Shown here: positions 1 through 64,000 of the stretch, piece after piece | Layout of the letters: each line of letters opens with the position of its first letter | How positions within the stretch are numbered: position 1 is the stretch's first letter | Assembly (NCBI RefSeq): GCF_003790525.1 | Contig: NZ_CP033635.1 | DNA: 64,000 bases | Reading direction: 5' to 3' (one strand) | Source of the DNA: Escherichia coli | Lineage (GTDB): Bacteria > Pseudomonadota > Gammaproteobacteria > Enterobacterales > Enterobacteriaceae | Translations under genes and position numbers: made by a program | The notes under the pieces: model-generated | Seen by the model: the letters and a program-made list of their open reading frames with translations, nothing else | Database searches by the model: none | What the model was told of the DNA's origin: nothing

Positions 1-434
1 CCTCGTATGACGAACTCAGTACCATGCTCGACCAGCGACAGCAAACCCTGCTATTGCCAGAGAGCGCCGCCGACATCACCGTTCAGGGTGATGCAACCCT
101 GCTGCGGATGTTATTGCGAAACCTGGTAGAAAACGCCCATCGTTACAGCCCGCAAGGCAGCAACATTATGATTAAGCTGCAAGAAGATGGCGGAGCAGTC
201 ATGGCCGTTGAAGATGAAGGACCGGGTATTGATGAGAGTAAATGCGGGGAGTTGAGTAAAGCGTTTGTACGTATGGACAGCCGTTATGGCGGGATTGGTC
301 TGGGGTTAAGTATTGTCAGCCGCATTACACAGTTGCATCACGGGCAGTTTTTCCTGCAAAACCGGCAAGAGACTTCCGGCACGCGGGCCTGGGTACGGCT
401 GAAGAAAGATCAGTACGTGGTAAACCAGATATAA
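1..434 (+). CDS. basS: Sensor histidine kinase BasS/PmrB, C-terminal fragment (5' end lies outside window)
   Basis: ORF track 24..434, open in frame to window start; HATPase_c-type motifs ([25 protein letters not shown]); convergent with proP and overlapped by pmrR as in E. coli. Confidence 0.8.
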
Positions 435-499
435 AGAAAGCTGCTGACCACCAGCACGCTGAACACGGTAGTTAAACTTTCATAAACACGGTTTTTCAT
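410..499 (-). CDS. pmrR: Small membrane peptide PmrR (29 aa)
   Basis: Read by eye: ATG..TGA ORF translating [29 protein letters not shown] with GGAGGAGAG RBS just upstream; overlaps basS 3' end on the opposite strand; coordinates +/- 1-2 nt. Confidence 0.55.
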
Positions 500-569
500 T
501 GCACTCTCCTCCGTTAACCTGGAGGAGAGTATGCGCGTCAGAGATTAAGTGAACCTTAAGAGTTCAATT

Positions 570-600
570 GGCCTGATAAGACAGCGTCACATCAGGCCAT
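570..600. repeat. REP-like palindrome (GCCTGATAAGAC...CATCAGGC) between basS/pmrR and proP; probable bidirectional terminator
   Basis: Inverted repeat read by eye just downstream of proP stop. Confidence 0.45.
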
Positions 601-610
601 CCGTTTCAGC

Positions 611-2113
611 TTATTCATCAATTCGCGGATGTTGCTGCACCAGGCGGGTACGTTTCGCCTGCAAATCGGCAATCTCGTGGTCAATATCATCGATTTTCTG
701 CTCGATATTATCGTAATGCTCGACGAGAATTTCCTTCGCTTCCTGTATATCTGACGCCGCCGGTGTCGCACCTTTCAACGGACGATTTGCCGTCTCTTTC
801 ATGGTTACGCCGGTGATTAAACCAACCACCGCCACTACCATCAGGTAATAGGCAGGCATCATCAGATTCTGCGAGCTTTCGACCAGCCAGGCCGCCAGTG
901 TTGGCGTCAGACCGGCAACCAGCACCGAAATATTAAATGCCGCCGCCAGCGCGCTGTAACGGATATGCGTCGGGAACATCGCTGGCAAGGTAGAAGCCAT
1001 AACGCCCGTAAAGCAGTTAAGGATCACCGCCAGCATCAGTAACCCGGCAAAAATCAGGCCGATGACGTTACTGTTAATCAGAATAAACGCCGGGATCGCC
1101 AACACAAACAGTGCAACACTACCAAGTAGCACAAACGGACGACGGCCAAAACGGTCACTCAGCAAGCCCATCACCGGCTGGACAAACAGCATACCGATCA
1201 TAATGGCGATAATAATCAGCACCCCGTGGTCTTCGGAGTAATGCAGGTTATGCGACAAATAACTCGGCATATAGGTCAGCAACATGTAGTAAGTCACGTT
1301 GGTGGCAATTACCAGACCAATACATGTCAACAGGCTGCGCCAGTATTTAGTGGCAATCTCTTTAAACGAGACTTTCGGGCCATCCTGCAAACCTTCGCGG
1401 TCGCCCTGTTCCAGTTTATCAACATGCTGCTGGAACGCCGGAGTCTCTTCCAGCGCATGGCGCAGGTAAAGCCCGATAATCCCTAACGGCAGAGCGATAA
1501 AGAACGGAATACGCCAGCCCCAGTCGAGGAAGTTCTCTTCGCCGACAATGGTCGAAATTAACACCACCACGCCAGCACCCAGCACAAACCCGGCAATAGA
1601 ACCGAAGTCCAGCCAGCTGCCCATAAATCCACGTTTACGGTCAGGGGAGTATTCCGCAACAAATATCGACGCCCCGGTATATTCACCGCCGACCGAGAAA
1701 CCTTGTGCCATCTTACAGATCAACAGCAGAATCGGTGCCCAAATACCAATCGTGTCGTAGGACGGTATTAAGCCAATACAGAACGTACTGATCGACATAA
1801 TCACAATAGTGATAGCGAGGATCTTCTGGCGACCATATTTATCGCCCAACATACCAAAGAAGAGCCCGCCAAGCGGTCGAATCAGAAAGGGAACGGAGAA
1901 AGTGGCAAGTGCAGCAACCATCTGCACGCTGGGGTCAGCCCCCGGGAAAAAAACTTTACCTAATGCGTAAGCAACAAAACCATAAACACCAAAATCGAAC
2001 CATTCCATTGCATTACCCAGTGATGCTGCGGTAATGGCTTTACGCAGTTTACCGTCATCAATAATAGTGACATCACGAAGGGTAATCGGTTTTACTTTTT
2101 TCCTTTTCAGCAT
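611..2113 (-). CDS. proP: Proline/glycine betaine:H+ symporter ProP (MFS osmosensor), 500 aa
   Basis: ORF track 611..2146 trimmed to MLKRKKVKPITL start; 12-TM MFS protein with C-terminal coiled-coil tail. Confidence 0.95.
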   Translation of the reverse strand: MLKRKKVKPITLRDVTIIDDGKLRKAITAASLGNAMEWFDFGVYGFVAYALGKVFFPGADPSVQMVAALATFSVPFLIRPLGGLFFGMLGDKYGRQKILAITIVIMSISTFCIGLIPSYDTIGIWAPILLLICKMAQGFSVGGEYTGASIFVAEYSPDRKRGFMGSWLDFGSIAGFVLGAGVVVLISTIVGEENFLDWGWRIPFFIALPLGIIGLYLRHALEETPAFQQHVDKLEQGDREGLQDGPKVSFKEIATKYWRSLLTCIGLVIATNVTYYMLLTYMPSYLSHNLHYSEDHGVLIIIAIMIGMLFVQPVMGLLSDRFGRRPFVLLGSVALFVLAIPAFILINSNVIGLIFAGLLMLAVILNCFTGVMASTLPAMFPTHIRYSALAAAFNISVLVAGLTPTLAAWLVESSQNLMMPAYYLMVVAVVGLITGVTMKETANRPLKGATPAASDIQEAKEILVEHYDNIEQKIDDIDHEIADLQAKRTRLVQQHPRIDE

Positions 2114-2320
2114 AGCTTTCCTCGCAGAGTTGGCCCATTTCCGCAAACGCCAGAAAAATCAGCGCGACGGCCGCAAAAGGGGAGCGGGAATTGCAGGATG
2201 CAATCTCTGTAACAAGCGTAGCGGGTTTGCTTACACCCTCCGGTTAAGGAATGTACAATCAAACCAGTTGACGCCTGAATTGGGCAGTTAATGACCTTTT
2301 TACCCTACCAGTGTTTAAAT

Positions 2321-2340
2321 TTGTGATCAACTTCACACAT
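2321..2340. promoter_or_regulatory. CRP-like site (TGTGATCAACTTCACA) in proP promoter region
   Basis: Near-perfect TGTGA-N6-TCACA palindrome read by eye about 200 bp upstream of proP start. Confidence 0.45.
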
Positions 2341-2376
2341 GTATTTCGTTTAGGACTCATTGGTGTAACTGATTAT

Positions 2377-3255
2377 TTACACCAAATTTACAGAGAAGAT
2401 TTCCTCGACCATTGCCCCCGCCAGACGCTGCGCTGAACAGAGTCGTGGCATCCCCAGCGCGACAGTTTGCCAGCGTTGGGTCACTGACCAGCAAACGGGT
2501 TGTTTATCTGCCGTGGTCCACTTTCCCAGCCAACTTAAAAAATCAGCATGATCCCCGCCCGTCGAAACGGTCGAAGAGGCAAACCACTGATGGTAATAGT
2601 GACGCGTGGTCGGGGCCGCATTGATACTCTCTGCCAGATGTTGTGTCGCTTTCACGCGCAAATCACCCAGCAACAACGCCACCGCTTGCGGGCTTCCCAG
2701 ACGGCAGGCATCGCCAAATGCCCCCCAGCGCAACTCCTCCAGAACGATAAAACAGCGCCCAGGCAACGACCAGGCGTTATACGCCCCAGCACGCCAGCGG
2801 GTAAAAATTTGCTCGCTCTGTTCACCCGCCTGCACCAGTAGGCCTCGTTGCGTTAACGCCTTTTCCTTCCAGCGACAACGGGCTGAAAACCACTCATACA
2901 AGGCGGCAATTTGCTGGGGGAGCTCAGGGAAAGCAGAGTGCTGGCGGTGATCCATTTTTTGCAGCAGCGCCAGATGTTGCGCGATCTGCGTCAGCGCCAG
3001 ATGACCGGGATCCAGCATCGACGCCAGTTTTTCCACCAATGTCAGACGCAGGCTAAGCGGCGCATTTAACATCCCGCTGTTCGTCCATGCCTGAAGCTGC
3101 ACACGCGCAAGAAGTTCCTGCATCAGTCGTTCACGAAACTGCTGCTGATGGGCTTGTGGATGGCGGGCATCATCGCCCTGCGCCAGATCCACTAAAAAGC
3201 GCGGATGAACCGACTCCAGCACGCGACCGGGGCCGTCCAGTAACGTCTTGGTCAA
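2377..3255 (-). CDS. yjcZ: Uncharacterised protein YjcZ, 292 aa
   Basis: ORF track 2377..3255; overlaps crfC stop by 4 nt (operon partner); length and synteny match E. coli yjcZ. Confidence 0.85.
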   Translation of the reverse strand: MTKTLLDGPGRVLESVHPRFLVDLAQGDDARHPQAHQQQFRERLMQELLARVQLQAWTNSGMLNAPLSLRLTLVEKLASMLDPGHLALTQIAQHLALLQKMDHRQHSAFPELPQQIAALYEWFSARCRWKEKALTQRGLLVQAGEQSEQIFTRWRAGAYNAWSLPGRCFIVLEELRWGAFGDACRLGSPQAVALLLGDLRVKATQHLAESINAAPTTRHYYHQWFASSTVSTGGDHADFLSWLGKWTTADKQPVCWSVTQRWQTVALGMPRLCSAQRLAGAMVEEIFSVNLV

Positions 3256-5480
3256 TATCGTTCTGCCGTGAAAAGTGTTTGAATATCATCGCGTAACAGC
3301 TGAGCGTCGGTGTAAATCCAGCTGTGAGTCATCACAGCCTGCTGCAATTGCTGCTGCATCAGCCTGACCACCGATTCATTTTGTTGACGCAGAGCCAGGC
3401 TTTCGCGTAAACGCGTCTGTAATTCCGTCAAACATGAAGCGAACTCAGCGAAAAAAGTATTCATGCCTGCCGTAACAGATTCATCGACCTGCTCTGCCAG
3501 AACTTTAGCCATTTGTTGGCAATAAAGATCGACTTCTGCGCTTAATGCTCGTTGCAACACACTGTAATCAACCGTCTCTGTCGGGGATTTCTCATTTCCC
3601 CGTCCCCAGTCGGGCTGATTCAACCAGCGCGAAAAAGTCTCACGCACAACGCCTAAACGCGTGCTCTGCTCGTCCATTGCGTCCTGGCGCGAAATGACTT
3701 CACTGAACAGCTGGCGAGTGTTGAAGTGGGGAACTGCGCTGTGAAAAACAGGAAAATGAAACCCAGGACGAAACCCTGACTCGCTCAATTCCATTTTGAC
3801 TTGTTGCTCAATGGGCCGAATAACATCGGTTAACACCCGGCAAAGGGTGGATTCAAGCTCGGCAAAACGCAGCGTAAAGTCGCGACTGATGGTGTTCTGC
3901 GCCGTCTGTAACAGTGTCTCACAGCAGGTACGAATCTCGCTTAATGACCCCGAATCATCCTGAAACAACGCGGCTAACTGGGCATTCACCGCATCTTGCT
4001 GTTGACGCAGAAAGAGGTTGGCGGAGGTCAGGGCCAGCTCGATTTCATGTTTAATCTCGCCGCTCACCTGAGCCTGATTGAGTTGAAATAGCTGCAAACT
4101 TTCTTCGATCTGGTGGATATTTTGCCGCAATTGTTCACAAGCGACGTTTAACCCGTGCGCACGAAAATCCAGGTATTCCCGCGCCTGCTGCGCGTAATTC
4201 AACAGTTTATGCGCGGCAGATCGCAGAGCATACAACGAGGCGTTAGCGTAAGCGGCATGAAGCAACGCCTGAATTGGCTTGGCGAACAGCGAATCTTCCC
4301 ACAACTGATCGGCAGCATGACGAATATGTTCGAGGTTCGCCAGGTCGGCATGACGCCAGCGCCTGCCGAGCGCGGCATGGGCAAAATCTTCCACCCAGCG
4401 TTGTTGCTCTGGCGCGGGTAACTTACCGCTGTTGGCTAACTCATTACGCGCCCGATTCGCCAGGTAGCCCCACATCGACGACACTGGAAATATCTGCTGT
4501 GGCGTAATACAGCCTTTCATCAGCGTCCCGGAAATCAGTGCCCGCACCTGGTCGGCGTCGTCACTGTTACGATCCTGTTGATCGAACTTATTGACCAGCA
4601 CATACAACGGCACCGATTGCCCCACCGCCAAAATCGCCTCACGGACCTCTTCATCGGAGATCGATTTCAGTTGCGTATAATCCAGCACCGCCAGTACCGC
4701 CGAGGCGCGTGCCAGCTGCTGGTTAAGCATTTTTTGCAGATGCGGTTGCCCGGCTTCATTTGGCCCGGGGGTATCCAGTAACGTCAATTGGCCGGGATAA
4801 CTCTCCAGCCCCGCCAGATGGACAAACTCCACTTCAATCACGGGAATATGCTCAATGGCGGCGTAAGCAGAAAAAGGAAAATCGACGTCCAGCGCCTTCG
4901 CCAGTCGCACCAAATCATTCAAACTTTTCAGACAATGAAAAATAGGCTGGGCACCCAGATAATATTTTTCGAAAGCGACGCCATTTTCGATCCGCTGCAT
5001 AAGCGCACGCATATCTTTATCTATTTCCAGCACATCGGTCAGATGCTTAATATCGCAATCACGCAGGCGCTGTTGTAATTTTTGAATTAAACAATCGATT
5101 GGCGCGACATGTGAAAAATGCAGTACCGGTTCTTTTTGCCCGGGCGTATGGCGAATAAGCGTCGGCAGCGCAGTCATTGGGCGATTGCGATTAGGCAGAA
5201 CCTCCGTACCAACAATGGCATTAATGGTGGTTGATTTCCCTGCTTTCATGGTACCGACAATCGCCAGCACCATTTCCAGTCGGGAAATTTTACGCAACTC
5301 ATTATTCAGCATCGCGTGACGTTCGGCGATATTAGGCTGACTCCAGGGTAAAGCCAGTTGTGGCGCATCGTCTCCGGGTACAGAGAGAGGCATTTTTTCC
5401 AGTAACTGCAACTGTTGGCGAGAAAGCTGTAACAGGCGTTCAGCCTCCTGACTTAACTCATACAGGGTCTGTGTGTACAT
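3252..5480 (-). CDS. crfC: Dynamin-like GTPase CrfC (YjdA), 742 aa
   Basis: ORF track 3252..5480; GTPase P-loop GTMKAGKST and DTPG motif; synteny with yjcZ. Confidence 0.9.
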   Translation of the reverse strand: MYTQTLYELSQEAERLLQLSRQQLQLLEKMPLSVPGDDAPQLALPWSQPNIAERHAMLNNELRKISRLEMVLAIVGTMKAGKSTTINAIVGTEVLPNRNRPMTALPTLIRHTPGQKEPVLHFSHVAPIDCLIQKLQQRLRDCDIKHLTDVLEIDKDMRALMQRIENGVAFEKYYLGAQPIFHCLKSLNDLVRLAKALDVDFPFSAYAAIEHIPVIEVEFVHLAGLESYPGQLTLLDTPGPNEAGQPHLQKMLNQQLARASAVLAVLDYTQLKSISDEEVREAILAVGQSVPLYVLVNKFDQQDRNSDDADQVRALISGTLMKGCITPQQIFPVSSMWGYLANRARNELANSGKLPAPEQQRWVEDFAHAALGRRWRHADLANLEHIRHAADQLWEDSLFAKPIQALLHAAYANASLYALRSAAHKLLNYAQQAREYLDFRAHGLNVACEQLRQNIHQIEESLQLFQLNQAQVSGEIKHEIELALTSANLFLRQQQDAVNAQLAALFQDDSGSLSEIRTCCETLLQTAQNTISRDFTLRFAELESTLCRVLTDVIRPIEQQVKMELSESGFRPGFHFPVFHSAVPHFNTRQLFSEVISRQDAMDEQSTRLGVVRETFSRWLNQPDWGRGNEKSPTETVDYSVLQRALSAEVDLYCQQMAKVLAEQVDESVTAGMNTFFAEFASCLTELQTRLRESLALRQQNESVVRLMQQQLQQAVMTHSWIYTDAQLLRDDIQTLFTAERY

Positions 5481-5882
5481 AGAAAATTCTTCCTTAAAGC
5501 AAATTTTATTACTTTTATTTAGCCAGATTGCTTTTGAGTTCTGTTTTCGGCTTTTATAATTACTGCAAGAAATAATTTTATATTTAGAGTGTTATTTTTT
5601 ATTAGAATAAATAACGTCTTCCGATACGTTTAAAACGTCAGAAAGATAAAAAATATCATTTGAATTAAAAAAAGAACAAGTAGAGCATTAACCTTATCTT
5701 AAATAATAAATGGAGGCAAAAAGATTATTTTCTTTTTGCGTTTCCTTTCAAATGAAAACGATCGTCGTCTAAAATCAGCAGTACCCCCGACAAACTCAGG
5801 GATTTTGTGTATAATTGCGGCCTTTTTCGGCAATCTGCCGTTTTTTGGCGCTTTTGCCCTGCTGACTTTTGAGGAAATCCAC

Positions 5883-6218
5883 ATGTCATTACCACACTGC
5901 CCAAAATGCAACTCCGAATACACCTACGAAGATAACGGCATGTACATCTGCCCGGAATGTGCCTACGAATGGAACGACGCAGAACCTGCACAGGAAAGCG
6001 ACGAGCTGATCGTTAAAGATGCTAACGGCAATCTGCTGGCTGACGGCGACAGCGTTACCATCATTAAAGATCTGAAGGTGAAAGGTAGCTCTTCGATGCT
6101 GAAAATTGGCACCAAAGTGAAAAACATCCGCCTGGTTGAAGGCGACCATAACATCGATTGCAAAATCGACGGTTTTGGTCCGATGAAACTGAAATCTGAG
6201 TTTGTGAAAAAGAACTGA
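5883..6218 (+). CDS. yjdM: Zinc-ribbon protein YjdM (PhnA), 111 aa
   Basis: ORF track 5736..6218 trimmed to [13 protein letters not shown] start; CxxC...CxxC zinc ribbon. Confidence 0.9.
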
Positions 6219-6234
6219 TTGTATTGTGATCGGT

Positions 6235-6312
6235 AAGCCGGATAAGGCGCTCGCGCCGCATCCGGCAACGATGCCGACTGCCTGATGCGACGCTGACCGC
6301 GTCTTATCAGGC
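6235..6312. repeat. REP cluster between yjdM and yjdN
   Basis: GCCGGATAAGGCGC...GCATCCGGC and GCCTGATGCGACGCTG...TCTTATCAGGC palindromic units. Confidence 0.6.
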
Positions 6313-6377
6313 TTCCCTCTCATCTGTATAAATTTCGAACTACACTTAACTGGCTTCTCTTAACTGAGGTCACCATC

Positions 6378-6821
6378 ATGCCGTTAAGTCCCTACCTCTC
6401 TTTTGCCGGTAACTGTGCCGACGCAATTGCTTATTATCAACGTACGTTGGGCGCTGAACTGCTCTATAAAATCAGCTTCGGCGAAATGCCAAAATCAGCG
6501 CAGGATAGCGCCGAGAACTGCCCTTCCGGAATGCAATTTCCCGATACCGCCATCGCTCATGCCAACGTGCGCATTGCAGGAAGCGACATCATGATGAGCG
6601 ATGCTATACCGTCAGGAAAAGCCAGCTACTCCGGCTTTACGCTGGTGCTCGATTCGCAACAGGTCGAAGAAGGAAAACGCTGGTTTGACAACCTTGCCGC
6701 TAACGGAAAAATCGAAATGGCCTGGCAGGAAACTTTCTGGGCGCATGGCTTCGGCAAAGTCACCGATAAATTTGGCGTACCGTGGATGATTAATGTCGTC
6801 AAACAACAACCAACGCACTAA
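6378..6821 (+). CDS. yjdN: VOC/glyoxalase-family protein YjdN (PhnB), 147 aa
   Basis: ORF track 6378..6821; directly upstream of phnC. Confidence 0.9.
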   Translation: MPLSPYLSFAGNCADAIAYYQRTLGAELLYKISFGEMPKSAQDSAENCPSGMQFPDTAIAHANVRIAGSDIMMSDAIPSGKASYSGFTLVLDSQQVEEGKRWFDNLAANGKIEMAWQETFWAHGFGKVTDKFGVPWMINVVKQQPTH

Positions 6822-6845
6822 CCCGCCGGGAGGGCCGCCCTCCCG

Positions 6846-6915
6846 CACTGTCATCGAAATCTCGTTAACTCTTCATCCGTTAGTCACTTTTAGTTAACAA
6901 AATCGTCACAATAAT
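6846..6915 (+). promoter_or_regulatory. Pho-box array (PhoB sites) of the phnC promoter
   Basis: Run of 7-bp CTGTCAT-like half-sites at ~11-bp spacing (CTGTCAT, ATCTCGT, TCTTCAT, TAGTCAC, AGTTAAC, TCGTCAC) 40-110 bp upstream of phnC ATG. Confidence 0.5.
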
Positions 6916-6953
6916 CCGCCACGATGGAGCCACTTTTTTAGGGAGGCTGCATC

Positions 6954-7742
6954 ATGCAAACGATTATCCGTGTCGAGAAGCTCGCCAAAACCTTCAATCA
7001 GCATCAGGCGCTGCATGCGGTTGATCTGAACATTCATCACGGTGAAATGGTGGCTCTGCTTGGGCCGTCGGGTTCCGGCAAATCCACCCTTTTACGTCAC
7101 TTAAGCGGTTTGATTACCGGCGATAAATCTGCCGGTAGCCATATCGAGCTGCTGGGCCGCACAGTCCAGCGCGAAGGCCGCCTGGCCCGCGATATCCGCA
7201 AAAGCCGCGCCAACACCGGCTACATCTTCCAACAATTCAACCTGGTGAATCGCCTGAGCGTACTGGAGAACGTGCTGATTGGCGCGCTCGGCAGCACGCC
7301 GTTCTGGCGCACCTGTTTTAGCTGGTTCACCCGCGAGCAGAAACAGCGCGCGTTACAGGCGCTGACCCGCGTTGGCATGGTGCATTTTGCCCATCAGCGC
7401 GTTTCCACCCTCTCCGGCGGCCAGCAGCAGCGTGTGGCGATTGCCCGCGCGCTGATGCAGCAGGCGAAGGTGATTCTGGCCGATGAACCCATCGCCTCGC
7501 TGGACCCGGAATCGGCGCGCATCGTGATGGACACCCTGCGCGACATTAACCAGAACGACGGCATTACCGTGGTCGTCACGCTGCATCAGGTGGATTACGC
7601 CCTGCGCTACTGCGAACGCATCGTCGCCCTGCGCCAGGGGCACGTCTTCTACGACGGCAGCAGCCAACAGTTTGATAACGAACGTTTTGACCATCTCTAC
7701 CGCAGCATTAACCGCGTCGAAGAGAACGCGAAAGCTGCCTGA
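6954..7742 (+). CDS. phnC: Phosphonate ABC transporter ATP-binding protein PhnC
   Basis: ORF track; Walker [13 protein letters not shown] signature LSGGQQQR, Walker B ILADEP. Confidence 0.95.
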
Positions 7743-7766
7743 CATCCCCATCATTGAGGAAAACGA

Positions 7767-8783
7767 ATGAACGCTAAGATAATTGCCTCGCTGGCCTTCA
7801 CCAGCATGTTCAGCCTCAGCACCCTGTTAAGCCCGGCGCACGCCGAAGAGCAGGAAAAGGCGCTGAATTTCGGCATTATTTCAACGGAATCACAGCAAAA
7901 CCTGAAACCGCAATGGACGCCGTTCTTACAGGATATGGAGAAGAAGCTGGGCGTAAAGGTCAACGCCTTCTTTGCCCCGGACTACGCGGGCATTATCCAG
8001 GGGATGCGCTTCAATAAAGTGGATATCGCCTGGTACGGCAACCTGTCGGCGATGGAAGCGGTGGATCGCGCCAACGGTCAGGTCTTCGCCCAGACAGTCG
8101 CGGCGGATGGATCGCCAGGTTACTGGAGCGTGTTGATCGTCAACAAAGACAGCCCGATCAACAACCTGAACGATCTGCTGGCGAAGCGTAAAGATCTCAC
8201 CTTTGGCAATGGCGATCCTAACTCCACCTCTGGCTTCCTCGTCCCCGGTTACTACGTCTTTGCCAAAAACAATATCTCCGCCAGCGACTTCAAGCGCACC
8301 GTCAACGCCGGGCATGAAACCAATGCGCTGGCCGTCGCCAACAAGCAAGTGGATGTGGCGACCAACAATACCGAAAACCTCGACAAGCTGAAAACCTCCG
8401 CACCAGAGAAGCTCAAAGAACTGAAGGTGATCTGGAAATCGCCGCTGATCCCAGGCGATCCGATCGTCTGGCGCAAAAATCTTTCCGAAACTACCAAAGA
8501 CAAGATCTACGACTTCTTTATGAATTACGGCAAGACGCCGGAAGAGAAAGCGGTGCTGGAACGCCTGGGCTGGGCCCCGTTCCGCGCCTCCAGCGACCTG
8601 CAACTGGTGCCGATTCGCCAGCTCGCACTGTTTAAAGAGATGCAGGGCGTGAAAAGCAATAAAGGGCTGAATGAGCAGGACAAGCTGGCGAAAACCACCG
8701 CGATTCAGGCGCAGCTGGATGACCTGGACCGCCTGAACAACGCGTTAAGCGCGATGAGTTCGGTAAGTAAAGCGGTGCAGTAA
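7767..8783 (+). CDS. phnD: Phosphonate ABC transporter periplasmic binding protein PhnD
   Basis: ORF track; N-terminal signal peptide; operon position. Confidence 0.95.
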
Positions 8784-8847
8784 TGGTTTTCTCCCTCTCC
8801 CCGAAGGGGCGAGGGAACCGATCGAGCACACAATCACGGAGCCAAAC

Positions 8848-9627
8848 ATGCAAACCATCACCATCGCCCCACCCAAGCGCAGCTGGTTCTCGCTTCTGAG
8901 CTGGGCCATTGTTCTCGCCGTGTTGGTCGTCTCGTGGCAGGGCGCGGAAATGGCCCCGCTTACGCTGATCAAAGACGGCGGCAACATGGCGACGTTCGCT
9001 GCCGACTTCTTCCCGCCCGATTTCAGCCAGTGGCAGGATTACCTCACCGAAATGGCCGTCACGCTGCAAATCGCCGTCTGGGGCACCGCGCTGGCGGTGG
9101 TTCTCTCCATCCCCTTCGGTCTGATGAGCGCCGAAAACCTGGTGCCGTGGTGGGTTTACCAGCCCGTACGCCGCCTGATGGACGCCTGCCGCGCCATTAA
9201 CGAAATGGTCTTCGCCATGCTGTTCGTGGTCGCCGTCGGCCTTGGCCCGTTCGCTGGCGTGCTGGCGCTGTTTATCCACACCACCGGCGTGCTCTCCAAG
9301 CTGCTTTCCGAAGCGGTAGAAGCGATCGAACCCGGCCCGGTGGAGGGCATTCGCGCCACCGGTGCCAACAAGCTGGAAGAGATCCTCTACGGCGTGCTGC
9401 CACAGGTGATGCCGCTGCTGATCTCCTACTCCCTCTATCGTTTCGAATCCAACGTCCGCTCGGCGACCGTCGTCGGCATGGTCGGTGCAGGCGGGATCGG
9501 CGTCACCCTGTGGGAAGCGATTCGCGGTTTCCAGTTCCAGCAAACCTGCGCCCTGATGGTGCTGATTATCGTCACGGTCAGCCTGCTGGATTTCCTCTCT
9601 CAACGGTTGCGTAAGCACTTTATCTGA
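8848..9627 (+). CDS. phnE: Phosphonate ABC transporter permease PhnE (intact allele)
   Basis: Single uninterrupted 259-aa ORF in track; multi-TM permease; GGAG RBS upstream. Confidence 0.9.
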
Positions 9628-9647
9628 TAAGCGAGGCATTGATATCT

Positions 9648-10373
9648 ATGCACTTGTCTACACATCCGACCAGCTACCCAACACGCTATCAGGAGATAGC
9701 CGCAAAACTTGAGCAGGAGCTTCGTCAACACTACCGCTGCGGCGACTATCTTCCCGCCGAGCAGCAACTGGCGGCGCGCTTTGAGGTGAACCGCCACACC
9801 CTGCGCCGCGCCATCGACCAACTGGTGGAAAAAGGTTGGGTACAGCGCCGTCAGGGCGTCGGCGTGCTGGTGCTGATGCGCCCGTTCGATTACCCGCTCA
9901 ACGCCCAGGCGCGTTTTAGCCAGAACCTGCTGGACCAAGGCAGCCATCCCACCAGCGAAAAATTGCTATCGGTGCTGCGCCCCGCCTCCGGTCACGTCGC
10001 TGACGCATTGGGGATTACCGAGGGCGAGAACGTTATCCACCTGCGCACCCTGCGTCGGGTCAACGGCGTCGCGCTCTGTTTAATCGACCACTACTTTGCG
10101 GACCTCGCCCTCTGGCCGACGCTGCAACGCTTCGACAGCGGCTCGCTGCACGATTTTCTGCGCGAGCAAACCGGAATTGCGCTGCGCCGCAGCCAGACGC
10201 GGATCAGCGCCCGCCGCGCCCAGGCCAAAGAGTGCCAGCGTCTTGAAATCCCGAATATGTCGCCGCTGCTGTGCGTGCGCACCCTTAACCACCGTGACGG
10301 TGAAAGCAGCCCGGCGGAGTACTCCGTCAGCCTGACGCGCGCCGACATGATTGAATTCACTATGGAGCACTGA
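9648..10373 (+). CDS. phnF: GntR-family repressor PhnF, 241 aa
   Basis: ORF track 9639..10373 trimmed to MHLSTHPTSYP start; N-terminal wHTH, UTRA-like C-terminus. Confidence 0.9.
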   Translation: MHLSTHPTSYPTRYQEIAAKLEQELRQHYRCGDYLPAEQQLAARFEVNRHTLRRAIDQLVEKGWVQRRQGVGVLVLMRPFDYPLNAQARFSQNLLDQGSHPTSEKLLSVLRPASGHVADALGITEGENVIHLRTLRRVNGVALCLIDHYFADLALWPTLQRFDSGSLHDFLREQTGIALRRSQTRISARRAQAKECQRLEIPNMSPLLCVRTLNHRDGESSPAEYSVSLTRADMIEFTMEH

Positions 10374-10826
10374 ATGCACGCAGATACCGCGACCCGCCAG
10401 CACTGGATGTCCGTACTGGCGCACAGCCAACCGACTGAGCTGGCAGCCCGCCTGAACGCGCTGAACATCACCGCCGACTATGAAGTAATCCGCGCCGCTG
10501 AAACCGGCCTGGTGCAGATTCAGGCGCGGATGGGTGGCACCGGCGAACGCTTTTTTGCTGGCGACGCCACGCTCACCCGCGCCGCCGTACGCCTGACTGA
10601 CGGCACGCTCGGCTACAGCTGGGTGCTGGGGCGCGACAAACAGCACGCCGAACGCTGCGCGCTGATCGACGCGCTGATGCAGCAAACCCGCCATTTTCAA
10701 AACTTATCAGAAACTCTTATTGCCCCGCTGAACGCTGACCGTATGGCACGCATTGCCGCACGCCAGGCCGAAGTAAACGCCAGCCGGGTCGACTTCTTTA
10801 CGATGGTTCGCGGAGATAACGCATGA
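10374..10826 (+). CDS. phnG: C-P lyase core complex subunit PhnG
   Basis: ORF track, 150 aa; operon position. Confidence 0.93.
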
Positions 10827-11407
10827 CCCTGGAAACCGCTTTTATGCTTCCCGTGCAGGATGCCCAGCACAGTTTTCGTCGCCTGTTAAAGGCCATGAGC
10901 GAGCCGGGCGTGATTGTCGCCCTGCATCAGCTCAAACGCGGCTGGCAGCCGCTGAATATCGCCACCACCAGCGTGCTGCTGACGCTGGCCGATAACGACA
11001 CGCCGGTGTGGCTTTCTGCGCCATTAAGTAACGATATCGTCAGCCAGAGCCTGCGTTTTCATACCAACGCGCCGCTGGTCAATCAGCCGGAACTGGCGAC
11101 CTTCGCGGTAACGGATGAGGCGATTTCCAGCGAACAGCTTAACGCCCTTTCCAGCGGCACCGCTGTTGCGCCAGAAGCGGGCGCGACGCTGATTTTACAG
11201 GTCGTCAGCCTGAGCGGCGGGCGCATGCTGCGCCTTACTGGCGCGGGTATTGCCGAAGAACGAATGATCGCCCCGCAGCTGCCGGAGTGCATTCTGCACG
11301 AACTTACCGAGCGCCCGCACCCGTTCCCGCTCGGCATCGACCTGATCCTGACCTGCGGCGAGCGCCTGCTGGCTATCCCGCGAACCACTCATGTGGAGGT
11401 GTGCTGA
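10823..11407 (+). CDS. phnH: C-P lyase core complex subunit PhnH
   Basis: ORF track, 194 aa; 4-nt overlap with phnG stop. Confidence 0.93.
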
Positions 11408-12471
11408 TGTACGTTGCCGTGAAAGGGGGCGAGAAGGCGATCGACGCCGCCCACGCCCTGCAAGAGAGCCGACGCCGGGGCAATACCGATTTGCCTGAAC
11501 TGAGCGTCGCCCAGATTGAACAGCAGCTTAATCTTGCAGTAGATCGCGTGATGACCGAAGGCGGCATTGCCGACCGCGAACTGGCGGCGCTGGCGCTGAA
11601 ACAGGCCAGCGGCGATAACGTCGAAGCGATTTTCCTGCTACGCGCCTACCGCACCACGCTGGCGAAGCTTGCGGTGAGCGAGCCGCTCGACACCACGGAG
11701 ATGCGTCTCGAACGGCGTATTTCAGCGGTTTATAAAGATATTCCCGGCGGCCAGCTGCTTGGCCCAACCTACGACTACACCCATCGCCTGCTCGATTTCA
11801 CCCTGCTGGCAAACGGCGAAGCGCCGACGCTGACCACAGCCGACAGCGAACAACAGCCGTCGCCGCACGTTTTCAGCCTGCTGGCGCGTCAGGGGCTGGC
11901 GAAGTTTGAAGAAGATAGCGGCGCACAGCCGGACGACATCACCCGCACGCCGCCGGTTTACCCCTGCTCACGCTCCTCCCGCCTGCAACAATTAATGCGC
12001 GGCGACGAAGGCTATTTGCTGGCGCTGGCCTACTCCACCCAGCGTGGTTACGGACGCAATCATCCGTTCGCAGGCGAAATCCGCAGCGGCTATATCGACG
12101 TGTCGATTGTGCCGGAAGAGCTGGGATTTGCGGTGAACGTCGGCGAACTGCTGATGACCGAATGTGAAATGGTCAACGGTTTTATCGACCCGCCGGATGA
12201 GCCGCCGCACTTCACGCGCGGCTACGGGCTGGTGTTCGGCATGAGCGAGCGCAAAGCGATGGCGATGGCGCTGGTTGACCGCGCTCTACAAGCCCCGGAG
12301 TACGGCGAGCACGCGACAGGCCCGGCGCAGGATGAAGAGTTCGTGCTGGCGCATGCCGACAACGTCGAAGCCGCAGGCTTTGTCTCGCACCTTAAACTCC
12401 CGCACTACGTCGATTTCCAGGCCGAACTGGAGCTACTCAAACGTCTGCAACAGGAGCGGAACCATGGCTAA
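11407..12471 (+). CDS. phnI: C-P lyase core complex subunit PhnI, 354 aa
   Basis: ORF track 11287..12471 trimmed to [16 protein letters not shown] start overlapping phnH stop. Confidence 0.93.
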   Translation: MYVAVKGGEKAIDAAHALQESRRRGNTDLPELSVAQIEQQLNLAVDRVMTEGGIADRELAALALKQASGDNVEAIFLLRAYRTTLAKLAVSEPLDTTEMRLERRISAVYKDIPGGQLLGPTYDYTHRLLDFTLLANGEAPTLTTADSEQQPSPHVFSLLARQGLAKFEEDSGAQPDDITRTPPVYPCSRSSRLQQLMRGDEGYLLALAYSTQRGYGRNHPFAGEIRSGYIDVSIVPEELGFAVNVGELLMTECEMVNGFIDPPDEPPHFTRGYGLVFGMSERKAMAMALVDRALQAPEYGEHATGPAQDEEFVLAHADNVEAAGFVSHLKLPHYVDFQAELELLKRLQQERNHG

Positions 12472-13309
12472 TCTGAGCGGCTACAACTTTGCCTACCTCG
12501 ACGAGCAGACCAAACGCATGATCCGCCGCGCCATCTTAAAAGCGGTGGCGATCCCCGGTTATCAGGTGCCGTTTGGCGGGCGCGAGATGCCGATGCCGTA
12601 CGGCTGGGGAACTGGTGGTATCCAGCTTACCGCCAGCGTGATTGGCGAAAGCGACGTGTTGAAGGTGATTGACCAGGGTGCGGATGACACCACCAACGCG
12701 GTGTCGATCCGTAACTTCTTTAAGCGCGTGACCGGGGTAAACACCACTGAACGTACGGACGATGCGACGCTTATCCAGACGCGCCACCGCATCCCCGAAA
12801 CGCCGCTGACCGAAGATCAGATCATTATTTTCCAGGTGCCGATCCCCGAACCGCTGCGCTTTATCGAGCCGCGCGAAACGGAGACCCGCACCATGCACGC
12901 GCTGGAGGAGTACGGCGTGATGCAGGTGAAACTGTATGAAGATATCGCCCGCTTCGGTCATATCGCCACCACCTACGCCTATCCGGTGAAGGTAAACGGG
13001 CGCTACGTAATGGACCCGTCGCCGATCCCGAAATTCGATAACCCAAAAATGGACATGATGCCCGCCCTGCAACTGTTCGGCGCGGGGCGCGAGAAGCGCA
13101 TCTATGCGGTGCCGCCGTTTACCCGCGTGGAAAGCCTCGATTTCGACGATCACCCGTTCACCGTTCAGCAGTGGAATGAGCCATGCGCCATCTGCGGATC
13201 GACCCACAGCTATCTCGACGAAGTGGTACTGGATGACGCCGGAAACCGCATGTTTGTCTGCTCCGATACCAATTATTGCCGCCAACAGAGCGAGGCAAAA
13301 AACCAATGA
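12464..13309 (+). CDS. phnJ: Alpha-D-ribose 1-methylphosphonate 5-phosphate C-P lyase PhnJ, 281 aa
   Basis: ORF track 12275..13309 trimmed to MANLSGYNFAYLDEQ start; C-terminal Cys cluster (CAICGSTHSYLDE...CSDTNYC). Confidence 0.93.
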   Translation: MANLSGYNFAYLDEQTKRMIRRAILKAVAIPGYQVPFGGREMPMPYGWGTGGIQLTASVIGESDVLKVIDQGADDTTNAVSIRNFFKRVTGVNTTERTDDATLIQTRHRIPETPLTEDQIIIFQVPIPEPLRFIEPRETETRTMHALEEYGVMQVKLYEDIARFGHIATTYAYPVKVNGRYVMDPSPIPKFDNPKMDMMPALQLFGAGREKRIYAVPPFTRVESLDFDDHPFTVQQWNEPCAICGSTHSYLDEVVLDDAGNRMFVCSDTNYCRQQSEAKNQ

Positions 13310-14064
13310 ATCAACCGTTACTTTCGGTCAATAACCTGACCCACCTTTACGCGCCGGGCAAAGGCTTTAGCGATGTCTCTTTTGATTTATGGCCGGGGGA
13401 AGTGCTGGGCATCGTCGGGGAATCCGGCTCCGGGAAGACCACGCTGCTGAAGTCGATCTCCGCGCGCCTGACGCCGCAGCAGGGGGAGATTCGCTATGAA
13501 AACCGCTCCCTCTATGGCATGAGCGAAGCCGACCGCCGCCGTTTACTGCGCACCGAATGGGGCGTGGTACATCAGCATCCGCTCGACGGCCTGCGCCGCC
13601 AGGTATCGGCAGGCGGCAATATCGGCGAGCGGCTGATGGCGACCGGGGCGCGTCATTACGGCGACATCCGCGCCACCGCGCAGAAGTGGCTGGAAGAGGT
13701 GGAGATTCCCGCTAACCGGATCGACGACCTGCCGACCACCTTTTCCGGCGGCATGCAGCAGCGTTTGCAGATTGCCCGCAACCTGGTGACGCATCCGAAG
13801 CTGGTGTTTATGGACGAGCCAACCGGCGGGCTGGATGTGTCGGTGCAGGCGCGCCTGCTCGACCTGCTGCGCGGCCTGGTGGTGGAGCTGAACCTGGCGG
13901 TGGTGATTGTCACCCACGATTTAGGCGTCGCCCGCCTGCTGGCGGACCGTTTGCTGGTGATGAAGCAGGGGCAGGTGGTGGAGAGTGGGTTAACCGACCG
14001 CGTGCTCGACGACCCGCATCATCCGTATACCCAGCTGCTGGTGTCATCGGTTTTGCAGAATTGA
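13306..14064 (+). CDS. phnK: C-P lyase accessory ABC-type ATPase PhnK, 252 aa
   Basis: ORF track 13276..14064 trimmed to [11 protein letters not shown] start; Walker [10 protein letters not shown]. Confidence 0.93.
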
Positions 14065-14065
14065 G

Positions 14066-14158
14066 CCGGTGCCGGATGCGGCGTAAACGCCTTATCTGGC
14101 CTACAAATGCGCTCCCCGTAGGTCGGATAAGACGCGTCAGCGTCGCATCCGACACCCG
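14066..14158. repeat. REP cluster inside the phn operon, between phnK and phnL
   Basis: GCCGGATGCGGCGTAAACGCCTTATC... and GGTCGGATAAGACGCGTCAGCGTCGCATCCGAC units. Confidence 0.6.
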
Positions 14159-14174
14159 AACCACGAGGCGAAAA

Positions 14175-14855
14175 ATGATTAACGTACAAAACGTCAGTAA
14201 AACCTTCATCCTGCATCAGCAAAACGGCGTACGCCTGCCCGTCTTACAACGTGCCTCGCTCACCGTCAACGCAGGCGAATGCGTGGTGCTCCACGGTCAC
14301 TCCGGCAGCGGCAAATCAACCCTGCTGCGCTCGCTGTACGCCAACTATCTACCCGACGAAGGTCAAATCCAGATCAAACACGGTGACGAGTGGGTAGACC
14401 TGGTCACCGCGCCAGCGCGCAAAGTGGTGGAAATCCGCAAAACCACCGTCGGCTGGGTGAGCCAGTTTCTGCGCGTCATCCCGCGTATCTCAGCACTGGA
14501 AGTGGTGATGCAGCCGCTGCTCGATACCGGCGTTCCGCGTGAAGCCTGCGCCGCTAAAGCCGCGCGTCTTCTCACCCGCCTGAACGTGCCGGAACGCCTG
14601 TGGCACCTGGCACCATCGACATTTTCCGGTGGCGAACAGCAGCGCGTCAACATCGCCCGCGGCTTTATCGTCGACTACCCCATTCTGCTGCTTGACGAAC
14701 CTACCGCCTCGCTGGACGCCAAAAACAGCGCCGCGGTGGTGGAACTGATTCGCGAAGCCAAAACCCGTGGCGCAGCCATCGTAGGCATCTTCCATGACGA
14801 AGCTGTACGTAATGACGTCGCCGACCGCCTGCACCCAATGGGAGCCTCTTCATGA
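14175..14855 (+). CDS. phnL: C-P lyase accessory ABC-type ATPase PhnL, 226 aa
   Basis: ORF track 14061..14855 trimmed to [11 protein letters not shown] start; Walker [10 protein letters not shown]. Confidence 0.93.
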
Positions 14856-15988
14856 TTATCAATAACGTTAAGCTGGTGCTGGAAAACGAGGTGGTGCACG
14901 GTTCGCTGGAGGTGCAGGATGGCGAAATCCGCGCCTTTGCCGAAAGCCAGAGCCGCCTGCCAGAAGCGATGGATGGCGAAGGCGGCTGGCTGCTGCCGGG
15001 GCTGATTGAGCTGCATACCGATAATCTGGATAAATTCTTCACCCCGCGCCCGAAGGTTGACTGGCCCGCCCACTCGGCGATGAGTAGCCACGACGCGCTG
15101 ATGGTGGCGAGCGGCATCACCACCGTGCTGGACGCGGTGGCGATTGGCGACGTGCGCGACGGCGGCGATCGGCTGGAGAATCTGGAGAAGATGATCAACG
15201 CCATCGAAGAGACGCAGAAACGCGGCGTCAACCGCGCCGAGCACCGTCTGCATCTGCGCTGCGAACTGCCGCATCACACCACGCTGCCGCTGTTTGAAAA
15301 ACTGGTGCAGCGCGAACCGGTGACGCTGGTGTCGCTGATGGATCACTCGCCGGGCCAGCGCCAGTTCGCCAATCGCGAGAAGTATCGCGAATATTATCAG
15401 GGCAAATATTCCCTCACCGATGCGCAGATGCAGCAGTACGAAGAGGAACAGCTGGCGCTTGCCGCACGCTGGTCACAGCCTAATCGCGAAACTATCGCCG
15501 CAATGTGCCGCGCGCGACACATTGCCCTCGCCAGCCACGATGACGCCACGCACGCCCACGTTGCCGAATCCCACCAGCTTGGCAGCGTGATCGCCGAATT
15601 TCCCACCACGTTCGAAGCGGCAGAAGCCTCGCGCAAGCATGGCATGAACGTGCTGATGGGCGCGCCGAATATCGTGCGCGGCGGTTCGCACTCCGGCAAC
15701 GTGGCGGCCAGTGAACTGGCGCAGCTTGGCCTGCTGGATATCCTCTCTTCCGACTACTACCCCGCCAGCCTGCTCGATGCGGCATTTCGCGTCGCCGATG
15801 ACGAGAGCAACCGCTTTACGCTGCCGCAGGCGGTGAAGCTGGTGACTAAAAATCCGGCGCAGGCGCTTAATCTTCAGGATCGCGGGGTGATTGGCGAGGG
15901 CAAACGCGCCGACCTGGTGCTGGCGCATCGCAAGGGCAACCACATTCATATCGACCACGTCTGGCGTCAGGGTAAAAGGGTGTTCTGA
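14852..15988 (+). CDS. phnM: RPnTP diphosphatase PhnM (amidohydrolase fold), 378 aa
   Basis: ORF track; 4-nt overlap with phnL stop. Confidence 0.93.
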
Positions 15989-16545
15989 TGACGGGAAAAC
16001 TGATTTGGTTAATGGGGGCCTCTGGCTCCGGAAAAGACAGTCTGTTGACGGAACTCCGCCAGCGGGAACAAACTCAGCTACTGGTAGCGCATCGCTACAT
16101 CACGCGCGCCGCCAGCGCCGGAAGTGAAAACCATATCGCCCTGAGCGAGCAGGAGTTTTTTACCCGCGCGGGGCAGAACCTTCTGGCCTTAAGCTGGCAC
16201 GCTAACGGTCTGTATTATGGCGTCGGCGTCGAGATTGACCTCTGGCTGCACGCTGGATTTGACGTGGTGGTCAACGGCTCACGCGCCCATCTGCCGCAGG
16301 CGCGGGCGCGCTATCAATCGGCGCTGCTGCCCGTTTGTTTACAGGTTTCGCCAGAGATCCTGCGCCAGCGCCTGGAAAACCGTGGTCGTGAAAATGCCAG
16401 TGAAATTAACGCCCGGCTGGCGCGCGCTGCCCGCTATACTCCTCAGGATTGTCTTACGCTCAATAATGACGGCAGCCTGCGCCAGTCGGTCGACAAGCTG
16501 CTGACGCTGATTCATCAGAAGGAGAAACACCATGCCTGCTTGTGA
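15988..16545 (+). CDS. phnN: Ribose 1,5-bisphosphate phosphokinase PhnN, 185 aa
   Basis: ORF track; P-loop GASGSGKDS. Confidence 0.93.
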
Positions 16546-16966
16546 GCTTCGCCCGGCTACGCAGTACGACACCGACGCAGTTTACGCGCTGATTTGTGAG
16601 CTAAAACAGGCGGAGTTTGACCACCACGCGTTTCGCGTGGGGTTTAACGCCAATCTGCGCGATCCGAACATGCGCTACCATCTGGCGCTGCTGGATGGCG
16701 AAGTTGTCGGCATGATCGGCCTGCATTTGCAGTTTCATCTGCATCATGTCAACTGGATCGGCGAAATTCAGGAACTGGTGGTGATGCCGCAGGCGCGCGG
16801 TCTGAATGTCGGCAGCAAATTACTGGCATGGGCAGAAGAAGAAGCCCGCCAGGCCGGGGCCGAAATGACTGAGCTTTCCACCAACGTGAAGCGCCACGAC
16901 GCGCACCGTTTCTATCTGCGCGAAGGCTACGAGCAGAGCCACTTCCGCTTCACCAAGGCGCTGTAA
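16532..16966 (+). CDS. phnO: Aminoalkylphosphonate N-acetyltransferase PhnO (GNAT), 144 aa
   Basis: ORF track; GNAT fold; overlaps phnN 3' end. Confidence 0.93.
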
Positions 16967-16967
16967 C

Positions 16968-17726
16968 ATGAGCCTGACCCTCACGCTCACCGGCACCGGC
17001 GGCGCACAGGGCGTTCCGGCATGGGGCTGCGAGTGCGCGGCCTGCGCCAGAGCACGACGCTCGCCGCAGTATCGCCGCCAGCCATGCAGCGGCGTAGTAA
17101 AGTTTAACGACGCAATCACCCTGATCGACGCCGGGCTGCACGATCTCGCCGATCGCTGGTCGCCAGGATCGTTCCAGCAGTTTTTGCTGACGCATTATCA
17201 TATGGATCACGTCCAGGGGCTGTTTCCGCTGCGCTGGGGCGTGGGCGATCAGATCCCGGTCTACGGCCCGCCGGATGAACAGGGCTGCGACGATCTGTTT
17301 AAACATCCGGGCCTGCTTGATTTCAGCCACACGATGGAACCGTTTGTGGTGTTTGATTTACAAGGGTTACAGGTCACGCCCCTGCCGCTCAACCACTCAA
17401 AACTGACCTTCGGTTATCTGCTGGAAACGGCACACAGCCGGGTGGCGTGGCTGTCTGACACCGCTGGCTTGCCGGAAAAAACGCTGAAATTTTTACGCAA
17501 TAATCAGCCGCAGGTAATGGTGATTGATTGCAGCCACCCGCCGCGCGAGGATGCACCGCGTAATCACTGTGATTTAAATACCGTGCTTGCGCTGAATCAG
17601 GTTATCCGCTCGCCACGGGTGATTCTGACCCATATCAACCACCAGTTTGATGCGTGGCTGATGGAAAACGCACTGCCGTCGGGGTTTGAGGCGGGGTTTG
17701 ATGGGATGGAGATTGGGGTGGCGTGA
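16968..17726 (+). CDS. phnP: Phosphoribosyl 1,2-cyclic phosphate phosphodiesterase PhnP (MBL fold), 252 aa
   Basis: ORF track; metallo-beta-lactamase motif HYHMDH; last gene of phn operon. Confidence 0.93.
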
Positions 17727-17760
17727 TGGGTGAGGGGCGATGCCTGCTCTAAACTCAACA

Positions 17761-18090
17761 TCAACGCCCATACTCATCTTCCATTCTCCGCTCTTCATCT
17801 TCTAGCTGCCGACGCTCCTGATCCAGCTGGCGCTGGCGATCGTCCAGCTGCCTGCGGCGATCTTCAAACTGGCGGCGGCGATCGTCATATTGTCTGCGCC
17901 GATCGTCGTTCACTTCACGCTGCCAGCCGTCGTCGCGCGAATCTTCATAGTCTCGCCCACGGTCAGGGTTATAAGCGGCGTTAATCGCCTGCTGAATATT
18001 GCCAATGGTGTCATCGATAATATCGGCCTGGGCCGGAACGGTGGACAGCGTGAACAGGGTGAATAAAAGAAATAGCGGAAAGCGTTTCAT
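17761..18090 (-). CDS. yjdP: Secreted charged repeat protein YjdP, 109 aa
   Basis: ORF track; signal peptide MKRFPLFLLFTLFTLSTVPAQA; Arg/Gln/Asp/Glu-rich repeats (RRRQYDD, RRRQFED, RRRQLDD). Confidence 0.85.
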   Translation of the reverse strand: MKRFPLFLLFTLFTLSTVPAQADIIDDTIGNIQQAINAAYNPDRGRDYEDSRDDGWQREVNDDRRRQYDDRRRQFEDRRRQLDDRQRQLDQERRQLEDEERRMEDEYGR

Positions 18091-18158
18091 TAGCCAACCT
18101 CAAAAAGAAACTCTATCCACATTAGTCATTACTCATCCATGCAAGTAGTGGATGAATC

Positions 18159-18608
18159 TCAATTTCTCCGCTGCTCTATTGCCGTAATCGCCTCCACGCG
18201 TTGTTGATGACGACCGCCTTCGTACTGTGCGCCCAGCCACGCATCGACAATCATTTTTGCCAGTTCGAGGCCAACCACTCGTGAACCAAAAGCCAGCACG
18301 TTGGTATCGTTATGCTGCCGCGAAAGTTGCGCGGAATAAGGTTCGCTACAAACGACGGCGCGAATTCCGGCAAACTTGTTCGCCGCTATCGAAATACCGA
18401 CGCCAGTGCCACAAATCAAAATCCCGCCATCAGCCTCTCCGCCAGCAACGACCAGTGCGACTTGACTGGCGTAATGCGGATAATCAGTACGCTCTGACGA
18501 CCAGGTTCCTTTATCAATCACTTCAACGCCACGCTCAACTAAATGTGCCACTATTTCATGTTTTAAAATGAAACCGACATGATCACAGCCAAATGCAATC
18601 TTTTTCAT
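18159..18608 (-). CDS. rpiB: Ribose-5-phosphate / allose-6-phosphate isomerase B
   Basis: ORF track, 149 aa; RpiB/LacAB family; divergent from rpiR-als operon. Confidence 0.95.
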   Translation of the reverse strand: MKKIAFGCDHVGFILKHEIVAHLVERGVEVIDKGTWSSERTDYPHYASQVALVVAGGEADGGILICGTGVGISIAANKFAGIRAVVCSEPYSAQLSRQHNDTNVLAFGSRVVGLELAKMIVDAWLGAQYEGGRHQQRVEAITAIEQRRN

Positions 18609-18966
18609 TCATCTTCCCCGCCCGCGCAAAACTTCACAATCAAAAAACATTTGTGATGTAAATGAATTAAAAACACCCAAAATCGATGAAACCCGCCTTC
18701 CCTATCTGTTTTACAGAGTTACATCTGGCAGCGCAATAGCGTTAAAGACACTCACTATCCAGCAACATCTATCATCCAATAAACCAGAAAAACAAATAAC
18801 ATCATGTTTTTAAAGTGATTAAATGAAATGAAATTTTAAGCCACTCTCCATTATTCACAACAAAACAAACTTTATAAATTTTATTTTTTTGTGAAGTTGC
18901 CAGCATCTTTTCTGTTCTTGCTGTGGTGATATAGTGGCGTCTTCAATTCAAGGACAAGAGAACGTG

Positions 18967-19857
18967 ATGAGCCAGTCAGAGTTTGATTCAGCGCTTCCGA
19001 ACGGTATCGGGTTAGCGCCTTACCTGCGAATGAAGCAGGAAGGAATGACAGAAAACGAAAGCCGCATCGTGGAGTGGTTACTCAAACCCGGTAACCTGAG
19101 TTGTGCACCCGCAATTAAAGATGTCGCAGAAGCTCTGGCGGTATCTGAAGCGATGATCGTTAAGGTATCAAAGCTGCTGGGGTTTAGCGGCTTTCGTAAC
19201 TTACGCAGTGCGCTGGAAGATTATTTTTCTCAGTCAGAACAAGTATTGCCTTCCGAGTTGGCTTTTGATGAAGCGCCGCAGGATGTGGTGAATAAGGTAT
19301 TTAACATCACTTTACGCACCATTATGGAAGGTCAGTCGATCGTCAACGTTGATGAGATCCACCGTGCCGCCCGCTTTTTCTATCAGGCCAGACAGCGGGA
19401 TTTGTACGGTGCCGGAGGATCAAATGCTATCTGTGCTGATGTACAGCACAAGTTTTTACGCATTGGCGTACGCTGCCAGGCCTATCCGGACGCTCACATC
19501 ATGATGATGTCTGCTTCGTTGTTACAGGAAGGAGATGTGGTGCTGGTGGTGACCCATTCCGGGCGAACCAGTGATGTAAAAGCGGCTGTAGAACTGGCAA
19601 AAAAGAACGGGGCAAAGATTATTTGTATAACGCATAGCTACCATTCACCGATAGCGAAGCTGGCCGATTATATTATTTGCTCACCGGCCCCGGAAACACC
19701 GTTATTAGGTCGTAATGCCTCGGCAAGAATATTACAACTAACTTTGCTGGACGCGTTTTTTGTCTCTGTCGCCCAGCTCAACATTGAACAAGCTAATATT
19801 AATATGCAAAAAACCGGCGCAATTGTTGATTTCTTCTCACCAGGCGCGCTGAAATAA
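18967..19857 (+). CDS. rpiR: RpiR-family transcriptional repressor RpiR/AlsR, 296 aa
   Basis: ORF track 18934..19857 trimmed to MSQSEFDSALPNG start; N-terminal HTH plus SIS domain. Confidence 0.9.
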   Translation: MSQSEFDSALPNGIGLAPYLRMKQEGMTENESRIVEWLLKPGNLSCAPAIKDVAEALAVSEAMIVKVSKLLGFSGFRNLRSALEDYFSQSEQVLPSELAFDEAPQDVVNKVFNITLRTIMEGQSIVNVDEIHRAARFFYQARQRDLYGAGGSNAICADVQHKFLRIGVRCQAYPDAHIMMMSASLLQEGDVVLVVTHSGRTSDVKAAVELAKKNGAKIICITHSYHSPIAKLADYIICSPAPETPLLGRNASARILQLTLLDAFFVSVAQLNIEQANINMQKTGAIVDFFSPGALK

Positions 19858-19915
19858 GAAAAAGGTAATTCCGCCATCGCGGAGTTACCTCTCCCCTTAC
19901 CGTGAGAACATGATT

Positions 19916-20851
19916 ATGAATAAATATCTGAAATATTTCAGTGGCACACTCGTGGGCTTAATGTTGTCAACCAGCGCTTTTGCTGCCGCCGAATATGCTG
20001 TCGTATTGAAAACACTCTCCAACCCATTTTGGGTAGATATGAAAAAAGGCATTGAAGATGAAGCAAAAACGCTGGGCGTCAGCGTTGATATTTTTGCCTC
20101 TCCTTCAGAAGGCGATTTTCAATCTCAATTGCAGTTATTTGAAGATCTCAGTAATAAAAATTACAAAGGTATCGCCTTCGCGCCATTATCCTCAGTAAAT
20201 CTGGTCATGCCTGTCGCCCGCGCATGGAAAAAAGGCATTTATCTGGTCAATCTCGATGAAAAAATCGACATGGATAATCTGAAAAAAGCTGGCGGTAATG
20301 TGGAAGGTTTTGTCACCACCGATAATGTTGCCGTCGGGGCGAAAGGCGCGTCATTCATTATTGACAAGCTGGGTGCCGAAGGGGGTGAAGTCGCAATCAT
20401 TGAGGGTAAAGCCGGTAACGCCTCCGGTGAAGCGCGTCGTAATGGTGCCACCGAAGCCTTCAAAAAAGCAAGCCAGATCAAGCTTGTCGCCAGCCAGCCT
20501 GCCGACTGGGACCGTATTAAAGCACTGGATGTCGCCACTAACGTGTTGCAACGTAATCCGAATATTAAAGCGATCTATTGCGCGAATGACACGATGGCAA
20601 TGGGTGTTGCTCAGGCAGTCGCAAACGCCGGAAAAACGGGCAAAGTGTTGGTCGTCGGTACTGACGGCATTCCGGAAGCCCGCAAAATGGTGGAAACCGG
20701 ACAAATGACCGCGACGGTTGCCCAGAACCCGGCGGATATCGGTGCAACGGGTCTGAAGCTGATGGTTGACGCTGAGAAATCCGGCAAGGTTATCCCGCTG
20801 GATAAAGCACCGGAATTTAAACTGGTCGATTCAATCCTGGTCACTCAATAA
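19916..20851 (+). CDS. alsB: D-allose ABC transporter periplasmic binding protein AlsB, 311 aa
   Basis: ORF track 19910..20851 trimmed to MNKYLKYFSG start; signal peptide. Confidence 0.93.
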   Translation: MNKYLKYFSGTLVGLMLSTSAFAAAEYAVVLKTLSNPFWVDMKKGIEDEAKTLGVSVDIFASPSEGDFQSQLQLFEDLSNKNYKGIAFAPLSSVNLVMPVARAWKKGIYLVNLDEKIDMDNLKKAGGNVEGFVTTDNVAVGAKGASFIIDKLGAEGGEVAIIEGKAGNASGEARRNGATEAFKKASQIKLVASQPADWDRIKALDVATNVLQRNPNIKAIYCANDTMAMGVAQAVANAGKTGKVLVVGTDGIPEARKMVETGQMTATVAQNPADIGATGLKLMVDAEKSGKVIPLDKAPEFKLVDSILVTQ

Positions 20852-20857
20852 AACTGA

Positions 20858-20948
20858 ATGATGCCGGATGGTGATGCTAATGAAGTGTCTTATCCGGCCA
20901 ACAAAATAACCTGAACGTAGACCTGATAAACGTAGCCCATCAGGCAAT
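20858..20948. repeat. REP cluster between alsB and alsA
   Basis: GATGCCGGATGG...CTTATCCGGCC and GACCTGATAAACGTAGCCCATCAGGC units. Confidence 0.6.
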
Positions 20949-20978
20949 AATACGATATTTCGTGCAGAGAGGTTATTT

Positions 20979-22511
20979 ATGGCCACGCCATATATATCGA
21001 TGGCGGGGATCGGCAAGTCCTTTGGTCCGGTTCACGCATTAAAGTCGGTTAATTTAACGGTTTATCCTGGTGAAATACATGCATTACTAGGAGAAAATGG
21101 TGCAGGTAAATCTACGCTAATGAAAGTGTTATCCGGAATACATGAGCCGACCAAAGGCACCATTACCATTAATAACATCAACTATAACAAACTGGATCAT
21201 AAATTAGCGGCACAACTCGGTATCGGGATTATTTATCAGGAACTCAGCGTTATTGATGAATTAACCGTACTGGAAAATTTATATATTGGTCGTCATCTGA
21301 CGAAAAAAATCTGCGGTGTCAATATTATCGACTGGCGAGAAATGCGTGTCCGCGCCGCCATGATGTTATTACGCGTGGGCTTGAAAGTTGATTTAGATGA
21401 GAAAGTGGCGAACTTATCTATCAGCCACAAGCAGATGCTGGAAATTGCCAAAACGCTGATGCTCGACGCCAAAGTCATCATCATGGATGAACCCACCTCC
21501 TCACTCACCAATAAAGAGGTGGACTATCTGTTTCTGATCATGAATCAGTTGCGTAAGGAGGGTACGGCTATCGTCTATATCTCGCATAAATTGGCGGAAA
21601 TTCGCCGTATTTGCGACCGCTATACGGTGATGAAAGACGGCAGCAGCGTTTGCAGCGGCATGGTGAGCGATGTGTCAAATGACGATATCGTCCGTCTGAT
21701 GGTAGGCCGCGAACTGCAAAACCGTTTTAACGCGATGAAGGAGAATGTCAGCAACCTTGCGCACGAAACGGTTTTTGAGGTGCGGAACGTCACCAGCCGT
21801 GACAGAAAAAAGGTCCGGGATATCTCATTTAGCGTCTGCCGGGGAGAAATATTAGGCTTTGCCGGACTGGTCGGTTCCGGACGTACTGAACTGATGAACT
21901 GCCTGTTTGGCGTTGATAAACGCGCTGGCGGAGAAATCCGTCTTAATGACAAAGATATCTCTCCACGCTCACCCCTGGATGCCGTGAAAAAAGGGATGGC
22001 TTACATCACTGAAAGCCGCCGGGATAACGGTTTTTTCCCCAACTTTTCCATCGCTCAGAACATGGCGATCAGCCGCAGTCTGAAAGACGGCGGCTATAAA
22101 GGCGCGATGGGCTTGTTTCATGAAGTTGACGAGCAACGTACCGCTGAAAATCAACGCGAACTGCTGGCGCTGAAATGTCATTCGATAAACCAGAATATCA
22201 CCGAACTCTCCGGGGGGAATCAGCAGAAAGTCCTGATCTCCAAATGGCTGTGCTGTTGCCCGGAAGTGATCATTTTCGATGAACCTACCCGCGGCATCGA
22301 CGTTGGCGCGAAAGCCGAAATTTACAAAGTGATGCGCCAACTGGCGGACGACGGAAAAGTCATCCTGATGGTGTCATCTGAACTACCTGAAATTATCACC
22401 GTCTGCGACCGCATCGCCGTGTTCTGCGAAGGACGACTGACGCAAATCCTGACGAATCGCGATGACATGAGCGAAGAGGAGATTATGGCATGGGCTTTAC
22501 CACAAGAGTAA
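20979..22511 (+). CDS. alsA: D-allose ABC transporter ATP-binding protein AlsA (duplicated ABC domains), 510 aa
   Basis: ORF track; Walker A GENGAGKST and second ABC domain. Confidence 0.95.
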   Translation: MATPYISMAGIGKSFGPVHALKSVNLTVYPGEIHALLGENGAGKSTLMKVLSGIHEPTKGTITINNINYNKLDHKLAAQLGIGIIYQELSVIDELTVLENLYIGRHLTKKICGVNIIDWREMRVRAAMMLLRVGLKVDLDEKVANLSISHKQMLEIAKTLMLDAKVIIMDEPTSSLTNKEVDYLFLIMNQLRKEGTAIVYISHKLAEIRRICDRYTVMKDGSSVCSGMVSDVSNDDIVRLMVGRELQNRFNAMKENVSNLAHETVFEVRNVTSRDRKKVRDISFSVCRGEILGFAGLVGSGRTELMNCLFGVDKRAGGEIRLNDKDISPRSPLDAVKKGMAYITESRRDNGFFPNFSIAQNMAISRSLKDGGYKGAMGLFHEVDEQRTAENQRELLALKCHSINQNITELSGGNQQKVLISKWLCCCPEVIIFDEPTRGIDVGAKAEIYKVMRQLADDGKVILMVSSELPEIITVCDRIAVFCEGRLTQILTNRDDMSEEEIMAWALPQE

Positions 22512-23470
22512 AAAGCGAAGCGAGCGAGAAGAAACCGTTCAACTTTGCGCTGTTCTGGGATAAATACGGCACCTTTTTTATCCTGGCGATCATCGTCGCC
22601 ATCTTTGGTTCGCTGTCACCAGAATATTTTCTGACCACCAATAATATTACCCAGATTTTTGTGCAAAGCTCCGTGACGGTATTGATCGGCATGGGCGAGT
22701 TTTTCGCTATCCTGGTCGCTGGTATCGACCTCTCGGTTGGCGCGATTCTGGCGCTTTCCGGTATGGTGACCGCCAAACTGATGTTGGCAGGTGTTGACCC
22801 GTTTCTCGCGGCGCTGATTGGCGGTGTACTGGTTGGCGGCGCACTGGGGGCGATCAACGGCTGCCTGGTCAACTGGACGGGGCTACACCCATTTATTATC
22901 ACCCTTGGTACCAACGCCATTTTCCGTGGGATCACGCTGGTGATCTCCGATGCCAACTCGGTATACGGCTTCTCATTTGACTTCGTGAACTTCTTTGCCG
23001 CCAGCGTAATTGGGATACCTGTTCCCGTTATCTTCTCGCTAATTGTCGCGCTCATCCTTTGGTTTCTGACAACGCGTATGCGGCTCGGACTCAACATCTA
23101 CGCACTGGGCGGCAACAAAAACTCGGCGTTCTATTCCGGGATTGACGTGAAATTCCACATCCTGGTGGTGTTTATCATCTCCGGTGTTTGTGCAGGTCTG
23201 GCAGGCGTCGTCTCAACTGCACGACTCGGTGCCGCAGAACCGCTTGCCGGTATGGGTTTTGAAACCTATGCCATTGCCAGCGCCATCATTGGCGGCACCA
23301 GTTTCTTCGGCGGCAAGGGGCGCATTTTCTCTGTGGTGATTGGCGGGTTGATCATCGGCACCATCAACAACGGTCTGAATATTTTGCAGGTACAAACCTA
23401 TTACCAACTGGTGGTGATGGGCGGATTAATTATCGCGGCTGTCGCCCTTGACCGTCTTATCAGTAAGTAA
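22490..23470 (+). CDS. alsC: D-allose ABC transporter permease AlsC, 326 aa
   Basis: ORF track; multi-TM permease; overlaps alsA 3' end. Confidence 0.95.
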   Translation: MGFTTRVKSEASEKKPFNFALFWDKYGTFFILAIIVAIFGSLSPEYFLTTNNITQIFVQSSVTVLIGMGEFFAILVAGIDLSVGAILALSGMVTAKLMLAGVDPFLAALIGGVLVGGALGAINGCLVNWTGLHPFIITLGTNAIFRGITLVISDANSVYGFSFDFVNFFAASVIGIPVPVIFSLIVALILWFLTTRMRLGLNIYALGGNKNSAFYSGIDVKFHILVVFIISGVCAGLAGVVSTARLGAAEPLAGMGFETYAIASAIIGGTSFFGGKGRIFSVVIGGLIIGTINNGLNILQVQTYYQLVVMGGLIIAAVALDRLISK

Positions 23471-23480
23471 GGAATTGAAC

Positions 23481-25089
<1,609 letters not shown>

Positions 25090-25361
25090 GTAAAGCGTTG
25101 GCACCGTAACGCAATGTCCCGCTGTGCCAACGACAAGTACAATATATATAATAAACACATAAAACAGCTCATATTATTTTCAGCAATGATAGTTCTACTG
25201 TAATTTCCCCTCTTCAGCACAAATGCCTAATAAAATGGCGCGTTCCGCTCACACTTCCACTTATTAAAATCGCAAATTCCCAATTATGATAACGCCAGCT
25301 TCAAATGACGTATTTTGCATGGATTACATATTTACGACATAAATGATAAATGGAGATTTAT

Positions 25362-27347
25362 ATGAATAACTCTCGGTTATTCCGTTTGAGCAGGATTGTT
25401 ATTGCGTTAACTGCCGCCAGCGGCATGATGGTAAATACCGCTAACGCAACAGATGAAGCGAAAGCCGCCACTCAATATACCCAACAGGTTAATCAGAATT
25501 ACGCCAAATCATTACCGTTTAGCGATCGTCAGGATTTTGACGATGCTCAGCGTGGATTTATCGCTCCGCTGCTGGATGAAGGTATTCTGCGCGATGCTAA
25601 TGGCAAACCATATTATCGCGGAGAAGATTATAAATTTGATATCAATGCGCCCGCGCCCGAAACCGTTAACCCAAGCCTGTGGCGTCAGTCGCAGATCAAC
25701 GGCATTTCTGGCCTGTTTAAAGTCACCGACCGCATGTATCAGGTGCGCAGCCAGGATATCTCGAACATCACCTTCATTGAAGGCGATACGGGCATCATCG
25801 TCATTGACCCGCTGGTGACGCCAAATGCAGCAAAAGCCAGCCTTGATCTCTATTTCAAACACCGCCCACAAAAACCGATTGTGGCCGTTATCTACACCCA
25901 CAGCCACACTGACCACTATGGCGGCGTAAAAGGTATTGTCTCAGAAGCCGATGTAAAAGCAGGCAAAGTGCAGATCATCGCCCCGGCAGGCTTTATGGAC
26001 GAAGCCATCAGTGAAAACGTGCTGGCGGGTAATATCATGAGTCGCCGTGCATTTTACTCTTACGGCCTGCTACTCCCGCATAATGCACAGGGAGATATCG
26101 GCAACGGGCTGGGTGTTACGCTTACTACCGGCGGCCCGACAATTATCGCGCCGACGCGATCTATCACCAAGACAGGAGAGAAACTCAATATCGACGGGCT
26201 GGATTTCGAATTCCTGATGGCTCCAGGCAGCGAAGCGCCGTCTGAAATGCACCTCTATATTCCGGCGTTGAAAGCCCTGTGCACAGCGGAAAACAGCACC
26301 CATACCCTGCATAACTTCTACACCCTGCGTGGCGCGAAAACCCGTGATACCGCGAAGTGGACCGATTACCTGAATGAAACGCTGGATAAGTGGGGATCAC
26401 AAGCAGAAGTGCTGTTTATGCCACATACCTGGCCAGTATGGGGTAATCAACATATCAATGATTATATTGGAAAATATCGCGACACCATTAAGTATATTCA
26501 CGACCAGACCCTGCACCTGGCGAACCAGGGTTACACCATGAATGAAATCGGCAACATGATTCATCTGCCGGAAACGCTGGATAAAAACTGGGCCAGCCGT
26601 GGCTATTATGGCTCCGTCAGTCATAACGCTCGCGCGGTATATAACTTTTACCTCGGCTACTACGACGGTAACCCAGCAAACCTGAATCCGTATGGCCAGG
26701 TCGATATGGGTAAACGTTATGTCAAAGCGCTGGGAGGTTCCGCACATGCTATCAATCTGGCGCGTGAAGCCTATAACCAGGGCGACTACCGCTGGGCCTC
26801 TGAACTGCTGAAACAGGTGATTGCTGCCAATCCGGGAGACCAGGTGGCGAAAAACCTACAGGCCGATACCTTCGAACAATTGGGTTATCAGGCCGAATCA
26901 GCCACCTGGCGCGGCTTCTACCTGACGGGAGCGAAAGAACTGCGTGAGGGCGCGAAGAAAATCGAACACGCCAGCACCGCCTCTCCTGACACCATCAAGG
27001 GTATGACCGTCGAGATGCTGCTTGATTACATGGCTGTTCGTCTGAACAGTGAGAAAGCCGCGGGCAAATCCATCAGCCTGAACTTCAATCTCTCTGACAA
27101 CGATAACCTGAACCTCTCACTCAACAATAGCGTATTGAACTACCGTAAAGTACTGCAACCGAAGGTAGACGCATCGTTTTACATGAGCCGCAGCGATCTG
27201 CACGACGTGCTGGTCGGACAAGCCAAAATGGCGGATCTGGTAAAGGCGAAGAAAGCCAAAATTATTGGCAATGGCGCAAAACTGGAAGAAATTATTGCCT
27301 GTCTGGATAATTTCGATTTGTGGGTGAATATCGTAACCCCAAATTAA
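25362..27347 (+). CDS. yjcS: Putative alkyl sulfatase YjcS (MBL fold), 661 aa
   Basis: ORF track 25350..27347 trimmed to [13 protein letters not shown] start; signal peptide; metallo-beta-lactamase motif [11 protein letters not shown]. Confidence 0.9.
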
Positions 27348-27354
27348 TGCCACT

Positions 27355-27395
27355 CGCTTTTGGGGGCGCTGAAGCCCCCAAAAGCATTTATTTTA
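27355..27395 (+). terminator. Rho-independent terminator downstream of yjcS
   Basis: CTTTTGGGGGCGCTGAAGCCCCCAAAAG hairpin followed by T-rich tract. Confidence 0.6.
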
Positions 27396-27555
27396 AAAAT
27401 ATATACAGACAATTAATAAATAAAATATATAAGTTATGAATGCGGTGGCTGAATAAAGCTATTTTTATTCATCGAGAAAATAGCCATACTGACGCCTTCA
27501 ATGGATATTGATATTCACTACAGATATTGTTCGCAGCAGACAGGATGTATTTAAT

Positions 27556-27831
27556 ATGCCAACAGTTCTCTCTCGCATGGCGATGCAACTCAAAAAAACA
27601 GCCTGGATAATTCCCGTCTTCATGGTTTCGGGATGCTCATTATCTCCGGCAATCCCGGTGATCGGCGCTTATTATCCCAGCTGGTTTTTCTGCGCCATTG
27701 CCAGCCTTATTTTGACGCTCATCACGAGGCGAATTATTCAGAGGGCAAATATCAATCTGGCATTTGTCGGAATTATTTATACCGCCCTTTTTGCTCTCTA
27801 CGCCATGCTGTTCTGGCTGGCATTTTTCTAA
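27556..27831 (+). CDS. ytcA: Small lipoprotein YtcA, 91 aa
   Basis: ORF track 27508..27831 trimmed to MPTVLSRMAMQL start; lipobox MVSGC; precedes mdtN. Confidence 0.8.
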   Translation: MPTVLSRMAMQLKKTAWIIPVFMVSGCSLSPAIPVIGAYYPSWFFCAIASLILTLITRRIIQRANINLAFVGIIYTALFALYAMLFWLAFF

Positions 27832-27849
27832 TCTATTTGAGACGCGCTC

Positions 27850-28881
27850 ATGGAAAGTACGCCGAAAAAAGCTCCTCGCAGTAAATTCCCTGCTCTGTTA
27901 GTGGTTGCGTTGGCGCTGGTTGCCCTTGTTTTCGTTATCTGGCGCGTAGACAGTGCGCCATCAACTAATGACGCCTACGCGTCAGCAGATACCATTGATG
28001 TGGTGCCGGAAGTCAGCGGTCGCATTGTAGAACTGGCGGTCACCGACAACCAGGCGGTGAAACAGGGCGATTTGCTGTTCCGCATCGACCCGCGCCCGTA
28101 CGAAGCCAATCTGGCGAAAGCCGAAGCCTCCCTCGCGGCGCTGGATAAGCAAATTATGCTCACCCAACGTAGCGTTGACGCGCAACAGTTTGGTGCCGAC
28201 TCGGTTAATGCCACGGTAGAAAAAGCCCGTGCCGCCGCGAAACAGGCCACAGATACATTACGCCGCACCGAGCCATTACTGAAAGAAGGTTTTGTCTCAG
28301 CGGAAGACGTTGACCGTGCAAGAACTGCGCAGCGCGCCGCAGAAGCCGATCTTAATGCCGTATTGTTGCAGGCGCAGTCAGCCGCCAGTGCCGTCAGCGG
28401 CGTCGATGCGCTGGTCGCCCAACGTGCGGCGGTCGAAGCGGATATTGCCCTGACCAAACTGCATCTGGAAATGGCGACCGTTCGCGCGCCGTTTGATGGC
28501 CGGGTCATTTCCCTCAAAACCTCCGTCGGACAATTTGCTTCTGCCATGCGCCCTATTTTTACCCTAATCGACACTCGTCACTGGTACGTGATCGCCAACT
28601 TCCGCGAAACCGATCTGAAAAATATTCGCTCAGGTACACCCGCAACGATTCGCCTGATGAGCGACAGCGGCAAAACCTTCGAGGGTAAAGTGGATTCGAT
28701 TGGCTACGGCGTGCTACCGGATGACGGCGGCCTGGTGCTGGGCGGCCTGCCGAAAGTGTCTCGTTCTATTAACTGGGTCCGCGTTGCCCAGCGTTTTCCG
28801 GTCAAAATCATGGTTGAAAAACCTGACCCGGAAATGTTCCGCATCGGCGCTTCGGCAGTCGCTAATCTTGAGCCACAATAA
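27850..28881 (+). CDS. mdtN: Efflux pump membrane-fusion protein MdtN (HlyD family), 343 aa
   Basis: ORF track; N-terminal TM anchor plus coiled-coil periplasmic domain. Confidence 0.92.
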   Translation: MESTPKKAPRSKFPALLVVALALVALVFVIWRVDSAPSTNDAYASADTIDVVPEVSGRIVELAVTDNQAVKQGDLLFRIDPRPYEANLAKAEASLAALDKQIMLTQRSVDAQQFGADSVNATVEKARAAAKQATDTLRRTEPLLKEGFVSAEDVDRARTAQRAAEADLNAVLLQAQSAASAVSGVDALVAQRAAVEADIALTKLHLEMATVRAPFDGRVISLKTSVGQFASAMRPIFTLIDTRHWYVIANFRETDLKNIRSGTPATIRLMSDSGKTFEGKVDSIGYGVLPDDGGLVLGGLPKVSRSINWVRVAQRFPVKIMVEKPDPEMFRIGASAVANLEPQ

Positions 28882-30932
28882 TGAGCGCGCTCAACTCCCT
28901 GCCATTACCGGTGGTCAGGCTGCTGGCGTTCTTTCATGAAGAGTTAAGCGAGCGGCGGCCAGGTCGTGTGCCGCAGACCGTGCAACTCTGGGTAGGCTGC
29001 CTGCTGGTGATTCTGATCTCGATGACCTTCGAGATCCCCTTTGTGGCGTTATCGCTGGCGGTGCTGTTTTACGGTATTCAGTCCAACGCGTTTTACACCA
29101 AATTTGTCGCGATCTTGTTTGTGGTTGCCACGGTGCTGGAGATCGGCAGCCTGTTTTTGATCTACAAATGGTCATACGGCGAACCGTTGATCCGATTGAT
29201 CATCGCAGGGCCGATCCTGATGGGATGTATGTTTTTGATGCGCACCCATCGGCTGGGACTGGTCTTTTTCGCTGTCGCCATTGTCGCCATTTACGGGCAA
29301 ACCTTCCCCGCCATGCTCGACTATCCGGAAGTGGTCGTGCGCTTAACGCTGTGGTGTATCGTTGTTGGCCTCTATCCAACCTTGCTGATGACGTTAATCG
29401 GCGTGCTGTGGTTTCCCAGCCGCGCTATCACGCAGATGCATCAGGCGCTTAATGATCGGCTTGATGATGCCATTAGCCACCTGACGAACAGCCTCACACC
29501 GCTACCCGAAACGCGGATTGAAAGAGAGGCGCTGGCGCTGCAAAAACTCAATGTCTTTTGCCTCGCGGACGATGCCGACTGGCGTACTCAGAGCGCATGG
29601 TGGCAAAGCTGTGTGGCAACGGTAACCTACATTTACTCGACGCTGAATCGCTACGATCCCACCTCTTTTGCTGATTCTCAGGCAATTATTGAATTCCGGC
29701 AAAAATTAGCCTCAGAAATCAACAAGCTGCAGCATGCCATTGCCGAAGGTCAGTGCTGGCAAAGCGACTGGCGGATCACTGAAAGTCAAGCGATGGCGGC
29801 ACGGGAATGTAACCTGGAGAATATCTGCCAGACATTGTTGCAACTGGGTCAGATGGACCCGAATACGCCGCCAACGCCCGCCACCAAACCGCCATCAATG
29901 GTCGCCGACGCTTTTACCAATCCAGACTATATGCGCTACGCGGTAAAAACGCTGCTCGCCTGTTTGATCTGTTACACCTTCTACAGCGGCGTGGACTGGG
30001 AAGGCATTCACACCTGTATGCTGACCTGCGTGATCGTCGCTAATCCAAATGTCGGTTCGTCGTACCAGAAGATGGTGCTGCGTTTTGGCGGGGCCTTTTG
30101 CGGTGCGATTCTGGCGCTGTTATTCACGCTACTGGTCATGCCCTGGCTGGACAATATTGTCGAATTGCTGTTTGTGCTGGCACCGATTTTCCTGTTGGGC
30201 GCATGGATTGCCACCAGCTCTGAACGCTCTTCTTATATCGGCACACAGATGGTGGTCACCTTCGCGCTCGCCACGCTCGAAAATGTTTTTGGCCCGGTGT
30301 ACGACCTGGTGGAAATTCGCGATCGCGCCCTGGGTATCATCATTGGTACCGTGGTGTCCGCGGTGATTTACACCTTTGTCTGGCCTGAAAGTGAAGCGCG
30401 CACCCTGCCGCAAAAACTGGCTGGCGCGCTGGGTATGTTAAGTAAAGTAATGCGGATCCCACGCCAGCAGGAAGTCACGGCTCTGCGCACTTATCTGCAA
30501 ATTCGCATAGGTCTGCATGCGGCGTTTAATGCCTGTGAAGAGATGTGCCAACGCGTGGCGCTGGAGCGTCAACTGGACAGCGAAGAACGCGCCTTACTGA
30601 TTGAACGTTCGCAAACGGTTATTCGTCAGGGTCGCGATATTCTTCACGCCTGGGATGCAACCTGGAACTCGGCGCAGGCGCTGGATAACGCACTACAGCC
30701 GGACAGAGCTGGTCAGTTTGCCGACGCCCTGGAGAAATACGCTGCCGGTCTGGCAACCGCACTCAGTCGTTCTCCTCAAATAACGCTTGAAGAAACACCC
30801 GCCTCGCAGGCCATCCTGCCGACCTTATTAAAACAGGAGCAACACGTCTGCCAGCTTTTCGCCCGCTTGCCAGACTGGACAGCCCCGGCATTAACGCCCG
30901 CCACGGAACAGGCACAAGGAGCCACGCAATGA
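28881..30932 (+). CDS. mdtO: Efflux pump inner-membrane protein MdtO, 683 aa
   Basis: ORF track; start overlaps mdtN stop; multi-TM. Confidence 0.92.
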   Translation: MSALNSLPLPVVRLLAFFHEELSERRPGRVPQTVQLWVGCLLVILISMTFEIPFVALSLAVLFYGIQSNAFYTKFVAILFVVATVLEIGSLFLIYKWSYGEPLIRLIIAGPILMGCMFLMRTHRLGLVFFAVAIVAIYGQTFPAMLDYPEVVVRLTLWCIVVGLYPTLLMTLIGVLWFPSRAITQMHQALNDRLDDAISHLTNSLTPLPETRIEREALALQKLNVFCLADDADWRTQSAWWQSCVATVTYIYSTLNRYDPTSFADSQAIIEFRQKLASEINKLQHAIAEGQCWQSDWRITESQAMAARECNLENICQTLLQLGQMDPNTPPTPATKPPSMVADAFTNPDYMRYAVKTLLACLICYTFYSGVDWEGIHTCMLTCVIVANPNVGSSYQKMVLRFGGAFCGAILALLFTLLVMPWLDNIVELLFVLAPIFLLGAWIATSSERSSYIGTQMVVTFALATLENVFGPVYDLVEIRDRALGIIIGTVVSAVIYTFVWPESEARTLPQKLAGALGMLSKVMRIPRQQEVTALRTYLQIRIGLHAAFNACEEMCQRVALERQLDSEERALLIERSQTVIRQGRDILHAWDATWNSAQALDNALQPDRAGQFADALEKYAAGLATALSRSPQITLEETPASQAILPTLLKQEQHVCQLFARLPDWTAPALTPATEQAQGATQ

Positions 30933-32395
30933 TCAATCGTCAACTTTCACGCCTGCTGTTGTGCAGCATTCTCGGCAGCACGACGCTGATTTCCGGCTGT
31001 GCCCTGGTACGTAAGGATTCTGCGCCTCATCAACAGCTCAAACCGGAACAAATCAAACTGGCCGATGATATTCATCTTGCCAGCTCCGGCTGGCCGCAGG
31101 CGCAGTGGTGGAAACAACTCAATGACCCGCAGTTGGATGCTTTGATCCAACGGACGCTAAGTGGTTCACACACCCTCGCCGAAGCGAAACTGCGGGAAGA
31201 AAAAGCGCAATCGCAGGCCGATTTGTTAGATGCCGGTTCACAGTTGCAGGTGGCAGCGTTAGGGATGCTTAACCGCCAACGCGTCTCGGCGAACGGCTTT
31301 TTAAGCCCTTATGCGATGGATGCGCCCGCACTGGGGATGGACGGGCCGTACTATACGGAAGCCACAGTAGGTTTGTTTGCCGGACTGGATCTCGATTTGT
31401 GGGGTGTGCATCGCTCAGCGGTTGCCGCCGCCATTGGCGCGCATAATGCAGCGCTGGCAGAAACCGCAGCAGTAGAGCTATCGCTGACCACGGGCGTAGC
31501 GCAGCTTTATTACAGTATGCAGGCCAGCTATCAGATGCTCGATCTGTTAGAACAAACACGCGATGTGATTGATTACGCGGTGAAAGCGCACCAAAGTAAA
31601 GTGGCGCACGGTCTGGAAGCGCAAGTGCCTTTCCACGGCGCGCGGGCGCAAATTCTGGCCGTCGATAAACAAATTGCCGCCGTCAAAGGGCAAATCACTG
31701 AAACGCGGGAATCTCTGCGCGCATTGATTGGCGCGGGCGCCAGCGATATGCCGGAGATCAAACCGGTGGCATTACCGCGAGTCCAGACCGGCATTCCGGC
31801 AACACTCTCTTATGAGTTGCTCGCCAGACGCCCGGATCTGCAAGCCATGCGCTGGTATGTTCAGGCGTCATTAGATCAGGTGGATTCCGCGCGGGCGCTG
31901 TTCTATCCGAGCTTTGATATCAAAGCGTTTTTCGGCCTGGATTCTATCCACCTGGATACCTTATTCAAAAAAACCAGTCGCCAGTTCAACTTTATCCCAG
32001 GTCTGAAATTGCCGCTGTTTGACGGTGGACGGTTGAATGCCAATCTCGAAGGCACGCGCGCCGCCAGCAACATGATGATTGAACGTTACAACCAGTCAGT
32101 ACTGAACGCGGTGCGCGACGTTGCCGTCAACGGCACGCGTCTGCAAACGCTTAACGACGAGCGAGAGATGCAGGCTGAACGCGTGGAAGCAACGCGCTTC
32201 ACCCAGCGCGCTGCCGAGGCCGCCTATCAACGCGGCTTAACCAGCCGCTTACAGGCCACCGAAGCCCGGTTGCCAGTGCTTGCCGAGGAGATGTCATTAC
32301 TGATGCTGGACAGCCGCCGGGTGATCCAAAGCATTCAGTTGATGAAATCGCTGGGCGGCGGGTATCAGGCGGCTCCCGTCGTCGAGAAAAAATAA
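30929..32395 (+). CDS. mdtP: Efflux pump outer-membrane factor lipoprotein MdtP, 488 aa
   Basis: ORF track; lipobox LISGC; TolC-like OMF. Confidence 0.92.
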   Translation: MINRQLSRLLLCSILGSTTLISGCALVRKDSAPHQQLKPEQIKLADDIHLASSGWPQAQWWKQLNDPQLDALIQRTLSGSHTLAEAKLREEKAQSQADLLDAGSQLQVAALGMLNRQRVSANGFLSPYAMDAPALGMDGPYYTEATVGLFAGLDLDLWGVHRSAVAAAIGAHNAALAETAAVELSLTTGVAQLYYSMQASYQMLDLLEQTRDVIDYAVKAHQSKVAHGLEAQVPFHGARAQILAVDKQIAAVKGQITETRESLRALIGAGASDMPEIKPVALPRVQTGIPATLSYELLARRPDLQAMRWYVQASLDQVDSARALFYPSFDIKAFFGLDSIHLDTLFKKTSRQFNFIPGLKLPLFDGGRLNANLEGTRAASNMMIERYNQSVLNAVRDVAVNGTRLQTLNDEREMQAERVEATRFTQRAAEAAYQRGLTSRLQATEARLPVLAEEMSLLMLDSRRVIQSIQLMKSLGGGYQAAPVVEKK

Positions 32396-32429
32396 AATGT
32401 CTACCGCGTGATGGCTGTCACGCGGTATT

Positions 32430-32462
32430 TCGTTTCGTCACGTCAAAACTGACGACAGCCTG
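32430..32462 (+). promoter_or_regulatory. Putative FhlA upstream activating sequence for fdhF
   Basis: Inverted repeat TCGTCACGTCAAAACTGACGACA about 100 bp upstream of the sigma54 promoter. Confidence 0.35.
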
Positions 32463-32523
32463 TTTTTCGTCAGAGTTTTGAATAAATAGTGCCCGTAATA
32501 TCAGGGAATGACCCCAAATAAAA

Positions 32524-32543
32524 TGTGGCATAAAAGATGCATA
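32524..32543 (+). promoter_or_regulatory. Sigma54 (-24/-12) promoter of fdhF
   Basis: TGGCAT-N6-TGCA matches the TGGCAC-N5-TTGCA consensus, about 50 bp upstream of fdhF ATG. Confidence 0.6.
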
Positions 32544-32592
32544 CTGTAGTCGAGAGCGCGTATGCGTGATTTGATTAACTGGAGCGAGACCG

Positions 32593-34740
32593 ATGAAAAA
32601 AGTCGTCACGGTTTGCCCCTATTGCGCATCAGGTTGCAAAATCAACCTGGTCGTCGATAACGGCAAAATCGTCCGGGCGGAGGCAGCGCAGGGGAAAACC
32701 AACCAGGGTACCCTGTGTCTGAAGGGTTATTATGGCTGGGACTTCATTAACGATACCCAGATCCTGACCCCGCGCCTGAAAACCCCCATGATCCGTCGCC
32801 AGCGTGGCGGCAAACTCGAACCTGTTTCCTGGGATGAGGCACTGAATTACGTTGCCGAGCGCCTGAGCGCCATCAAAGAGAAGTACGGTCCGGATGCCAT
32901 CCAGACGACCGGCTCCTCGCGTGGTACGGGTAACGAAACCAACTATGTAATGCAAAAATTTGCGCGCGCCGTTATTGGTACCAATAACGTTGACTGCTGC
33001 GCTCGTGTCTGACACGGCCCATCGGTTGCAGGTCTGCACCAATCGGTCGGTAATGGCGCAATGAGCAATGCTATTAACGAAATTGATAATACCGATTTAG
33101 TGTTCGTTTTCGGGTATAACCCGGCGGATTCCCACCCAATCGTGGCGAACCACGTAATTAACGCTAAACGTAACGGGGCGAAAATTATCGTCTGCGATCC
33201 GCGCAAAATTGAAACTGCGCGCATTGCTGACATGCACATTGCATTGAAAAACGGCTCGAACATCGCGCTGTTGAATGCGATGGGCCATGTCATTATTGAA
33301 GAAAATCTGTACGACAAAGCGTTCGTCGCTTCCCGTACAGAAGGCTTTGAAGAGTATCGTAAAATCGTTGAAGGCTACACGCCGGAGTCGGTTGAAGATA
33401 TCACCGGCGTCAGCGCCAGTGAGATTCGTCAGGCGGCACGGATGTATGCCCAGGCGAAAAGCGCCGCCATCCTGTGGGGCATGGGTGTAACCCAGTTCTA
33501 CCAGGGCGTGGAAACCGTGCGTTCTCTGACCAGCCTCGCGATGCTGACCGGTAACCTCGGTAAGCCACATGCGGGTGTAAACCCGGTTCGTGGTCAGAAC
33601 AACGTACAGGGTGCCTGCGATATGGGCGCGCTGCCGGATACGTATCCGGGATACCAGTACGTGAAAGATCCGGCTAACCGCGAGAAATTCGCCAAAGCCT
33701 GGGGCGTGGAAAGCCTGCCTGCTCATACCGGTTATCGCATCAGCGAGCTGCCGCACCGCGCAGCGCATGGTGAAGTGCGTGCCGCGTACATTATGGGCGA
33801 AGATCCGCTACAAACTGACGCGGAGCTGTCGGCAGTACGTAAAGCCTTTGAAGATCTGGAACTGGTCATCGTTCAGGACATCTTTATGACCAAAACCGCG
33901 TCGGCGGCGGATGTCATTTTACCGTCAACGTCATGGGGCGAGCATGAAGGCGTGTTTACTGCGGCTGACCGTGGCTTCCAGCGTTTCTTTAAAGCAGTTG
34001 AACCGAAATGGGATTTGAAAACGGACTGGCAAATCATCAGTGAAATCGCCACCCGTATGGGTTATCCGATGCACTACAACAACACCCAGGAGATCTGGGA
34101 TGAGTTGCGTCATCTGTGCCCGGATTTCTACGGTGCGACTTACGAGAAAATGGGCGAACTGGGCTTCATTCAGTGGCCTTGTCGCGATACTTCAGATGCC
34201 GATCAGGGGACTTCTTATCTGTTTAAAGAGAAGTTTGATACTCCGAACGGTCTGGCGCAGTTCTTCACCTGCGACTGGGTAGCGCCAATCGACAAACTCA
34301 CCGACGAGTATCCGATGGTACTGTCAACGGTGCGTGAAGTCGGTCACTACTCTTGCCGTTCGATGACCGGTAACTGTGCGGCACTGGCGGCGCTGGCTGA
34401 TGAACCTGGCTACGCACAAATCAATACCGAAGACGCCAAACGTCTGGGGATTGAAGATGAGGCATTGGTTTGGGTGCACTCGCGTAAAGGCAAAATTATC
34501 ACCCGTGCGCAGGTCAGCGATCGTCCGAACAAAGGGGCGATTTACATGACCTACCAGTGGTGGATTGGTGCCTGTAACGAGCTGGTTACCGAAAACTTAA
34601 GCCCGATTACGAAAACGCCGGAATACAAATACTGCGCCGTGCGCGTCGAGCCGATCGCCGATCAGCGCGCCGCCGAGCAGTATGTGATTGACGAGTACAA
34701 CAAGTTGAAAACTCGCCTGCGCGAAGCGGCACTGGCGTAA
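32593..34740 (+). CDS. fdhF: Formate dehydrogenase H (selenoprotein, molybdopterin enzyme), 715 aa with in-frame UGA at 33010-33012
   Basis: Track ORFs 32593..33012 and 33061..34740 are in the same frame, separated only by a TGA followed by a stem-loop (SECIS); N-terminal Fe-S motif CPYCASGC. Confidence 0.95.
33010..33055 (+). other. UGA selenocysteine codon plus bacterial SECIS stem-loop of fdhF
   Basis: In-frame TGA followed immediately by CACGGCCCATCGGTTGCAGGTCTGCACCAATCGGTCGG hairpin. Confidence 0.8.
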
Positions 34741-34752
34741 TACAGTCCTTTC

Positions 34753-34783
34753 TACAGCCTCCTTTCGGAGGCTGTTTTTTTAT
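34753..34783 (+). terminator. Rho-independent terminator of fdhF
   Basis: CAGCCTCCTTTCGGAGGCTG hairpin followed by TTTTTTT. Confidence 0.7.
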
Positions 34784-34833
34784 CCATTCGAACTCTTTAT
34801 ACTGGTTACTCCCTACCCAATCGTATTATCAAA

Positions 34834-35523
34834 ATGAAAAAAATTATCGCATTGATGTTGTTTTTGACATTCTTTGCCCACGCGAACGACTCCGAGCCTG
34901 GCAGCCAGTATTTAAAGGCAGCAGAGGCTGGGGACCGACGCGCACAATATTTTCTTGCCGACAGCTGGTTTAGCTCCGGCGATTTGAGCAAAGCCGAATA
35001 TTGGGCACAGAAAGCCGCCGACAGCGGTGATGCTGATGCCTGCGCGCTGTTAGCGCAGATCAAAATCACCAATCCGGTCAGTCTGGACTATCCACAAGCA
35101 AAAGTTCTTGCAGAGAAAGCGGCGCAAGCGGGCAGTAAAGAAGGTGAAGTAACGCTGGCGCATATTCTGGTAAATACGCAAGCGGGTAAACCGGATTATC
35201 CAAAGGCGATTTCGCTGTTAGAAAACGCCTCGGAAGATCTGGAGAACGACTCTGCCGTCGATGCCCAAATGCTGCTTGGTTTGATTTACGCCAACGGCGT
35301 GGGCATTAAGGCCGACGATGACAAGGCAACCTGGTATTTCAAACGCAGCTCTGCGATTTCCCGAACCGGTTATTCCGAGTACTGGGCGGGAATGATGTTC
35401 TTAAACGGTGAAGAAGGTTTTATCGAGAAGAACAAACAGAAGGCGCTGCACTGGTTGAATCTGAGCTGTATGGAAGGGTTTGATACCGGGTGTGAAGAGT
35501 TTGAAAAATTAACTAACGGTTAA
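34834..35523 (+). CDS. yjcO: Sel1-repeat protein YjcO, 229 aa
   Basis: ORF track; signal peptide; Sel1/TPR-like repeats. Confidence 0.88.
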   Translation: MKKIIALMLFLTFFAHANDSEPGSQYLKAAEAGDRRAQYFLADSWFSSGDLSKAEYWAQKAADSGDADACALLAQIKITNPVSLDYPQAKVLAEKAAQAGSKEGEVTLAHILVNTQAGKPDYPKAISLLENASEDLENDSAVDAQMLLGLIYANGVGIKADDDKATWYFKRSSAISRTGYSEYWAGMMFLNGEEGFIEKNKQKALHWLNLSCMEGFDTGCEEFEKLTNG

Positions 35524-35680
35524 TGTAGGCCTGATAAGACGCGTTAATCGTCGCATCAGGCGTTGATGTCGGATGCGGCGTAAACGCCTTATCCGACCTA
35601 CAAAATCACGCTAAATCAGGCTATTGCGCTGTCTGACGTAGGCCTGATAAGACGCGGCAAGCGTCGCATCAGGCATCCAC
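35524..35680. repeat. BIME: at least three REP units between yjcO and gltP
   Basis: Alternating AGGCCTGATAAGACGCG...GCATCAGGC and CGGATGCGGCGTAAACGCCTTATCCGACC units. Confidence 0.65.
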
Positions 35681-35714
35681 ACATTGCCGGGTGGATATCC
35701 CCGGCAATCTTCAA

Positions 35715-37028
35715 TTATTGATCCGCAGTTTTATCAAATTTGCCCAGCACTTCGCGCTCATAAGCCAGCGCTTTCTTACGGTCAAATTTGTGTTCCCACT
35801 TGGCAATCACCAGCACCGCCAGCGCATTACCCACCACGTTCAGCGCAGTACGCGCCATATCGAGGATACGGTCAACACCGGCAATAAATGCCAGACCTTC
35901 CAGCGGAATACCTACGCTACCCAGCGTTGCCAGCAGCACCACAAACGACACGCCCGGCACGCCAGCAATCCCTTTCGAGGTCACCATCAGCGTCAGCACC
36001 AGAATGATTTCCTGCCAGATGGACAGGTCAATGCCATACAACTGCGCGATGAAAATAGCGGCAATACTTTGATACAGCGTCGAACCATCAAGGTTAAAAG
36101 AGTAACCGGTCGGCACCACGAAACTGGTGATCGACGCCGGTGCACCGTAGGCTTCCATCTTCTCAATAATTCGCGGCAGCACGCTTTCAGAACTGGCAGT
36201 GGAGTACGCCAGAATCAGCTCATCTTTCAGAATACGAATCAGGATCCAGACGCTTAACCCGCACAGGCGCGCCACAATTCCCAGCACTACCAGCGCGAAG
36301 AACAGAATGGCGAAATGCACCAGCAGCACCAGTTTCGCCAGTGGCCACAGAGAAGAGAAACCAAAGTTAGCCACCGTCACCGCAATCAGCGCAAACACAC
36401 CCACCGGTGCATAACGCATCACCATGTGAGTCACTTTAAACATGGTTTCAGAGATGGAGCGGAACACGGTCACCAGCGGTTCACGATGCGTCGCGGGCAG
36501 GGATGAAAGCCCCAGACCAAACAGCACCGAGAAGAAGATGATCGGCAGCATTTCGCCTTTCGCCATCGACGCCACAATGTTCGTCGGCACCAGCGACAAA
36601 ATCGTGCCCATAATGCCGTGGGAACTGCTTTGTACCGCTTCCGTAGTGCTCTGATATTTCGAGATATCGACGGTCGCCAGCTGCGACATATCCACCCCGG
36701 CACCGGGCTGGAAGACGTTCGCCAGAGTAATCCCCAAAATGATGGCGACGGTGGTGATCACCTCGAAGTAAATAATGGTTTTCGCGCCAATACGCCCGAG
36801 CTGTTTGGCATCACCAACACCCGCGATACCCACCACCAGCGTGGAGATCACAATCGGCACAACAATCATTTTGATCAGATGGATGAAGATATCACCCGCC
36901 GGAGAGAGCAAATTGACGACCAGCCAGTCGCGACTGTCGCTATGGTAGTGCAGGTAGCTTCCCAGGAGAATGCCCAGCACCATAGCAAACAGAATCTGCC
37001 AGGCCAGGCTGAATTTTATATTTTTCAT
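35715..37028 (-). CDS. gltP: Proton:glutamate/aspartate symporter GltP, 437 aa
   Basis: ORF track; dicarboxylate/amino acid:cation symporter family. Confidence 0.95.
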   Translation of the reverse strand: MKNIKFSLAWQILFAMVLGILLGSYLHYHSDSRDWLVVNLLSPAGDIFIHLIKMIVVPIVISTLVVGIAGVGDAKQLGRIGAKTIIYFEVITTVAIILGITLANVFQPGAGVDMSQLATVDISKYQSTTEAVQSSSHGIMGTILSLVPTNIVASMAKGEMLPIIFFSVLFGLGLSSLPATHREPLVTVFRSISETMFKVTHMVMRYAPVGVFALIAVTVANFGFSSLWPLAKLVLLVHFAILFFALVVLGIVARLCGLSVWILIRILKDELILAYSTASSESVLPRIIEKMEAYGAPASITSFVVPTGYSFNLDGSTLYQSIAAIFIAQLYGIDLSIWQEIILVLTLMVTSKGIAGVPGVSFVVLLATLGSVGIPLEGLAFIAGVDRILDMARTALNVVGNALAVLVIAKWEHKFDRKKALAYEREVLGKFDKTADQ

Positions 37029-37369
37029 CAGAATAACTTCCTCAATGGAGCGCCGTTCCCCGTTCAGAAACGCGAGAACGTGACATACTGCCAGGGCATG
37101 AATTGTGTTGCGTTGGTTTGTAGATTTTTTTAACGCTTATGATCAGTATCATTTGCGCGGTATGTTGCGCAACCCTTTAACAACAGAGCTTTTCGCTGCA
37201 TTAATGCATAATAACGCGAGTTTATGGCAGGATTAATGAATAACCATTTGTTATAGAAAGATTTTTATTTGTTTAATTTGCAATAATACTGATTAGTGAT
37301 TATTTTGGGCATATGTTCATTCGATTATTTTTTATGCAGCTCAATAACATAATCTTCATCACCAGATGA

Positions 37370-37966
37370 TTAATCTGATCTCCGCTGCAACAGTTTCGCC
37401 AAATTAATCGACTCGACCAGCTGTGTCCGGTTGATCCGGGGTGAGTTGAGATCCATCACTTTTTGCCATAGTTCGATGGCTTGCGCGTAATTCGCCTGCA
37501 TAAACGCATCGGAAGCCAGCAGCATCAGAGCGGTGATTTCGTTAGAGTCCAGCGCGAGGGCTTTGTCGATCATTGCGCGAGTCTGGGCGGTCATATGCTG
37601 GCTGGCCTGGTAATAAAGCACCGTCGCCAGCGCCGCATACAGTTCAGCGTTCTCACCACGTAGTTGCAACGCCTGACGGTACGCCAGCAGCGAATTGCTG
37701 TAATCGTTTTGCCACAGATAATACTCGCCCAGTAACGCCCATTGTTCGCTGTTTTGTGGATTAGCGCGGATTTTATCCTGCAATGCCTGAAGCTGCGCTT
37801 CCGGGGTTTGCTGGCTGGCAAACTGATGTAGCGGATCGCGCTGACGTTGATACTCCGCACGTACCGCCTGCCATTTTGGGCTTAACAGATAACTGCCGAT
37901 ACAGAGAAATACCATCAAAATCGTGAGTGTTGTCAGCATTTTCACCGGTATTTGAGGCTGTTTCAT
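37370..37966 (-). CDS. nrfG: Nrf heme lyase TPR subunit NrfG, 198 aa
   Basis: ORF track 37370..38032 trimmed to [13 protein letters not shown] start; TPR repeats. Confidence 0.9.
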
Positions 37967-38346
37967 CGCTTCGCCCTCACTCGCCAGAGGATCAGTGCCA
38001 TCAGCAGTAACAACACCACTGGCAGAGCCCACAATACCAGCGTCTGACCCGTTAACGGTGGGTTATAGCGAACAAAATCTCCGTAGCGTTCGGTCATCCA
38101 GCCAATGATTTCGACTTCACTTTTCCCCTCTTCCACCATGCTGTAAACCTGATGGCGCATACTGACCGCCACCGGCGCATTGGATTCCAGTAAGTTCTGA
38201 TTCTGACACTGCGGACAACGTAACTGGCTGGCAATATTTAACGCCTGTTGCTGTTGTTGCGGATTGGCGAATTGCCAGGTGTCTACGACCTGAGCACGCG
38301 CAAAACAGGTAAATAACAGCAGTAGCGTGAGAAGTCCTTTATTCAT
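37963..38346 (-). CDS. nrfF: Nrf heme lyase subunit NrfF (CcmH-like), 127 aa
   Basis: ORF track; CcmH-like LRCPQCQNQ motif. Confidence 0.92.
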
Positions 38347-38391
38347 CGCGCTTCCTCCCCCGCCATCCGCTTAACAATGCGCCCGCAATCA

Positions 38392-39996
38392 TCAACAATC
38401 CTCCCCCCAGATCCAGCGCACACCGCTTTGTACATACAAACGAAAAGCGTAACGATCCGGCCCAGTTTTCTCCCCCATGACCGCATACCAGTCATGGATG
38501 CCGTTCCAGCGAATTGACGGTTCCATCATTTGCTGACGGCGTGCTTCATAAAAACGCCGCTCCGGCGTCAGTTCACCAATACGTTGCTGATGGTCAAACA
38601 GTGCCACTATCGCTTTTTCGCTGGTGTAATTGCCTCTGGCTTGCAGATCGAGACGCTCAAAACGGAAGGCGTATCCTGCCAGCGTCACCTGCTGACCCGG
38701 CTGTAAATTCAGGCTGATCTCCTGACGGCTGACGCTGGAGACCACGATCCCTGCGGCAAATAACAGCACGCCCGCATGCGCCAGCAGCGCCGGAAGCTGC
38801 ACGCGTTTGCCAGAGACAAACGTCGCCAGCACAATCACCACCAGCATCAACAGACCAAACGGTAACGTCGCACGGTTAAAATACGGCGCGCCAACGGAGA
38901 GGCGTCCCCAGCCCAGCAGGCCGTAAATCATCGGATAAAGCGTTCCCACCAGCACGATCAGTAGCACTGCGCAAAACAGCAACAGCGTAGCGAGGATTAA
39001 CATTTCCCGCGATAACCCCGAAAAACGCACCGCCGGGCCACCGTCCCGCGCTCGCCAGCCATACAGAGTCAGAGACGCAAGGCTAATCAGTGCAAACAGG
39101 CTGAACAACGGCACGGCGCGAACGTTATCCAGCGCGAACGCATGAACCGAAACCAGAATGCCAGAACGGACAATTAAGGTGCCCAGCAGCGACAGCATCA
39201 GAGTAACTATCGCCAGTAACAGCGACCAGTGGCGGAAAATCCCCCGCTGGCGTGTCAGGGACAAACTGTGCAGCAGCGCAGTGGCAGAAAGCCAGGGTAA
39301 TAAAGAGGCGTTTTCCACCGGATCCCAGAACCACCAGCCGCCCCAGCCCAGTTCGCAATAGGCCCACCAGGAACCGAGGATGATCCCCGCCGTTAATGCC
39401 CCCCAGCCTGGTAGTGCCCAGCGCCAGCAAATTCGGGCGCAGGTACCATCAAACTCGCCGCGCAGTAAACTCGCCAGCGCCACGCTCGCCGCCACCATCA
39501 AACCGCCGTAGCCGAGATAAAGCAGCGGTGGATGAAAGATAAGACCGGGATGTTGCAGCATCGGATTGAGATCGCGGCCTTCGATTGCTGGCGGAAATAT
39601 CCGCACGAAGGGATCGGACCACAGCACTACAAACAGTAGCAGTGCGGCGAGCATGAGAGATAAAACGGCTAGCGTCAGCGGAAATAGCGGATCGGTTTGC
39701 TGCCGATAATGCCAGGCAAACAGCGCGCTCCAGGCGGAAAGCAGCAGCACCCAAAGCAGCAGCGAACCTTCATGACCGCCCCACACCGCCGCCAGTTTGA
39801 GTTCCCACGACAGCAGGCTGTAGCTATGTTGGGCGACATAAATGACCGAGAAATCGCTGATGAGAAAACAATACGTCAGTACGCCAAAGGCGAGCAGCAG
39901 GAGCGCGAACTGCGCCAGAATGCCGATGCAAGTGAGTCGCATCATGGCAGGCCAGCGCAACCGCACTCCCGCAAAGGCCGTCAACGGGGTCAACAC
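38392..39996 (-). CDS. nrfE: Nrf heme lyase NrfE (CcmF-like), apparently C-terminally truncated by a frameshift; possible pseudogene or sequence error
   Basis: Track ORF 38392..40020 (TTG-called start) trimmed to in-frame GTG; WGGHEGSLLLW CcmF-type motif; ORF ends ...VRWIWGEDC while the expected hydrophobic C-terminus is encoded downstream in another frame. Confidence 0.75.
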   Translation of the reverse strand: MLTPLTAFAGVRLRWPAMMRLTCIGILAQFALLLLAFGVLTYCFLISDFSVIYVAQHSYSLLSWELKLAAVWGGHEGSLLLWVLLLSAWSALFAWHYRQQTDPLFPLTLAVLSLMLAALLLFVVLWSDPFVRIFPPAIEGRDLNPMLQHPGLIFHPPLLYLGYGGLMVAASVALASLLRGEFDGTCARICWRWALPGWGALTAGIILGSWWAYCELGWGGWWFWDPVENASLLPWLSATALLHSLSLTRQRGIFRHWSLLLAIVTLMLSLLGTLIVRSGILVSVHAFALDNVRAVPLFSLFALISLASLTLYGWRARDGGPAVRFSGLSREMLILATLLLFCAVLLIVLVGTLYPMIYGLLGWGRLSVGAPYFNRATLPFGLLMLVVIVLATFVSGKRVQLPALLAHAGVLLFAAGIVVSSVSRQEISLNLQPGQQVTLAGYAFRFERLDLQARGNYTSEKAIVALFDHQQRIGELTPERRFYEARRQQMMEPSIRWNGIHDWYAVMGEKTGPDRYAFRLYVQSGVRWIWGEDC

Positions 39997-40075
39997 GTTG
40001 ACCCCGAGACTTAACAACAACGCCAGAAAACCGACTTCAGGAAGGAATACGTCCAGAAACCACCTCTGTTCTGGC

Positions 40076-41032
40076 TTACGCCACCGTTAACTGCCCGGCG
40101 TAGAGAATGAAAAAGCGCAGCATCAACACGCCGACCAGGCTGGCCCCACACGCCGCCAGCACGGCAGGAATGCCGGAACTACGATTCACCCACGGTTTGA
40201 GCAACATTGGCACAATCAACCCCAGCCCGGCGACACCAAGCCAGAACCACCACGTCCAGAAACCGCCGCCCAATGCCGCCACCAGCGCACGCACTTTACC
40301 GTCATCGCCCAGCGCCAGACCGACAAAAAACGCCACCAGCAGGAAGATTTCGCCCCATACCACAGGGATCTCCATACGGTGTACAAAGTGCGCTTCCGTG
40401 GAATGCGGGTTACTGCGTTGGCGTATCGCCATGGCGATCAGCGCCACCGCCGCACCGGACGAGATGCCGGAGAAGAGGAACAGCACCGGCAGGATCGGGT
40501 TATTGAGGAACGGATACGATTTCAGCGCCGATAGCAGAAAGCCGGTATAAGCCCCCAGCAGCACCGCCAGCACCAGCATCAATGTTTCCAGTCCGCGATG
40601 AACGGGCGTCAGCAGGCTCAGAACCTTTTGCACGATCCCCAGCTTCGGCAACCAGCGTTGTTGCAGGGCAAGCAAATCATGTTCAAAGATTTTCGCCAGC
40701 CACAGCACCAGCACCACCATGTAAAGCTGAAACAGCATCACCCCCATCGACATCACCGAGGTAAAACTGTAGTGGAACATCAGCTTCCAGAAGGTCCACG
40801 GTCTTGTCAGGTGGAAGACGAGGATCAACAGACCGAGGATCACCGCGCCAGGTCCGACAATCAGCGTGGTGCGCAGCAACGTACTGTCTGCACCGCCCGC
40901 CTGCGGGTAGAAGCGACGTAACAGCACGGCCAGCGTCACCAGACCGGCAGAAATACCAATCAAAAACAGGTAGATGGCAATCGGCCAGTCCCACACCAGT
41001 GATTCAAAATGAAATGCGGAAGTCTGCGTCAT
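40076..41032 (-). CDS. nrfD: Nitrite reductase membrane quinol dehydrogenase subunit NrfD, 318 aa
   Basis: ORF track; NrfD/PsrC-type integral membrane protein. Confidence 0.93.
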   Translation of the reverse strand: MTQTSAFHFESLVWDWPIAIYLFLIGISAGLVTLAVLLRRFYPQAGGADSTLLRTTLIVGPGAVILGLLILVFHLTRPWTFWKLMFHYSFTSVMSMGVMLFQLYMVVLVLWLAKIFEHDLLALQQRWLPKLGIVQKVLSLLTPVHRGLETLMLVLAVLLGAYTGFLLSALKSYPFLNNPILPVLFLFSGISSGAAVALIAMAIRQRSNPHSTEAHFVHRMEIPVVWGEIFLLVAFFVGLALGDDGKVRALVAALGGGFWTWWFWLGVAGLGLIVPMLLKPWVNRSSGIPAVLAACGASLVGVLMLRFFILYAGQLTVA

Positions 41033-41700
41033 TGGCTCACCTCCCCGTATTTAAACGGTACGCGGTACAGCTTCGGTTTGGTTCCCAGCGCCAGCTTGTA
41101 GCGGTAAGTAGGCTTCTGGTGCAGCAGTTGCGAAATCTCACTGTTAGGATCGTCCAGATTGCCAAACGTCAGCGCCTTCGTCGGGCAAGCCTCAACGCAC
41201 GCGGGCAGCTTACCGGCCTGCAAATTGGTCTTACGGCAGAAATCGCATTTGTCCGCTGTCTTCGTGACCGGATGGATAAAGCGCACGCGGTACGGACAGG
41301 CGGCGATGCAGTACTGACAACCGACGCAGAGATCCGGATTTACATCGACAATCCCGCTGGCGGCATCGCGAAAAGACGCACCGGTCGGGCAGACGTCAAC
41401 GCACGGCGCACGATCGCAGTGCTGGCAAGACTTACGGAAGAAGCGATATTTCACATCAGGAAATTCGCCCTGCGGCTCGCTACGAATAATCGTCAGGCGC
41501 GAGACGCCTTCCGGCACCTTGTTCACTTTCCGACAAGCATCCATACAGGCGGTACAGCCGATGCATAACGACTCGTCATGCACCATGCCGTAACGCACAC
41601 CATTGATATTCAACGTTTTCGCCACCACGCGCCCTGCGGTGCCGCTGACGGCGGCCAGCACACCGACGCCGGTGAGAAACTGGCGACGTGACCAGGTCAT
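41029..41700 (-). CDS. nrfC: Nitrite reductase Fe-S subunit NrfC, 223 aa
   Basis: ORF track; Tat-type N-terminus (RRQFLTG); multiple 4Fe-4S Cys motifs. Confidence 0.93.
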
Positions 41701-42263
41701 GGCTGCTCCTTAAGCAACGGAACAGACGCTGGGTTAAAGTTCGGATTGGTGCGCTGATCGCTGTGGCAATCGACGCAAATCTTAATCCGTCCTTTGTCAC
41801 TTAACGTCTGCATCGTATCTTGCTGTGGATGCAGGGAATGGCAACTGGCGCACGCCACTTTGGTTACGTGGACATCGTGCGGCCAGAACGCTTTTTGCAA
41901 CTGTTCCGGCAGATGGCAGGACATACAGACGCTGTTCTGCTCTCCAACCTTGTACATCGGCTCGTTAAAGCGCATCACATCTTTCACCCCTTCGCGGTGT
42001 TGCGGTGATGGCTGGCCGTGACAGTTGGTGCAGGTGACCGGCAGTTTGTTATTCGGGTTGATAACGGAAGCATGTTTGCCATGCATACCTTCGGTATCTG
42101 GTTTATGACAGTCCAGACAGGCGGCATCCGGGTTACGCTGCTGGGTAACTTCATAGCGATCACCAGATGCCTGCGCCGCAGGGGTAGCGGTAATTCCGTT
42201 CAGGCTCCACAACAGGCCCGACGCCAGCACCCCGGCAGTTAATAACGAACGTAATACGCTCAT
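41697..42263 (-). CDS. nrfB: Pentaheme cytochrome c NrfB, 188 aa
   Basis: ORF track 41697..42269 trimmed to MSVLRSLL start; five CxxCH motifs. Confidence 0.93.
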
Positions 42264-42308
42264 ATTCACTCCATTGTGTTTTCCGCCCCTTGCGAGGCGG
42301 AACGGGGG

Positions 42309-43787
<1,479 letters not shown>

Positions 43788-43870
43788 TTATTGTTTTTCA
43801 CGACAGTAACCGCACCTACACTGTCATGACATTGCTCGCCCCTATGTGTAACAAATAACCACACTGTGAA

Positions 43871-43888
43871 TGTTGTCTTTAATCAATT
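43871..43888 (-). promoter_or_regulatory. Candidate FNR site in the nrfA promoter
   Basis: Minus-strand TTGATTAAAGACAA (one good TTGAT half-site) about 130 bp upstream of nrfA ATG. Confidence 0.3.
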
Positions 43889-44137
43889 GTAAGTGCATGT
43901 AAAATACCACTTTAGAGTTAGTCAGTATCTTCCTCTTTTTCAACAGCATGCATAACTGCATGTTCCTCAAAGAATTAATCAACTTTTGTTGCTGACCTTC
44001 AAAAATTACCCTGCCGTTTATTTGCACAATTCTACTTTTGCGTGATCTGTCGCCCAAATACTAAACAAAACTGCCAATACCCCTACATTTAACGCTTATG
44101 CCACATATTATTAACATCCTACAAGGAGAACAAAAGC

Positions 44138-46096
44138 ATGAGTCAAATTCACAAACACACCATTCCTGCCAACATCGCAGACCGTTGCCTGATAAACCCT
44201 CAGCAGTACGAGGCGATGTATCAACAATCTATTAACGCACCAGATACCTTCTGGGGCGAACAGGGAAAAATTCTCGACTGGATCAAACCTTACCAGAAGG
44301 TGAAAAACACCTCCTTTGCCCCCGGTAATGTGTCCATTAAATGGTACGAGGACGGCACGCTGAATCTGGCGGCAAACTGCCTTGACCGCCATCTGCAAGA
44401 AAACGGCGATCGTACCGCCATCATCTGGGAAGGCGACGACGCCAGCCAGAGCAAACATATCAGCTATAAAGAGCTGCACCGCGACGTCTGCCGCTTCGCC
44501 AATACCCTGCTCGAGCTGGGCATTAAAAAAGGTGATGTGGTGGCGATTTATATGCCGATGGTGCCGGAAGCCGCGGTCGCGATGCTGGCCTGCGCCCGCA
44601 TTGGCGCGGTGCATTCGGTAATTTTCGGCGGCTTCTCGCCGGAAGCCGTTGCCGGGCGCATTATCGATTCTAACTCACGGTTGGTGATCACTTCCGACGA
44701 AGGCGTGCGCGCCGGGCGTAGTATTCCGCTGAAGAAAAACGTTGATGACGCGCTGAAAAACCCGAACGTCACCAGCGTAGAGCATGTGGTGGTACTGAAG
44801 CGTACTGGCGGAAAAATTGACTGGCAGGAAGGGCGCGACCTGTGGTGGCACGACCTGGTTGAGCAAGCGAGCGATCAGCACCAGGCGGAAGAGATGAACG
44901 CCGAAGATCCGCTGTTTATTCTCTATACCTCCGGTTCTACCGGTAAGCCGAAAGGCGTACTGCACACTACCGGCGGTTATCTGGTGTACGCGGCGCTGAC
45001 CTTTAAATATGTCTTTGATTATCATCCGGGCGATATCTACTGGTGCACCGCCGATGTGGGTTGGGTTACCGGACACAGTTATTTGCTGTACGGCCCGTTG
45101 GCCTGCGGCGCGACCACGCTGATGTTTGAAGGCGTACCGAACTGGCCGACGCCTGCCCGTATGGCGCAGGTGGTGGACAAGCATCAGGTCAATATTCTCT
45201 ATACCGCGCCCACGGCGATTCGCGCGCTGATGGCGGAAGGCGATAAAGCGATTGAAGGCACCGATCGATCGTCGCTGCGCATTCTCGGTTCCGTGGGCGA
45301 GCCAATCAACCCGGAAGCGTGGGAGTGGTACTGGAAGAAGATCGGCAACGAGAAATGCCCAGTGGTCGATACCTGGTGGCAGACCGAAACTGGCGGTTTC
45401 ATGATCACCCCACTGCCTGGCGCTACCGAGCTGAAAGCCGGTTCGGCAACACGTCCGTTCTTCGGCGTACAACCGGCGCTGGTCGATAACGAAGGTCATC
45501 CGCTGGAGGGGGCCGCCGAAGGCAGTCTGGTGATCACCGACTCCTGGCCTGGTCAGGCGCGTACATTGTTTGGCGATCACGAACGCTTTGAACAGACCTA
45601 CTTCTCCACCTTCAAAAATATGTATTTCAGCGGCGACGGCGCGCGTCGTGATGAAGATGGCTATTACTGGATCACCGGGCGCGTGGACGACGTGCTGAAC
45701 GTCTCGGGTCACCGTCTGGGAACAGCGGAGATTGAGTCGGCGCTGGTGGCGCATCCGAAGATTGCCGAAGCCGCTGTCGTCGGTATTCCGCACAATATTA
45801 AAGGTCAGGCGATCTACGCCTACGTCACGCTTAATCACGGGGAGGAACCGTCACCAGAACTGTACGCAGAAGTCCGCAACTGGGTGCGTAAAGAGATTGG
45901 CCCGCTGGCGACGCCAGACGTGCTGCACTGGACCGACTCCCTGCCTAAAACCCGCTCCGGCAAAATTATGCGCCGTATTCTGCGCAAAATTGCGGCGGGC
46001 GATACCAGCAACCTGGGCGATACCTCGACGCTTGCCGATCCTGGCGTAGTCGAGAAGCTGCTTGAAGAGAAGCAGGCTATCGCGATGCCATCGTAA
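44138..46096 (+). CDS. acs: Acetyl-CoA synthetase, 652 aa
   Basis: ORF track; AMP-binding motif [11 protein letters not shown]. Confidence 0.97.
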
Positions 46097-46099
46097 CCC

Positions 46100-46222
46100 A
46101 CAATTGCCGGATGCGATCCGGGCAACAAGTCGGAAACGATTTGTAGGCCTGATAAGACGCGACAGCGTCGCATCAGGCATTGATTGCCGGATGCGGCATA
46201 TAACGCCTTATCCAGCCTACAT
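46100..46222. repeat. REP cluster between acs and yjcH
   Basis: TGCCGGATGCGATCCGGGCA, AGGCCTGATAAGACGCGACAGCGTCGCATCAGGC and TGCCGGATGCGGCATATAACGCCTTATCC units. Confidence 0.65.
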
Positions 46223-46308
46223 TCGGCGAGGGTTACCTGGGCGTTAACCCGCTCCCATAAGGGCGCGGGAATTAAAACAATCCCTACATTACCTCTGGAG
46301 AATCTGTG

Positions 46309-48269
<1,961 letters not shown>

Positions 48270-48299
48270 TCTCCACTAGCCTCTGGTCACCTGACCAAC

Positions 48300-48332
48300 G
48301 GTAAAAAGGTGCGATGTACTGCACCTTTTTAC
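48300..48332. terminator. Bidirectional terminator between convergent actP and yjcE
   Basis: AAAAAGGTGCGATGTACTGCACCTTTTT: hairpin flanked by A-run and T-run. Confidence 0.7.
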
Positions 48333-48350
48333 CGATTACACCGCCAAGCG

Positions 48351-50000
48351 TTATTGGTTCTCTTCAATCAGCAACGCTTCAAGCAAATCGAGATCGTGCA
48401 ATAATTTTTGCAGCGTTTCGTTACTGATCTCCCGCGTGGCGCGCAGGTGGTACAGTTCAGCACGTTCAGAACGCAATGCCGCCAGACGGAAGCGACGCTC
48501 CAGGTTCTCTTCCAGGATTGAACTTTCTACATCATTACGTCCATCGGCGCGACGACGCAGGTTACCAATGACGCGAGAACTAACCTCTGTGAGCAGCTGG
48601 TTATCGATATTCTCTTCGGTATCCGCCGCCAGACGCTCCTCCATTTTCTGGATCGCCACAATCGCCACTTCTGCCGTTGCCGCTCGCGCAATACGTTCCT
48701 CTTTCAATTGTTGCGAATGGTCCGCGACTTCAATGTGTTGTAGCAGAATAGGCAACATCACCACGCCGACAAACAGCGAGAAGAGAATGACACCAGCCGC
48801 CAGGAACACCAGCTCATAGCGCGCCGGGAAGACGTTACCATCCGGCAAGAGCAGCGGGATAGAGAGCACACCGGCCAGAGTGATCGCCCCACGCACCCCG
48901 GCGAAAGACGCGATCAGGATTTCTCGTGTAGTCCACGAACCAAACTCCATCGGCTTCTTCTTCAGGAAGCGGTTGCTGAACTTTTTCATCGTCCACAGCC
49001 AGCCGAAACGGACCAGCATCAGCGCCGCATAAATCAGAATGATATCGGTAAACAGCATCCAGATTTCGACGTTAGGGTCGATTTCTGCCGCCATCAGCGA
49101 CGTCTCCAGAATACCCGGCAGCTGCAGACCTAACAGCAGGAATACCATGCCGTTAAAGACAAATTCCAGCATCGCCCAGGTACTGTTTGCGCGCAGGCGC
49201 ATTGCCAGCGGCGCACGGCGCATCACACCGGAGCGGGTGATGGTCATCCCGGCGGCAACCGCAGCGAGGATGCCGGAAACGCCAATATGTTCGGCAATCA
49301 GATAAGAAGCGAATGGCAGCAAGAACAGTAGAACAATCTGCGTCGCGGGTTCATCACCGCCCCAGCGGCTGAGGAATCGCAGCGAGCGACCGTACAGCCA
49401 GCTCACCACAAAACCGGCGAGAATACCGCCAATGGCCACTTTCATAAATTCGACCGTCGCACCACCGACGGTGAAGATCATCGTCCCCATCGCCACTGCC
49501 ACGGCAAACTTCAACGACACCAGACCGGAGGCGTCATTCATCAACGCTTCGCCCTGCAAAATGCCCATGATTTTTTTCGGGATGCGCCCTTCGCCAACAA
49601 TCCCGGAGAGCGCCACAGCATCGGTCGGAGAAAGCACCGCCGCCAGCGCAAAGGCGGGGATCAGCGGAATGCCCGGCACCACCCAGTAAATAAGGAAGCC
49701 AATGCCGACCACGGTGACCACCACCAGCGCCAGCGCGAGGCCGAAAATCTCTCGCCCATGTTCGAGAAATTCACGGGTCGGCGTTTTCCAGCCATCAGCG
49801 AACAGCAACGGCGGGATAAACAAGACTAAAAAGAGTTCAGGATCAAACTCCACATGCAAACCAAACGTCGGCCACGCCAGTAGCGCACCGATGGCGATTT
49901 GCATAAGCGGAAGCGGGATCTGAAAGGGCATGACACGAGTGACCACCCCGGACAGCGAGACCACGAGGGTCATTATCAGTATGGTGAAGAAGATTTCCAT
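48351..50000 (-). CDS. yjcE: Putative Na+/H+ exchanger YjcE (CPA1 family), 549 aa
   Basis: ORF track; multi-TM with C-terminal cytoplasmic domain. Confidence 0.9.
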   Translation of the reverse strand: MEIFFTILIMTLVVSLSGVVTRVMPFQIPLPLMQIAIGALLAWPTFGLHVEFDPELFLVLFIPPLLFADGWKTPTREFLEHGREIFGLALALVVVTVVGIGFLIYWVVPGIPLIPAFALAAVLSPTDAVALSGIVGEGRIPKKIMGILQGEALMNDASGLVSLKFAVAVAMGTMIFTVGGATVEFMKVAIGGILAGFVVSWLYGRSLRFLSRWGGDEPATQIVLLFLLPFASYLIAEHIGVSGILAAVAAGMTITRSGVMRRAPLAMRLRANSTWAMLEFVFNGMVFLLLGLQLPGILETSLMAAEIDPNVEIWMLFTDIILIYAALMLVRFGWLWTMKKFSNRFLKKKPMEFGSWTTREILIASFAGVRGAITLAGVLSIPLLLPDGNVFPARYELVFLAAGVILFSLFVGVVMLPILLQHIEVADHSQQLKEERIARAATAEVAIVAIQKMEERLAADTEENIDNQLLTEVSSRVIGNLRRRADGRNDVESSILEENLERRFRLAALRSERAELYHLRATREISNETLQKLLHDLDLLEALLIEENQ

Positions 50001-50150
50001 GCGTTCCCTGTTTGCGATGTTTTTTATGATCTGAGAAAGGCGTTATGCCTGAATTCTCATTTTTTCAGAATATCGCAAAAGCTCACACAATGTGCGGAGA
50101 AAATAAAAACGGGCAGCCATTGCCACCCGTTTTCAGAATCCTATGTAAGA

Positions 50151-51500
50151 TTAGATAGCCCAGCCACCCGCATAGAAGGTCACCAGCGCCACGGCAATAA
50201 CGACCGTACCGATGTTCAACTTGCGCCATTCGCCGGAAACCAGACGACCAATCACCAGAGTCGCGAAGCCGATCATGATGCCTGTTACGATGTTACAGGT
50301 CAGCACGATGAATACCGCCGTAACCAGACCCGCCATCGCATCAACAAAATCAGCAAAGTCGATTTTCGCCACGTTGCTCAGCATCAGCAGGCCAACGTAC
50401 ATCAACGCCGGAGCCGTTGCGTACCCCGGAACGAGGTAAGAGAGCGGAGAGAGGAACAGAATCAGCAGGAACAGCACGCCAACGGTGATAGCCGTCAACC
50501 CGGTTTTACCGCCCGCCGCCGTACCCGCCGCAGACTCGATGTATACCGCTGCCGGAGCTGCACCCACCAGGCCAGAGAAAACGCTGCTCATGGAGTCAGT
50601 GGTCAGTGCTTTCCCGCCGTCGATGATCTGCCCGTCTTTATCCAGCAGGTTCGCCTGACCGGCGACGGCGCGGATAGTTCCGGTGGCATCAAATACTGCC
50701 GTCATCACCAGCGCCAGAACGCTTGGCAGGACTACAGGATTCAGCGCGCCCATAATATCCAGGCTGCCAATCAGTGAATTGCCGTTTTCATCGCTCAATG
50801 AAGGCATAGCGAAAACGCCGGAGAAATGGACGTTAGGATCGAAGATCAAACCGACAATTGAGATACCGATAATGGTCAGCAGAATGCCACCAGGGACTTT
50901 CAGTTTTTCCAGGCCGATGATCACCGCCAGACCTACCAGTGACATCATCACCGGAAAGGTCGTGAAATCACCCAGCGCAACGGGCAGACCATCAAGCGGG
51001 TTTTTAATCACCAGACCGACACCATTCGCAGCAATCAGCAGCAGGAACAGACCGATACCGATCCCCGTGCCGTGCGCCACACCGTGCGGCAAGTTGCGCA
51101 AAATCCAGCTACGGATACCCGTGGCAGAAATGACCGTAAACAGCACACCCATCAGGAACACGGCACCCAGCGCGACAGGTACGCTAATATGTTGCCCCAG
51201 CACCAGACTGAATGCGGTAAACGCCGTCAGGGAGATGGCGCAACCAATCGCCAACGGCAGATTAGCCCACAGACCCATCACGATAGAACCGAGTCCGGCA
51301 ACCAGACAGGTCGCAACGAAAACTGCCGCAGGCGGGAAGCCCGCTTTACCCAACATGCCTGGAACGACGATAACCGAGTAGACCATCGCCAGAAACGTTG
51401 TTAACCCGGCAACCACTTCCTGACGGACAGTGCTTCCACGTTGTGAAATTTTAAACCAGGCGTCGAGTGAACCGCCGGTACGCGCTGATGGCGTAGACAT
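50151..51500 (-). CDS. ghxP: Guanine/hypoxanthine permease GhxP (YjcD), 449 aa
   Basis: ORF track; NCS2/AzgA family; PurR-box-like site upstream. Confidence 0.92.
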
Positions 51501-51612
51501 AAGAAAACATCCCCTGAGAGTTTAATTTTCGTCAAGATGCGTGGCGGACAATCCCCTGCCAGCGAAACGTTATCTTCCTGCTCCAGGTTTGCGACAAATT
51601 GGTGCGTCGCAA

Positions 51613-51632
51613 AAAAGCAAACGTTTAGCTCC
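51613..51632 (-). promoter_or_regulatory. PurR-box-like operator upstream of ghxP
   Basis: AAGCAAACGTTTAGCT resembles the PurR consensus ACGCAAACGTTTTCTT; weaker copies near 51655 and 51755. Confidence 0.45.
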
Positions 51633-51899
51633 GCGCATACAAAACGGGTGGTAAAAAAGCAAACGATTATCCGGCGATCATAGCGGCTTTTTCAACCGAA
51701 GTTTGCTGCTTTTTTCTCTTTTATTGTCTTGACGATGAAAAACCAGGCAATTGATGCGCAAACGTTATCGTCGATGCGCAAGATTGCAGCGTTATCGAAC
51801 CGTATACCGTTCAGGATTGCGATAAAAAATCGCCTGAGATGACAAAAATATTGCGGCTAAAAAGTGTACTTTTACACTGGCGAAGAAACGCCGGTGACA

Positions 51900-52052
51900 T
51901 ACAATTAAAGCATCAACACCAACCGGAACCTCCACCACGTGCTCGAATGAGGTGTGTTGACGTCGGGGGAAACCCTCCTGTGTACCAGCGGGATAGAGAG
52001 AAAGACAAAGACCGGAAAACAAACTAAAGCGCCCTTGTGGCGCTTTAGTTTT
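51900..52052 (+). ncRNA. ryjA: Candidate small RNA RyjA convergent with soxR, ending at shared hairpin terminator
   Basis: K-12 has sRNA RyjA between soxR and ghxP; here a GC hairpin plus T-run (~52025-52052) reads as a terminator on the + strand; a TACAAT -10-like element near 51900; boundaries approximate. Confidence 0.3.
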
Positions 52053-52055
52053 GTT
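52023..52055. terminator. Hairpin terminator at soxR 3' end (shared with candidate ryjA)
   Basis: AAAGCGCCCTTGTGGCGCTTT hairpin with flanking T-run. Confidence 0.5.
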
Positions 52056-52509
52056 CATCTTCCAGCAAGCGTGCGCCTGTGCCTTCTTCTCCTAAGCGGT
52101 CGCCCGGGTTACGCAATGGGCAATCACTGCGCGAAAGGCAGCCACAACCAATACATCCGTCCAGTTCGTCACGCAGCGCCACTAAGGTATGAATGCGCCG
52201 ATCCAACTCTTCTCGCCATTGGGACGAAAGCTGTTTCCACTCTTTCGCACTTAATGTATGCCCTTCGGGCAACACGCCAAATGCTTCACGAATGGTCGCC
52301 AGCGGAATGCCAATACGCTGAGCAATTTTGATGATTGCGACATATCGCAACACATCACGTTTATATCGCCGCTGATTGCCACTATTACGGATACTGCTAA
52401 TCAACCCTTTGCTTTCATAGAAATGCAGCGCCGATACCGCCACACCGCTGCGTTTTGCCACTTCGCCGGGGGTTAGCAGCGCTTTAATGCGGGGTAATTT
52501 CTTTTCCAT
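52045..52509 (-). CDS. soxR: Redox-sensing MerR-family regulator SoxR, 154 aa
   Basis: ORF track; N-terminal HTH; C-terminal 2Fe-2S Cys cluster [12 protein letters not shown]. Confidence 0.97.
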
Positions 52510-52518
52510 AAATCGCTT

Positions 52519-52540
52519 TACCTCAAGTTAACTTGAGGAA
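52519..52540 (+). promoter_or_regulatory. SoxR operator within the soxS promoter
   Basis: Perfect palindrome CCTCAAGTTAACTTGAGG between soxR and soxS starts, followed by TATACT -10. Confidence 0.65.
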
Positions 52541-52594
52541 TTATACTCCCCAACAGATGAATTAACGAACTGAACACTGAAAAGAGGCAGATTT

Positions 52595-52918
52595 ATGTCC
52601 CATCAGAAAATTATTCAGGATCTTATCGCATGGATTGACGAGCATATTGACCAGCCGCTTAACATTGATGTCGTCGCAAAAAAATCAGGCTATTCAAAGT
52701 GGTACTTACAGCGGATGTTCCGCACGGTGACGCATCAGACACTTGGTGATTACATTCGCCAACGCCGCCTGTTGCTGGCCGCCGTTGAGTTGCGCACCAC
52801 CGAGCGTCCGATTTTTGATATCGCAATGGACCTGGGTTATGTCTCGCAGCAGACCTTCTCCCGCGTTTTCCGTCGGCAGTTTGATCGCACTCCAAGCGAT
52901 TATCGCCACCGCCTGTAG
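52595..52918 (+). CDS. soxS: AraC-family superoxide response regulator SoxS, 107 aa
   Basis: ORF track; divergent from soxR. Confidence 0.97.
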   Translation: MSHQKIIQDLIAWIDEHIDQPLNIDVVAKKSGYSKWYLQRMFRTVTHQTLGDYIRQRRLLLAAVELRTTERPIFDIAMDLGYVSQQTFSRVFRRQFDRTPSDYRHRL

Positions 52919-52920
52919 TT

Positions 52921-54507
52921 TTATTGCCCGCGCGTTAACTCCCGCGCGGGTAATTGCTCCATCCATTGCATAAACACCTGCGGCGGCATCGCCTTCGCAA
53001 AGAACCATCCCTGGCAATAGCGCACGCCGCGTTTGCGCAGCCAGTTAACCTGTTCCTCAGTTTCGACGCCTTCAGCGATCGTTTTTAACCCCAGACTGTG
53101 CGCCAGCTCGATGATGTGTTCCGCAATCAAATGACTGGTTTTATGGGTGGTCAGCGTCTCAACAAACGATTTATCGATTTTCAAAATATCGACATTCAAT
53201 GATTTAAGGTTATGCAAGTTAGAGTAGCCAATACCAAAATCATCAATTGCCACTTCGTAACCAGCCTGGCGGAAAGCCAGAATAATTGGTGTCATTTTGT
53301 CGACATCAAGAAATGCATGTTCAGTCACTTCAAATTTAATTTGCTGTGGACGCACCGCGTATTGCTCTGTTTTCTGATTGGTTCGCGCTATCAACCGTGA
53401 CGTATGAAAATCGGAGGCCGACAGGTTAATAGAAACATAGCGATCGGCATGTGTTGCCAGGTATGCGCCCAGATCGCGGAAGACATTATCAATAACATAA
53501 TCAGTTACCTGTCCGATCATCCCCTCCTTTTCTGCCAGCGGAATAAACTCTGCCGGATTCATTACTTGCCCCTGCTCACCAGGCCAACGTAACAATGCTT
53601 CAGCCCCGATACATTTTTCTGTTTTGATATCGATTATTGGCTGGTAATAAAGGCAAAGTTGATGTTTTTCGAGGGCGCGTTGCAATTTGCGTTTGGGAGA
53701 CAAATAGTTTTGTCGAATACGTAGCCAGAGTAATAGCAGAACAAGACTCCCCAAAATACCGGCGGGTAACGCAAAAATAAGATGATTATAAAAATGCGCT
53801 ATAAGACGTTGATATGAAGTCGCAACAATGGCCGCAATTGGGCGTTTTGTCGAATAAACTGTCGCATATAAATAGCCATTTCTTTGTACAGTTAAATCCT
53901 TCAAATGAATCAGTGGAGAAAACGTTGCTGCCGAGGCCTCGTTGCTTAACGAGAAAAAGGTTTTCGTTACCGTATCATATACACCCCATTGCAATGTCGG
54001 ATCATCAGACATCACTTCACTCCAGAAGAGAGGGTTGATGACCGCCACATAATTTCCCCGCTGCATATAGGTCATTTTATAGCCAGAGAAAAAAGGCGTA
54101 TCGCGGTAATAATAGATAGAAACGTTAGGTTCACGCTTATAATCGGCCGGTGCAATCGTATAGCCGTTTACAGGCGCTATCAGCGATGAGCATAAAAAAT
54201 GGTTATCACGGGCATAGATCAATTCATTAATATAAAGATAGCCACGAATAATATTCAACATTCGCTTTTGATGGGCTGGGGTGCAAACTTGCCCCTGATA
54301 GCGTTCAGCTGCATCGCTCACTAAATCTGCCTGACGAATGACCAGCTCAGATTTATCCAACGCCAGCTGAGCAAAGGTTCGGAGCTGATTATTCACTTCT
54401 GATTTTGCCCAAAAGAAGGCAATCCATAGCGACAGAATGATGGGAAAGAGAACTAAAAAGATAATGCCCGGCAACGCCAGTAATTGGTGTCGTGCACGAT
54501 GACTCAT
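52921..54507 (-). CDS. pdeC: c-di-GMP phosphodiesterase PdeC (YjcC; CSS-EAL), 528 aa
   Basis: ORF track 52921..54516 trimmed to [10 protein letters not shown] start; two TM helices flanking a periplasmic domain; C-terminal EAL domain. Confidence 0.9.
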
Positions 54508-54936
54508 TGCTATCAATTTCCTGCCTGTTTATACCCGGTCATTGCAAGGCGAGAACCCTGGTTATCGACGTCTTTAGATAAATCTTACGGTATAAATAGC
54601 ACTTTTGCCTGATTTGAAATTGATACCTTTTTAATCGTCACCTGAATAAAAATAATTCATTGATATTCAAAACTAATTTCCTACAGGAATGCAGAGGCGG
54701 TGGGAAGATATACCCTTAATGCCCCTGAAAAACCACATAATCTGTACAGCAATAAAAGTCACGTCCTAATATGGCTAACAAACAATCAATTGTGATATAG
54801 TTCACAAAATCAATGAAACAAAAAGAGTGTTTCATTTTTGTGTTCTGCAAGCCCCGCGATAGCCAGAGTGTACCACGCCTCCCGTGAACAACGCCGCGCT
54901 GTCCAGGGCATCGGCTCTTTTCAGAGGAATTGTTTG

Positions 54937-55218
54937 ATGGCTACCCTCACCACTGGCGTGGTTCTTCTTCGCTGGCAACTTCTTAGTGCCGTAATGATGT
55001 TTCTGGCCAGCACACTCAACATCCGTTTTCGTCGGTCTGATTATGTCGGGCTTGCAGTGATCAGCAGCGGTCTGGGCGTGGTTTCTGCCTGCTGGTTCGC
55101 AATGGGGTTGCTTGGCATCACAATGGCGGATATCACCGCCATCTGGCACAACATCGAGTCGGTGATGATAGAAGAGATGAATCAGACACCGCCACAATGG
55201 CCAATGATTTTGACTTGA
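54937..55218 (+). CDS. yjcB: Small inner-membrane protein YjcB, 93 aa
   Basis: ORF track 54838..55218 trimmed to MATLTTGVVLL start; two hydrophobic helices. Confidence 0.75.
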   Translation: MATLTTGVVLLRWQLLSAVMMFLASTLNIRFRRSDYVGLAVISSGLGVVSACWFAMGLLGITMADITAIWHNIESVMIEEMNQTPPQWPMILT

Positions 55219-55222
55219 TATG

Positions 55223-55256
55223 TAGAAGCCTCCATAACGGAGGCTTCTTTTTTATG
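55223..55256. terminator. Terminator between convergent yjcB and ssb
   Basis: GAAGCCTCCATAACGGAGGCTTC hairpin followed by TTTTTT. Confidence 0.65.
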
Positions 55257-55316
55257 GTTGGCAGATGCTTTAATCATCCACCTTAACACAATATAACCTA
55301 TTGTTTTAATGACAAA

Positions 55317-55853
55317 TCAGAACGGAATGTCGTCATCAAAGTCCATCGGCGGCTCGTTAGACGGCGCTGCCGGAGCGGACTGCTGCGGGCGAGACTGCGC
55401 GCCGCCGCTGAACTGATTGCCACCCTGCGGCTGCTGAGGCTGACCCCAACCGCCCTGCGGCTGACCACCACCGATATTGCCACCTGCCGGAGCGCCACCA
55501 CCCTGACGACCACCCAGCATCTGCATGGTGCCGCCAACGTTCACCACGACTTCTGTGGTGTAGCGATCCTGACCGGATTGATCGGTCCATTTGCGGGTAC
55601 GCAGCTGACCTTCGATATAAACCTGAGAACCTTTACGCAGATATTCGCTGGCTACTTCTGCCAGTTTGCCGAACAGCACAACGCGGTGCCATTCAGTCTG
55701 CTCTTTCATCTCGCCGGTCGCTTTATCACGCCAGGATTCGGAAGTAGCCAGCGTAATGTTGGCAACAGCGCCACCATTTGGCATGTAGCGTACTTCCGGG
55801 TCCTGACCCAGATTACCAACGAGAATAACCTTGTTTACGCCTCTGCTGGCCAT
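55317..55853 (-). CDS. ssb: Single-stranded DNA-binding protein, 178 aa
   Basis: ORF track; OB-fold N-terminus, Gly/Gln-rich linker, acidic C-terminal tip DFDDDIPF. Confidence 0.98.
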
Positions 55854-56004
55854 GTTCGTGTCTCCTGAAAAAAAATCGTTCTGAATAAGTGTAAACGCGC
55901 GATTGTACCATTACCAATAGCGCTTTTACTATGTTGTGACCTCGGTTCCGGGAAACAAACCTGGCCAGACATTGTTACACAACACTCCGGGTAATGCATT
56001 CCAA

Positions 56005-56024
56005 TACTGTATATTCATTCAGGT
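56005..56024. promoter_or_regulatory. LexA (SOS) box shared by divergent ssb and uvrA promoters
   Basis: CTGTATATTCATTCAG matches CTGT-N8-ACAG in the ssb-uvrA intergenic region. Confidence 0.65.
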
Positions 56025-56107
56025 CAATTTGTGTCATAATTAACCGTTTGTGATCGCCGGTAGCACCATGCCACCGGGCAAAAAAGCGTTTAATCCGGGA
56101 AAGGTGA

Positions 56108-58930
56108 ATGGATAAGATCGAAGTTCGGGGCGCCCGCACCCATAATCTCAAAAACATCAACCTCGTTATCCCCCGCGACAAGCTCATTGTCGTGACCGGG
56201 CTTTCGGGTTCTGGCAAATCCTCGCTCGCTTTCGACACCTTATATGCCGAAGGGCAGCGCCGTTACGTTGAATCACTTTCCGCCTACGCGCGGCAGTTTC
56301 TGTCACTGATGGAAAAGCCGGACGTCGATCATATTGAGGGGCTTTCTCCTGCCATCTCAATTGAGCAGAAATCAACGTCTCATAACCCGCGTTCTACGGT
56401 GGGGACAATCACCGAAATCCACGACTATTTGCGTTTGTTGTTCGCCCGCGTCGGCGAGCCGCGCTGTCCGGACCACGACGTCCCGCTGGCGGCGCAAACC
56501 GTCAGCCAGATGGTGGATAACGTGCTGTCGCAGCCGGAAGGCAAGCGTCTGATGCTGCTCGCGCCAATCATTAAAGAGCGCAAAGGCGAACACACCAAAA
56601 CGCTGGAGAACCTGGCAAGTCAGGGTTACATCCGTGCTCGTATTGATGGCGAAGTCTGCGATCTTTCCGATCCGCCGAAACTGGAACTGCAAAAGAAACA
56701 TACCATTGAAGTGGTGGTTGATCGCTTCAAGGTGCGTGACGATCTTACCCAACGTCTTGCCGAGTCGTTTGAAACCGCGCTGGAGCTTTCCGGTGGTACC
56801 GCGGTAGTTGCGGATATGGACGACCCGAAAGCGGAAGAGTTGCTGTTCTCCGCTAATTTCGCCTGCCCAATTTGCGGCTACAGTATGCGTGAACTGGAGC
56901 CGCGACTGTTTTCGTTTAACAACCCGGCAGGGGCCTGCCCGACCTGTGACGGCCTTGGCGTGCAGCAATATTTCGATCCTGACCGCGTGATCCAGAATCC
57001 GGAACTGTCGCTGGCTGGCGGTGCGATCCGTGGCTGGGATCGCCGCAACTTCTATTATTTCCAGATGCTGAAATCGCTGGCAGATCACTATAAGTTCGAC
57101 GTCGAAGCGCCGTGGGGCAGCCTGAGCGCGAACGTGCATAAAGTGGTGTTGTACGGTTCTGGCAAAGAAAACATTGAATTCAAATACATGAACGATCGTG
57201 GCGATACCTCCATTCGTCGTCATCCGTTTGAAGGCGTGCTGCACAATATGGAGCGCCGTTATAAAGAGACGGAGTCCAGCGCGGTACGCGAAGAATTAGC
57301 CAAGTTCATCAGCAATCGCCCGTGCGCCAGCTGCGAAGGGACGCGTCTGCGTCGGGAAGCGCGCCACGTGTATGTCGAGAATACGCCGCTGCCTGCTATC
57401 TCCGACATGAGCATTGGTCATGCGATGGAATTCTTCAACAATCTCAAACTCGCAGGTCAGCGGGCGAAGATTGCGGAAAAAATTCTTAAAGAGATCGGCG
57501 ATCGTTTGAAATTCCTCGTTAACGTCGGCCTGAATTACCTGACGCTTTCCCGCTCGGCAGAAACGCTTTCTGGCGGTGAAGCCCAGCGTATTCGTCTGGC
57601 GAGCCAGATTGGTGCGGGCCTGGTTGGCGTTATGTACGTGCTGGATGAGCCGTCTATCGGCCTGCACCAGCGCGATAACGAGCGCCTGTTGGGTACGCTT
57701 ATCCATCTGCGCGATCTCGGTAATACCGTGATTGTGGTGGAGCACGACGAAGACGCGATTCGCGCGGCTGACCATGTGATCGATATCGGTCCTGGTGCGG
57801 GTGTTCACGGCGGTGAAGTGGTCGCGGAAGGTCCACTGGAAGCGATTATGGCGGTGCCGGAGTCGTTGACCGGACAGTACATGAGCGGTAAACGCAAGAT
57901 TGAAGTGCCGAAGAAACGCGTTCCGGCGAATCCGGAAAAAGTGCTGAAGCTGACGGGTGCACGCGGTAATAACCTGAAAGACGTGACGCTAACGCTGCCA
58001 GTCGGTCTGTTTACCTGCATCACAGGGGTTTCAGGTTCCGGTAAATCGACACTGATTAACGACACACTGTTCCCGATTGCCCAACGCCAGTTGAATGGTG
58101 CGACCATCGCCGAACCGGCACCGTATCGCGATATTCAGGGACTGGAGCATTTCGATAAAGTGATCGATATCGACCAAAGCCCAATTGGTCGTACTCCGCG
58201 TTCTAACCCAGCGACCTATACCGGCGTGTTTACGCCTGTGCGCGAACTGTTTGCGGGCGTACCGGAATCCCGTGCGCGCGGCTATACGCCGGGACGTTTC
58301 AGCTTTAACGTCCGTGGCGGACGCTGCGAAGCCTGTCAGGGCGACGGCGTGATCAAAGTGGAGATGCACTTCCTGCCGGACATTTACGTACCGTGCGACC
58401 AGTGTAAAGGTAAACGCTATAACCGTGAAACGCTGGAGATTAAGTACAAAGGCAAAACCATCCACGAAGTGCTGGATATGACCATCGAAGAGGCGCGTGA
58501 GTTCTTTGATGCGGTGCCAGCTCTGGCGCGTAAGCTGCAAACGCTGATGGACGTTGGTCTGACGTACATTCGCCTGGGGCAGTCCGCAACCACCCTTTCA
58601 GGCGGTGAAGCCCAGCGCGTGAAGCTGGCGCGTGAGCTGTCAAAACGCGGCACCGGGCAGACACTGTATATTCTCGACGAGCCGACCACCGGTCTGCACT
58701 TCGCCGATATTCAGCAACTGCTCGACGTGCTGCATAAACTGCGCGATCAGGGCAATACCATTGTGGTGATTGAACACAATCTCGACGTGATCAAAACCGC
58801 TGACTGGATTGTCGACCTGGGACCGGAAGGCGGCAGTGGCGGCGGCGAGATCCTCGTCTCCGGTACGCCAGAAACCGTCGCGGAGTGCGAAGCTTCGCAT
58901 ACGGCACGCTTCCTCAAGCCGATGCTGTAA
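56108..58930 (+). CDS. uvrA: Excinuclease ABC subunit UvrA, 940 aa
   Basis: ORF track; two ABC ATPase modules ([18 protein letters not shown]); zinc-finger Cys pairs. Confidence 0.98.
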
Positions 58931-58933
58931 TCG

Positions 58934-58962
58934 TTAAGGCCGCTTTCTGAGCGGCCTTTTCC
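58934..58962. terminator. Bidirectional terminator between convergent uvrA and yjbR
   Basis: AAGGCCGCTTTCTGAGCGGCCTTTT hairpin. Confidence 0.7.
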
Positions 58963-58964
58963 TT

Positions 58965-59321
58965 TCAGAGTTGCACCAGCAATTTACGTTTTTCTTCCGG
59001 CAGCAAATTCACCGCCTGCTGATAAGACGCATCCACCAGATAATAGATTTGCGAATCCGGTAGCGATCCGTCGAGATAAACCGTGCTCCAGTGCGCTTTA
59101 TTCAGATGGCGGCTGGGGCGCACATCGCTGTGCTGCTGACGTAGCAGCTCCGCCAGCTCCGGGCTGGTTTTCAGCGAAACCGCCGGGCGATTTTCTACTT
59201 CTTTCACCATCGCAAACAGTACATCTTCCACTTTGATCTGCGTCGCTTTCCAGTCATTATGCACGCTCTGTTCTGCGCCTGGTTTTGCCATGCAATATTG
59301 TAGCAACTCCGAAATGGTCAT
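58965..59321 (-). CDS. yjbR: Uncharacterised protein YjbR, 118 aa
   Basis: ORF track; synteny downstream of yjbQ. Confidence 0.85.
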   Translation of the reverse strand: MTISELLQYCMAKPGAEQSVHNDWKATQIKVEDVLFAMVKEVENRPAVSLKTSPELAELLRQQHSDVRPSRHLNKAHWSTVYLDGSLPDSQIYYLVDASYQQAVNLLPEEKRKLLVQL

Positions 59322-59324
59322 TTT

Positions 59325-59741
59325 TTACTCCCCTTGTAGTGTCGCGATAATGCGACGCGATCCGCCGTGGATGCGATGTTCCCCCAGCCAGATGCCTTGC
59401 CAGGTGCCGGTCTGAATACGCCCTTTATGCACCGGCAATACAAGCGATGTTCCCAGCATTGAGGATTTGATATGAGAAGGCATATCGTCTGCTCCCTCAT
59501 AGTCATGCTCATAATTTCCGTTGTCGGGAACGGTGCGGAGGAAAAAACGCTCCATGTCGTGGCGTACGGTGGGATCGCAGTTCTCATTAAGTGTCAGAGA
59601 GGCGGAGGTATGTTGCAGCAACAGATGCAGTAAACCGATGTTAACGCGCGGCATATCAGCCAGCTGATTCAGAATTTCATCCGTTACCAGATGAAACCCA
59701 CGAGATTTGGCGCTAAGCGTGAGCGTCTTTTGATACCACAT
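59325..59741 (-). CDS. yjbQ: Uncharacterised protein YjbQ (UPF0047), 138 aa
   Basis: ORF track; synteny aphA-yjbQ-yjbR. Confidence 0.85.
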
Positions 59742-59851
59742 GTGCTGCTCCTTGATAAAACTCTCTTAATCAGTTTGCAGCAAGACAGAGAAAGGATAAA
59801 GGTGTGATTAAAAAAACAGCATTCGGGAGAGTGTCACGCTCTCCCGCTCTG

Positions 59852-60754
<903 letters not shown>

Positions 60755-60965
60755 TCAATGAAGGATACATTAATTTTACGTTTATTATGATGAATCCTCT
60801 GCAAATGAGCGAAATTTGATAGAACATTTATCTGCTGTACGATTTAATGAACTTAATGATACAGCATTACAAAAACAATCGAAGTTTATAAAGATGATTT
60901 CTGGTTGACCAGAACCCTACCCTACAATGGTGACTAATTTTATTACTCTCGAAGGAGATGATGAT

Positions 60966-61469
60966 ATGAATATATCATATGTGAATAGCAACAAAATGAC
61001 ATCTTTACCTGTTGAGCTAGATGCACTAAATAATAAAGATATCTCTTATTCCAAAGATTTTTCTTATGCCAGAGATTTCTTTTTATATATAGAAACACAG
61101 TTAAAAATTGCAAAAGATTTTTGTAGACCTGGAGAAGAAGTATCAAGTTCTATTGCAAGTACAGTTTTTCATGCATTTATTGATTTAGTTAACAAAATCA
61201 GAGGCAAGAAAGATTGTATGTATATTTGCACACTTTGCTGTTTTGCCGAGGAGGTTAAAGGTGATTATTCTCATTACAGGACCTTTTTATTTGATATTGG
61301 TAATCAATATAAGGTTAAACTTACACAAAGCGGAAAAAAAGAGTTCTCTTTAACATTAGAATTTAACGATACTATAATTGAATCTCAGAAAGTCACAGGC
61401 AATAAGGCAAAGCATATTCTTGAGGATATAGAAATATTCTATCGTAACAAACCCGATACTTATTATTAA
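60966..61469 (+). CDS. Hypothetical protein (~167 aa) in AT-rich islet, function unknown
   Basis: Track ORF 60927..61469 (180 aa); internal ATG at 60966 is preceded by GAAGGAG at RBS spacing; long stop-free frame in very AT-rich DNA; no recognisable motif; 6 Cys. Confidence 0.45.
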   Translation: MNISYVNSNKMTSLPVELDALNNKDISYSKDFSYARDFFLYIETQLKIAKDFCRPGEEVSSSIASTVFHAFIDLVNKIRGKKDCMYICTLCCFAEEVKGDYSHYRTFLFDIGNQYKVKLTQSGKKEFSLTLEFNDTIIESQKVTGNKAKHILEDIEIFYRNKPDTYY

Positions 61470-61691
61470 ATTTAATAATGGTTAGATGTGCAAAAATTAT
61501 TACTCCACACGAAAAAACAGGGAAAGGAATTCCAGATAATTGGGATAAACTTAACAATAAAAGAACTGACAACCTTTTATTATCCCTCACGTAAAACGAT
61601 GGCATCAAAAAAATCATCTATAAAGCAAGAGTGAAAGCGACGACAGTTTAATTTCACTGCAGGCTGGGTAGCTCCAGCCTGCTTTCCTGCA

Positions 61692-62885
61692 TTACATCAC
61701 CGCAGCAAACGCCTTTGCCACACGTTGTACATTTGCCGTATTTAACCCGGCGACACACATGCGCCCGCTAGTAATCAGGTAAACACCAAACTCCTCACGT
61801 AGTCGGTCAACCTGAGCGGCACTTAAACCGGTATAACTGAACATGCCGCGCTGATTAAGCAGATAATCGAAATTGCGTTCTGGCATCTCTGTGCTTAATA
61901 CCTTCACCAGTTCCTGACGCATTGCCAAAATGCGAGTACGCATCTCTTCTACTTCCGCCAGCCAGCTGGCTTTCAATGCCTCGTCATTCAGCACCGCTGC
62001 CACCACCTGCGCACCAAAATTCGGCGGGCTGGAGTAGTTGCGGCGAACTGTTGCTTTCAATTGCCCCAGTACGCGGTCTGCAGCTTCGGCATCTTCACAC
62101 AGAACAGAAAGTCCGCCGACGCGCTCGCCGTAAAGGGAGAAAATTTTCGAGAACGAATTGCTCACCAGAGCGGGTAATCCAGCGCTGGCAATGGCGCGAA
62201 TGGCGTAGGCATCCTCTTCCATACCGGCACCAAATCCTTGATAGGCAATATCAAGAAATGGGATAAGCTCGCGGGCTTTGAGAATTTCAATCACCGCATC
62301 CCACTGGTTATTAGTGAGATCGGCACCCGTTGGGTTGTGGCAACATGGATGCAGCAACACAATACTGCGGGCAGGTAATGTTTTCAGCGTCGCCAACAGG
62401 TCATTAAAGCGCACGCCGTTAGTCGCTTCGTCATACCAGGGGTAAGTACTTACTTCGAATCCAGCCCCGGCGAATATTGCTACGTGGTTTTCCCATGTAG
62501 GATCGCTGACCCAGACGCCTGATTCCGGGAAGTAGCGTTTCAGGAAATCTGCGCCCACTTTCAATGCCCCTGAGCCGCCAAGGGTTTGAATGGTTGCTAC
62601 GCGCTGTTGTTGCAGTACCGGATGGTCGGCACCAAACAGCAGCGGCGCAATGGCATGGCGATAGCTGTTAAGCCCTTCCATCGGTAAATAAAGCGAAGCG
62701 CCATGAGGCTGCGCATTCAGGCGCGCTTCTGCATCCGCCACGGCTTTCAGTTGTGGAATAATTCCCTCTTCGTTGTAGTACAGACCGATACTTAAATTCA
62801 CTTTGTCGCTGCGAGGGTCTTCTTTAAAACGCTCCATAAGCGTAAGAATCGGGTCGCCAGCGTAGGCGTCAACTTTTTGAAACAC
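61692..62885 (-). CDS. tyrB: Aromatic-amino-acid aminotransferase TyrB, 397 aa
   Basis: ORF track 61692..62927 trimmed to in-frame GTG ([14 protein letters not shown]); class I aminotransferase, PLP-lysine region [16 protein letters not shown]. Confidence 0.93.
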
Positions 62886-63079
62886 GCGATGGTTCTCCAG
62901 GTTTACGGGCAGGTGGTTAAAACACAATAAACCGGAAGAAGGCGAAGATCGAGTGGATGTTCAGGGGCGAACGGCAATTAGCAACAGAGTGAGACTCATG
63001 ACAAACGTACATCCGCCAGAGGCACGACCTTCATAAGAGCATGAAAGAATATCAACTTATTGAATTGGTAGGCTTTTAT

Positions 63080-63118
63080 TGGCCGGATAAGGCATTCACG
63101 CCGCATCCGGCACAGACA
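63080..63118. repeat. Single REP element between tyrB and alr
   Basis: GGCCGGATAAGGCATTCACGCCGCATCCGGC palindrome. Confidence 0.5.
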
Positions 63119-63137
63119 ATCAAATATTACAGAACGA

Positions 63138-64000
63138 TTAATCCACGTATTTCATCGCGACCCTTGAAGTCAGGCGCGTGATAAGTTCGTAAGCGCTTAC
63201 TTTCGTCATTTCAGCGATACGTTCTACGGGCAAACCTTCGCCCCATAAAATGACCGGGTCCCCGGCTTTATCCTGCGCCTGTGGACCTAAGTCTACGCAG
63301 ATCATATCCATCGCGACTCGCCCGACAATCGGCACTTCGCGACCGTTCACCAGCACTGGCGTACCGGACGGCGCGGCGCGCGGATAACCATCGCCATAAC
63401 CCATCGCGACTACGCCCAGGCGGGTATCACGTTCGCTTACCCAGGTTCCACCATAACCGACAGGCTCTCCGGCTTTGTGCTCACGCACGGCAATCAGGCT
63501 GGAGGTTAGTGACATCACTGGCTGACAGCCAAAATCGGCACCGGTGGAACGATCTTCCAGCGGCGAGACGCCGTAAAGAATGATGCCCGGACGCACCCAG
63601 TCAAAATGCGACTGTGGCCACAGCAGAATGCCACCCGATGCGGCAATGGAACGTTGACCTGGTTTGCCTTCGCAAAAGGTATTAAAGATAGCGAGTTGTT
63701 TCTCGGTTGCGCCGCATTTTGGTTCATCCGCGCGCGCAAAATGGCTGACGATATTCACCGGCTGACGAACGTTTTTACACTGGGTCAGGCGATGATAAAA
63801 CGCCTCAGCCTGTTCCGGCCTTACGCCCAGACGGTGCATACCGGTATCGAGTTTCATCCAGACGGTAACCGGCTCGTCCAGGCTGGCCTCTTCCAGCGCA
63901 GCCAGCTGTTCTTCGTTATGCACGGCGGTATGAAAATGTTGCGCAGAAATCGTCGGCAGATCTCTGGCATCAAAAAAGCCTTCGAGTAACAGTACAGGTT
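63138..64000 (-). CDS. alr: Alanine racemase Alr, C-terminal ~287 aa (5' end beyond window)
   Basis: Track ORF 63138..63923 starts at an internal Met; frame stays open to window edge; alanine racemase C-terminal domain; synteny alr-tyrB. Confidence 0.85.

Follow-up and report, generated by a model that had tools for sequence, protein, structure and literature searches.

The minus-strand open reading frame at positions 410-499, near the start of the 64,000-nucleotide stretch of Escherichia coli DNA that we analysed (hereafter the window), is very probably pmrR, a gene that PmrA (BasR) activates and whose product is a peptide of 29 residues that crosses the inner membrane once. The gene is already known from RefSeq, from EcoCyc and the K-12 annotation, from UniProt and NCBIfam and from the experimental literature, and as gene discovery its presence here brings nothing new.

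The pmrR frame, its identity and its neighbours

The genes and gene-proximal signals at this end of the window are as follows.

3-434, plus strand: 3' part of basS (pmrB), the sensor kinase gene, truncated by the window start
410-499, minus strand: pmrR coding sequence, ATG at 499-497 and TGA at 412-410, 29 codons plus the TGA
504-512, minus strand: Shine-Dalgarno sequence GGAGGAGAG, core GGAGG at 512-508, 8 nt before the ATG; it doubles as the downstream arm of the leader hairpin
569-599, no strand assigned: REP-like imperfect palindrome TGGCCTGATAAGAC / GTCACATCAGGCCA, right after the proP stop codon
611-2113, minus strand: proP, the osmolyte:H+ symporter gene, co-directional with pmrR and upstream of it; its transcript enters the pmrR leader

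Translation of 410-499 gives the same 29 residues that an earlier note on this DNA had reported, and its coordinates and frame also hold. Small size alone is unremarkable here, as the first 3 kb contain 43 ORFs that reach 20 aa or more. Across the whole window 478 ORFs that start with ATG are 20-50 aa long; GGAGG lies 4-16 nt upstream of only five of them, and among those five pmrR alone encodes a strongly hydrophobic peptide, with a best Kyte-Doolittle mean over 19 residues of 1.81 (0.94 or less for the others). The strong ribosome binding site and the single hydrophobic helix that the same note had described are thus both borne out, the latter as one hydrophobic segment at residues 9-29 (mean hydropathy +1.54) that follows a polar stretch at residues 1-8 (mean -1.43). 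PmrR is expected to combine, within about 29 aa, an N-terminus that is short and polar with a single hydrophobic transmembrane segment.

The NCBIfam equivalog model for PmrR, NF033224, matches the peptide over profile positions 1-29 of 29 with 73.9 bits (E = 6.4e-21), well past its cut-off of 30, and a Pfam search with the peptide gave no significant match. A 241-nt query around the ORF finds a counterpart at 90% identity or better in 5408 of 5426 complete E. coli genomes, and under the match every record listed, with the weakest matches sampled too, carries the PGAP/RefSeq annotation "pmrR: LpxT activity modulator PmrR". The exact peptide is present on at least 1000 contigs as "LpxT activity modulator PmrR [Escherichia coli]", and its K-12 MG1655 counterpart is b4703 at 4332116-4332205. 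The earlier note, which had matched the peptide to PmrR, was therefore right about the name; its expectation that ORF callers would easily miss the gene fails, since the RefSeq pipeline calls it. The location is also that of PmrR, as the gene is convergent with the pmrB 3' end of the eptA-pmrA-pmrB operon.

PmrR of E. coli K-12 (b4703, PMRR_ECOLI) has the same position between proP and basS and the same promoter box, hairpin, Shine-Dalgarno sequence and 25-nt overlap. There are five mismatches between K-12 and the window in 601 nt around pmrR, one of which, at 421, gives T27 in the window peptide in place of A27 and also alters the fourth-from-last residue of BasS (V here, A in K-12). The Salmonella enterica PmrR, likewise 29 aa long, is identical to the window peptide at 19 of 29 residues and scores 65.2 bits against NF033224; its gene too lies between proP and pmrB, with the same distance from box to ATG and the same hairpin over the Shine-Dalgarno sequence.

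For a comparison across species we fetched loci by means of a PmrB C-terminus anchor, so that conservation of pmrR itself was not selected for. A 29-codon frame of the same length and with the same start is present in 24 of 24 cases (the window itself and 23 species of Escherichia and Citrobacter), without interruption in any of them; two Siccibacter species in the PmrB-anchored set lack pmrR and have a different gene after pmrB. Among the 24, variable columns fall 15, 5 and 24 at codon positions 1, 2 and 3, and single-nucleotide codon differences number 1704 synonymous versus 861 nonsynonymous. Since the substitutions follow a coding pattern and the frame and its start are kept, it is these comparative data, rather than ORF size, that constitute the main evidence for a real gene. 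The Shine-Dalgarno sequence is invariant in the 24 species, and M1, K2, E7, T10, S14, S19, S20, F21, Y23, W25 and Y29 are invariant in 17 distinct PmrR peptides.

The tail-to-tail antisense overlap of pmrR with basS, put at about 25 nt in the earlier note, is exactly 25 nt in the window (410-434). That compact arrangement turns out to be confined to Escherichia: the two coding sequences overlap by 4-7 nt in Citrobacter and are separated by an 8-nt gap in a Salmonella-like contig. The longer overlap exists because Escherichia PmrB carries six extra C-terminal residues (YV[VAT]NQI). A 1,085-nt metagenome contig (L085), in which the pmrR frame diverges after codon 26, was considered as a case of frame decay and set aside; the contig switches to other sequence at window position 419, and it is a rearrangement or an assembly chimera rather than a decayed frame. 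Its raw translations beyond the switch suggest an unrelated, efeU/efeO-like region.

Promoter, product and function

Three further features of the minus strand bear on how pmrR is expressed and on what its locus has been called.

403-568, minus strand: match to Rfam RF02052 "STnc630", 183.4 bits over model positions 1-166 of 166 (gathering threshold 55)
528-533, minus strand: putative -10-like hexamer CATACT, with 10 nt between it and the PmrA box upstream
544-560, minus strand: PmrA/BasR box CTTAAG-GTTCA-CTTAAT, the sole match to the pattern in the 64-kb window

All 24 species have the box without any change. An 8.2-kb E. coli locus contains exactly two PmrA boxes, at the pmrR and eptA promoters, and these two promoters share a geometry in which 10 nt separate the box from a hexamer whose second base is A and whose sixth is T. 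In the pmrR hexamer the A at position 2 and the ACT at positions 4-6 are invariant in the 24 species; one Salmonella-like leader (L041) among the 37 distinct leaders described below has G at position 4 and keeps A2 and T6. The 10-nt spacer between box and hexamer varies across species. A scan of 300-800 for the sigma-70 consensus found no promoter, as expected for an activator-dependent promoter that lacks a -35 element; the pmra-box replaces that element and lies at about -21 to -37 in pbgP (PMC10570014). Promoter geometry by itself predicts a PmrA-dependent +1 for pmrR at about 523-519. The published delta-pmrRprom allele of the PmrA-box promoter (PMC8129183) corresponds to window 544-565; it removes the box and 5 further nt and leaves the -10 hexamer, hairpin, Shine-Dalgarno sequence and ORF untouched. 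It is the unique and invariant predicted box, together with this published deletion, that marks the promoter as PmrA-dependent.

In a PmrA-constitutive E. coli the delta-pmrRprom deletion makes cells polymyxin-sensitive and deoxycholate-resistant, and polymyxin resistance is regained with delta-lpxT or with ectopic pmrR (PMC8129183). Translation at the predicted start, which the earlier note had made a point to check, is evident in published work: Ribo-RET reads at the pmrR start rise 5-fold in low Mg2+, and changing the ATG to TAA abolishes complementation from a plasmid (PMC11429745). The same paper found PmrR-6xHis in the membrane fraction and relates an earlier genomic epitope tagging of pmrR. 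LpxT is the undecaprenyl-pyrophosphate:lipid A 1-phosphate phosphotransferase, which adds a second phosphate at lipid A position 1 (PMC8129183, PMC8004244). Binding of PmrR to LpxT was shown biochemically in Salmonella by Kato et al. (2012), as that work is cited in these two papers and in PMC11429745, and a negative feedback on PmrB that results from less Fe3+ binding is described for Salmonella. As we read these reports, the LpxT link in E. coli is one of genetic epistasis, with direct binding reported for Salmonella only.

In the pathway that these studies support, phosphorylated PmrA binds the box at 544-560, which stands in for a -35 element, and the pmrR mRNA is translated from the ATG at 499 by means of the GGAGG sequence, the peptide associating with the membrane. 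There, as the E. coli genetics and the Salmonella work together indicate, PmrR would bind and inhibit LpxT, which would leave lipid A position 1 free for EptA to add phosphoethanolamine. The lower negative surface charge would then raise resistance to polymyxin, lower resistance to the bile salt deoxycholate and reduce the amount of Fe3+ bound, and the reduced Fe3+ binding would feed back negatively on PmrB. Published work already describes how pmrR balances resistance to polymyxin with resistance to bile salts. Other observations in PMC11429745 are that a transcriptional reporter of the region directly upstream of E. coli pmrR gave no significant response to low Mg2+, that GFP-PmrR was not membrane-localised, and that the growth defects caused by delta-pmrR (in low Mg2+) or by PmrR overproduction were independent of LpxT. 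Since these last E. coli phenotypes are LpxT-independent, PmrR may have additional partners beyond LpxT. PmrR is like MgrB and MgtS in being a single-pass inner-membrane peptide of fewer than 50 aa that is induced by PhoP or PmrA and modulates a membrane protein in an envelope feedback (PMC11429745); unlike PmrR, whose target is LpxT, they act on PhoQ and MgtA, and they have no sequence relationship to it.

Rfam classes the same DNA differently, as the non-coding sRNA STnc630 on the strength of Hfq co-immunoprecipitation reads, and a full-length match at 183 bits might be taken to mean that the locus encodes an Hfq-binding RNA whose ORF is incidental or secondarily translated (a dual-function RNA). 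STnc630 was defined in the Salmonella proP/basS spacer, where the PMC2515195 supplement gives 27 Hfq co-IP reads versus 1 in the control; the same supplement has no Northern signal for this unvalidated sRNA candidate, the entry being "nd". Against a non-coding identity, the RF02052 consensus spans the PmrA box and promoter DNA, the hairpin, the Shine-Dalgarno sequence, the ATG and the whole ORF through its stop codon, the substitutions track codon positions with synonymous changes in excess, and Ribo-RET, epitope tagging and start-codon mutants point to the protein as the active product. At 403-568 the coding substitutions, the ORF within the model and the Northern entry are thus not those of a non-coding sRNA, and we consider this interpretation of the locus very improbable. 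The Rfam "sRNA" STnc630 is the pmrR mRNA locus, and some of the model covers promoter DNA that is not transcribed, or proP 3' UTR; an extra role of the pmrR transcript at the RNA level, for example as an antisense to basS, may exist. As a small hydrophobic ORF that overlaps an antisense transcript, pmrR also resembles the loci of type I toxins; growth is delayed when PmrR is overproduced (PMC11429745), and the peptide has a weak match to entericidin B (E = 0.052). That match reaches 13 bits against a cut-off of 94, Pfam returns nothing significant, and there is thus no match to a known toxin family above its cut-off. The gene moreover occupies one conserved chromosomal position beside pmrCAB and has a PmrA box, and its deletion phenotype is a loss of function that is rescued by the protein. 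That the ORF arose by chance, or encodes a toxin-like peptide with no part in the control of lipid A, is refuted by the published genetics and the coding substitution pattern, and we give either idea hardly any credence.

The promoter coordinates may also bear on a colistin result. Xu et al. (2021) found that pmrB(BL21) makes cells resistant to colistin only in constructs that extend into the DNA downstream of it: 86 bp gave no resistance, 103 bp partial resistance and 126 bp or more full resistance; pmrB mRNA levels also changed in their constructs, and they merely speculated on pmrR (PMC8004244). The basS-proP spacer in the window, 435-610, is 176 nt long, in agreement with their numbering. 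On the window their +86 construct ends at 520 (in the hairpin loop, at the predicted +1), the +103 construct at 537 (just past the -10 hexamer) and the +126 construct at 560 (the outer edge of the PmrA box). This coincidence of end points suggests that the unexplained "3' UTR" effect on colistin resistance may involve pmrR or its promoter. The TOP10 host of those experiments, as a K-12 derivative, presumably keeps its chromosomal pmrR, and this weakens such an explanation.

PmrR-like peptides in other Enterobacterales

A metagenome scan anchored only on the PmrA box and ATGAAA added leaders from Salmonella, more Citrobacter and Erwinia-type genomes to the set. Behind a PmrA box, Erwinia persicina has a 32-aa peptide annotated as "hypothetical protein" that scores 15.8 bits against NF033224, and Pantoea agglomerans has a 39-aa "hypothetical protein" that NF033224 does not match. 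At three loci (L034, L077 and L114) the 32- or 39-aa peptide genes are convergent to pmrB-pmrA-eptA; a fourth contig (L120) ends too soon after its peptide gene to show this context.

Another small peptide gene behind a PmrA box lies between crcB and cspE-pagP and encodes the 28 residues MKENLLGVGMVLLSVAIVASFLKIYLIG. Aligned by eye without gaps, it is identical to PmrR at 9 of 28 positions, including S14, V15, V18, S20, F21, L22 and I24. The protein collection gives this peptide no name, and three NCBI genomes are without a gene call at its position.

Transcript ends and the leader hairpin

The 3' termini given here come from the K-12 maps in the supplements of PMC10687069 and were transferred to window coordinates.

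310-409, minus strand: 3' UTR of the pmrR mRNA, antisense to basS, from the primary 3' end at K-12 4332305 (window 310; PMC10687069)
489-503, minus strand: cluster of 3' termini (K-12 4332112-4332126), with peaks at 4332117/8, which is window 498/497 (PMC10687069)
503-530, minus strand: inverted repeat ACUCUCCUCC / GGAGGAGAGU, a perfect 10 bp with an 8-nt loop and arms at 530-521 and 512-503

The primary 3' end (PMC10687069) makes the pmrR 3' UTR 101 nt long. With that end at window 310, the pmrR mRNA as mapped there overlaps at least 125 nt of the basS coding sequence in antisense. The published ends imply that the overlap of the two transcripts fits a convergent excludon, and pmrR-basS is entered as one in the ExcludonFinder listing (PMC12288877). 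The local fold at the 3' end at 310 is no better than that of shuffled sequences (z = -0.44). A terminator-like site within the pmrR coding sequence at 456-432 (UGCUGGUGGUCAGCA followed by a U-rich tail), the only such site that the scan reported, was not counted as a feature. Its stem also appears in the Rfam consensus structure; by manual reading of the aligned sequences it is broken in one Citrobacter species, and among the ends listed in the supplementary tables used from PMC10687069 none lies at this site.

The hairpin at 503-530 is built from the translation and promoter signals themselves, its downstream arm being the Shine-Dalgarno sequence and its upstream arm joining the final 3 nt of the -10 hexamer to the 7-nt discriminator. 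As RNA its local fold is about -19 kcal/mol, the leader has z = -3.9 relative to shuffles, and the hairpin is also part of the RF02052 consensus structure. Both arms are invariant in the 24 species save for C-to-U changes, and the 7-8-nt loop is hypervariable. Across 37 distinct leaders 99.2% of the hairpin cells are paired. At two pairs both bases have been replaced (A-U by G-C, C-G by A-U), a result matched in only 6 of 500 shuffles; because the arms are almost invariant, the covariation support for the hairpin is modest, amounting to two pairs and three cells. All nine of nine one-sided changes are C to U, which gives a U.G pair in the RNA of pmrR/proP sense and an A.C mismatch in the RNA of basS sense. 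In Salmonella and Salmonella-like leaders the outermost pair differs from that of the window, being A.C in L127, whose peptide is exactly the Salmonella PmrR, and G-C in L041.

Hairpins of this kind also occur with other sequences. At the crcB-adjacent peptide gene a 12-bp hairpin with unrelated arm sequences covers the Shine-Dalgarno sequence at the same position, and an Erwinia hairpin again has different arms. Strong hairpins are found where a co-directional gene lies upstream, namely proP, or crcB at the paralogous locus. In Pantoea the upstream gene is divergent and the hairpin absent; in Erwinia persicina the hairpin is present though the upstream neighbour looks divergent.

With a +1 predicted at 523-519, 7 or more of the 10 nt of the upstream arm would be missing from a PmrA-driven mRNA, and the full hairpin would form only in RNA begun upstream of about 531, that is, in proP read-through RNA or the proP 3' UTR. 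In a ViennaRNA ensemble calculation the probability that the Shine-Dalgarno sequence is unpaired is 0.00 in read-through RNA versus 0.2-0.3 in the predicted PmrA transcript. In proP read-through RNA the hairpin would mark the 3' end and occlude the Shine-Dalgarno sequence, leaving pmrR untranslated, and transcripts initiated at the PmrA promoter, without the anti-Shine-Dalgarno arm, would be translatable. We therefore offer, as a tentative proposal that we think somewhat more apt to be wrong than right, that translation of pmrR may be set by the promoter from which its RNA originates, the PmrA mRNA being open and the proP read-through RNA locked by a hairpin that also fixes the proP 3' end, and that this design may recur downstream of crcB. 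The modest covariation, the lack of a U-tract and the hairpin of Erwinia persicina, where the upstream neighbour looks divergent, count against this proposal.

The same hairpin might instead be nothing other than a 3'-end structure that terminates transcription or blocks exonucleases, serving the proP mRNA or the convergent basS mRNA and leaving the translation of pmrR unaffected; its sharing of sequence with the pmrR Shine-Dalgarno sequence and -10 hexamer would then simply save space. The 498/497 peaks sit directly after the stem, 5-6 nt past its base; PMC10687069 assigns this terminus to the transcript of the upstream gene, and SEnd-seq is said to place the end of that gene's transcription within pmrR. 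The strength of the hairpins where the upstream gene is co-directional, and their absence in Pantoea, would also be as such a function predicts. No U-tract follows the hairpin on either strand, however, so that it is not a canonical intrinsic terminator, and the Shine-Dalgarno sequence itself is the downstream arm in every clade that has the hairpin, even where the arm sequences differ. The Erwinia persicina hairpin, with no obvious co-directional gene upstream, also argues against an exclusive 3'-end function, and a basS terminator in particular is disfavoured by the one-sided changes, which keep pairing only in RNA of pmrR/proP sense. We regard a purely 3'-end structure as conceivable, at rather less than an even chance. 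The two roles are not mutually exclusive, and 3'-end formation and occlusion of the Shine-Dalgarno sequence may coexist.

For annotation of the polymyxin-resistance circuitry of Enterobacterales it is relevant that NF033224 misses the positional orthologues in Erwinia and Pantoea, as is the PmrA-box peptide beside pagP. If control of pmrR translation by promoter of origin is correct, inhibition of LpxT would stay strictly under PmrA control despite heavy transcription from upstream, where proP is osmotically induced, and a hairpin placed inside the promoter suggests a simple read-through shield for a small regulator gene that lies in its neighbour's 3' UTR.

Hairpin and promoter in the pmrR leader

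The leader of pmrR carries a conserved hairpin that sequesters the SD and whose upstream arm overlaps the promoter of the gene (window positions):

503-530, minus strand: conserved 10-bp SD-sequestering hairpin of the pmrR leader
528-533, minus strand: -10-like hexamer
544-560, minus strand: PmrA box of pmrR

Across the 37 leaders compared, pairing in the hairpin amounts to 99.2%; two pairs have changed in a compensatory way, and nine changes are C->U, each of which yields U.G. The upstream arm of the hairpin occupies the same bases as the -10 and the discriminator from which PmrA-dependent transcription would start; because they coincide, the arm would be missing from the PmrA-driven mRNA, and the hairpin should be present only in RNA that reads through from proP, the co-directional gene upstream.

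The same promoter parts, which lie in the basS-proP spacer (435-610), are met by the endpoints used in a colistin-resistance study of pmrB (basS) with varying lengths of downstream DNA (PMC8004244). The +86 construct, which ends at position 520 in the hairpin loop and at the predicted +1, gave no colistin resistance; the +103 construct, ending at 537 just beyond the -10, gave partial resistance; and the +126 construct, ending at 560, where the PmrA box has its outer boundary, gave full resistance (PMC8004244). Since these endpoints fall on parts of the pmrR promoter, the "3' UTR" effect on colistin resistance in that study may be a pmrR-promoter effect. A caveat to this reading is that the host of the constructs presumably retains a chromosomal pmrR.

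The pmrR-basS junction and local elements

The 25-nt overlap of pmrR with basS (410-434) is specific to Escherichia among the loci compared (L002-L024 and L041), because Escherichia PmrB has a six-residue C-terminal extension, YV[VAT]NQI. In Citrobacter the overlap is 4-7 nt, and in the Salmonella-like contig L041 an 8-nt gap separates the genes. A single SNP relative to K-12, at position 421, is nonsynonymous in both frames: PmrR has T27 where K-12 has A27, and BasS carries V instead of the K-12 A at its fourth residue from the C-terminal end. In a 1,085-nt metagenome contig (L085) the pmrR copy is identical through codon 26 and the sequence switches at position 419 to an unrelated efeU/efeO-like region; L085 is either a basS-removing rearrangement or an assembly chimera.

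Three further elements lie here:

403-568, minus strand: match to Rfam RF02052 "STnc630" (type sRNA)
432-456, minus strand: terminator-like stem with U-rich tail, within the pmrR coding sequence
569-599: REP-like imperfect palindrome directly after the proP stop codon and upstream of the PmrA box (14-nt arms, 86% complementarity)

RF02052 is the protein-coding pmrR locus: its consensus begins 8 nt ahead of the PmrA box and extends through the stop codon of pmrR. The first STnc630 candidate was recovered as Hfq co-IP reads and gave no Northern signal (PMC2515195). The Rfam consensus structure also takes in the 432-456 stem, which is kept in some, not all, Citrobacter species and matched none of the published 3' ends listed.

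Related peptides behind PmrA-type boxes

Short peptide genes occur in similar settings elsewhere:

L150, L123, L062, L087, L144 and other loci: unannotated 28-codon ORF, MKENLLGVGMVLLSVAIVASFLKIYLIG, downstream of crcB and adjoining cspE-pagP
L153-L155, 2332-2550: region of this ORF in the cspE-crcB gap
L114 (6640-6797) and L120, Erwinia persicina-type: 32-aa peptide behind a PmrA box
L034, L077 and relatives, Pantoea agglomerans: 39-aa peptide behind a PmrA box

The crcB-adjacent ORF has the same distance from PmrA-type box to ATG as pmrR and likewise an SD-sequestering hairpin, although here of 12 bp with different arm sequences; its peptide shares 9/28 ungapped identities with PmrR. The 28-codon length is preserved in the divergent relative L144. 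The protein collection searched gives this peptide no name, and no gene is called at the ORF in the three genomes checked (CP126746.1, CP066108.1 and CP083234.1).

The Erwinia and Pantoea peptides are annotated as "hypothetical protein"; against NF033224, the NCBIfam PmrR model, the 32-aa peptide scores 15.8 bits, below the cut-off, and the 39-aa peptide falls outside the model. Pantoea leaders lack a strong SD hairpin, and the gene upstream of the peptide there is divergent. In L034, L077 and L114 the peptide genes are convergent to pmrB-pmrA-eptA (the L120 contig ends just past its peptide gene). The Erwinia persicina-type 32-aa and Pantoea 39-aa peptides are positional orthologues of PmrR.

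Follow-up and report, generated by a model that had tools for sequence, protein, structure and literature searches.

The AT-rich spacer between crfC and yjdM of Escherichia coli as a probable divergent regulatory region of two modules

What kind of DNA separates the divergent genes crfC and yjdM of Escherichia coli, and is it one regulatory element or more than one? We studied the locus within a stretch of 64,000 nucleotides (the window), which is 100% identical to E. coli SMS-3-5. In this window crfC, which is named rdcA in K-12, occupies 3252 to 5480 on the minus strand and yjdM occupies 5883 to 6218 on the plus strand. Because the RefSeq annotation ends crfC at 5480 and starts yjdM at 5883, positions 5481 to 5882 are exactly intergenic, and neither the SMS-3-5 nor the K-12 RefSeq annotation has a feature between the two genes. 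A 603-bp query around the spacer was found as a single copy in 5,413 out of 5,426 complete E. coli genomes.

An earlier reading of this DNA, made from the sequence only, had described a divergent, strongly AT-rich spacer with long A/T tracts, and the composition bears this out. With a G+C content of 0.313 (window: 0.529), the spacer ranks in about the lowest 1% of windows of its size. It contains seven A or T runs of 5 or more letters and seven W runs of 10 or more. The AT-richness is uneven, with a G+C content of 0.23-0.25 at 5481 to 5700 (0.24 for the 240 bp on the crfC side) and of 0.45 at 5791 to 5882. Other low-G+C stretches in the window, detected with 403-bp windows, are located at 60481-61743 (minimum 0.29) and 18481-18993 (minimum 0.34).

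We read the spacer as a composite divergent regulatory region which consists of two modules and is not one element, with a probability of roughly 75%. It represents an ordinary type of divergent promoter DNA, AT-rich and of the H-NS kind, with the left two-thirds belonging to crfC-rdcB and the right third to yjdM. This analysis itself established the composition, the boundaries and how conservation is distributed, and it found neither a coding nor an Rfam signal. What is new is detail of the locus, namely the composite origin, a candidate crfC promoter and the leader hairpins; current concepts are unchanged. The importance is modest: crfC/rdcA together with rdcB activates the master diguanylate cyclase DgcE, and the control of the operon itself has hardly been described. 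The gains are that the yjdM and crfC modules are separated, that a start site reported to be repressed by H-NS is placed in the sequence and that a likely wild-type crfC promoter is indicated.

The evidence for two modules comes from comparing gene neighbourhoods. Searches based on CrfC and on YjdM found the divergent arrangement in eight genera, Escherichia, Citrobacter (C. koseri and C. amalonaticus), Yokenella, Kosakonia, Leclercia, Cronobacter, Scandinavium and Franconibacter, with spacers of 346-637 bp and a G+C content of 0.33-0.45 inside loci of 0.49-0.55. In Klebsiella, Pluralibacter and the enterobacterial assembly L019, yjdM faces proP instead of crfC. When L019, which is without crfC-rdcB, was compared with the window by blastn, the homology ended at 2347 and restarted at 5770. 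This gap indicates that rdcB, crfC and 289 bp of AT-rich DNA (2348 to 5769) form one insertion/deletion unit, and the resumption at 5770 assigns 5770 to 5882 to yjdM. The proP-yjdM spacer of L019 has a G+C content of 50%, so it is the crfC-associated segment that is AT-rich. Treating the spacer as a single unit, as was done before, does not survive this alignment break: it is made of two units with separate evolutionary histories. The regions are:

5481 to 5882, no strand: crfC(rdcA)-yjdM intergenic region, 402 bp, G+C 31%
5481 to 5769, minus strand: AT-rich segment of the crfC-rdcB cassette, G+C about 25%, absent where yjdM faces proP
5770 to 5882: yjdM control module, 113 bp, promoter and leader, which stays with yjdM whatever the upstream gene is

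At the other end of the cassette only about 30 bp separate the rdcB stop codon from the boundary at 2347, so the cassette directly abuts the proP control region. This boundary lies 10 bp past a perfect CRP-consensus site, TGTGATCAACTTCACA (2322-2337), upstream of proP. The two flanking proteins also differ in their conservation. At the amino acid level YjdM shares 100% identity with E. whittamii, 91-95% with Citrobacter and Yokenella and 85-89% with Serratia and Proteus, and CrfC is less conserved over the same species range (88% and 59-67% identical).

The right-hand 113 bp would supply yjdM with a near-consensus sigma-70 promoter and, behind it, a short leader that is U-rich and carries two small hairpins and a strong Shine-Dalgarno (SD) sequence. 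The predicted features are:

5787 to 5815, plus strand: predicted yjdM sigma-70 promoter CCGACA-17-TATAAT, the best plus-strand match
5822 to 5882, plus strand: predicted yjdM 5' leader of about 61 nt
5828 to 5840, plus strand: leader hairpin 1, CGGCA-ATC-TGCCG, followed by a T run at 5841 to 5846
5847 to 5858, plus strand: leader hairpin 2, small
5871 to 5875, plus strand: yjdM SD sequence GAGGA, strong

The -35 element (CCGACA, 5787 to 5792) and the -10 element (TATAAT, 5810 to 5815) agree with the consensus at 10 of 12 positions with 17-bp spacing, the discriminator TGCGGCC is rich in G+C, and the predicted start is at about 5822. Both elements and the spacing are shared by 14 enterobacterial genera, among them the ones that lack crfC. 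This conservation on the yjdM side, together with a published start on the crfC side that is discussed below, upholds the sequence-only reading of the spacer as promoter DNA for both genes. Among the rows listed in further published supplementary tables of start sites, Term-seq ends and transcripts, none belongs to this locus.

Between E. coli and Citrobacter, identity is 87-88% in the yjdM leader and 73-74% at the third codon positions of yjdM, which argues that the leader is constrained. Hairpin 1 is paired in 77.6% of the alignment cells compared with at most 52% in slid registers. Three of its pairs changed on both sides, a number which 48 of 500 shuffles reach and which is therefore not significant. 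Hairpin 2 is replaced by different G+C-rich stems in other genera. RNAalifold returned a consensus structure of 0 pairs for the leader in 12 sequences, and the fold z-scores of -1.0 to -1.2 against shuffles indicate no extra stability. The yjdM mRNA has been reported as an intrinsically stable transcript (preprint 10.64898/2026.03.23.713779). From these data we infer an ordinary short 5' UTR, in which the 5' hairpin is possibly stabilising.

A comparable arrangement is the ompA-type 5' stabiliser. The yjdM leader resembles it by a stem-loop near the predicted 5' end, U-rich single-stranded sequence, a second hairpin and the reported stability of the mRNA. Unlike the ompA 5' UTR, the yjdM leader has a length of 61 nt instead of 133 nt, and its structure and covariation are statistically unsupported.

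The same hairpin could be read as an attenuator, in which hairpin 1 and the following U6 would cause early termination, or in which a leader peptide would control read-through. The sequence CGGCAATCTGCCG followed by TTTTTT was indeed flagged as terminator-like, the leader conservation exceeds the neutral rate, and hairpin 1 is preserved by pair changes on both sides in Klebsiella, Kosakonia and Leclercia. Against this, the stem has only 5 bp and begins about 7 nt past the predicted start, and neither the covariation of hairpin 1 nor RNAalifold lends it significance. The U run is missing in Klebsiella and Pluralibacter, and its lack of conservation makes attenuation less likely. The only ORF in the leader (TTG 5845 to 5847, 6 codons) lacks an SD sequence, and 1-nt indels disrupt it in Citrobacter. 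A role in mRNA stabilisation suits a small hairpin close to the 5' end at least as well, and we consider attenuation rather unlikely.

On the other side of the spacer, the left-hand 289 bp would be the upstream control DNA for the crfC(rdcA)-rdcB cassette. This segment has the following features:

5481 to 5562, minus strand: conserved crfC-proximal block, GTAATTATAAAAGCCG ... GGCTAAATAAAAGTAATAAAATTTGCTTTAAGGAAG, then 8 nt, then ATG
5489 to 5495, minus strand: crfC SD sequence AAGGAAG, inside the crfC-proximal block
5555 to 5580, strand not printed in the source: published sigma-70 start at 5567, reported to be repressed by H-NS (PMC10301672)
5563 to 5689, no strand: variable middle, unalignable between genera, with many indels
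5691 to 5719, minus strand: promoter-like element towards crfC, TTGCCT (5719 to 5714), 17 bp, TAAGGT (5696 to 5691)
5716 to 5739, no strand: A/T-rich inverted repeat with 9-bp arms, GCAAAAAGA-TTATTT-TCTTTTTGC

The crfC-proximal block can be recognised in 11 sequences representing 8 genera. Its identity between E. coli and Citrobacter is 74-80%, compared with only 47-63% at the third codon positions of crfC. This conserved AU-rich stretch of 80 nt ahead of the start codon would serve as 5' UTR and translation-initiation region of crfC. The variable middle has 23-28% identity to Citrobacter with 44-115 gap columns. For the crfC leader RNAalifold again found 0 consensus pairs (11 sequences). A long-range AGCCG...CGGCT stem in this leader was considered and rejected. 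It is invariant in most of the sequences, and the compensatory case in Franconibacter is only apparent, as different alignment columns are involved.

The ROSE study, which mapped 5' ends in vitro and in vivo, lists among its H-NS entries a sigma-70 start site at U00096.3 position 4,327,049 and names crfC as the gene that may be repressed (PMC10301672, Table S6). Such entries are signals detected on naked DNA with the sigma-70 holoenzyme and also in the knockout strain, and missing from the wild type. We mapped this position via position 9050 of the K-12 locus (L002) to 5567 in the window, 86-87 nt upstream of the crfC ATG. There are candidate -10 elements for both strands, TAAAAT (5580 to 5575) on the crfC strand and TATAAT (5555 to 5560) on the opposite strand. 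The crfC-sense orientation is implied by the assignment of the start to crfC by the authors. On the crfC strand the transcript would begin at T. The plus-strand TATAAT is perfect, is located exactly 6 nt upstream of A5567 and is kept in most of the 11 aligned sequences, so the start at 5567 may be an antisense origin.

The composition of the crfC side fits such promoter activity. In 5481 to 5769 TANNNT occurs at 76 per kb compared with 18 per kb for the window. Hexamers resembling a -10 element reach 4-10 times the window density in the crfC part, and the frequency of TpA is 0.10 compared with 0.04 for the window (2-2.5 times). A generic promoter scan found 4 promoter-like sites in the spacer and 2.0 +/- 1.4 in shuffles, which is no enrichment. 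In the general model H-NS suppresses promiscuous initiation by sigma-70 RNA polymerase in AT-rich DNA. Applied to this locus, the naked DNA on the crfC side would be bound promiscuously by sigma-70 RNA polymerase, and in the cell it would be coated by H-NS so that the start at 5567 is silent in the wild type. The H-NS occupancy, the usage of promoters in vivo and the roles of the leader hairpins are what we infer here.

The promoter regions of stpA and ftnA are AT-rich regions silenced by H-NS in the same ROSE study (PMC10301672). The crfC part resembles such regions in an A+T content of about 75%, in its enriched TpA steps and -10-like hexamers and, across the whole spacer, in phased A/T tracts. 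Another likeness is that the spacer start is seen on naked DNA and in Δhns and not in the wild type (PMC10301672, Table S6). The proposal of nucleoid-protein binding made from the sequence has thereby gained a reported experimental counterpart. There are also differences: RdcA is detectable in the wild type, and the spacer is without the high-affinity 10-mer at which H-NS nucleates. This motif, TCGATAAATT, has 0 matches in the spacer with up to 2 mismatches, and 1.2 are expected in shuffles. Since the flanking crfC and yjdM genes are not AT-rich, only an upstream region would be silenced or modulated, and not a silenced foreign island.

Curvature was proposed as well, and it is plausible on the local measures, with modest support. 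The strongest period of A/T trinucleotide tracts across the 402-bp spacer is 10.3 bp, the top of 168 bins (4-25 bp), and only 1.7% of tract-preserving shuffles reach this peak. A wedge-angle model gives 8.8 degrees per turn for the spacer and 5.35 for the window, with peaks at 5640 to 5720 and 5800 to 5860. The global measure, the end-to-end ratio of the modelled path, is unexceptional, as 26% of the shuffles are as bent. Like known curved divergent promoter regions, the spacer has two outward genes and A/T tracts at the helical period upstream of both core promoters. Unlike them, its halves are evolutionarily separable. The yjdM half recurs beside proP in other genera, which makes regulatory sites shared by the two promoters unlikely.

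How crfC would be transcribed in the wild type is a further question, because the RdcA protein was detected throughout growth in wild-type cells (PMC6510439) and some crfC promoter must hence be active. The top minus-strand match to the promoter position weight matrix is TTGCCT-17-TAAGGT, with a predicted start at about 5684 and a crfC leader of about 205 nt. It agrees with only 7 of 12 sigma-70 consensus positions. On the minus strand the island reads TTGCTA-17-TAAGGT in Citrobacter, TTGCCA-17-TATGGT in Kosakonia and TTGATA-17-TAAGGT in Leclercia, so that these three genera and Escherichia share a pattern TTGCYA/TTGATA-17-TAWGGT amid otherwise divergent DNA. Judged from this sequence pattern, the element is likely the wild-type crfC promoter. 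Expression of crfC in the wild type would presumably proceed from it (5719 to 5691), by partial escape from silencing or by both. The conserved island at 5690 to 5719 could instead be a transcription-factor site; by eye, no convincing match to the consensus of Fur, ArcA, IHF, CpxR, FlhDC or CRP was seen in it. The neighbouring inverted repeat (5716 to 5739) is Escherichia-specific in sequence, and Citrobacter has other A-run/T-run inverted repeats at the equivalent place. It could be due to chance in DNA of this composition or could be a conserved structural or binding feature.

Taking the plus-strand TATAAT with A5567 and the minus-strand TTGCCT-17-TAAGGT with its start at about 5684 together, one can propose two conserved promoters that face each other and by which H-NS sets the output of crfC/rdcAB. 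Their transcripts would overlap by about 120 nt, and H-NS would act via transcriptional interference or antisense pairing. We regard this proposal as speculative and improbable. If it were true, the state of the nucleoid would be linked to the RdcA-RdcB-DgcE c-di-GMP switch that starts the production of biofilm matrix.

The plus-strand signals might also belong to an independent small RNA gene, whose transcript would begin near 5567 or 5666 and stop at the hairpin at 5716 to 5739. Plus-strand promoter-like sites are present (TATAAT at 5555 to 5560, with its conservation in most of the 11 aligned sequences, and TTAAAA-18-TATCAT at 5630 to 5659), the inverted repeat looks like a terminator, and the strand of the published start at 5567 was not printed. 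On the other hand, the authors of the ROSE study give this start to crfC, the stem at 5716 to 5739 consists almost wholly of A-U pairs with an interrupted U tract, and the body of the RNA would be the stretch 5563 to 5689, which is unalignable between genera. The 5660 to 5750 RNA folds like shuffles (z = -0.84), and Rfam gave only chance-level matches. Among the transcripts listed in the tables of an RNA-seq compendium none has coordinates in 4,326,7xx-4,327,0xx, which counts only weakly. A small RNA gene at this place is quite improbable in our view.

The searches for hidden genes in the spacer as a whole point in the same direction. An Rfam search of 5000 to 6500 at a permissive E-value gave only chance matches within the spacer, with E=1.5 and 4.1 and scores far under the gathering thresholds. 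Seven candidate RNAs were folded, with z-scores of -0.2 to -1.2 for the sense strand; an antisense stretch at 5690 to 5760 reached -2.4, solely from the A/T inverted repeat. Leader-peptide mini-ORFs in the spacer are without SD sequences and are disrupted by 1-2 nt indels. The suggestions that the spacer could hide a small RNA or a leader peptide thus found no backing, with nothing in Rfam, folds no better than shuffles and no RNAalifold consensus for the former, and unconserved mini-ORFs and an unconserved in-frame extension upstream of yjdM for the latter.

Two longer minus-strand ORFs, at 5699 to 5923 (74 aa) and 5725 to 5991 (88 aa), overlap each other and are antisense to the yjdM start. 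We rejected both as genes, because their frame is kept only in Escherichia and 1-2 nt indels shift or truncate it in Citrobacter and Yokenella. The statement that the spacer holds no credible ORF therefore stands. Several annotation pipelines call a longer YjdM of 133-168 aa that begins in frame at TTG 5736. This upstream part is not coding: several genera have an open frame here, but the added residues show no relationship between genera, and frame-shifting 1-2 nt indels separate E. coli from Citrobacter. Many YjdM entries in the databases have 133-190 aa instead of 111, mostly by unconserved N-terminal extensions that run through promoter and leader and in a few cases by C-terminal read-through. 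These longer proteins (window 5736-6218) are systematic miscalls of the start or stop codon.

The low G+C of the segment might also suggest that it is a scar or terminal part of a mobile element which brought crfC-rdcB between proP and yjdM. Its boundary at 2347/5770 is sharp in comparison with genomes without the cassette, and CrfC homologues are patchy, including Aquaspirillum, Allochromatium and cyanobacteria. However, terminal direct or inverted repeats are absent at the two boundaries, transposase and integrase genes are absent from the annotation, and crfC and rdcB have a host-like G+C of 0.50-0.58. At least 8 genera moreover share the arrangement and conserve the crfC-proximal block, a distribution that fits an old presence with repeated losses as well as it fits an insertion. 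We hold the mobile-element origin to be very improbable.

A flagellar sigma-28 (FliA) class-3 promoter in the spacer, from which crfC would be driven according to older expression-based predictions, is effectively refuted: although the rdcAB operon was described under FlhDC/FliA control (PMC6510439) and GCCGAAAA, a -10 shared with the tsr promoter, occurs at about 5544 to 5551 on the minus strand, a TAAA-type -35 is absent at the right distance from it, TAAA-N15-GCCGATAA with up to 2 mismatches and the FliA motif TAAAGTTT-N11-GCCGATAA have no match in the spacer, and FliA ChIP-seq placed the promoter inside yjdA, where it drives yjcZ, and called the upstream prediction incorrect (PMC4183435). 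We found an exact copy of the published FliA 28-mer, TAAAGTTCTGGCAGAGCAGGTCGATGAA, at 3480 to 3507 on the minus strand of the window, in the 3' part of crfC and about 225 bp upstream of the rdcB start. This FliA promoter drives rdcB (yjcZ) independently of crfC, and the old sigma-28 assignment is ruled out for the spacer.

One exception to the arrangement within the species is E. coli AVS0747 (L029, NZ_CP124467.1, 3616-4013), one of the 5,426 complete E. coli genomes, in which crfC and the spacer are replaced up to 12 nt before the yjdM ATG. In this genome yjdM sits after a truncated cupin-domain gene and beside electron-transfer flavoprotein genes, and this replacement leaves it without its native promoter.

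Downstream of yjdM, a single REP-type unit at 6236-6313 matches the Rfam family naRNA4 with 87.5 bits on the plus and 50.5 bits on the minus strand. The gap between yjdM and yjdN is about 160 bp here compared with 657 bp in K-12, which has the multi-copy REP325, and this difference in size indicates that the REP copy number at this site varies between strains.

Follow-up and report, generated by a model that had tools for sequence, protein, structure and literature searches.

The region at positions 6840-6953 of the window (the whole 64-kb stretch of Escherichia coli DNA that was analysed) is, with high confidence, the PhoB-activated sigma-70 promoter of the phn operon for phosphonate uptake and C-P lyase, in which five half-sites for PhoB stand on the (+) strand in an exact 11-bp register and the -10 hexamer, judged from comparative sequences, is most likely CACGAT rather than CACAAT (Table 1). 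Since it is flanked by yjdN and phnC, the region is the yjdN-phnC intergenic region and the promoter of the phnCDEFGHIJKLMNOP operon; phnC is followed by genes annotated as phnD, phnE and phnF. Positions 6300-7100 match E. coli SMS-3-5 (NC_010498.1) at 100% identity, and the same stretch is found in 5,414 of the 5,426 complete E. coli genomes. The phnC promoter is already known and well studied; the window carries the SMS-3-5 allele of it, which is nothing new in kind, and confirming a textbook promoter of the Pho regulon adds little. What is added is modest and consists of a count of five half-sites instead of six, a comparative placement of the -10 hexamer at CACGAT and the conservation of half-sites that are sub-optimal.

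Table 1. Features of the yjdN-phnC intergenic region and its flanking genes, with positions in the window.
Feature	Position	Strand	Description
yjdN	6378-6821		Annotated gene; stop codon 6819-6821
GC-rich hairpin	6827-6845	+	CGGGAGGGC-C-GCCCTCCCG; perfect 9-nt inverted repeat; no T run
Slot 1	6848-6858	+	Distal consensus CTGTCAT, then A/T-rich GAAA; TGTCATC at 6849, 9.1 bits, the best half-site of the array
Slot 2	6859-6869	+	TCTCGTT at 6860, -9.0 bits; not a half-site
Slot 3	6870-6880	+	Weak half-site TCTTCAT; CTTCATC at 6871, 3.8 bits
Slot 4	6881-6891	+	TAGTCAC, then TTTT; AGTCACT at 6882, 5.0 bits
Slot 5	7-mer at 6893	+	AGTTAAC, then AAAA; GTTAACA, 4.0 bits
Slot 6	7-mer at 6904	+	TCGTCAC, then AATA; CGTCACA, 7.4 bits
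Promoter-proximal Pho box	6892-6913	+	Slots 5 and 6; about -40 to -19, in the place of the -35 element; PhoB site identified by ChIP
Probable -10 hexamer	6920-6925	+	CACGAT; exactly 10 nt 3' of the TGTCAY of slot 6 (here CGTCAC)
Predicted transcription start	6932	+	A in conserved GCCAC; placed 7 nt after the -10 hexamer, inside CGcCA..ATg.gGCcAC
Shine-Dalgarno of phnC	6940-6946	+	AGGGAGG, read from the sequence, 7 nt 5' of the ATG; GAGG conserved
phnC	6954-7742	+	262-aa ORF, ATG at 6954; annotated phnC in NC_010498.1; first gene of phnCDEFGHIJKLMNOP

A phased array of PhoB half-sites upstream of phnC

The 58 ChIP-seq site sequences behind the PhoB matrices come from Fitzgerald et al. 2023 (PMC10294691, Table 1); the phnC site was excluded, so that the matrix test is not circular. 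The half-site matrix is 7 nt long, and 1.1% of the window positions reach at least 3.5 bits with it. Five half-sites at or above this threshold begin at 6849, 6871, 6882, 6893 and 6904, spaced by exact multiples of 11 bp on the (+) strand, and slot 1 is found at about -84 to -74 relative to the predicted transcription start. The region thus contains the defining feature of a Pho box, which is at least two direct TGTCA-like repeats at 11-bp centre spacing with A/T-rich spacers. The earlier note had reported six CTGTCAT-like heptamers, five of which are in-phase half-sites; the sixth, slot 2, is empty here and in all 28 related sequences, so the count becomes five. With slot 2 at -9.0 bits, the region does not hold an array of six contiguous half-sites (three full Pho boxes), and because this slot is empty, a continuous array of six protomers would put one of them on non-specific DNA.

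The phasing is confined to this array. At least five in-phase matches are found in one place only among 127,878 starts on both strands of the window, and all other starts with at least four in-phase matches belong to this array, read in a shifted register. The period of 11 alone works, as periods of 7-10 and 12-15 give at most one match. In 5000 dinucleotide-preserving shuffles of 6840-6953, the in-phase sum of the real sequence was never equalled (z = 9.4). The autocorrelation of the plain bases has its peaks at lag 11 (0.40) and lag 22 (0.39). The approximately 11-bp periodicity upstream of phnC that the earlier note had described, and for which it had named autocorrelation and a PhoB weight-matrix scan as checks, is borne out by both of them and is far beyond chance.

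Scoring of full sites gives the same register. The best 18-mer, GTTAACAAAATCGTCACA at 6893-6910, scores 14.8 bits with the phnC-free matrix and ranks first among 127,966 window positions, and the top four 18-mers in 6780-6990, which begin at 6893, 6882, 6871 and 6849, are all on the (+) strand in a single 11-bp register. Isolated 18-mer matches of 13.0-13.4 bits, close to the phnC box (14.5 bits), are found elsewhere at 63125-63142 (-), 37699-37716 (+), 60086-60103 (-) and 23565-23582 (+), none of them with in-phase neighbours, and probably represent background or "inert" sites such as those described by Fitzgerald et al. Because such single 12-13-bit 18-mers occur elsewhere in the window, the matrix is by itself not very specific.

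The MEME motif of both ChIP studies of K-12 corresponds to the site of the 18-mer at 6893-6910. The PhoB motif from ChIP-chip, AATTAACCAAATCGTCAC, is centred at -53.5 from the start codon (PMC3465305), and its equivalent in the window, 6892-6909, has its centre at exactly -53.5. The PhoB site from ChIP-seq, ATTAACCAAATCGTCACA, has its peak centre at 4,325,211, 46 nt upstream of the K-12 phnC ATG at 4,325,165 (PMC10294691), which maps to window position 6908. In the same study, phnC RNA drops from 32,470 in the wild type to 13 when phoB is deleted, and loss of PhoB lowers sigma-70 occupancy more than 2-fold (PMC10294691). Reporter fusions have also found phnC activation to be PhoB~P-dependent and late, and phnC of EHEC O157:H7 is induced 81-fold on Pi starvation. 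The tandem PhoB sites and the strong phosphate-starvation induction that had been proposed for this region are supported by these published ChIP and RNA data for K-12, from which PhoB occupancy and PhoB dependence of the SMS-3-5 promoter would be expected by analogy.

It is extremely unlikely that the phased pattern serves a factor other than PhoB, such as an OmpR-family regulator like CreB (TTCAC-N6-TTCAC), PhnF bound to an operator, or H-NS on bent DNA. In favour of such a factor, slots 3 and 4 (TTCAT-N6-GTCAC) resemble a cre tag, and two copies of GTTAAC form the centre of an imperfect inverted repeat in the region. However, the PhoB matrix matches the array in a single orientation and a single register, both PhoB occupancy and near-total PhoB dependence are published, and the ChIP-seq table carries no H-NS flag for the phnC region (PMC10294691). 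The GTTAAC inverted repeat was also considered as an operator in its own right and rejected, as it is not conserved outside E. coli (the relatives have CTCAAC versus CTTAAC). The upstream copy of GTTAAC (6864-6869) is identical to the slot 5 half-site and lies between slots 1 and 3, 4 nt off the 11-bp phase; its AAC is conserved across the Enterobacteriaceae, for which the PhoB register gives no explanation.

Conservation of the half-sites

A scan for PhnC with one genome per species returned 80 loci. Among them are 26 loci of Enterobacteriaceae, including Citrobacter, Kluyvera, Pseudocitrobacter, Enterobacter, Leclercia, Lelliottia, Silvania, Huaxiibacter, Buttiauxella, Shimwellia and Hafnia, as well as a distant set of 54 phnC-homologue loci from Pseudomonas, Stutzerimonas, Vibrionaceae, Aeromonas, Alcaligenaceae and others, for each of which the best four-slot array was taken. 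The automatic slot finder anchored the Hafnia locus wrongly; with this locus excluded, the counts of geometry cover 27 correctly anchored sequences.

The alignment of the E. coli promoter with those of the 26 other Enterobacteriaceae loci is essentially gap-free, and its conservation line reads ctgTCatc ... AAcTcTTCA ... G.aAC ... cTTAAC..AA..GTCAcAtT ... CGcCA..ATg.gGCcAC. The conserved blocks are exactly slots 1, 3, 4, 5 and 6 and the CA..AT hexamer. In slot 1, TGTCATC is kept in 23 of the 28 sequences and the next 11 nt vary freely. Slot 2 has a mean of -13 bits, scoring at most -8.5 bits in 27 of the 28 sequences and reaching 3.5 bits in none. CTTCA of slot 3 is found in nearly all Enterobacteriaceae, slot 4 of the relatives reads AGTCAC, AGTAAC, CGCAAC or CGAAAC and scores mostly 0.4-6.2 bits, and slot 5 scores weakly, yet its TTAAC sequence is conserved. 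Slot 6 scores at least 3.5 bits in all 28 sequences. Among seven E. coli strains, variation is confined to the hairpin loop, the spacers, slot 2 and bases 1 and 7 of slot 5.

The three upstream half-sites were weighed against the possibility that only the proximal box (slots 5-6) works and that slots 1, 3 and 4 either survive from an ancestral second box or match by chance, which we regard as unlikely. The proximal box alone falls in the ChIP-validated score range (14.8 bits). The 18-mer at slots 3-4 scores 6.3 bits and that at slots 1-2 scores 3.0 bits, and both are below every ChIP-validated training site (minimum 7.0 bits), so that PhoB occupancy of the upstream slots is only predicted. MEME reported a single site in both ChIP studies, the slot 4 score is as low as 0.4 bits in the Enterobacter group and 4 of the 28 relatives lack slot 1, all of which would fit a promoter with one working box. 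Against this, TGTCATC of slot 1 and CTTCA of slot 3 are kept across genera, whereas the spacers and slot 2 vary freely; chance phasing is excluded by the shuffles and by the uniqueness of the array in the 64 kb; and tandem four-slot arrays are the rule upstream of the distant phnC homologues. Because they are conserved, slots 1, 3 and 4 are most likely functional, and cooperative binding to them most likely raises the occupancy of the weak proximal box.

The -10 hexamer and the transcription start

The Pho box of a Pho promoter lies 10 bp upstream of the -10 hexamer (PMC1906773), in the place of the -35 element, and the phnC promoter has this arrangement by sequence when the hexamer is read as CACGAT. 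All 27 correctly anchored Enterobacteriaceae sequences have CACGAT, CAGCAT or CACCAT at offset 10 from the TGTCAY of slot 6. In the distant set, xAxxxT is found downstream of the array at offset 10 in 44 of the 54 loci, while every other offset from 0 to 21 has at most 7. It is because offset 10 is conserved both in the Enterobacteriaceae and in the distant homologues, and because it fits the published rule, that the -10 hexamer is placed at CACGAT. A transcription start near 6932 would give phnC a 22-nt leader. The stretch CGCCACGATGGAGCCAC at 6917-6935, which spans the proposed -10 hexamer and start, is among the most conserved intergenic non-coding stretches across the genera.

A scan of the intergenic region for the sigma-70 consensus detected no promoter and no TTGACA-type -35 element with a 16-18 nt spacer, which is expected of a promoter that lacks a -35 element and matches the -10 consensus at 3 of 6 bases. 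TTAACA was considered as a -35 element and rejected, since its distance is 20 nt to CACGAT and 7-10 nt to the other candidate hexamers.

These other candidates belong to a geometry that follows the earlier note, which had placed the -10 hexamer at CACAAT: the -10 hexamer would be CACAAT or AATAAT (6907-6915), the activating Pho box would be formed by slots 4-5 (6881-6899) and the CGTCAC at 6904-6909 would fall in the spacer. The classical phnC "pho box", CTGTTAGTCACTTTTAATTAAC, is drawn further upstream than the proximal box, at 6877-6898, and would fit such a different -10 hexamer; a literature search with the classical pho-box string CTGTTAGTCAC returned unrelated human primer matches only. 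CACAAT and AATAAT are also nearer to TATAAT, with identities of 4/6 and 5/6 compared with 3/6 for CACGAT. This geometry is nevertheless very improbable. Slot 6, which it would leave in the spacer, is the most conserved and the strongest of the proximal half-sites and is included in the motifs of both ChIP studies, with the ChIP-seq peak centre at 6908. AATAAT is not conserved, being replaced by ATTGAT, ACTTCC or ATTTCA in the relatives, and CACAAT (6907-6912) overlaps the slot 6 half-site and is off the conserved -10 position. In the distant homologues, xAxxxT is found at offset 0 in 1 of the 54 loci, compared with the 44 at offset 10. Moreover, a PhoB protomer on slot 6 would overlap a -10 hexamer at 6907-6915 and repress, whereas phnC is activated about 2500-fold.

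Comparison with other Pho promoters

The phnC promoter of K-12 is the same locus, and its five half-site cores, CACGAT and 5' leader are all identical to those of SMS-3-5. Six intergenic differences separate the two strains: in the hairpin loop and at 6859, 6862, 6878, 6893 (G for A) and 6899 (A for C). In the proximal box, SMS-3-5 and K-12 are unlike at 2 of 18 bases, neither of which falls within the TCA/TAA cores. SMS-3-5 has G at 6893 and A at 6899 where K-12 and five other E. coli strains have A and C, and these two bases raise the score of the proximal box from 12.8 bits in K-12 to 14.5 bits in SMS-3-5, slightly nearer to the consensus.

Among the multi-box Pho promoters, pstS has two tandem Pho boxes and ugpB has several. 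Like phnC, they contain head-to-tail TGTCA repeats at 11-bp spacing upstream of a box that replaces the -35 element and lies 10 bp from the -10 hexamer. Unlike in pstS and ugpB, every proximal half-site of phnC is off consensus, the affinity of phnC is the lowest of the five promoters tested, and the array is broken by an empty slot before the lone consensus half-site. Among the five Pho promoters compared by Gao and Stock, phnC shows the highest PhoB~P off-rate, the lowest affinity and the latest onset (PMC4447250), and an EMSA gave a KD of 1.7 uM for phnC, about 7-fold weaker than for phoB (PMC6194859). These measurements concern K-12, and low affinity of the SMS-3-5 promoter would follow by analogy.

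The promoters of the phnC homologues in Pseudomonas, Vibrionaceae and Alcaligenaceae contain, as in E. coli, four in-phase half-sites with xAxxxT at 10 nt, and their penultimate slot is typically a weak TTAAC/TTAAT-like sequence, as it also is in E. coli. They differ from E. coli in that the upstream box is usually stronger (6-9 bits per half-site) and that no separate distal half-site is present. Judged on the phnC homologues, this suggests a somewhat wider conservation of the phased array. The penultimate TTAAC/TTAAT-like repeat was seen in Pseudomonas, Paenalcaligenes and Pollutimonas (four loci and others), about 70-90 nt upstream of the phnC homologue.

Proposed mechanism of activation

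The phased array, its conservation and the geometry of box and hexamer are observed in the window and in the comparative sequences. According to the Gao and Stock group, a single PhoB protomer spans each 11-bp repeat and meets TGTCA in the major groove, while the A/T-rich bases provide a minor-groove contact. We propose that, under Pi limitation, dimers of phosphorylated PhoB would bind head-to-tail on the 11-bp direct repeats along one face of the helix, where each protomer would read the TGTCA-like tract of its repeat through the major groove and the A/T-rich tract through the minor groove. The proximal box, 10 bp 5' of the weak CACGAT hexamer, would recruit RNA polymerase via region 4 of sigma-70; since there is no usable -35 element and the -10 hexamer is poor, the promoter would be essentially off without PhoB. 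Slots 3-4 would act as a second, weaker box and slot 1 as a lone consensus half-site two turns further upstream. Because the overall affinity is low, the operon would be switched on late in starvation.

We also propose, tentatively and with some doubt, that the non-consensus features are a selected design, in which low affinity combined with high cooperativity gives the costly phn operon a late, switch-like onset. This proposal is based on the weak half-sites, which keep the same "wrong" bases across genera, as in the penultimate TTAAC, and on the lone consensus half-site two turns upstream, whose partner slot is empty. The conserved TTAAC repeat may double as a contact for region 4 of sigma-70 or may tune affinity. 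That sub-optimal half-sites are conserved over large evolutionary distances fits the published idea that Pho genes are activated in an order given by the affinity of their binding sites (PMC4447250).

The hairpin downstream of yjdN and the integrity of phnE

The GC-rich hairpin marks the upstream edge of the promoter, with 5 nt between it and the yjdN stop codon and 2 nt between it and the first PhoB half-site. Its RNA fold has a free energy of -15.8 kcal/mol, which is not exceptional in comparison with shuffles (z = -1.8). RNAalifold on this hairpin recovered no covariation from a poor alignment, and an Rfam scan of 6700-7050 at E <= 1 gave no match. GC-rich inverted repeats of different sequence are found in the same place in Citrobacter, Kluyvera and Enterobacter, and a different GC-rich sequence replaces the hairpin in three Enterobacter/Lelliottia loci. 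The hairpin looks like a terminator or a 3'-end stabiliser for yjdN and may insulate phnC from yjdN read-through.

Further downstream, phnE at 8848-9627 is an uninterrupted 259-aa ORF in the window strain. The phnE gene of K-12 is said to have been described by Makino in 1991 as cryptic, with an 8-bp insertion. As phnE of the window strain is intact, unlike this cryptic K-12 gene, the operon of the window strain is probably functional for phosphonate uptake.

Follow-up and report, generated by a model that had tools for sequence, protein, structure and literature searches.

An intact two-unit phnE within a complete phn operon on an SMS-3-5-like Escherichia coli chromosome

The stretch of Escherichia coli DNA analysed here, 64,000 nucleotides in length (the window), carries the 14 genes phnC to phnP at positions 6954-17726, all on the plus strand and in the canonical order. 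Every reading frame opens with ATG, closes with a stop codon and is free of internal stops, the gene lengths equal those in K-12 and in the B derivative, and the RefSeq annotation places a pseudogene flag on none of them. The membrane permease of the phosphonate ABC importer is encoded by phnE (8848-9627). Both the mechanical listing of open reading frames and direct reading of the sequence gave one ORF of 259 amino acids running from ATG to TGA, as the preliminary description had claimed, and its 780 nucleotides are 100% identical to phnE of strain SMS-3-5 (NC_010498.1), where PGAP annotates an intact CDS (WP_001193496.1). A 335-residue antisense ORF (8632-9639, minus strand) extends across the whole of phnE; we set it aside as a mechanical by-product of coding-strand composition, which is without annotation support and lies inside a well-supported gene.

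Two genes adjoin phnE upstream on the same strand, and the products of both scored above their equivalog cut-offs. The importer ATP-binding subunit is specified by phnC (6954-7742), an intact CDS of 262 codons whose product differs from that of K-12 at three residues and matches NF007438 over positions 1-262 of 262 (608 bits, cut-off 365). The periplasmic phosphonate-binding protein PhnD (7767-8783; 338 residues) scored 376 bits with TIGR03431 (cut-off 261), and its accession, WP_000992000.1, is found in the B derivative as well. Downstream of phnE lies phnF (9648-10373), with its start as in RefSeq, which encodes the GntR-family operon repressor of 241 residues (NF007486, 518 bits against 363).

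The C-P lyase genes follow. Core components are encoded by phnG (10374-10826; 150 residues; TIGR03293, 180 bits against 89) and phnH (10823-11407; 194 residues; TIGR03292, 201 bits against 91.5), the ribose 1-methylphosphonate 5-triphosphate synthase subunit by phnI (11407-12471; 354 residues; annotated in RefSeq; PF05861, 515 bits over positions 1-347 of 348) and the radical-SAM C-P bond-cleaving enzyme by phnJ (12464-13309; 281 residues; PF06007, 501 bits). Two ABC-type ATPase-like C-P lyase components are specified by phnK (13306-14064; 252 residues; TIGR02323, 410 bits against 303) and phnL (14175-14855; 226 residues; TIGR02324, 369 bits against 256), the profile of the latter starting at the annotated ATG. 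The remaining genes are phnM for the RPnTP diphosphatase (14852-15988; 378 residues; NF011981, 810 bits against 375), phnN for ribose 1,5-bisphosphokinase (15988-16545; 185 residues; NF007485, 354 bits against 153), phnO for aminoalkylphosphonate N-acetyltransferase (16532-16966; 144 residues; NF007530, 315 bits against 142), whose product is the same as in K-12, and phnP for phosphoribosyl cyclic phosphodiesterase (16968-17726; 252 residues; TIGR03307, 427 bits against 272).

NCBIfam equivalog cut-offs were thus passed by 12 of the 14 proteins (PhnC, D, E, F, G, H, K, L, M, N, O and P). The NCBIfam search gave no match for PhnI and PhnJ, both of which match Pfam; since both are 99% identical to their K-12 counterparts, we read this blank as a missing model and not as divergence. 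PhnJ retains G32, C241, C244, C266 and C272, which we take to be the glycyl-radical, cluster and thiyl residues described by Kamat et al. The frames, lengths and family models together bear out the earlier claim that all 14 phn genes are full length and the operon complete. Across the operon, 48 of 3,516 residues differ from K-12 (98.6% identity), and a Nei-Gojobori count against K-12 gave 315 synonymous and 52 non-synonymous differences, with a dS of 0.135, a dN of 0.0065 and a dN/dS of 0.048. Judged by this ratio, the phn operon is under strong purifying selection.

The preliminary description had also spoken of tight translational coupling throughout the operon. This holds at nine of the 13 junctions (F-G, G-H, H-I, I-J, J-K, L-M, M-N, N-O and O-P), where neighbouring genes overlap by 1-14 nucleotides or are separated by 0-1 nucleotide, but not at phnC-D (24 nucleotides), phnD-E (64), phnE-F (20) and phnK-L (110), where gaps of 20-110 nucleotides intervene. 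As the gapped layout is likewise seen in K-12, the correction is one of wording and does not point to a defect. The 64-nucleotide phnD-phnE spacer (8784-8847) contains a GC-rich hairpin at 8791-8818, CTCCCTCTCCCCGAAGGGGCGAGGGAAC, with an RNA folding energy of -23.5 kcal/mol (z = -2.2). In K-12 and B the corresponding spacer is 105 nucleotides long, contains a REP element and is non-homologous to that of the window, with only about the last 11 nucleotides before the phnE start common to all three. The 110-nucleotide phnK-phnL spacer (14065-14174) holds REP-like palindromic units, and K-12 and B have a gap of equal length here. Upstream of the operon, the yjdM-yjdN spacer (6219-6377) measures 159 nucleotides, as against 657 in K-12 and 557 in the B derivative, and has an Rfam match to the REP-derived naRNA4 at 6236-6313.

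At the protein level, PhnE scored 311.3 bits with the TIGR01097 equivalog model (cut-off 216.7; E = 4.5e-93), its residues 16-258 aligning to profile positions 8-251 of 252. The Pfam domain PF00528 (BPD_transp_1) spans residues 88-258 with 91.8 bits, and includes the C-terminal half that is lost through the K-12 frameshift. In its score, its near-full coverage of the profile and its phnC and phnD neighbours, phnE matches the PhnE permease family, with no notable difference. We compared the protein with a frame-repaired K-12 PhnE and with PhnE from the B-derived strain NEBExpress, and found a single residue that differs, isoleucine 21 here being valine in both. No conserved PhnE segment is missing, given the near-full profile, a length equal to that of the B-derived PhnE and 258 of 259 residues identical to it.

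Within phnE, two tandem 8-bp units, GCTGGCGT GCTGGCGC, occupy positions 9253-9268 and provide codons for residues 136-141 (AGVLAL), corresponding to the in-frame 'ON' state of a slippage tract. The sequence around 9253 reads TTC GCT GGC GTG CTG GCG CTG TTT, and the third copy is absent, exactly as first described. Alignment with phnE of K-12 MG1655 showed a single length difference, an 8-bp gap at this tract, K-12 having three units; the two genes are 96.7% identical, gap included. The K-12 gene is 788 bp long and is flagged by PGAP as 'pseudogene' and 'frameshifted', and its unrepaired translation reads ...PFAGVLAC before passing, after residue 140, into out-of-frame sequence with stops. The PGAP flag and the alignment thus agree with the earlier statement that the K-12 pseudogene arises from an extra 8-bp unit. 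With two units the frame stays open and PhnE keeps its C-terminal half, including the stretch from residue 155, downstream of the repeat residues 136-141, which we take to be the EAA-type loop of ABC permeases. The three units of K-12 throw translation out of frame after residue 140, and the permease is lost.

The likeness to the K-12 MG1655 phnE pseudogene, whose operon is cryptic (phnE_1/phnE_2), therefore extends to the gene, the locus and the flanking genes; the K-12 allele carries a third GCTGGCGT unit, shifting its frame after residue 140, which the window phnE is without. Once one unit is removed from the K-12 sequence, 18 nucleotide differences and one amino-acid difference separate the two. 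A third GCTGGCGT unit was sought in the window tract and was not present, which places the window outside the K-12-type cryptic allele class, and the locus is, as had been claimed, not MG1655-like (two units against three).

Deletion of GCTGGCGT at ORF position 407-414 restores the reading frame in K-12 and activates PhnCDE (Stasi et al., 2019; PMC6469041); the window tract starts at ORF position 406, the site of the deletion described there. The tract state in the window is that of K-12 Phn+ revertants such as RI57, in which one GCTGGCGT has been lost, two are left, the frame is open and PhnCDE is active (PMC6469041). However, these revertants are laboratory derivatives of a three-unit ancestor, whereas the window allele lies on a divergent natural haplotype with no sign of an earlier third unit. 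A natural counterpart is phnE of E. coli B (through the NEBExpress locus, L003; BL21-Gold), which shares the 259-residue length, the two units and the position in the operon. B differs from the window by synonymous SNPs, by three substitutions in the pho-box region and in the phnD-phnE spacer. In alignment with both strains, K-12 has one extra 8-bp unit and the B-derived PhnE one different residue. Makino 1991 and Iqbal 2004 are said to have found E. coli B naturally Phn+. The identity of 258 of 259 residues with the B-derived PhnE, together with the activity of two-unit K-12 revertants (PMC6469041), suggests that the PhnE of the window transports phosphonates.

NC_010498.1, a published chromosome that PGAP has annotated, carries the window in reverse-complement orientation, window position w corresponding to record position 4677567 - w. 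Base-by-base comparison over all 64,000 positions showed three differences from RefSeq SMS-3-5, none of them in phnE. Position 7178 is C in the window and T in RefSeq, a synonymous change in codon Gly75 of phnC; position 23091 is T in the window and G in RefSeq, so that Arg201 of AlsC becomes Leu in the window. The third difference, at 38409, lies in nrfE (minus strand, about 38339-40056), where a run of six C stands in the window against seven in RefSeq SMS-3-5; towards the 3' end of nrfE the shorter run causes a frameshift, and the window product ends in ...WIWGEDC* in place of the RefSeq ending. The shorter run occurs in six of 5,421 records, and since the strains that share it are unrelated, homopolymer slippage or a sequencing error is suggested at this position.

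Short tandem repeats and homopolymers are error-prone, and the 1-nucleotide difference in homopolymer length at 38409 could raise the suspicion that the open phnE frame is likewise an artefact of assembly or sequencing and the true number of units a different one. We consider this extremely improbable, because phnE is identical in an independent RefSeq record, about 4,400 genomes, obtained with many different sequencing platforms, share the two-unit state, and miscalls do not typically take the form of an 8-bp unit.

We surveyed the tract in complete E. coli genomes using a 129-nucleotide K-12 segment that spans the three units. Among the 5,394 records matched, 1,009 were at least 95% identical (three units), while the remainder showed identities of about 89-94%, as expected for an 8-bp gap, with spans of 121 nucleotides. 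A 44-nucleotide query that seeds only on at least three units matched 1,012 of 5,426 genomes; in 998 of these the match covered at least 80% of the query. Fewer than three units are thus present in about 81% of complete E. coli genomes, and as this is the majority state, two units are to be expected and are not notable. The window phnE, already annotated by PGAP and of the majority form, offers nothing new as an allele. Plasmids, not chromosomes, carried five of the phnE matches. In about 30 of the 5,426 genomes phnE was not matched at all.

Alleles with at least three units are not confined to laboratory K-12. According to host and source labels, about two thirds of a 60-row spread sample of genomes with such alleles came from other sources (humans, chickens, pigs, cattle, pets, deer, seawater and wastewater), with genomes of up to 5.4 Mb. 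PGAP labels phnE 'frameshifted' in a broiler isolate and in a dog isolate, and the tract of the pig-farm isolate YZ22PE244 comprises four units, its phnE being frameshifted too. Related phnE tracts lie at 10406-10429 in our locus L002 and at about 654-685 in loci L005, L006 and L007. Iqbal et al. 2004 reportedly concluded that the OFF form was peculiar to K-12; if so, the present survey widens the picture. The K-12 frameshift is shared by about one in five complete E. coli genomes, a group that includes many clinical or animal isolates, and this is relevant when phosphorus metabolism or PhnCDE-dependent phenotypes are deduced from sequence.

These natural tracts of two, three and four units bear on the reading that the two-unit tract is the majority state of a reversible slip-strand switch, with a culture mixing ON (two-unit) and OFF (three-unit) cells. 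Iqbal 2004 is said to have seen the phnE unit re-inserted after selection was removed, which would count for such a switch. K-12, moreover, readily reverts from three units to two by slippage under selection, as stated in PMC6469041, which cites Makino 1991, Iqbal 2004 and Guillemet 2012. Two units, however, form the minimal substrate for slippage, and the distribution of the longer alleles argues against frequent switching. A 3.69-kb K-12 query extending from phnD to phnH was at least 99% identical to 1,032 records, a number with which the 1,012 genomes bearing alleles of at least three units nearly coincide. All 11 sampled top rows spanned 3,690 nucleotides (three units) at an identity of at least 99.9%, the first two-unit row appeared at 99.3%, and every row outside the K-12-like haplotype in a 60-row spread sample had the shorter, two-unit span. 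No OFF allele was seen on other haplotypes in the sampled rows. Its presence on one K-12-like haplotype fits a single origin followed by stable inheritance, and the coincidence of the longer alleles with that haplotype suggests that a change from ON to OFF has rarely, if ever, become fixed on other backgrounds. We therefore regard a mixed culture as very improbable; it would in any case be compatible with an ordinary functional phnE and would add heterogeneity only.

A broader possibility, to which we give little weight, is that the 8-bp tract serves in E. coli as a natural contingency or lineage switch and is not a laboratory oddity of K-12. If the OFF state were actively maintained in the successful K-12-like lineage, for instance through harmful import by PhnCDE or through its cost, while lineages like SMS-3-5 stay ON, this would amount to divergent selection among E. 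coli lineages on phosphonate and phosphate uptake by PhnCDE.

Expression of the operon would depend on the phnC promoter, in which a putative PhoB-binding (pho box) region lies at 6877-6910 on the plus strand, as located by alignment to K-12 and B. A PhoB motif instance identified at K-12 phnC by ChIP-seq, ATTAACCAAATCGTCACA (Fitzgerald et al.; PMC10294691, Table 1), aligns with the 18 nucleotides at 6893-6910, and its window counterpart is GTTAACAAAATCGTCACA, the TTAAC and GTCAC core hexamers being unchanged. Seven positions differ from K-12 and B over 6800-6960, an interval that extends from within the end of yjdN as far as the phnC start; its last 61 nucleotides, Shine-Dalgarno region and ATG among them, are the same in the window, K-12 and B. 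Three of the seven differences fall within 6877-6910, where the window reads CCGTTAGTCACTTTTAGTTAACAAAATCGTCACA and K-12 CTGTTAGTCACTTTTAATTAACCAAATCGTCACA; one affects a position that was already off consensus, and another raises the A content of the spacer. A literature text search with the pho-box string CTGTTAGTCAC returned, among the matches listed, only unrelated papers on cancer and Wnt/beta-catenin.

In K-12 the dependence of phnC on PhoB is about 2,500-fold, with 32,470 reads in the wild type against 13 in the delta-phoB strain, and between species the sites for PhoB at phnC show poor conservation (PMC10294691). Among the pho promoters tested, that of phnC has the lowest affinity and is induced latest (PMC4447250). 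These properties, taken with the three substitutions relative to K-12 and B, leave room for the reading that the operon is complete on paper and yet Phn-, through the lineage-specific pho-box changes or through one of the 48 missense differences. We judge this improbable, though less so than a mixed culture. The substitutions miss the core hexamers, and since a 111-nucleotide query around the pho box found 393 complete-genome records at least 99% identical, we consider the haplotype to be a polymorphism of the lineage rather than a private lesion. The low dN/dS and the 14 open frames argue that selection for function persists, and the catalytic glycine and cysteine residues of PhnJ are kept. 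A promoter disabled by the substitutions is unlikely, given the intact core hexamers and the commonness of the haplotype, and we retain it only within this low-probability alternative. As the phnC promoter is already the weakest in PhoB affinity, there is a small chance that induction is altered quantitatively. In the SMS-3-5 genome phoB and phoR are intact, according to the RefSeq record, and lie outside the window; they count towards the Phn+ prediction, but as facts carried over from a record that differs from the window at three positions in 64 kb.

Taken together, 8848-9627 is very probably an ordinary wild-type phnE in a complete phn operon, on a chromosome that is essentially that of SMS-3-5, and it is reasonable to predict from the sequence that the strain is Phn+. 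A literature search for the phosphonate phenotype of SMS-3-5 found none. Under phosphate limitation, PhoB~P would activate the phnC promoter and the phn operon would be transcribed, phnC, phnD and phnE serving transport, phnF repression, phnGHIJKLM the C-P lyase pathway and phnNOP accessory functions. PhnCDE would then import alkyl- and aminoalkyl-phosphonates, from which the C-P lyase pathway would free phosphate, giving the predicted Phn+ phenotype. PhnCDE also imports phosphate (PMC6469041). In metabolic models for this strain, phosphonate uptake and C-P lyase should be present, in contrast to those taken over from K-12 MG1655. MG1655 is an atypical reference at the phn locus, and the finding matters little beyond correct annotation.

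Elsewhere in the window, the interval between tyrB and aphA contains a small pseudogene (60967-61189; record positions 4616378-4616600) that RefSeq labels a frameshifted 'hypothetical protein'. Rfam matches above the gathering score were the STnc630 sRNA (403-568, minus strand), the SraL sRNA (51912-52052, plus strand) and the SECIS element in fdhF (33005-33059, plus strand). Further naRNA4/REP-type elements were detected at 35528-35598 and 46146-46217, both on the minus strand, and all five of these matches are expected for this region of the E. coli chromosome.

Follow-up and report, generated by a model that had tools for sequence, protein, structure and literature searches.

A Y-Z2 REP pair in the phnK-phnL gap of Escherichia coli and its probable bearing on phn operon mRNA levels

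The 110-nt gap that separates phnK from phnL in Escherichia coli holds an ordinary E. coli Y-Z2 REP pair, that is, a two-unit BIME (BIME-2 type) or REPIN. In published RNA-seq data the phn operon mRNA drops at this very point, and we consider it probable (roughly 0.6) that the REP pair causes the step between phnK and phnL by serving as a decay barrier and a partial terminator, a causal role and a route that we infer from correlative data. This kind of element, and almost certainly this particular instance too, is already known; the REP family has been catalogued in E. coli for four decades. Finding a textbook element in the best-studied bacterial genome therefore adds little. Slightly more interest attaches to the fact that a single seam is dimorphic for BIME and BoxC-like repeats and has been occupied repeatedly in different genera. 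As it holds a REP pair, a BoxC-like array or nothing at all, the seam between phnK and phnL (K|L) is a clean natural test case, of modest value, for REP function. If the step is indeed caused by the repeats, their turnover from strain to strain would tune the ratio of core to accessory C-P lyase genes while leaving promoters and proteins untouched, and this would bear on phosphonate and glyphosate use and on operon engineering.

The phnK-phnL gap and its REP pair

The window, i.e. the whole stretch of 64,000 nucleotides analysed here, is 100% identical to E. coli SMS-3-5 NC_010498.1 (minus strand of that record). According to the ORF lists and the MG1655 annotation, the phn operon lies on the plus strand of the window and comprises phnC (6954-7742), phnD (7767-8783), phnE (8848-9627), phnF (9648-10373), phnG (10374-10826), phnH (10823-11407), phnI (11407-12471), phnJ (12464-13309), phnK (13306-14064), phnL (14175-14855), phnM (14852-15988), phnN (15988-16545), phnO (16532-16966) and phnP (16968-17726). 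The phnK gene, whose translation of 252 aa matches the annotated phnK of SMS-3-5 at 100%, ends with the stop codon TGA at 14062-14064, and phnL (226 aa) begins with the ATG at 14175-14177 and overlaps phnM by 4 nt. The gap thus delimited runs exactly from 14065 to 14174, in agreement with the coordinates and the distance of about 110 bp given by the initial annotation. That annotation had also remarked that most phn genes overlap or abut, which is right for phnF through phnP, while the junctions from phnC to phnF have small gaps (C/D 24, D/E 64 and E/F 20 nt, around the transporter genes). The remaining distances, with overlaps as negative values, are 0 nt for F/G, -4 for G/H, -1 for H/I, -8 for I/J, -4 for J/K, -4 for L/M, -1 for M/N, -14 for N/O and +1 for O/P; K/L, at +110 nt, is the sole junction within phnF-phnP at which the genes neither overlap nor abut, all others falling between +1 and -14 nt. 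It may be added that phnE, annotated as a pseudogene in K-12 MG1655, is an intact ORF of 259 aa in the window.

On the plus strand, the gap reads TGA GCCGGT GCCGGATGCGGCGTAAACGCCTTATCTGGCCTAC AAATGCGCTCCCC GTAGGTCGGATAAGACGCGTCAGCGTCGCATCCGAC ACCCGAACCAC GAGG CGAAAA ATG, from the phnK stop codon to the phnL start codon. The first unit is a Y-type REP of 34 nt (14071-14104) on the minus strand, where it reads GTAGGCCAGATAAGGCGTTTACGCCGCATCCGGC; the mRNA strand therefore carries it as an iREP. It is followed by a 13-nt linker (14105-14117) that lies between the two GTAG heads and forms the loop of the long hairpin described below, and then by a Z2-type REP of 36 nt (14118-14153) on the plus strand, identified by pattern matches. 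Outside positions 14068-14156, whose MG1655 counterpart falls within 4317896-4318005, about 20 nt of spacer remain (TGA...CGAACCACGAGGCGAAAAATG). Several minor candidates in and around the gap were rejected: the minus-strand ORFs at 13910-14209 and 14019-14222 and a TTG-extended phnL ORF starting at 14061 are mechanical ORFs running through the palindrome, and the one promoter candidate, a weak minus-strand match inside phnK, was taken as a chance match.

REP sequences are non-autonomous palindromic DNA elements recognised by a TnpA-REP (RAYT) transposase. Both units in the gap match the head pattern GTAGGNCNGATAAGRCG with 0 mismatches each, and each palindrome has GTAGG directly on its 5' side (plus strand, 14118; minus strand, 14104-14100). 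Both also have the AA/GC bulge, which shows up in the folds as an internal loop (GAT-AA-G / C-GC-ATC), and they are arranged as inverted units with their heads facing each other 13 nt apart, as in a BIME or REPIN. In the 64 kb of the window, where chance would give 0.12 copies of the head motif, 10 were counted at 5 intergenic loci, and the 36-nt REP pattern gave 2 matches against 0.00 expected. As is typical of a dispersed, high-copy, extragenic repeat, no part of the pair reaches into phnK or phnL, and it has a median of 2 (at most 9) extra megablast places per E. coli genome. These features agree with the published description of E. coli REPs, in which a GTAG head precedes an imperfect palindrome of about 35-37 nt with an AA/GC bulge and the units are sorted into y, z1 and z2 types (PMC8266576); 34 and 36 nt also fall into the range of about 29-37 nt for REPs as a whole. 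The features bear out the earlier suggestion that the gap is filled with two inverted REP units. Further REP loci in the window are a single unit at 20886-20902, a triple at 35525-35654 and a pair at 46143-46220.

With the Y-Z2 BIME-2 elements or REPINs of E. coli, the phnK-phnL element shares the GTAG head, the 34-36-nt palindrome, the AA/GC bulge, the short linker, the extragenic site just 3' of a gene and the many copies per genome; nothing essential sets it apart, although it consists of one pair and not of a tandem cluster. BIME-1 (RIP) elements, as Bachellier and colleagues are said to have described them in 1994, consist of Y and Z1 units around a long linker with an IHF site. Here the second unit is a 36-nt Z2 and not a 29-nt Z1, and an IHF-like WATCAANNNNTTR motif was not found in the 13-nt linker when this was read by eye; the element therefore does not belong to the IHF-binding BIME-1/RIP class. 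An Rfam search of the gap returned only matches to naRNA4 (RF02564), at 36.6, 32.6 and 29.5 bits, all below the gathering score of 59.5, and no other RNA family. The element is hence not a member of naRNA4 and is related to it through shared REP units. In the MG1655 numbering it is presumably the REP element just below REP325.

Hairpin, mRNA levels and a putative decay barrier

When folded as RNA, the Y unit alone gave -20.1 kcal/mol (z = -3.8) and the Z2 unit alone -21.3 kcal/mol (z = -5.2), while the pair formed one long hairpin of -56.3 kcal/mol (z = -8.4) that accounts for 87% of the ensemble. With its flanks the pair folded at -58.5 kcal/mol (z = -5.5). Each of these folds beat every shuffled sequence, and in the partition function the linker has a pairing probability of about 0. 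The minus strand of the pair folds more weakly (-51.7 kcal/mol) than the mRNA strand. The hairpin is followed by CACCCGAACCACGAGG, i.e. there is no U-tract after the GC-rich stem, and the element is therefore not an intrinsic (Rho-independent) terminator; in line with this, a search for terminator-like sites (a stem plus a T-run) in 13600-14600 found 0.

Read densities along the operon were calculated as DESeq2-normalised counts divided by gene length for MG1655 grown in 0.2 mM phosphate (Fitzgerald et al., PMC10294691 Table S1), a single dataset with two replicates. In thousands per kb, they were 41 for phnC and 140 for phnD; 15, 16, 11, 15 and 20 for phnF, phnG, phnH, phnI and phnJ; 30 (29.6) for phnK and 3.6 for phnL; and 7.0, 9.9, 5.8 and 2.2 for phnM, phnN, phnO and phnP (all from the PMC10294691 counts). 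The fall from phnK to phnL is thus 8.2-fold, and it was reproducible in both replicates. In addition, phnK tops the F-K block, standing at 1.9 times the mean of phnF-J, and the mean of phnL-P is 2.8-fold under that of phnF-J. With phnK raised, phnL-P lowered and read-through continuing, the data look as they should if the REP acted as a decay barrier and in part terminated transcription. The step is not a clean one: phnM and phnN exceed phnL two- to three-fold, a recovery that would not follow from simple termination at the REP and may reflect decay specific to phnL or poor phnL translation. Published work on phosphate starvation reported a single phnC-P transcript whose coverage declines along its length, together with a phnGHIJK sub-transcript assembled in another condition (Li et al., PMC3734233). 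Among the other sources consulted, the supplements of PMC3734233 and PMC12306157 have no phnK entries, PMC7657598 gives knockout fold changes only, without expression levels, and our literature search found no paper joining phnK/phnL with REPs or palindromes.

The initial annotation had proposed that the REPs may stabilise the upstream mRNA or attenuate downstream expression and may thereby set apart a phnC-K half and a phnL-P half of the operon, and it had named uniform transcript coverage and missing hairpins as the observations that would speak against this. Since coverage is uneven at the junction and stable hairpins are predicted for each unit and for the pair, neither was found. The MG1655 step agrees with the proposed effect on neighbouring mRNA, although the agreement is correlative and causality is a matter of interpretation. 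As to the two halves, phnL-P is indeed lower, but phnC-K is not one block, the larger step occurring after phnD.

We picture the course of events as follows. Transcription from the phnC promoter would produce, directly past the phnK stop codon, either two hairpins of about 20 kcal each or one of 56 kcal. RNA polymerase, meeting no U-tract, would mostly pass the element. The hairpin would then stop 3'-to-5' exonucleases, so that decay intermediates ending at the REP would keep phnK and the genes upstream of it while phnL-P would be lost, and some Rho-dependent termination would probably take place in the untranslated C-rich stretch beyond the hairpin. The net outcome would be more mRNA for phnC-K than for phnL-P. 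Protein stoichiometry provides no obvious reason for an eight-fold difference between phnK and phnL mRNAs, because the functional complex is Phn(GHIJKL)2, in which PhnK and PhnL stand at 2:2 (PMC9947105).

The closest precedent is REP325, located between yjdM and yjdN, which stabilises its upstream mRNA and is in part a Rho-dependent terminator, as established by deletion, Northern blots and Rho inhibition (Harris et al., bioRxiv 10.64898/2026.03.23.713779). The same study found a median log2 upstream/downstream ratio of 0.96 for 146 tandem gene pairs separated by REPs versus -0.09 for controls, as well as context-dependent effects, in that REPs do not change half-lives uniformly. Like the phnK-phnL element, REP325 (the source of naRNA4, RF02564) belongs to the REP family, lies in the same neighbourhood and separates tandem co-transcribed genes. 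It differs in having 12 hairpins in MG1655 against 2 in the phnK-phnL element, and its behaviour has been shown experimentally whereas the role of the phnK-phnL element is proposed. In the window, the REP325 homologue occupies 6233-6316 in the yjdM-yjdN gap, 8 kb upstream, and consists of two palindromic units, both with degraded GTAG heads.

A second precedent is the REP between malE and malF, the classic mRNA decay barrier (PMC5927463). As in phn, an intra-operon REP pair follows the more abundant gene, lacks a U-tract and allows read-through. In mal, however, the gene protected is a periplasmic binding protein gene at the head of its operon, whereas the phn barrier would come after phnK, which is not the first gene, and both of its neighbours, phnK and phnL, encode ATPase subunits used at 2:2.

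Two further observations concern other parts of the operon. The phnD-phnE gap (8784-8847, core 8793-8816) holds a BoxC-like GC-rich hairpin, CCCTCTCCCCGAAGGGGCGAGGGA, that folds at -23.5 kcal/mol (z = -2.8) and, read in the opposite orientation, differs at one position from the repeat unit found in the alternative phnK-phnL allele described below. Read density drops about 9-fold from phnD to phnF in MG1655, so that the operon's other mRNA step is also located at a palindromic repeat. In a phoB deletion strain, residual counts climb toward the 3' end of the operon, from 4-27 for phnF-K to 87-229 for phnN-P (PMC10294691 Table S1), which hints that weak, PhoB-independent transcription enters the distal phn genes.

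Seam content within E. coli and across species

The phnK-phnL junction is present in 5387 of 5426 complete E. coli genomes. The REP pair was found in 4841 of them (~90%), and the other 546 (~10%) have an unrelated, BoxC-like filling of 176 nt in its place; as these two numbers add up to 5387, no empty site was seen among the E. coli genomes with the junction. Apart from the stop codon and the 20 nt that precede the phnL ATG, GAGG among them, the two alleles have nothing in common. What fills the gap in the 546 genomes is a repeat of GC-rich palindromes (CCCCTCGCCCCTTCGGGGAGAGGGTTAGGGTGAGGGG and relatives) that folds at -98 kcal/mol. Its sequence appears to resemble that of BoxC, and this likeness, together with the unit size of 56-62 bp and the copy number of the repeat family (median 17, up to 29 places per genome), is consistent with membership in the BoxC family. 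Published BoxC elements are 56 bp long and present in 22-32 copies (PMC2267715). BoxC is a GC-rich palindrome, like the alternative allele and the phnD-phnE hairpin and with a similar unit size and copy number, but it is a sequence family apart from REP and has no GTAG head. Examples of the BoxC-like filling are positions 566-741 of the loci L002/L003 (E. coli HCP4S3_I4 and H2), which correspond to 14065-14156 of the window; strain O121 RM8352 (NZ_CP028110.1) likewise has the BoxC allele.

MG1655 carries the REP allele and differs from the window by one base, at 14097. There, a C to T change in the Y unit is private to SMS-3-5 and keeps a G-U pair on the mRNA strand only; likewise, some strains have T instead of C at 14067, which still allows a G-U pair. 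Comparison of 8 strains with the REP allele revealed 7 polymorphic columns in the 110-nt gap, fewer than in the 120 nt of coding sequence on either side (14 and 17). Where the gap varies, the change concerns the GTAG head, the bulge or the loop, or else it leaves a G-U pair in the mRNA. This low polymorphism fits a constraint on the RNA hairpin and fits equally well homogenisation or gene conversion among REP copies.

For comparison with other species, 80 loci encoding PhnL relatives were fetched; start codons of distant species are approximate, and the enterobacterial subset and the overlap counts were relied on. The phnK and phnL genes overlap at 4 of 79 loci, leaving 75 of 79 without overlap, with a median gap of 25 nt, as against 39 of 77 overlapping for J-K and 59 of 76 for L-M; among the enterobacterial loci, every J-K junction is -4, and L-M takes values of -4 or -14. 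Because overlap of K and L is rare across species, the seam is ancient, predates the REP and is independent of the repeats. The gap measures just 7-9 nt in Leclercia (L. adecarboxylata), an Enterobacter MAG and Citrobacter sp. FP75, where the stop codon runs into the Shine-Dalgarno sequence or lies immediately next to it (TAAGAGGCGAACATG). Other enterobacteria have REPs of their own species type in the gap: one in E. cloacae and RIT691, two in Citrobacter werkmanii and Pluralibacter, and three in E. asburiae, and the Cedecea seam is likewise occupied by species-specific REPs. Outside this group, the gaps of the alphaproteobacteria Pelagibacterium limicola (210 nt; L045 1290-1501) and Devosia geojensis (253 nt; L053 1247-1501) are filled with long GC-rich palindromes of the CCCCTCCCC...GGGGAGGGG type that fold at -130 and -128 kcal/mol, and the seam has therefore been taken by an unrelated repeat in distant lineages. 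One further locus, QNRL01000011.1 (L042 1202-1501), labelled Pseudocitrobacter faecalis DSM 27453, has a 298-nt gap with four tandem BoxC-like units; its PhnL and PhnK are 99.6% and 98.4% identical to those of SMS-3-5, far above any other genus, which suggests a mislabelled or contaminated assembly or a recent transfer.

Judged by these comparisons, the seam content turns over quickly, and the REP pair is dispensable and replaceable in nature. Since it is replaced in 10% of E. coli and relatives manage with 7-9 nt, its presence may reflect a permissive site rather than regulatory selection. On the simplest reading, extragenic palindromes gather at K|L because it is the only spot of this gene block where an insertion spares both the ORFs and the start/stop overlaps.

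It is somewhat unlikely, in our estimation, that the REP pair is a neutral passenger, a selfish or hitch-hiking sequence tolerated at the one non-overlapping junction of phnF-P, with the mRNA step arising from the seam itself through Rho polarity, RNase E sites within phnL or the uncoupling of translation. The age of the seam, the E. coli dimorphism and the fast turnover that leaves enterobacteria with 0, 1, 2 or 3 species-specific REPs all speak for such a passenger. In addition, the level of phnL RNA below phnM and phnN hints at an instability peculiar to phnL, and uncoupled translation followed by 110 nt of naked RNA could explain polarity. However, the excess of phnK RNA over phnF-J is what a 3' barrier would be expected to produce, an effect has been demonstrated for the nearby REP325, and REP-separated tandem pairs are biased genome-wide. 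Moreover, the BIME is less polymorphic than the adjoining coding sequence, and an empty site is missing from the 5387 E. coli genomes. We prefer to regard the REP pair as a probable decay barrier with partial termination.

Possible effects on translation and on DNA

A different role, which is unlikely in our view though compatible with a decay barrier, is that of a brake on PhnK translation, whereby the stem near the stop codon would make ribosomes stall, leading to mRNA cleavage, tmRNA tagging and less PhnK per mRNA. REPs located less than 16 nt past a stop codon stall terminating ribosomes and lower the amount of the upstream protein, according to Liang, Rudd and Deutscher (2015) as relayed by PMC12306157. 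In the phn operon, phnK ends at 14064, the first paired base is at 14068 and the REP itself begins at 14071, which places the stem 3-6 nt from the stop and within that range; a down-regulating effect would be predicted from this spacing by analogy. A brake would also suit published structures with one or two copies of PhnK per Phn(GHIJ)2 core (PMC9947105). On the other hand, the functional Phn(GHIJKL)2 complex has equal amounts of K and L, with no obvious need for less PhnK, and a REP is lacking both in the BoxC allele and in those relatives whose site is empty.

Quite doubtful, and reaching further, is the notion that the K|L seam has been selected to carry a structured RNA 'insulator', for which several repeat families would have been recruited convergently: Y-Z2 REPs, BoxC-like arrays, the species REPs of Citrobacter, Enterobacter, Pluralibacter and Cedecea, and the palindromes of Devosia and Pelagibacterium. 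Such an insulator would set the core/accessory mRNA ratio, mask the phnL Shine-Dalgarno sequence and make PhnL synthesis dependent on phnK translation, and with the phnD hairpin it would give rise to a three-level expression staircase.

Still less probable is a coupling of translation by the structure alone. The phnL Shine-Dalgarno sequence, GAGG (14165-14168), lies 6 nt before the ATG and does not vary among 8 E. coli strains, nor does the BoxC allele depart from it. In the predicted fold, the phnK stop codon comes to lie next to the ribosome-binding site of phnL: G14167, G14168 and C14169 would pair with C14067, C14066 and G14065, so that GCC at 14065-14067 and GGC at 14167-14169 might mask half of the Shine-Dalgarno sequence, and phnL would be translated mainly once a ribosome ending phnK has opened the base of the stem. 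These six bases have pairing probabilities of 0.80-0.96 in the partition function and are also paired in the minimum-free-energy fold, and the pairing would withstand the C to T change at 14067. The adjacency of stop codon and Shine-Dalgarno sequence in the relatives with an empty site makes close coupling look ancestral, and one might speculate that the hairpin would restore at a distance the proximity of stop codon and ribosome-binding site seen in them. However, the interaction comprises 3 base pairs only, situated beside an internal loop, it is absent from the fold of the BoxC allele, and it is a thermodynamic prediction throughout.

Finally, a DNA-level role, in which the element would relieve supercoiling in a long, highly induced operon as a gyrase or nucleoid-protein site of the BIME-2 type, is highly improbable: although gyrase cleaves BIME-2 elements in vivo (Espeli and Boccard 1997, cited in PMC8266576 and PMC3184786), the element is a single Y-Z2 pair rather than a cluster, no nucleoid compaction or REP-REP contacts were found for REP325 (Harris et al., bioRxiv 10.64898/2026.03.23.713779), the minus strand has the weaker fold, and with T in place of C at 14097 pairing is kept on the mRNA strand only.

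Follow-up and report, generated by a model that had tools for sequence, protein, structure and literature searches.

Escherichia coli yjdP encodes a short protein with tandem imperfect repeats. We asked whether these repeats are an unstable stretch of DNA or a repeat that is maintained in the protein. The gene lies on the minus strand of a 64,000-nt stretch of the E. coli genome (hereafter, the window). An earlier note on this DNA had read the tract as a run of units of about 24 bp whose number is liable to change. Our main results are that the period is 21 bp rather than 24 bp and that the tract is best read as a conserved protein heptad, not as an unstable DNA repeat. The analysis also gave some modestly useful by-products for this uncharacterized gene: a hypothesis that the heptads form a salt-bridged helix with a single seam of leucines, an RcsB-like box upstream, and a variable 9-bp tract.

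Identity and architecture of YjdP

The name yjdP, which the earlier note had given to the gene, is correct. The locus is 100% identical to the E. coli SMS-3-5 locus that is annotated as yjdP, its neighbors are phnP and rpiB, and the annotation yjdP is found at this gene in 5404 of 5426 complete E. coli genomes. The protein matches the NCBIfam model NF041443 ("DDRRRQL repeat protein YjdP") with E = 2.4e-42 and 143.3 bits (the cutoff is 90). This is a full-length family match, as residues 1-103 of the protein align to positions 1-101 of the 101 in the model. A Pfam family for YjdP, PF28054, is precomputed on all of the homologues; our local Pfam scan gave sub-threshold noise only (Arm-DNA-bind_5 and DUF4140), and PF28054 is absent from the scanned release, which predates that model. 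The protein in the window is a member of the YjdP family (NF041443 / PF28054) and does not differ from it in kind: relative to YjdP from K-12, the SMS-3-5 allele has minor substitutions (F13, A38, and N61 instead of L, D, and S). The repeat itself is ordinary and already catalogued: NCBIfam named the protein after it, and the Pfam family also exists. Among the papers searched, we found no experiment on YjdP and none that deals with its function, and searches for DDRRRQL, b4487, and PF28054 gave nothing relevant. The names "Skp family chaperone" and "RNase H-like nuclease," which the source attached to two protein clusters, were set aside as probable low-complexity artefacts.

The coding sequence and its parts are as follows, with the basis for each in parentheses:

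17761..18090, minus strand: yjdP coding sequence, 109 aa and the stop codon (list of open reading frames; NF041443 match; yjdP annotation in complete E. coli genomes)
18025..18090, minus strand: signal peptide, aa 1-22 (inspection of the sequence; pN/pS of 0.51)
17968..18024, minus strand: conserved N-terminal mature segment (A)DIIDDxIGNIQQAINDAY, modelled as a helix (alignment A1; pN/pS of 0.19)
17908..17967, minus strand: acidic, variable, non-periodic linker, aa 42-61 (low pLDDT; varies between genera; pN/pS of 0.24)
17761..17907, minus strand: seven in-register units of 21 bp or 7 codons (lag-21 z = 6.7; AlphaFold2 helix; conservation of position 7)
17827..17907, minus strand: units 1-4, which can be recognized as a tandem repeat in the DNA itself (Tandem Repeats Finder; unit identity)

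The architecture of the family (signal peptide, ADIIDDxIGNIQQAI helix, acidic linker, and DDRRRQL heptads) is present in alignment A1 and across 59 enterobacterial species loci, and the form with seven units and 109 aa is common to Escherichia, Citrobacter, and Trabulsiella. From the N terminus, YjdP would comprise a Sec-type signal peptide, a short conserved N-terminal helix, a variable acidic linker, and the seven heptads. The N-terminal mature segment has invariant columns in alignment A1 and was found in all 59 species loci. The linker varies between genera in both length and sequence, and residues 41-53 have a pLDDT of 55-64 and no secondary structure in the AlphaFold2 model.

The earlier note described the product as secreted and highly charged. 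The charge is plain, with charged residues making up 54% of the mature protein. Secretion is a prediction from the sequence: by inspection, the N terminus has the features expected for Sec and signal peptidase I (MKR, then FPLFLLFTLFTLSTVP, then AQA followed by D) and contains no cysteine (no lipobox). We infer that YjdP is exported to the periplasm, and its signal peptide is probably cleaved.

The DNA periodicity follows from a protein heptad

A tandem imperfect repeat is indeed present, in frame and on the minus strand, within the 109-aa open reading frame at 17761..18090, but its period and extent differ from those first reported. Autocorrelation peaks at lags of 21 and 42 (0.60 and 0.56), and a lag of 24, the unit length proposed originally, is just a shoulder (0.47). 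The peptide units that had been quoted (RRRQYDD, RRRQFED, and RRRQLDD) are right, and their seven residues correspond to 21 bp. A self dot-plot had been named beforehand as a check for internal periodicity, and the periodicity is there: the lag-21 signal has z = 6.7 over codon shuffles, and none of 5000 shuffles reached it. The non-repeat half of yjdP has no lag-21 signal (z = 0.8, codon shuffles). As for the extent, the in-register array covers 17761-17907, or about 45% of the gene, not the 3' two-thirds. The span of 17765-17950 that had been assigned to the repeat takes in a stretch (17908-17950, encoding YEDSRDD GWQREVN) that is charged but has no periodicity.

The seven units read DDRRRQY DDRRRQF EDRRRQL DDRQRQL DQERRQL EDEERRM EDEYGR-stop, and the consensus heptad is D-D-R-R-R-Q-L. 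Tandem Repeats Finder reported the first four units, at 17827-17907, with a period of 21, 3.9 copies, 77% matches, and a score of 83. Pairwise DNA identity is 57-81% among units 1-4 and 33-57% between the last three units and the first four. The longest exact direct repeats in the tract are 9-10 bp.

This similarity between units is what the protein would impose on any DNA that encodes it. The observed identity at lag 21 is 0.658, as compared to 0.652±0.026 under random back-translation (p = 0.46), so the protein sequence leaves none of the DNA periodicity unexplained. Pairs of identical codons numbered 15, as compared to 11.0±2.5 expected, which is not a significant excess (p = 0.09). Very probably, the periodic DNA is a nucleotide shadow cast by a heptad in the protein and not an active DNA repeat. 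On the back-translation control, we also reject a recent duplication, or gene conversion, as the source of the DNA similarity.

The heptads are the most constrained region of yjdP and the signal peptide is the least conserved: pN/pS is 0.063 in the repeat, 0.19 in the N-terminal mature segment, 0.24 in the linker, and 0.51 in the signal peptide. In this analysis, pS was 0.62, with synonymous change nearly saturated. Across 60 sequences (the 59 species loci and the window), five of the six repeat positions have a hydrophobic residue at position 7 of the heptad in 58-60 sequences, and the sixth has one in 55. Each unit retains its own identity across the 60 sequences.

We also considered whether the open reading frame might not be a real gene at all. 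The periodicity would then belong to a non-coding repeat (a REP-like element, for instance), to an RNA gene, to GATC sites clustered for Dam and SeqA, or to an antisense open reading frame at 17730-17984. Five GATC sites do lie 21, 21, 21, and 18 bp apart (17820-17904), and the 84-aa antisense frame does overlap the tract. However, pN/pS is 0.06 with synonymous change near saturation; the signal peptide, the Shine-Dalgarno sequence, and an upstream motif are kept in 59 species; and a search of 16500-19500 against Rfam gave no matches. The GATC cluster was ruled out as a Dam/SeqA element, as there are from 1 to 7 sites per species and neither their number nor their position is conserved. A non-coding reading has almost no chance of being correct, as conservation at the level of codons all but refutes it.

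Heptad number rarely changes

The heptad tract had been described as prone to slippage and to copy-number variation. In the strong form of this idea, it would be a minisatellite whose copy number differs by strain, with rapid variation in protein length, much as at a contingency locus. Some of the data fit. Alleles that have gained or lost whole heptads encode proteins of 95, 102, or 123 aa, and 120 protein clusters include 7-aa deletions at five or more different positions, one 14-aa deletion, and one 14-aa duplication. The junctions of these deletions and duplications lie within shared GATCGCC or CGCAG strings, with exactly 21 or 42 bp lost or gained. One 102-aa protein (P0025) is encoded on two backgrounds that differ at synonymous sites, suggesting that its deletion has recurred, and another 102-aa allele (P0037) is indexed in 2561 blocks of a large assembly collection. 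Thus, the claim of copy-number variation holds in that whole units are gained and lost, albeit rarely. A 102-aa allele with one heptad deleted is present in about 16-18 of 5405 complete E. coli records, and two other heptad-deletion alleles that we examined were found in none of the complete E. coli genomes; about 99.7% of the complete records retain seven units. To judge from these samples, changes in heptad number tend to be few, old, and clonal. (Allele frequencies, here and below, are from identity-band counts and three evenly spaced samples and are not an exact census.)

The expectation of slippage fared worse. The units are diverged (33-81% identity), exact repeats do not exceed 9-10 bp, the units are no more alike as DNA than the protein dictates, and the architecture is the same across genera under a pN/pS of 0.063. 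We consider a slippage-prone minisatellite very unlikely. Instead, we propose that the array arose by an ancient internal duplication and that strong purifying selection now holds every unit separately, and it is because of this selection on each unit that the number of units would be almost fixed. Rare recombination at microhomologies of 7-10 bp would then cause whole units to be lost or duplicated in frame.

Contingency loci of the Haemophilus and Neisseria type are phase-variable simple-sequence tracts. They resemble yjdP in having tandem units in a coding region and in the occasional gain or loss of a unit. However, the heptad units of yjdP are diverged and stable. Furthermore, all of the units in yjdP (21 bp in the heptads and 9 bp in the signal peptide) are multiples of three bases, so on/off switching by frameshifts is impossible.

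What the heptads might form

AlphaFold2 models residues 54-108 as one helix with a pLDDT of 89-98 and no tertiary contacts (pTM of 0.38). In the heptad region, 69% of the residues are charged. Among charged pairs at i/i+3 and i/i+4, 36 are of opposite sign and 2 are of like sign, as compared to 21.5±3.4 and 20.2±3.4 in shuffled sequences; none of 20000 shuffles reached this excess of opposite pairs. The heptads would thus be a single continuous helix of about 55 residues in which nearly all of the charged pairs at these spacings are opposite in sign, and one hydrophobic residue per heptad (Y68, F75, L82, L89, L96, and M103) would form a narrow seam on one face. We infer that the helix acts through this conserved seam, as a surface for binding or self-association, and not as a passive spacer. 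There are reasons for caution about the helix: AlphaFold2 renders most charged repeats as long helices, a monomeric helix and an oligomer are inseparable in such a model, and aspartate is a weaker helix former than glutamate.

Two more specific structures need to be weighed against this proposal. The heptads could be a genuine coiled coil of the leucine-zipper type, in which case periplasmic YjdP would act as a homodimer or homotrimer. As in leucine zippers and tropomyosin, a leucine-like residue recurs at every seventh position, where it is conserved, and the charges at positions e and g are partly complementary. If the leucine is placed at d, then every one of the seven heptads has an acidic residue at e, and g is arginine in four and glutamate in three, which would give a parallel dimer four attractive g-e' pairs. 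The near-invariance of every position also suggests a specific interface. The best matches from a search of PDB sequences were tropomyosin (E = 0.039) and GCN4 (E = 0.58), but neither is significant, and Foldseek found no matches in PDB for the YjdP model. Coiled coils have hydrophobic residues at both a and d; in YjdP, d reads YFLLLM, but a reads RRRQREY, with arginine or glutamine in five of the seven heptads. The core would have one hydrophobic layer per heptad, with like charges juxtaposed, and the charges are already nearly all satisfied inside one helix (the 36 opposite and 2 like pairs above). We view this putative oligomer as a possibility, but a doubtful one.

The other structure is a monomeric single alpha-helix (SAH) whose only role is to hold the N-terminal helix and the C terminus apart as a stiff spacer. 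YjdP shares with SAH domains such as that of myosin-6 and the designed AEEEXXX helices (PMC5347031, PMC4183817) a 7-residue period of acidic and then basic residues, a high content of charge with dense potential for salt bridges at i/i+3 and i/i+4, and a predicted long, isolated helix; the acidic-acidic-basic-basic-basic heptad resembles the AEEEXXX designs (PMC5347031), and the charge content, the extreme excess of opposite pairs, and the lone helix in the AlphaFold2 model with its pTM of 0.38 all agree with this. However, single alpha-helices are defined as lacking a hydrophobic seam (PMC5347031), and YjdP has a conserved one. Spacers and SAH domains usually conserve their composition and not their sequence, whereas nearly every residue of the YjdP heptads is invariant, and there is nothing C-terminal of the helix to be spaced. 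YjdP also differs in being bacterial, probably periplasmic, and built from aspartate and arginine instead of glutamate and lysine; designed heptads with arginine as the only basic residue (AEEERRR) aggregated in vitro (PMC5347031). A passive SAH spacer seems rather unlikely to us. A helix that acts through its conserved seam, as proposed above, remains our preferred reading.

Upstream region and regulation

Three features lie upstream of the coding sequence:

18098..18101, minus strand: Shine-Dalgarno-like GAGG, 7 nt before the ATG (seen in the sequence; GAG is conserved in the upstream alignment)
18119..18124, minus strand: possible -10 hexamer TAATGT, 23 nt downstream of the RcsB-like box (conserved columns in an upstream alignment of 19 species)
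18148..18161, minus strand: RcsB-box-like motif TGAGATTCATCCAC, 71 nt before the ATG and overlapping the stop codon of rpiB (match to the consensus; conservation)

The consensus for the RcsB box is TN(G/A)GAN4TC(T/C)NA (PMC7913699). The motif upstream of yjdP matches 9 of the 10 specified positions of this degenerate consensus; the exception is the final A, which is C. Similar motifs have a background density of just 0.12 per kb, and yet all 59 species loci have one, at about -72 from the ATG. More precisely, 56 of the 59 loci have the match at -71 to -75, and two further loci have it at -80 or -81, independent of which gene is upstream. The candidate -10 hexamer is TAAyGT in most other genera. 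A generic sigma-70 scan called no sites and did not pick up TAATGT at 18119..18124. The two "terminator-like" sites that the promoter scan reported fall within the repeat, on the plus strand, and are artefacts that stem from its GC-rich GCGGCGATCGTC units.

In a published experiment, a LolCDE inhibitor induced yjdP by 9.5- to 10.6-fold together with Rcs-regulated genes, in a set that includes rcsA, wca, ivy, osmC, and yjbEFGH (PMC5105897). Because yjdP has the RcsB-like box and is induced by this inhibitor (PMC5105897), we suggest that it is under envelope-stress control, in which RcsB may activate its transcription. However, the induction could run through Cpx or sigma-E instead of Rcs. The conservation of the box makes envelope-stress control of yjdP directly testable. 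Ivy, YmgD, YbgS, OsmC, and YjbEF are small periplasmic proteins or lipoproteins of E. coli that are induced by envelope stress, and they appear in the same table of responses to LolCDE inhibition (PMC5105897) as yjdP, which has a signal peptide and the RcsB-like box; searches of Pfam, NCBIfam, and PDB and with Foldseek found no relation between these proteins and YjdP in sequence or fold.

A 9-bp tract in the signal peptide

Comparing gene lengths across strains was another check that had been named beforehand. Length does vary, with alleles of 112-121 aa, but it varies through a tract in the signal peptide, which the earlier note did not mention, and not through the heptads:

18040..18063, minus strand: 9-bp tract TTCACCCTG TTCACGCTG TCCACC, encoding Phe-Thr-Leu units within the signal peptide's hydrophobic core (Tandem Repeats Finder; alleles in other strains)

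In the window, Tandem Repeats Finder gave this tract a period of 9 and 2.7 copies. The element TTCACGCTG is the unit that is expanded in other E. coli: the alleles of 112, 118, and 121 aa have 2, 4, and 5 perfect units. A length of 115 aa is also found in E. coli, and together the alleles of 112, 115, 118, and 121 aa, which make up the common length polymorphism of yjdP, account for about 7% of genomes. The 118-aa allele is matched at 99% identity or more by 395 records. We compared the genetic background of the 112-, 118-, and 121-aa loci, and over about 1 kb they are identical apart from the copy number. The genomes with these alleles include strains that are labelled ST131.

These data raise the possibility that the variable element of interest in yjdP is the 9-bp tract. 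In one lineage of E. coli (including the ST131-labelled strains), it would have become a perfect microsatellite in which slippage continues, over a range of 2 to 5 perfect units. The hydrophobic core (F4-V18 in the window) would lengthen from about 15 to about 27 residues, which could block cleavage of the signal peptide and anchor the RcsB-induced helix in the inner membrane. We think that this scenario is improbable as a whole, although if it is true, then an envelope-stress protein would undergo a heritable and reversible change of location, from soluble in the periplasm to anchored in the inner membrane. The expanded 9-bp tract of other strains does have the near-identical units and long exact repeats that the heptad tract lacks, and like contingency loci, the 9-bp tract shows behavior of the hypermutable type within one clone.

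The repeat of yjdP and its period

The 3' part of yjdP does contain a significant tandem repeat, as judged by Tandem Repeats Finder, autocorrelation, and codon shuffles. Tandem Repeats Finder reported an array at 17827-17907 (period 21, 3.9 copies, 77% matches). When this 3' part was autocorrelated with itself, peaks appeared at lags of 21 (0.60) and 42 (0.56), while the value at lag 24 was only 0.47. None of 5,000 codon shuffles reached the observed value at lag 21 (z = 6.7); by the same measure, the 5' half of yjdP had no lag-21 signal (z = 0.8). The peptides quoted in the earlier note are right, but its unit length of about 24 bp is not: the units are 21 bp. The repeat had also been said to fill the 3' two-thirds of the gene. 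The array of seven in-register heptads covers about 45% of yjdP, and the two heptad-lengths preceding it (17908-17949) are charged and not periodic.

Features of the yjdP locus (window coordinates)
16968..17726, plus strand: phnP, one neighbor of yjdP
17761..18090, minus strand: yjdP, 109 amino acids, from the ORF list
18159..18608, minus strand: rpiB, the other neighbor
17907-17887, minus strand: unit 1, DDRRRQY
17886-17866, minus strand: unit 2, DDRRRQF
17865-17845, minus strand: unit 3, EDRRRQL
17844-17824, minus strand: unit 4, DDRQRQL
17823-17803, minus strand: unit 5, DQERRQL
17802-17782, minus strand: unit 6, EDEERRM
17781-17761, minus strand: unit 7, EDEYGR and the stop codon

YjdP matches the NCBIfam family NF041443, "DDRRRQL repeat protein YjdP" (E-value of 2.4e-42 and 143.3 bits; the curated cutoff is 90 bits). 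Of 5426 complete E. coli genomes, 5404 have the same yjdP annotation beneath the match, and Pfam PF28054 (YjdP) has been precomputed on all YjdP homologues. Thus, both the gene and its repeat had already been catalogued, and the family takes its name from the repeat; the earlier observation was a correct but mis-measured view of a known protein repeat. Positions 17727-18158 are 100% identical to E. coli SMS-3-5 (NC_010498).

DNA periodicity follows from the protein

We back-translated residues 62-108 5,000 times with the codon usage of 28 long ORFs from the window. The observed identity at lag 21 was 0.658, as compared to 0.652 ± 0.026 expected from the protein (p = 0.46), so the protein periodicity fully accounts for the DNA periodicity of the array. 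At equivalent positions with the same residue, 15 of 25 codons were identical (11.0 ± 2.5 expected; p = 0.09). This control gave no sign of recent duplication or gene conversion among the heptad units. Similarity at the DNA level is confined to units 1-4 (57-81% identity); units 5-7 share 33-57% identity with units 1-4. The longest exact direct repeats are 9 bp (lag 21), 10 bp (lag 42), and 8 bp (lag 63), which are poor substrates for slippage. With such diverged units and short exact repeats, the array is unlikely to be the slippage-prone tract that had been proposed.

We considered three other readings of the array. Codon-level conservation, together with the lack of any Rfam match at the yjdP locus, led us to reject the readings that the ORF is not a gene or that the array is a non-coding repeat. 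We also rejected a contingency locus, given that the units have diverged from one another, keep the reading frame, and are stable. Finally, the array contains five GATC sites (plus-strand starts at 17820, 17838, 17859, 17880, and 17901), with spacings within 17820-17904 of 21, 21, 21, and 18 bp, as might be found in a Dam/SeqA element. However, the number of sites varies across species, from 1 to 7, as do their positions, which rules this out. The sites arise from GAT-CGN (Asp-Arg) codon pairs, or GAT-CAG (Asp-Gln) in unit 5, and are probably a by-product.

Gain and loss of heptads are real but rare

Among the 120 best protein clusters, the commonest length is 109 amino acids (56 clusters), followed by 102 (34 clusters). 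Alignment to the 109-residue reference identified exact 7-residue deletions at five or six separate places, one 14-residue deletion (95 amino acids), one 14-residue duplication (123 amino acids, in E. albertii), and a few indels of 1-5 residues. At the heptad junctions, exactly 21 or 42 bp of DNA was lost or gained; the junctions sit in strings that are shared between units, GA(A/C)GATCGCC or CGCAG; and one 102-residue protein (cluster P0025) was found on two distinct synonymous backgrounds. Hence, unit-wise gain and loss is real. It is also rare: with the commonest 102-residue allele as the query, just 16 of 5405 complete E. coli records matched at 99% identity or above, and another 2 at 95-99%. 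The P0025-type allele and the 95-residue allele had no counterpart in complete genomes, where their best matches were 330-nt genes. We also sampled the rankings three times at even intervals (40, 60, and 60 rows), and there the only heptad variant was the query's own allele. So the expected copy-number variation exists but is not frequent, and the length of the heptad tract hardly varies across strains, the outcome that the earlier note had itself listed against its reading. Its interpretation held up for the protein but largely not for instability.

Length polymorphism in the signal peptide

The common length polymorphism of yjdP resides in the signal peptide rather than in the heptads. Several sampled records have yjdP genes of 339, 348, 357, or 366 bp, and the additional codons fall within the signal peptide's hydrophobic core.

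18063-18040, minus strand: 9-bp tract TTC ACC CTG TTC ACG CTG TCC ACC (F T L F T L S T), also a period-9 array in Tandem Repeats Finder

The alleles of 112, 118, and 121 amino acids contain 2, 4, and 5 perfect TTCACGCTG units, respectively; a 348-nt gene corresponds to 115 amino acids. Three loci with expanded tracts (L001, 304-660; L002, 301-666; L003, 304-642) have no mismatches over about 1 kb and differ only in copy number, so these changes are recent. Among complete genomes, 395 records (7.3%) match the 118-residue allele at 99% identity or above. All 60 of the matches listed for this allele are perfect 357-nt genes, and they include strains labelled O25b:H4-ST131. Expanded alleles account for 14 of 160 spread-sampled rows. 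A mismatch breaks the tract in K-12 (CTC, Leu13) and in the window (TCC, Ser16).

Conservation of YjdP

Searching a single genome for each species, we recovered 59 yjdP loci, from Escherichia, Citrobacter, Trabulsiella, Raoultella, Kluyvera, Kosakonia, Phytobacter, Pluralibacter, Pseudocitrobacter, Klebsiella grimontii, and further Enterobacteriaceae. The family is small: of 1.84 billion representative proteins, only 53 reached E ≤ 0.001 in an exhaustive profile search, and many of these cover just part of the profile. In all members, the heptads are preceded, in this order, by a signal peptide, the segment ADIIDDxIGNIQQAINDAY, and an acidic linker that varies. The core RQLEDRRRQLDDRQRQLDQERRQL is nearly invariant in the alignment and in 60 sequences.

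Residue at heptad position 7 in 60 sequences, anchored on the leucine of unit 4
Repeat 1: Y in 58/60
Repeat 2: L, F, or I in 58/60
Repeat 3: L in 58/60, Y in 2/60
Repeat 4: L in 60/60
Repeat 5: L in 59/60, I in 1/60
Repeat 6: L, M, or F in 60/60

Each heptad unit evolves as a separate orthologous position. The repeat is also the most constrained region of YjdP: between the window and 15 other 330-nt yjdP genes from other species, pN/pS was 0.063 in the repeat (pS = 0.62), versus 0.19 for the N-terminal helix, 0.24 for the linker, and 0.51 for the signal peptide.

Predicted structure

An AlphaFold2 model of YjdP, built with an alignment of 18 sequences, has a helix at residues 54-108 (pLDDT by block of 89, 97, 98, 96, and 85; pTM = 0.38), an unstructured linker at residues 41-53, and a lower-confidence helix across the signal peptide and the ADIID segment. 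Within the repeat, 36 i/i+3,i+4 pairs have opposite charges and only 2 have like charges; shuffles gave 21.5 ± 3.4 and 20.2 ± 3.4, and none of 20,000 reached the observed excess. Such an excess is the defining signature of charged single alpha-helices (PMC5347031). However, their definition demands the absence of a hydrophobic seam (PMC5347031), and YjdP has a conserved one. A coiled coil fits only in part: with leucine at d, all seven heptads have an acidic residue at e, and g is Arg in four and Glu in three, but a reads RRRQREY, so the classical two-position core is absent. From the charge pairs, the conserved seam, and the missing core, the best-supported reading of the model is that the repeat would form a salt-bridge-stabilized helix with a single hydrophobic stripe. 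The near-invariance of almost every position suggests that the stripe is a surface for specific binding or weak self-association. Searching the PDB by sequence gave only non-significant matches, to tropomyosin and GCN4, and Foldseek found no match for the model in the PDB.

A predicted RcsB site upstream of yjdP

Across 19 species, the 160 nt before the start codon could be aligned in three elements only: a TTGAGATTCCTCCGCTAC block, a TAAyGT block 23 nt downstream of it, and the ribosome-binding site.

18148-18161, minus strand: RcsB-box-like motif TGAGATTCATCCAC, overlapping the rpiB stop codon
18119-18124, minus strand: TAATGT, the conserved TAAyGT block

The RcsB homodimer box is TN(G/A)GAN4TC(T/C)NA (PMC7913699), and the yjdP motif agrees with it at 9 of the 10 positions that it specifies. 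All 59 loci have a match to T.[GA]GA....TC[TC] in the 150 nt that precede yjdP; the match lies at -71 to -75 in 56 loci and at -80 or -81 in another two. The background density of the pattern in these loci is 0.12 per kb. The motif lies about 72 nt upstream of yjdP irrespective of the upstream gene. It is consistent with published data on the induction of yjdP, whose RNA rises 9.5- to 10.6-fold upon LolCDE inhibition, in the same table as rcsA, wca genes, ivy, osmC, and yjbEFGH (PMC5105897). We infer that yjdP may be an envelope-stress gene that is activated by RcsB. This conserved box and the signal-peptide microsatellite are the only items that seem worth following up.

Variation around yjdP

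The phnP-yjdP spacer (17727-17760) is 34 bp in the window strain versus 146 bp in K-12 (L006, 188-333). K-12 and many further strains have extra DNA there, which is why many alignments begin at query position 32-35; one paper lists this DNA as a hairpin/G-quadruplex element between yjdP and phnP (PMC5100583). In E. coli O157:H7 TB21-1 (L004, 330-943), a hybrid histidine kinase from the OI167 island (PMC10128022) replaces rpiB upstream of yjdP. The signal peptide also starts differently there (MKRHSTLF...), so the island ends either right at the 5' end of yjdP or within it. In E. coli FLI21 (L005, 1-760), an IS1-family insertion leaves only the first 53 codons of yjdP, and the annotation calls the gene a pseudogene; its loss thus seems to be tolerated.

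A record titled "Chryseobacterium sp. 18061" (L018, CACSKA010000007.1) contains a yjdP that is typical of enterobacteria and is preceded by the same motif; the record is probably mislabelled or contaminated. One source names two YjdP clusters (P0003 and P0037) "predicted RNase H-like nuclease (RuvC/YqgF family)" and "Skp family chaperone for outer membrane proteins," names that automatic annotation most likely assigned in error because of low-complexity or coiled-coil sequence.
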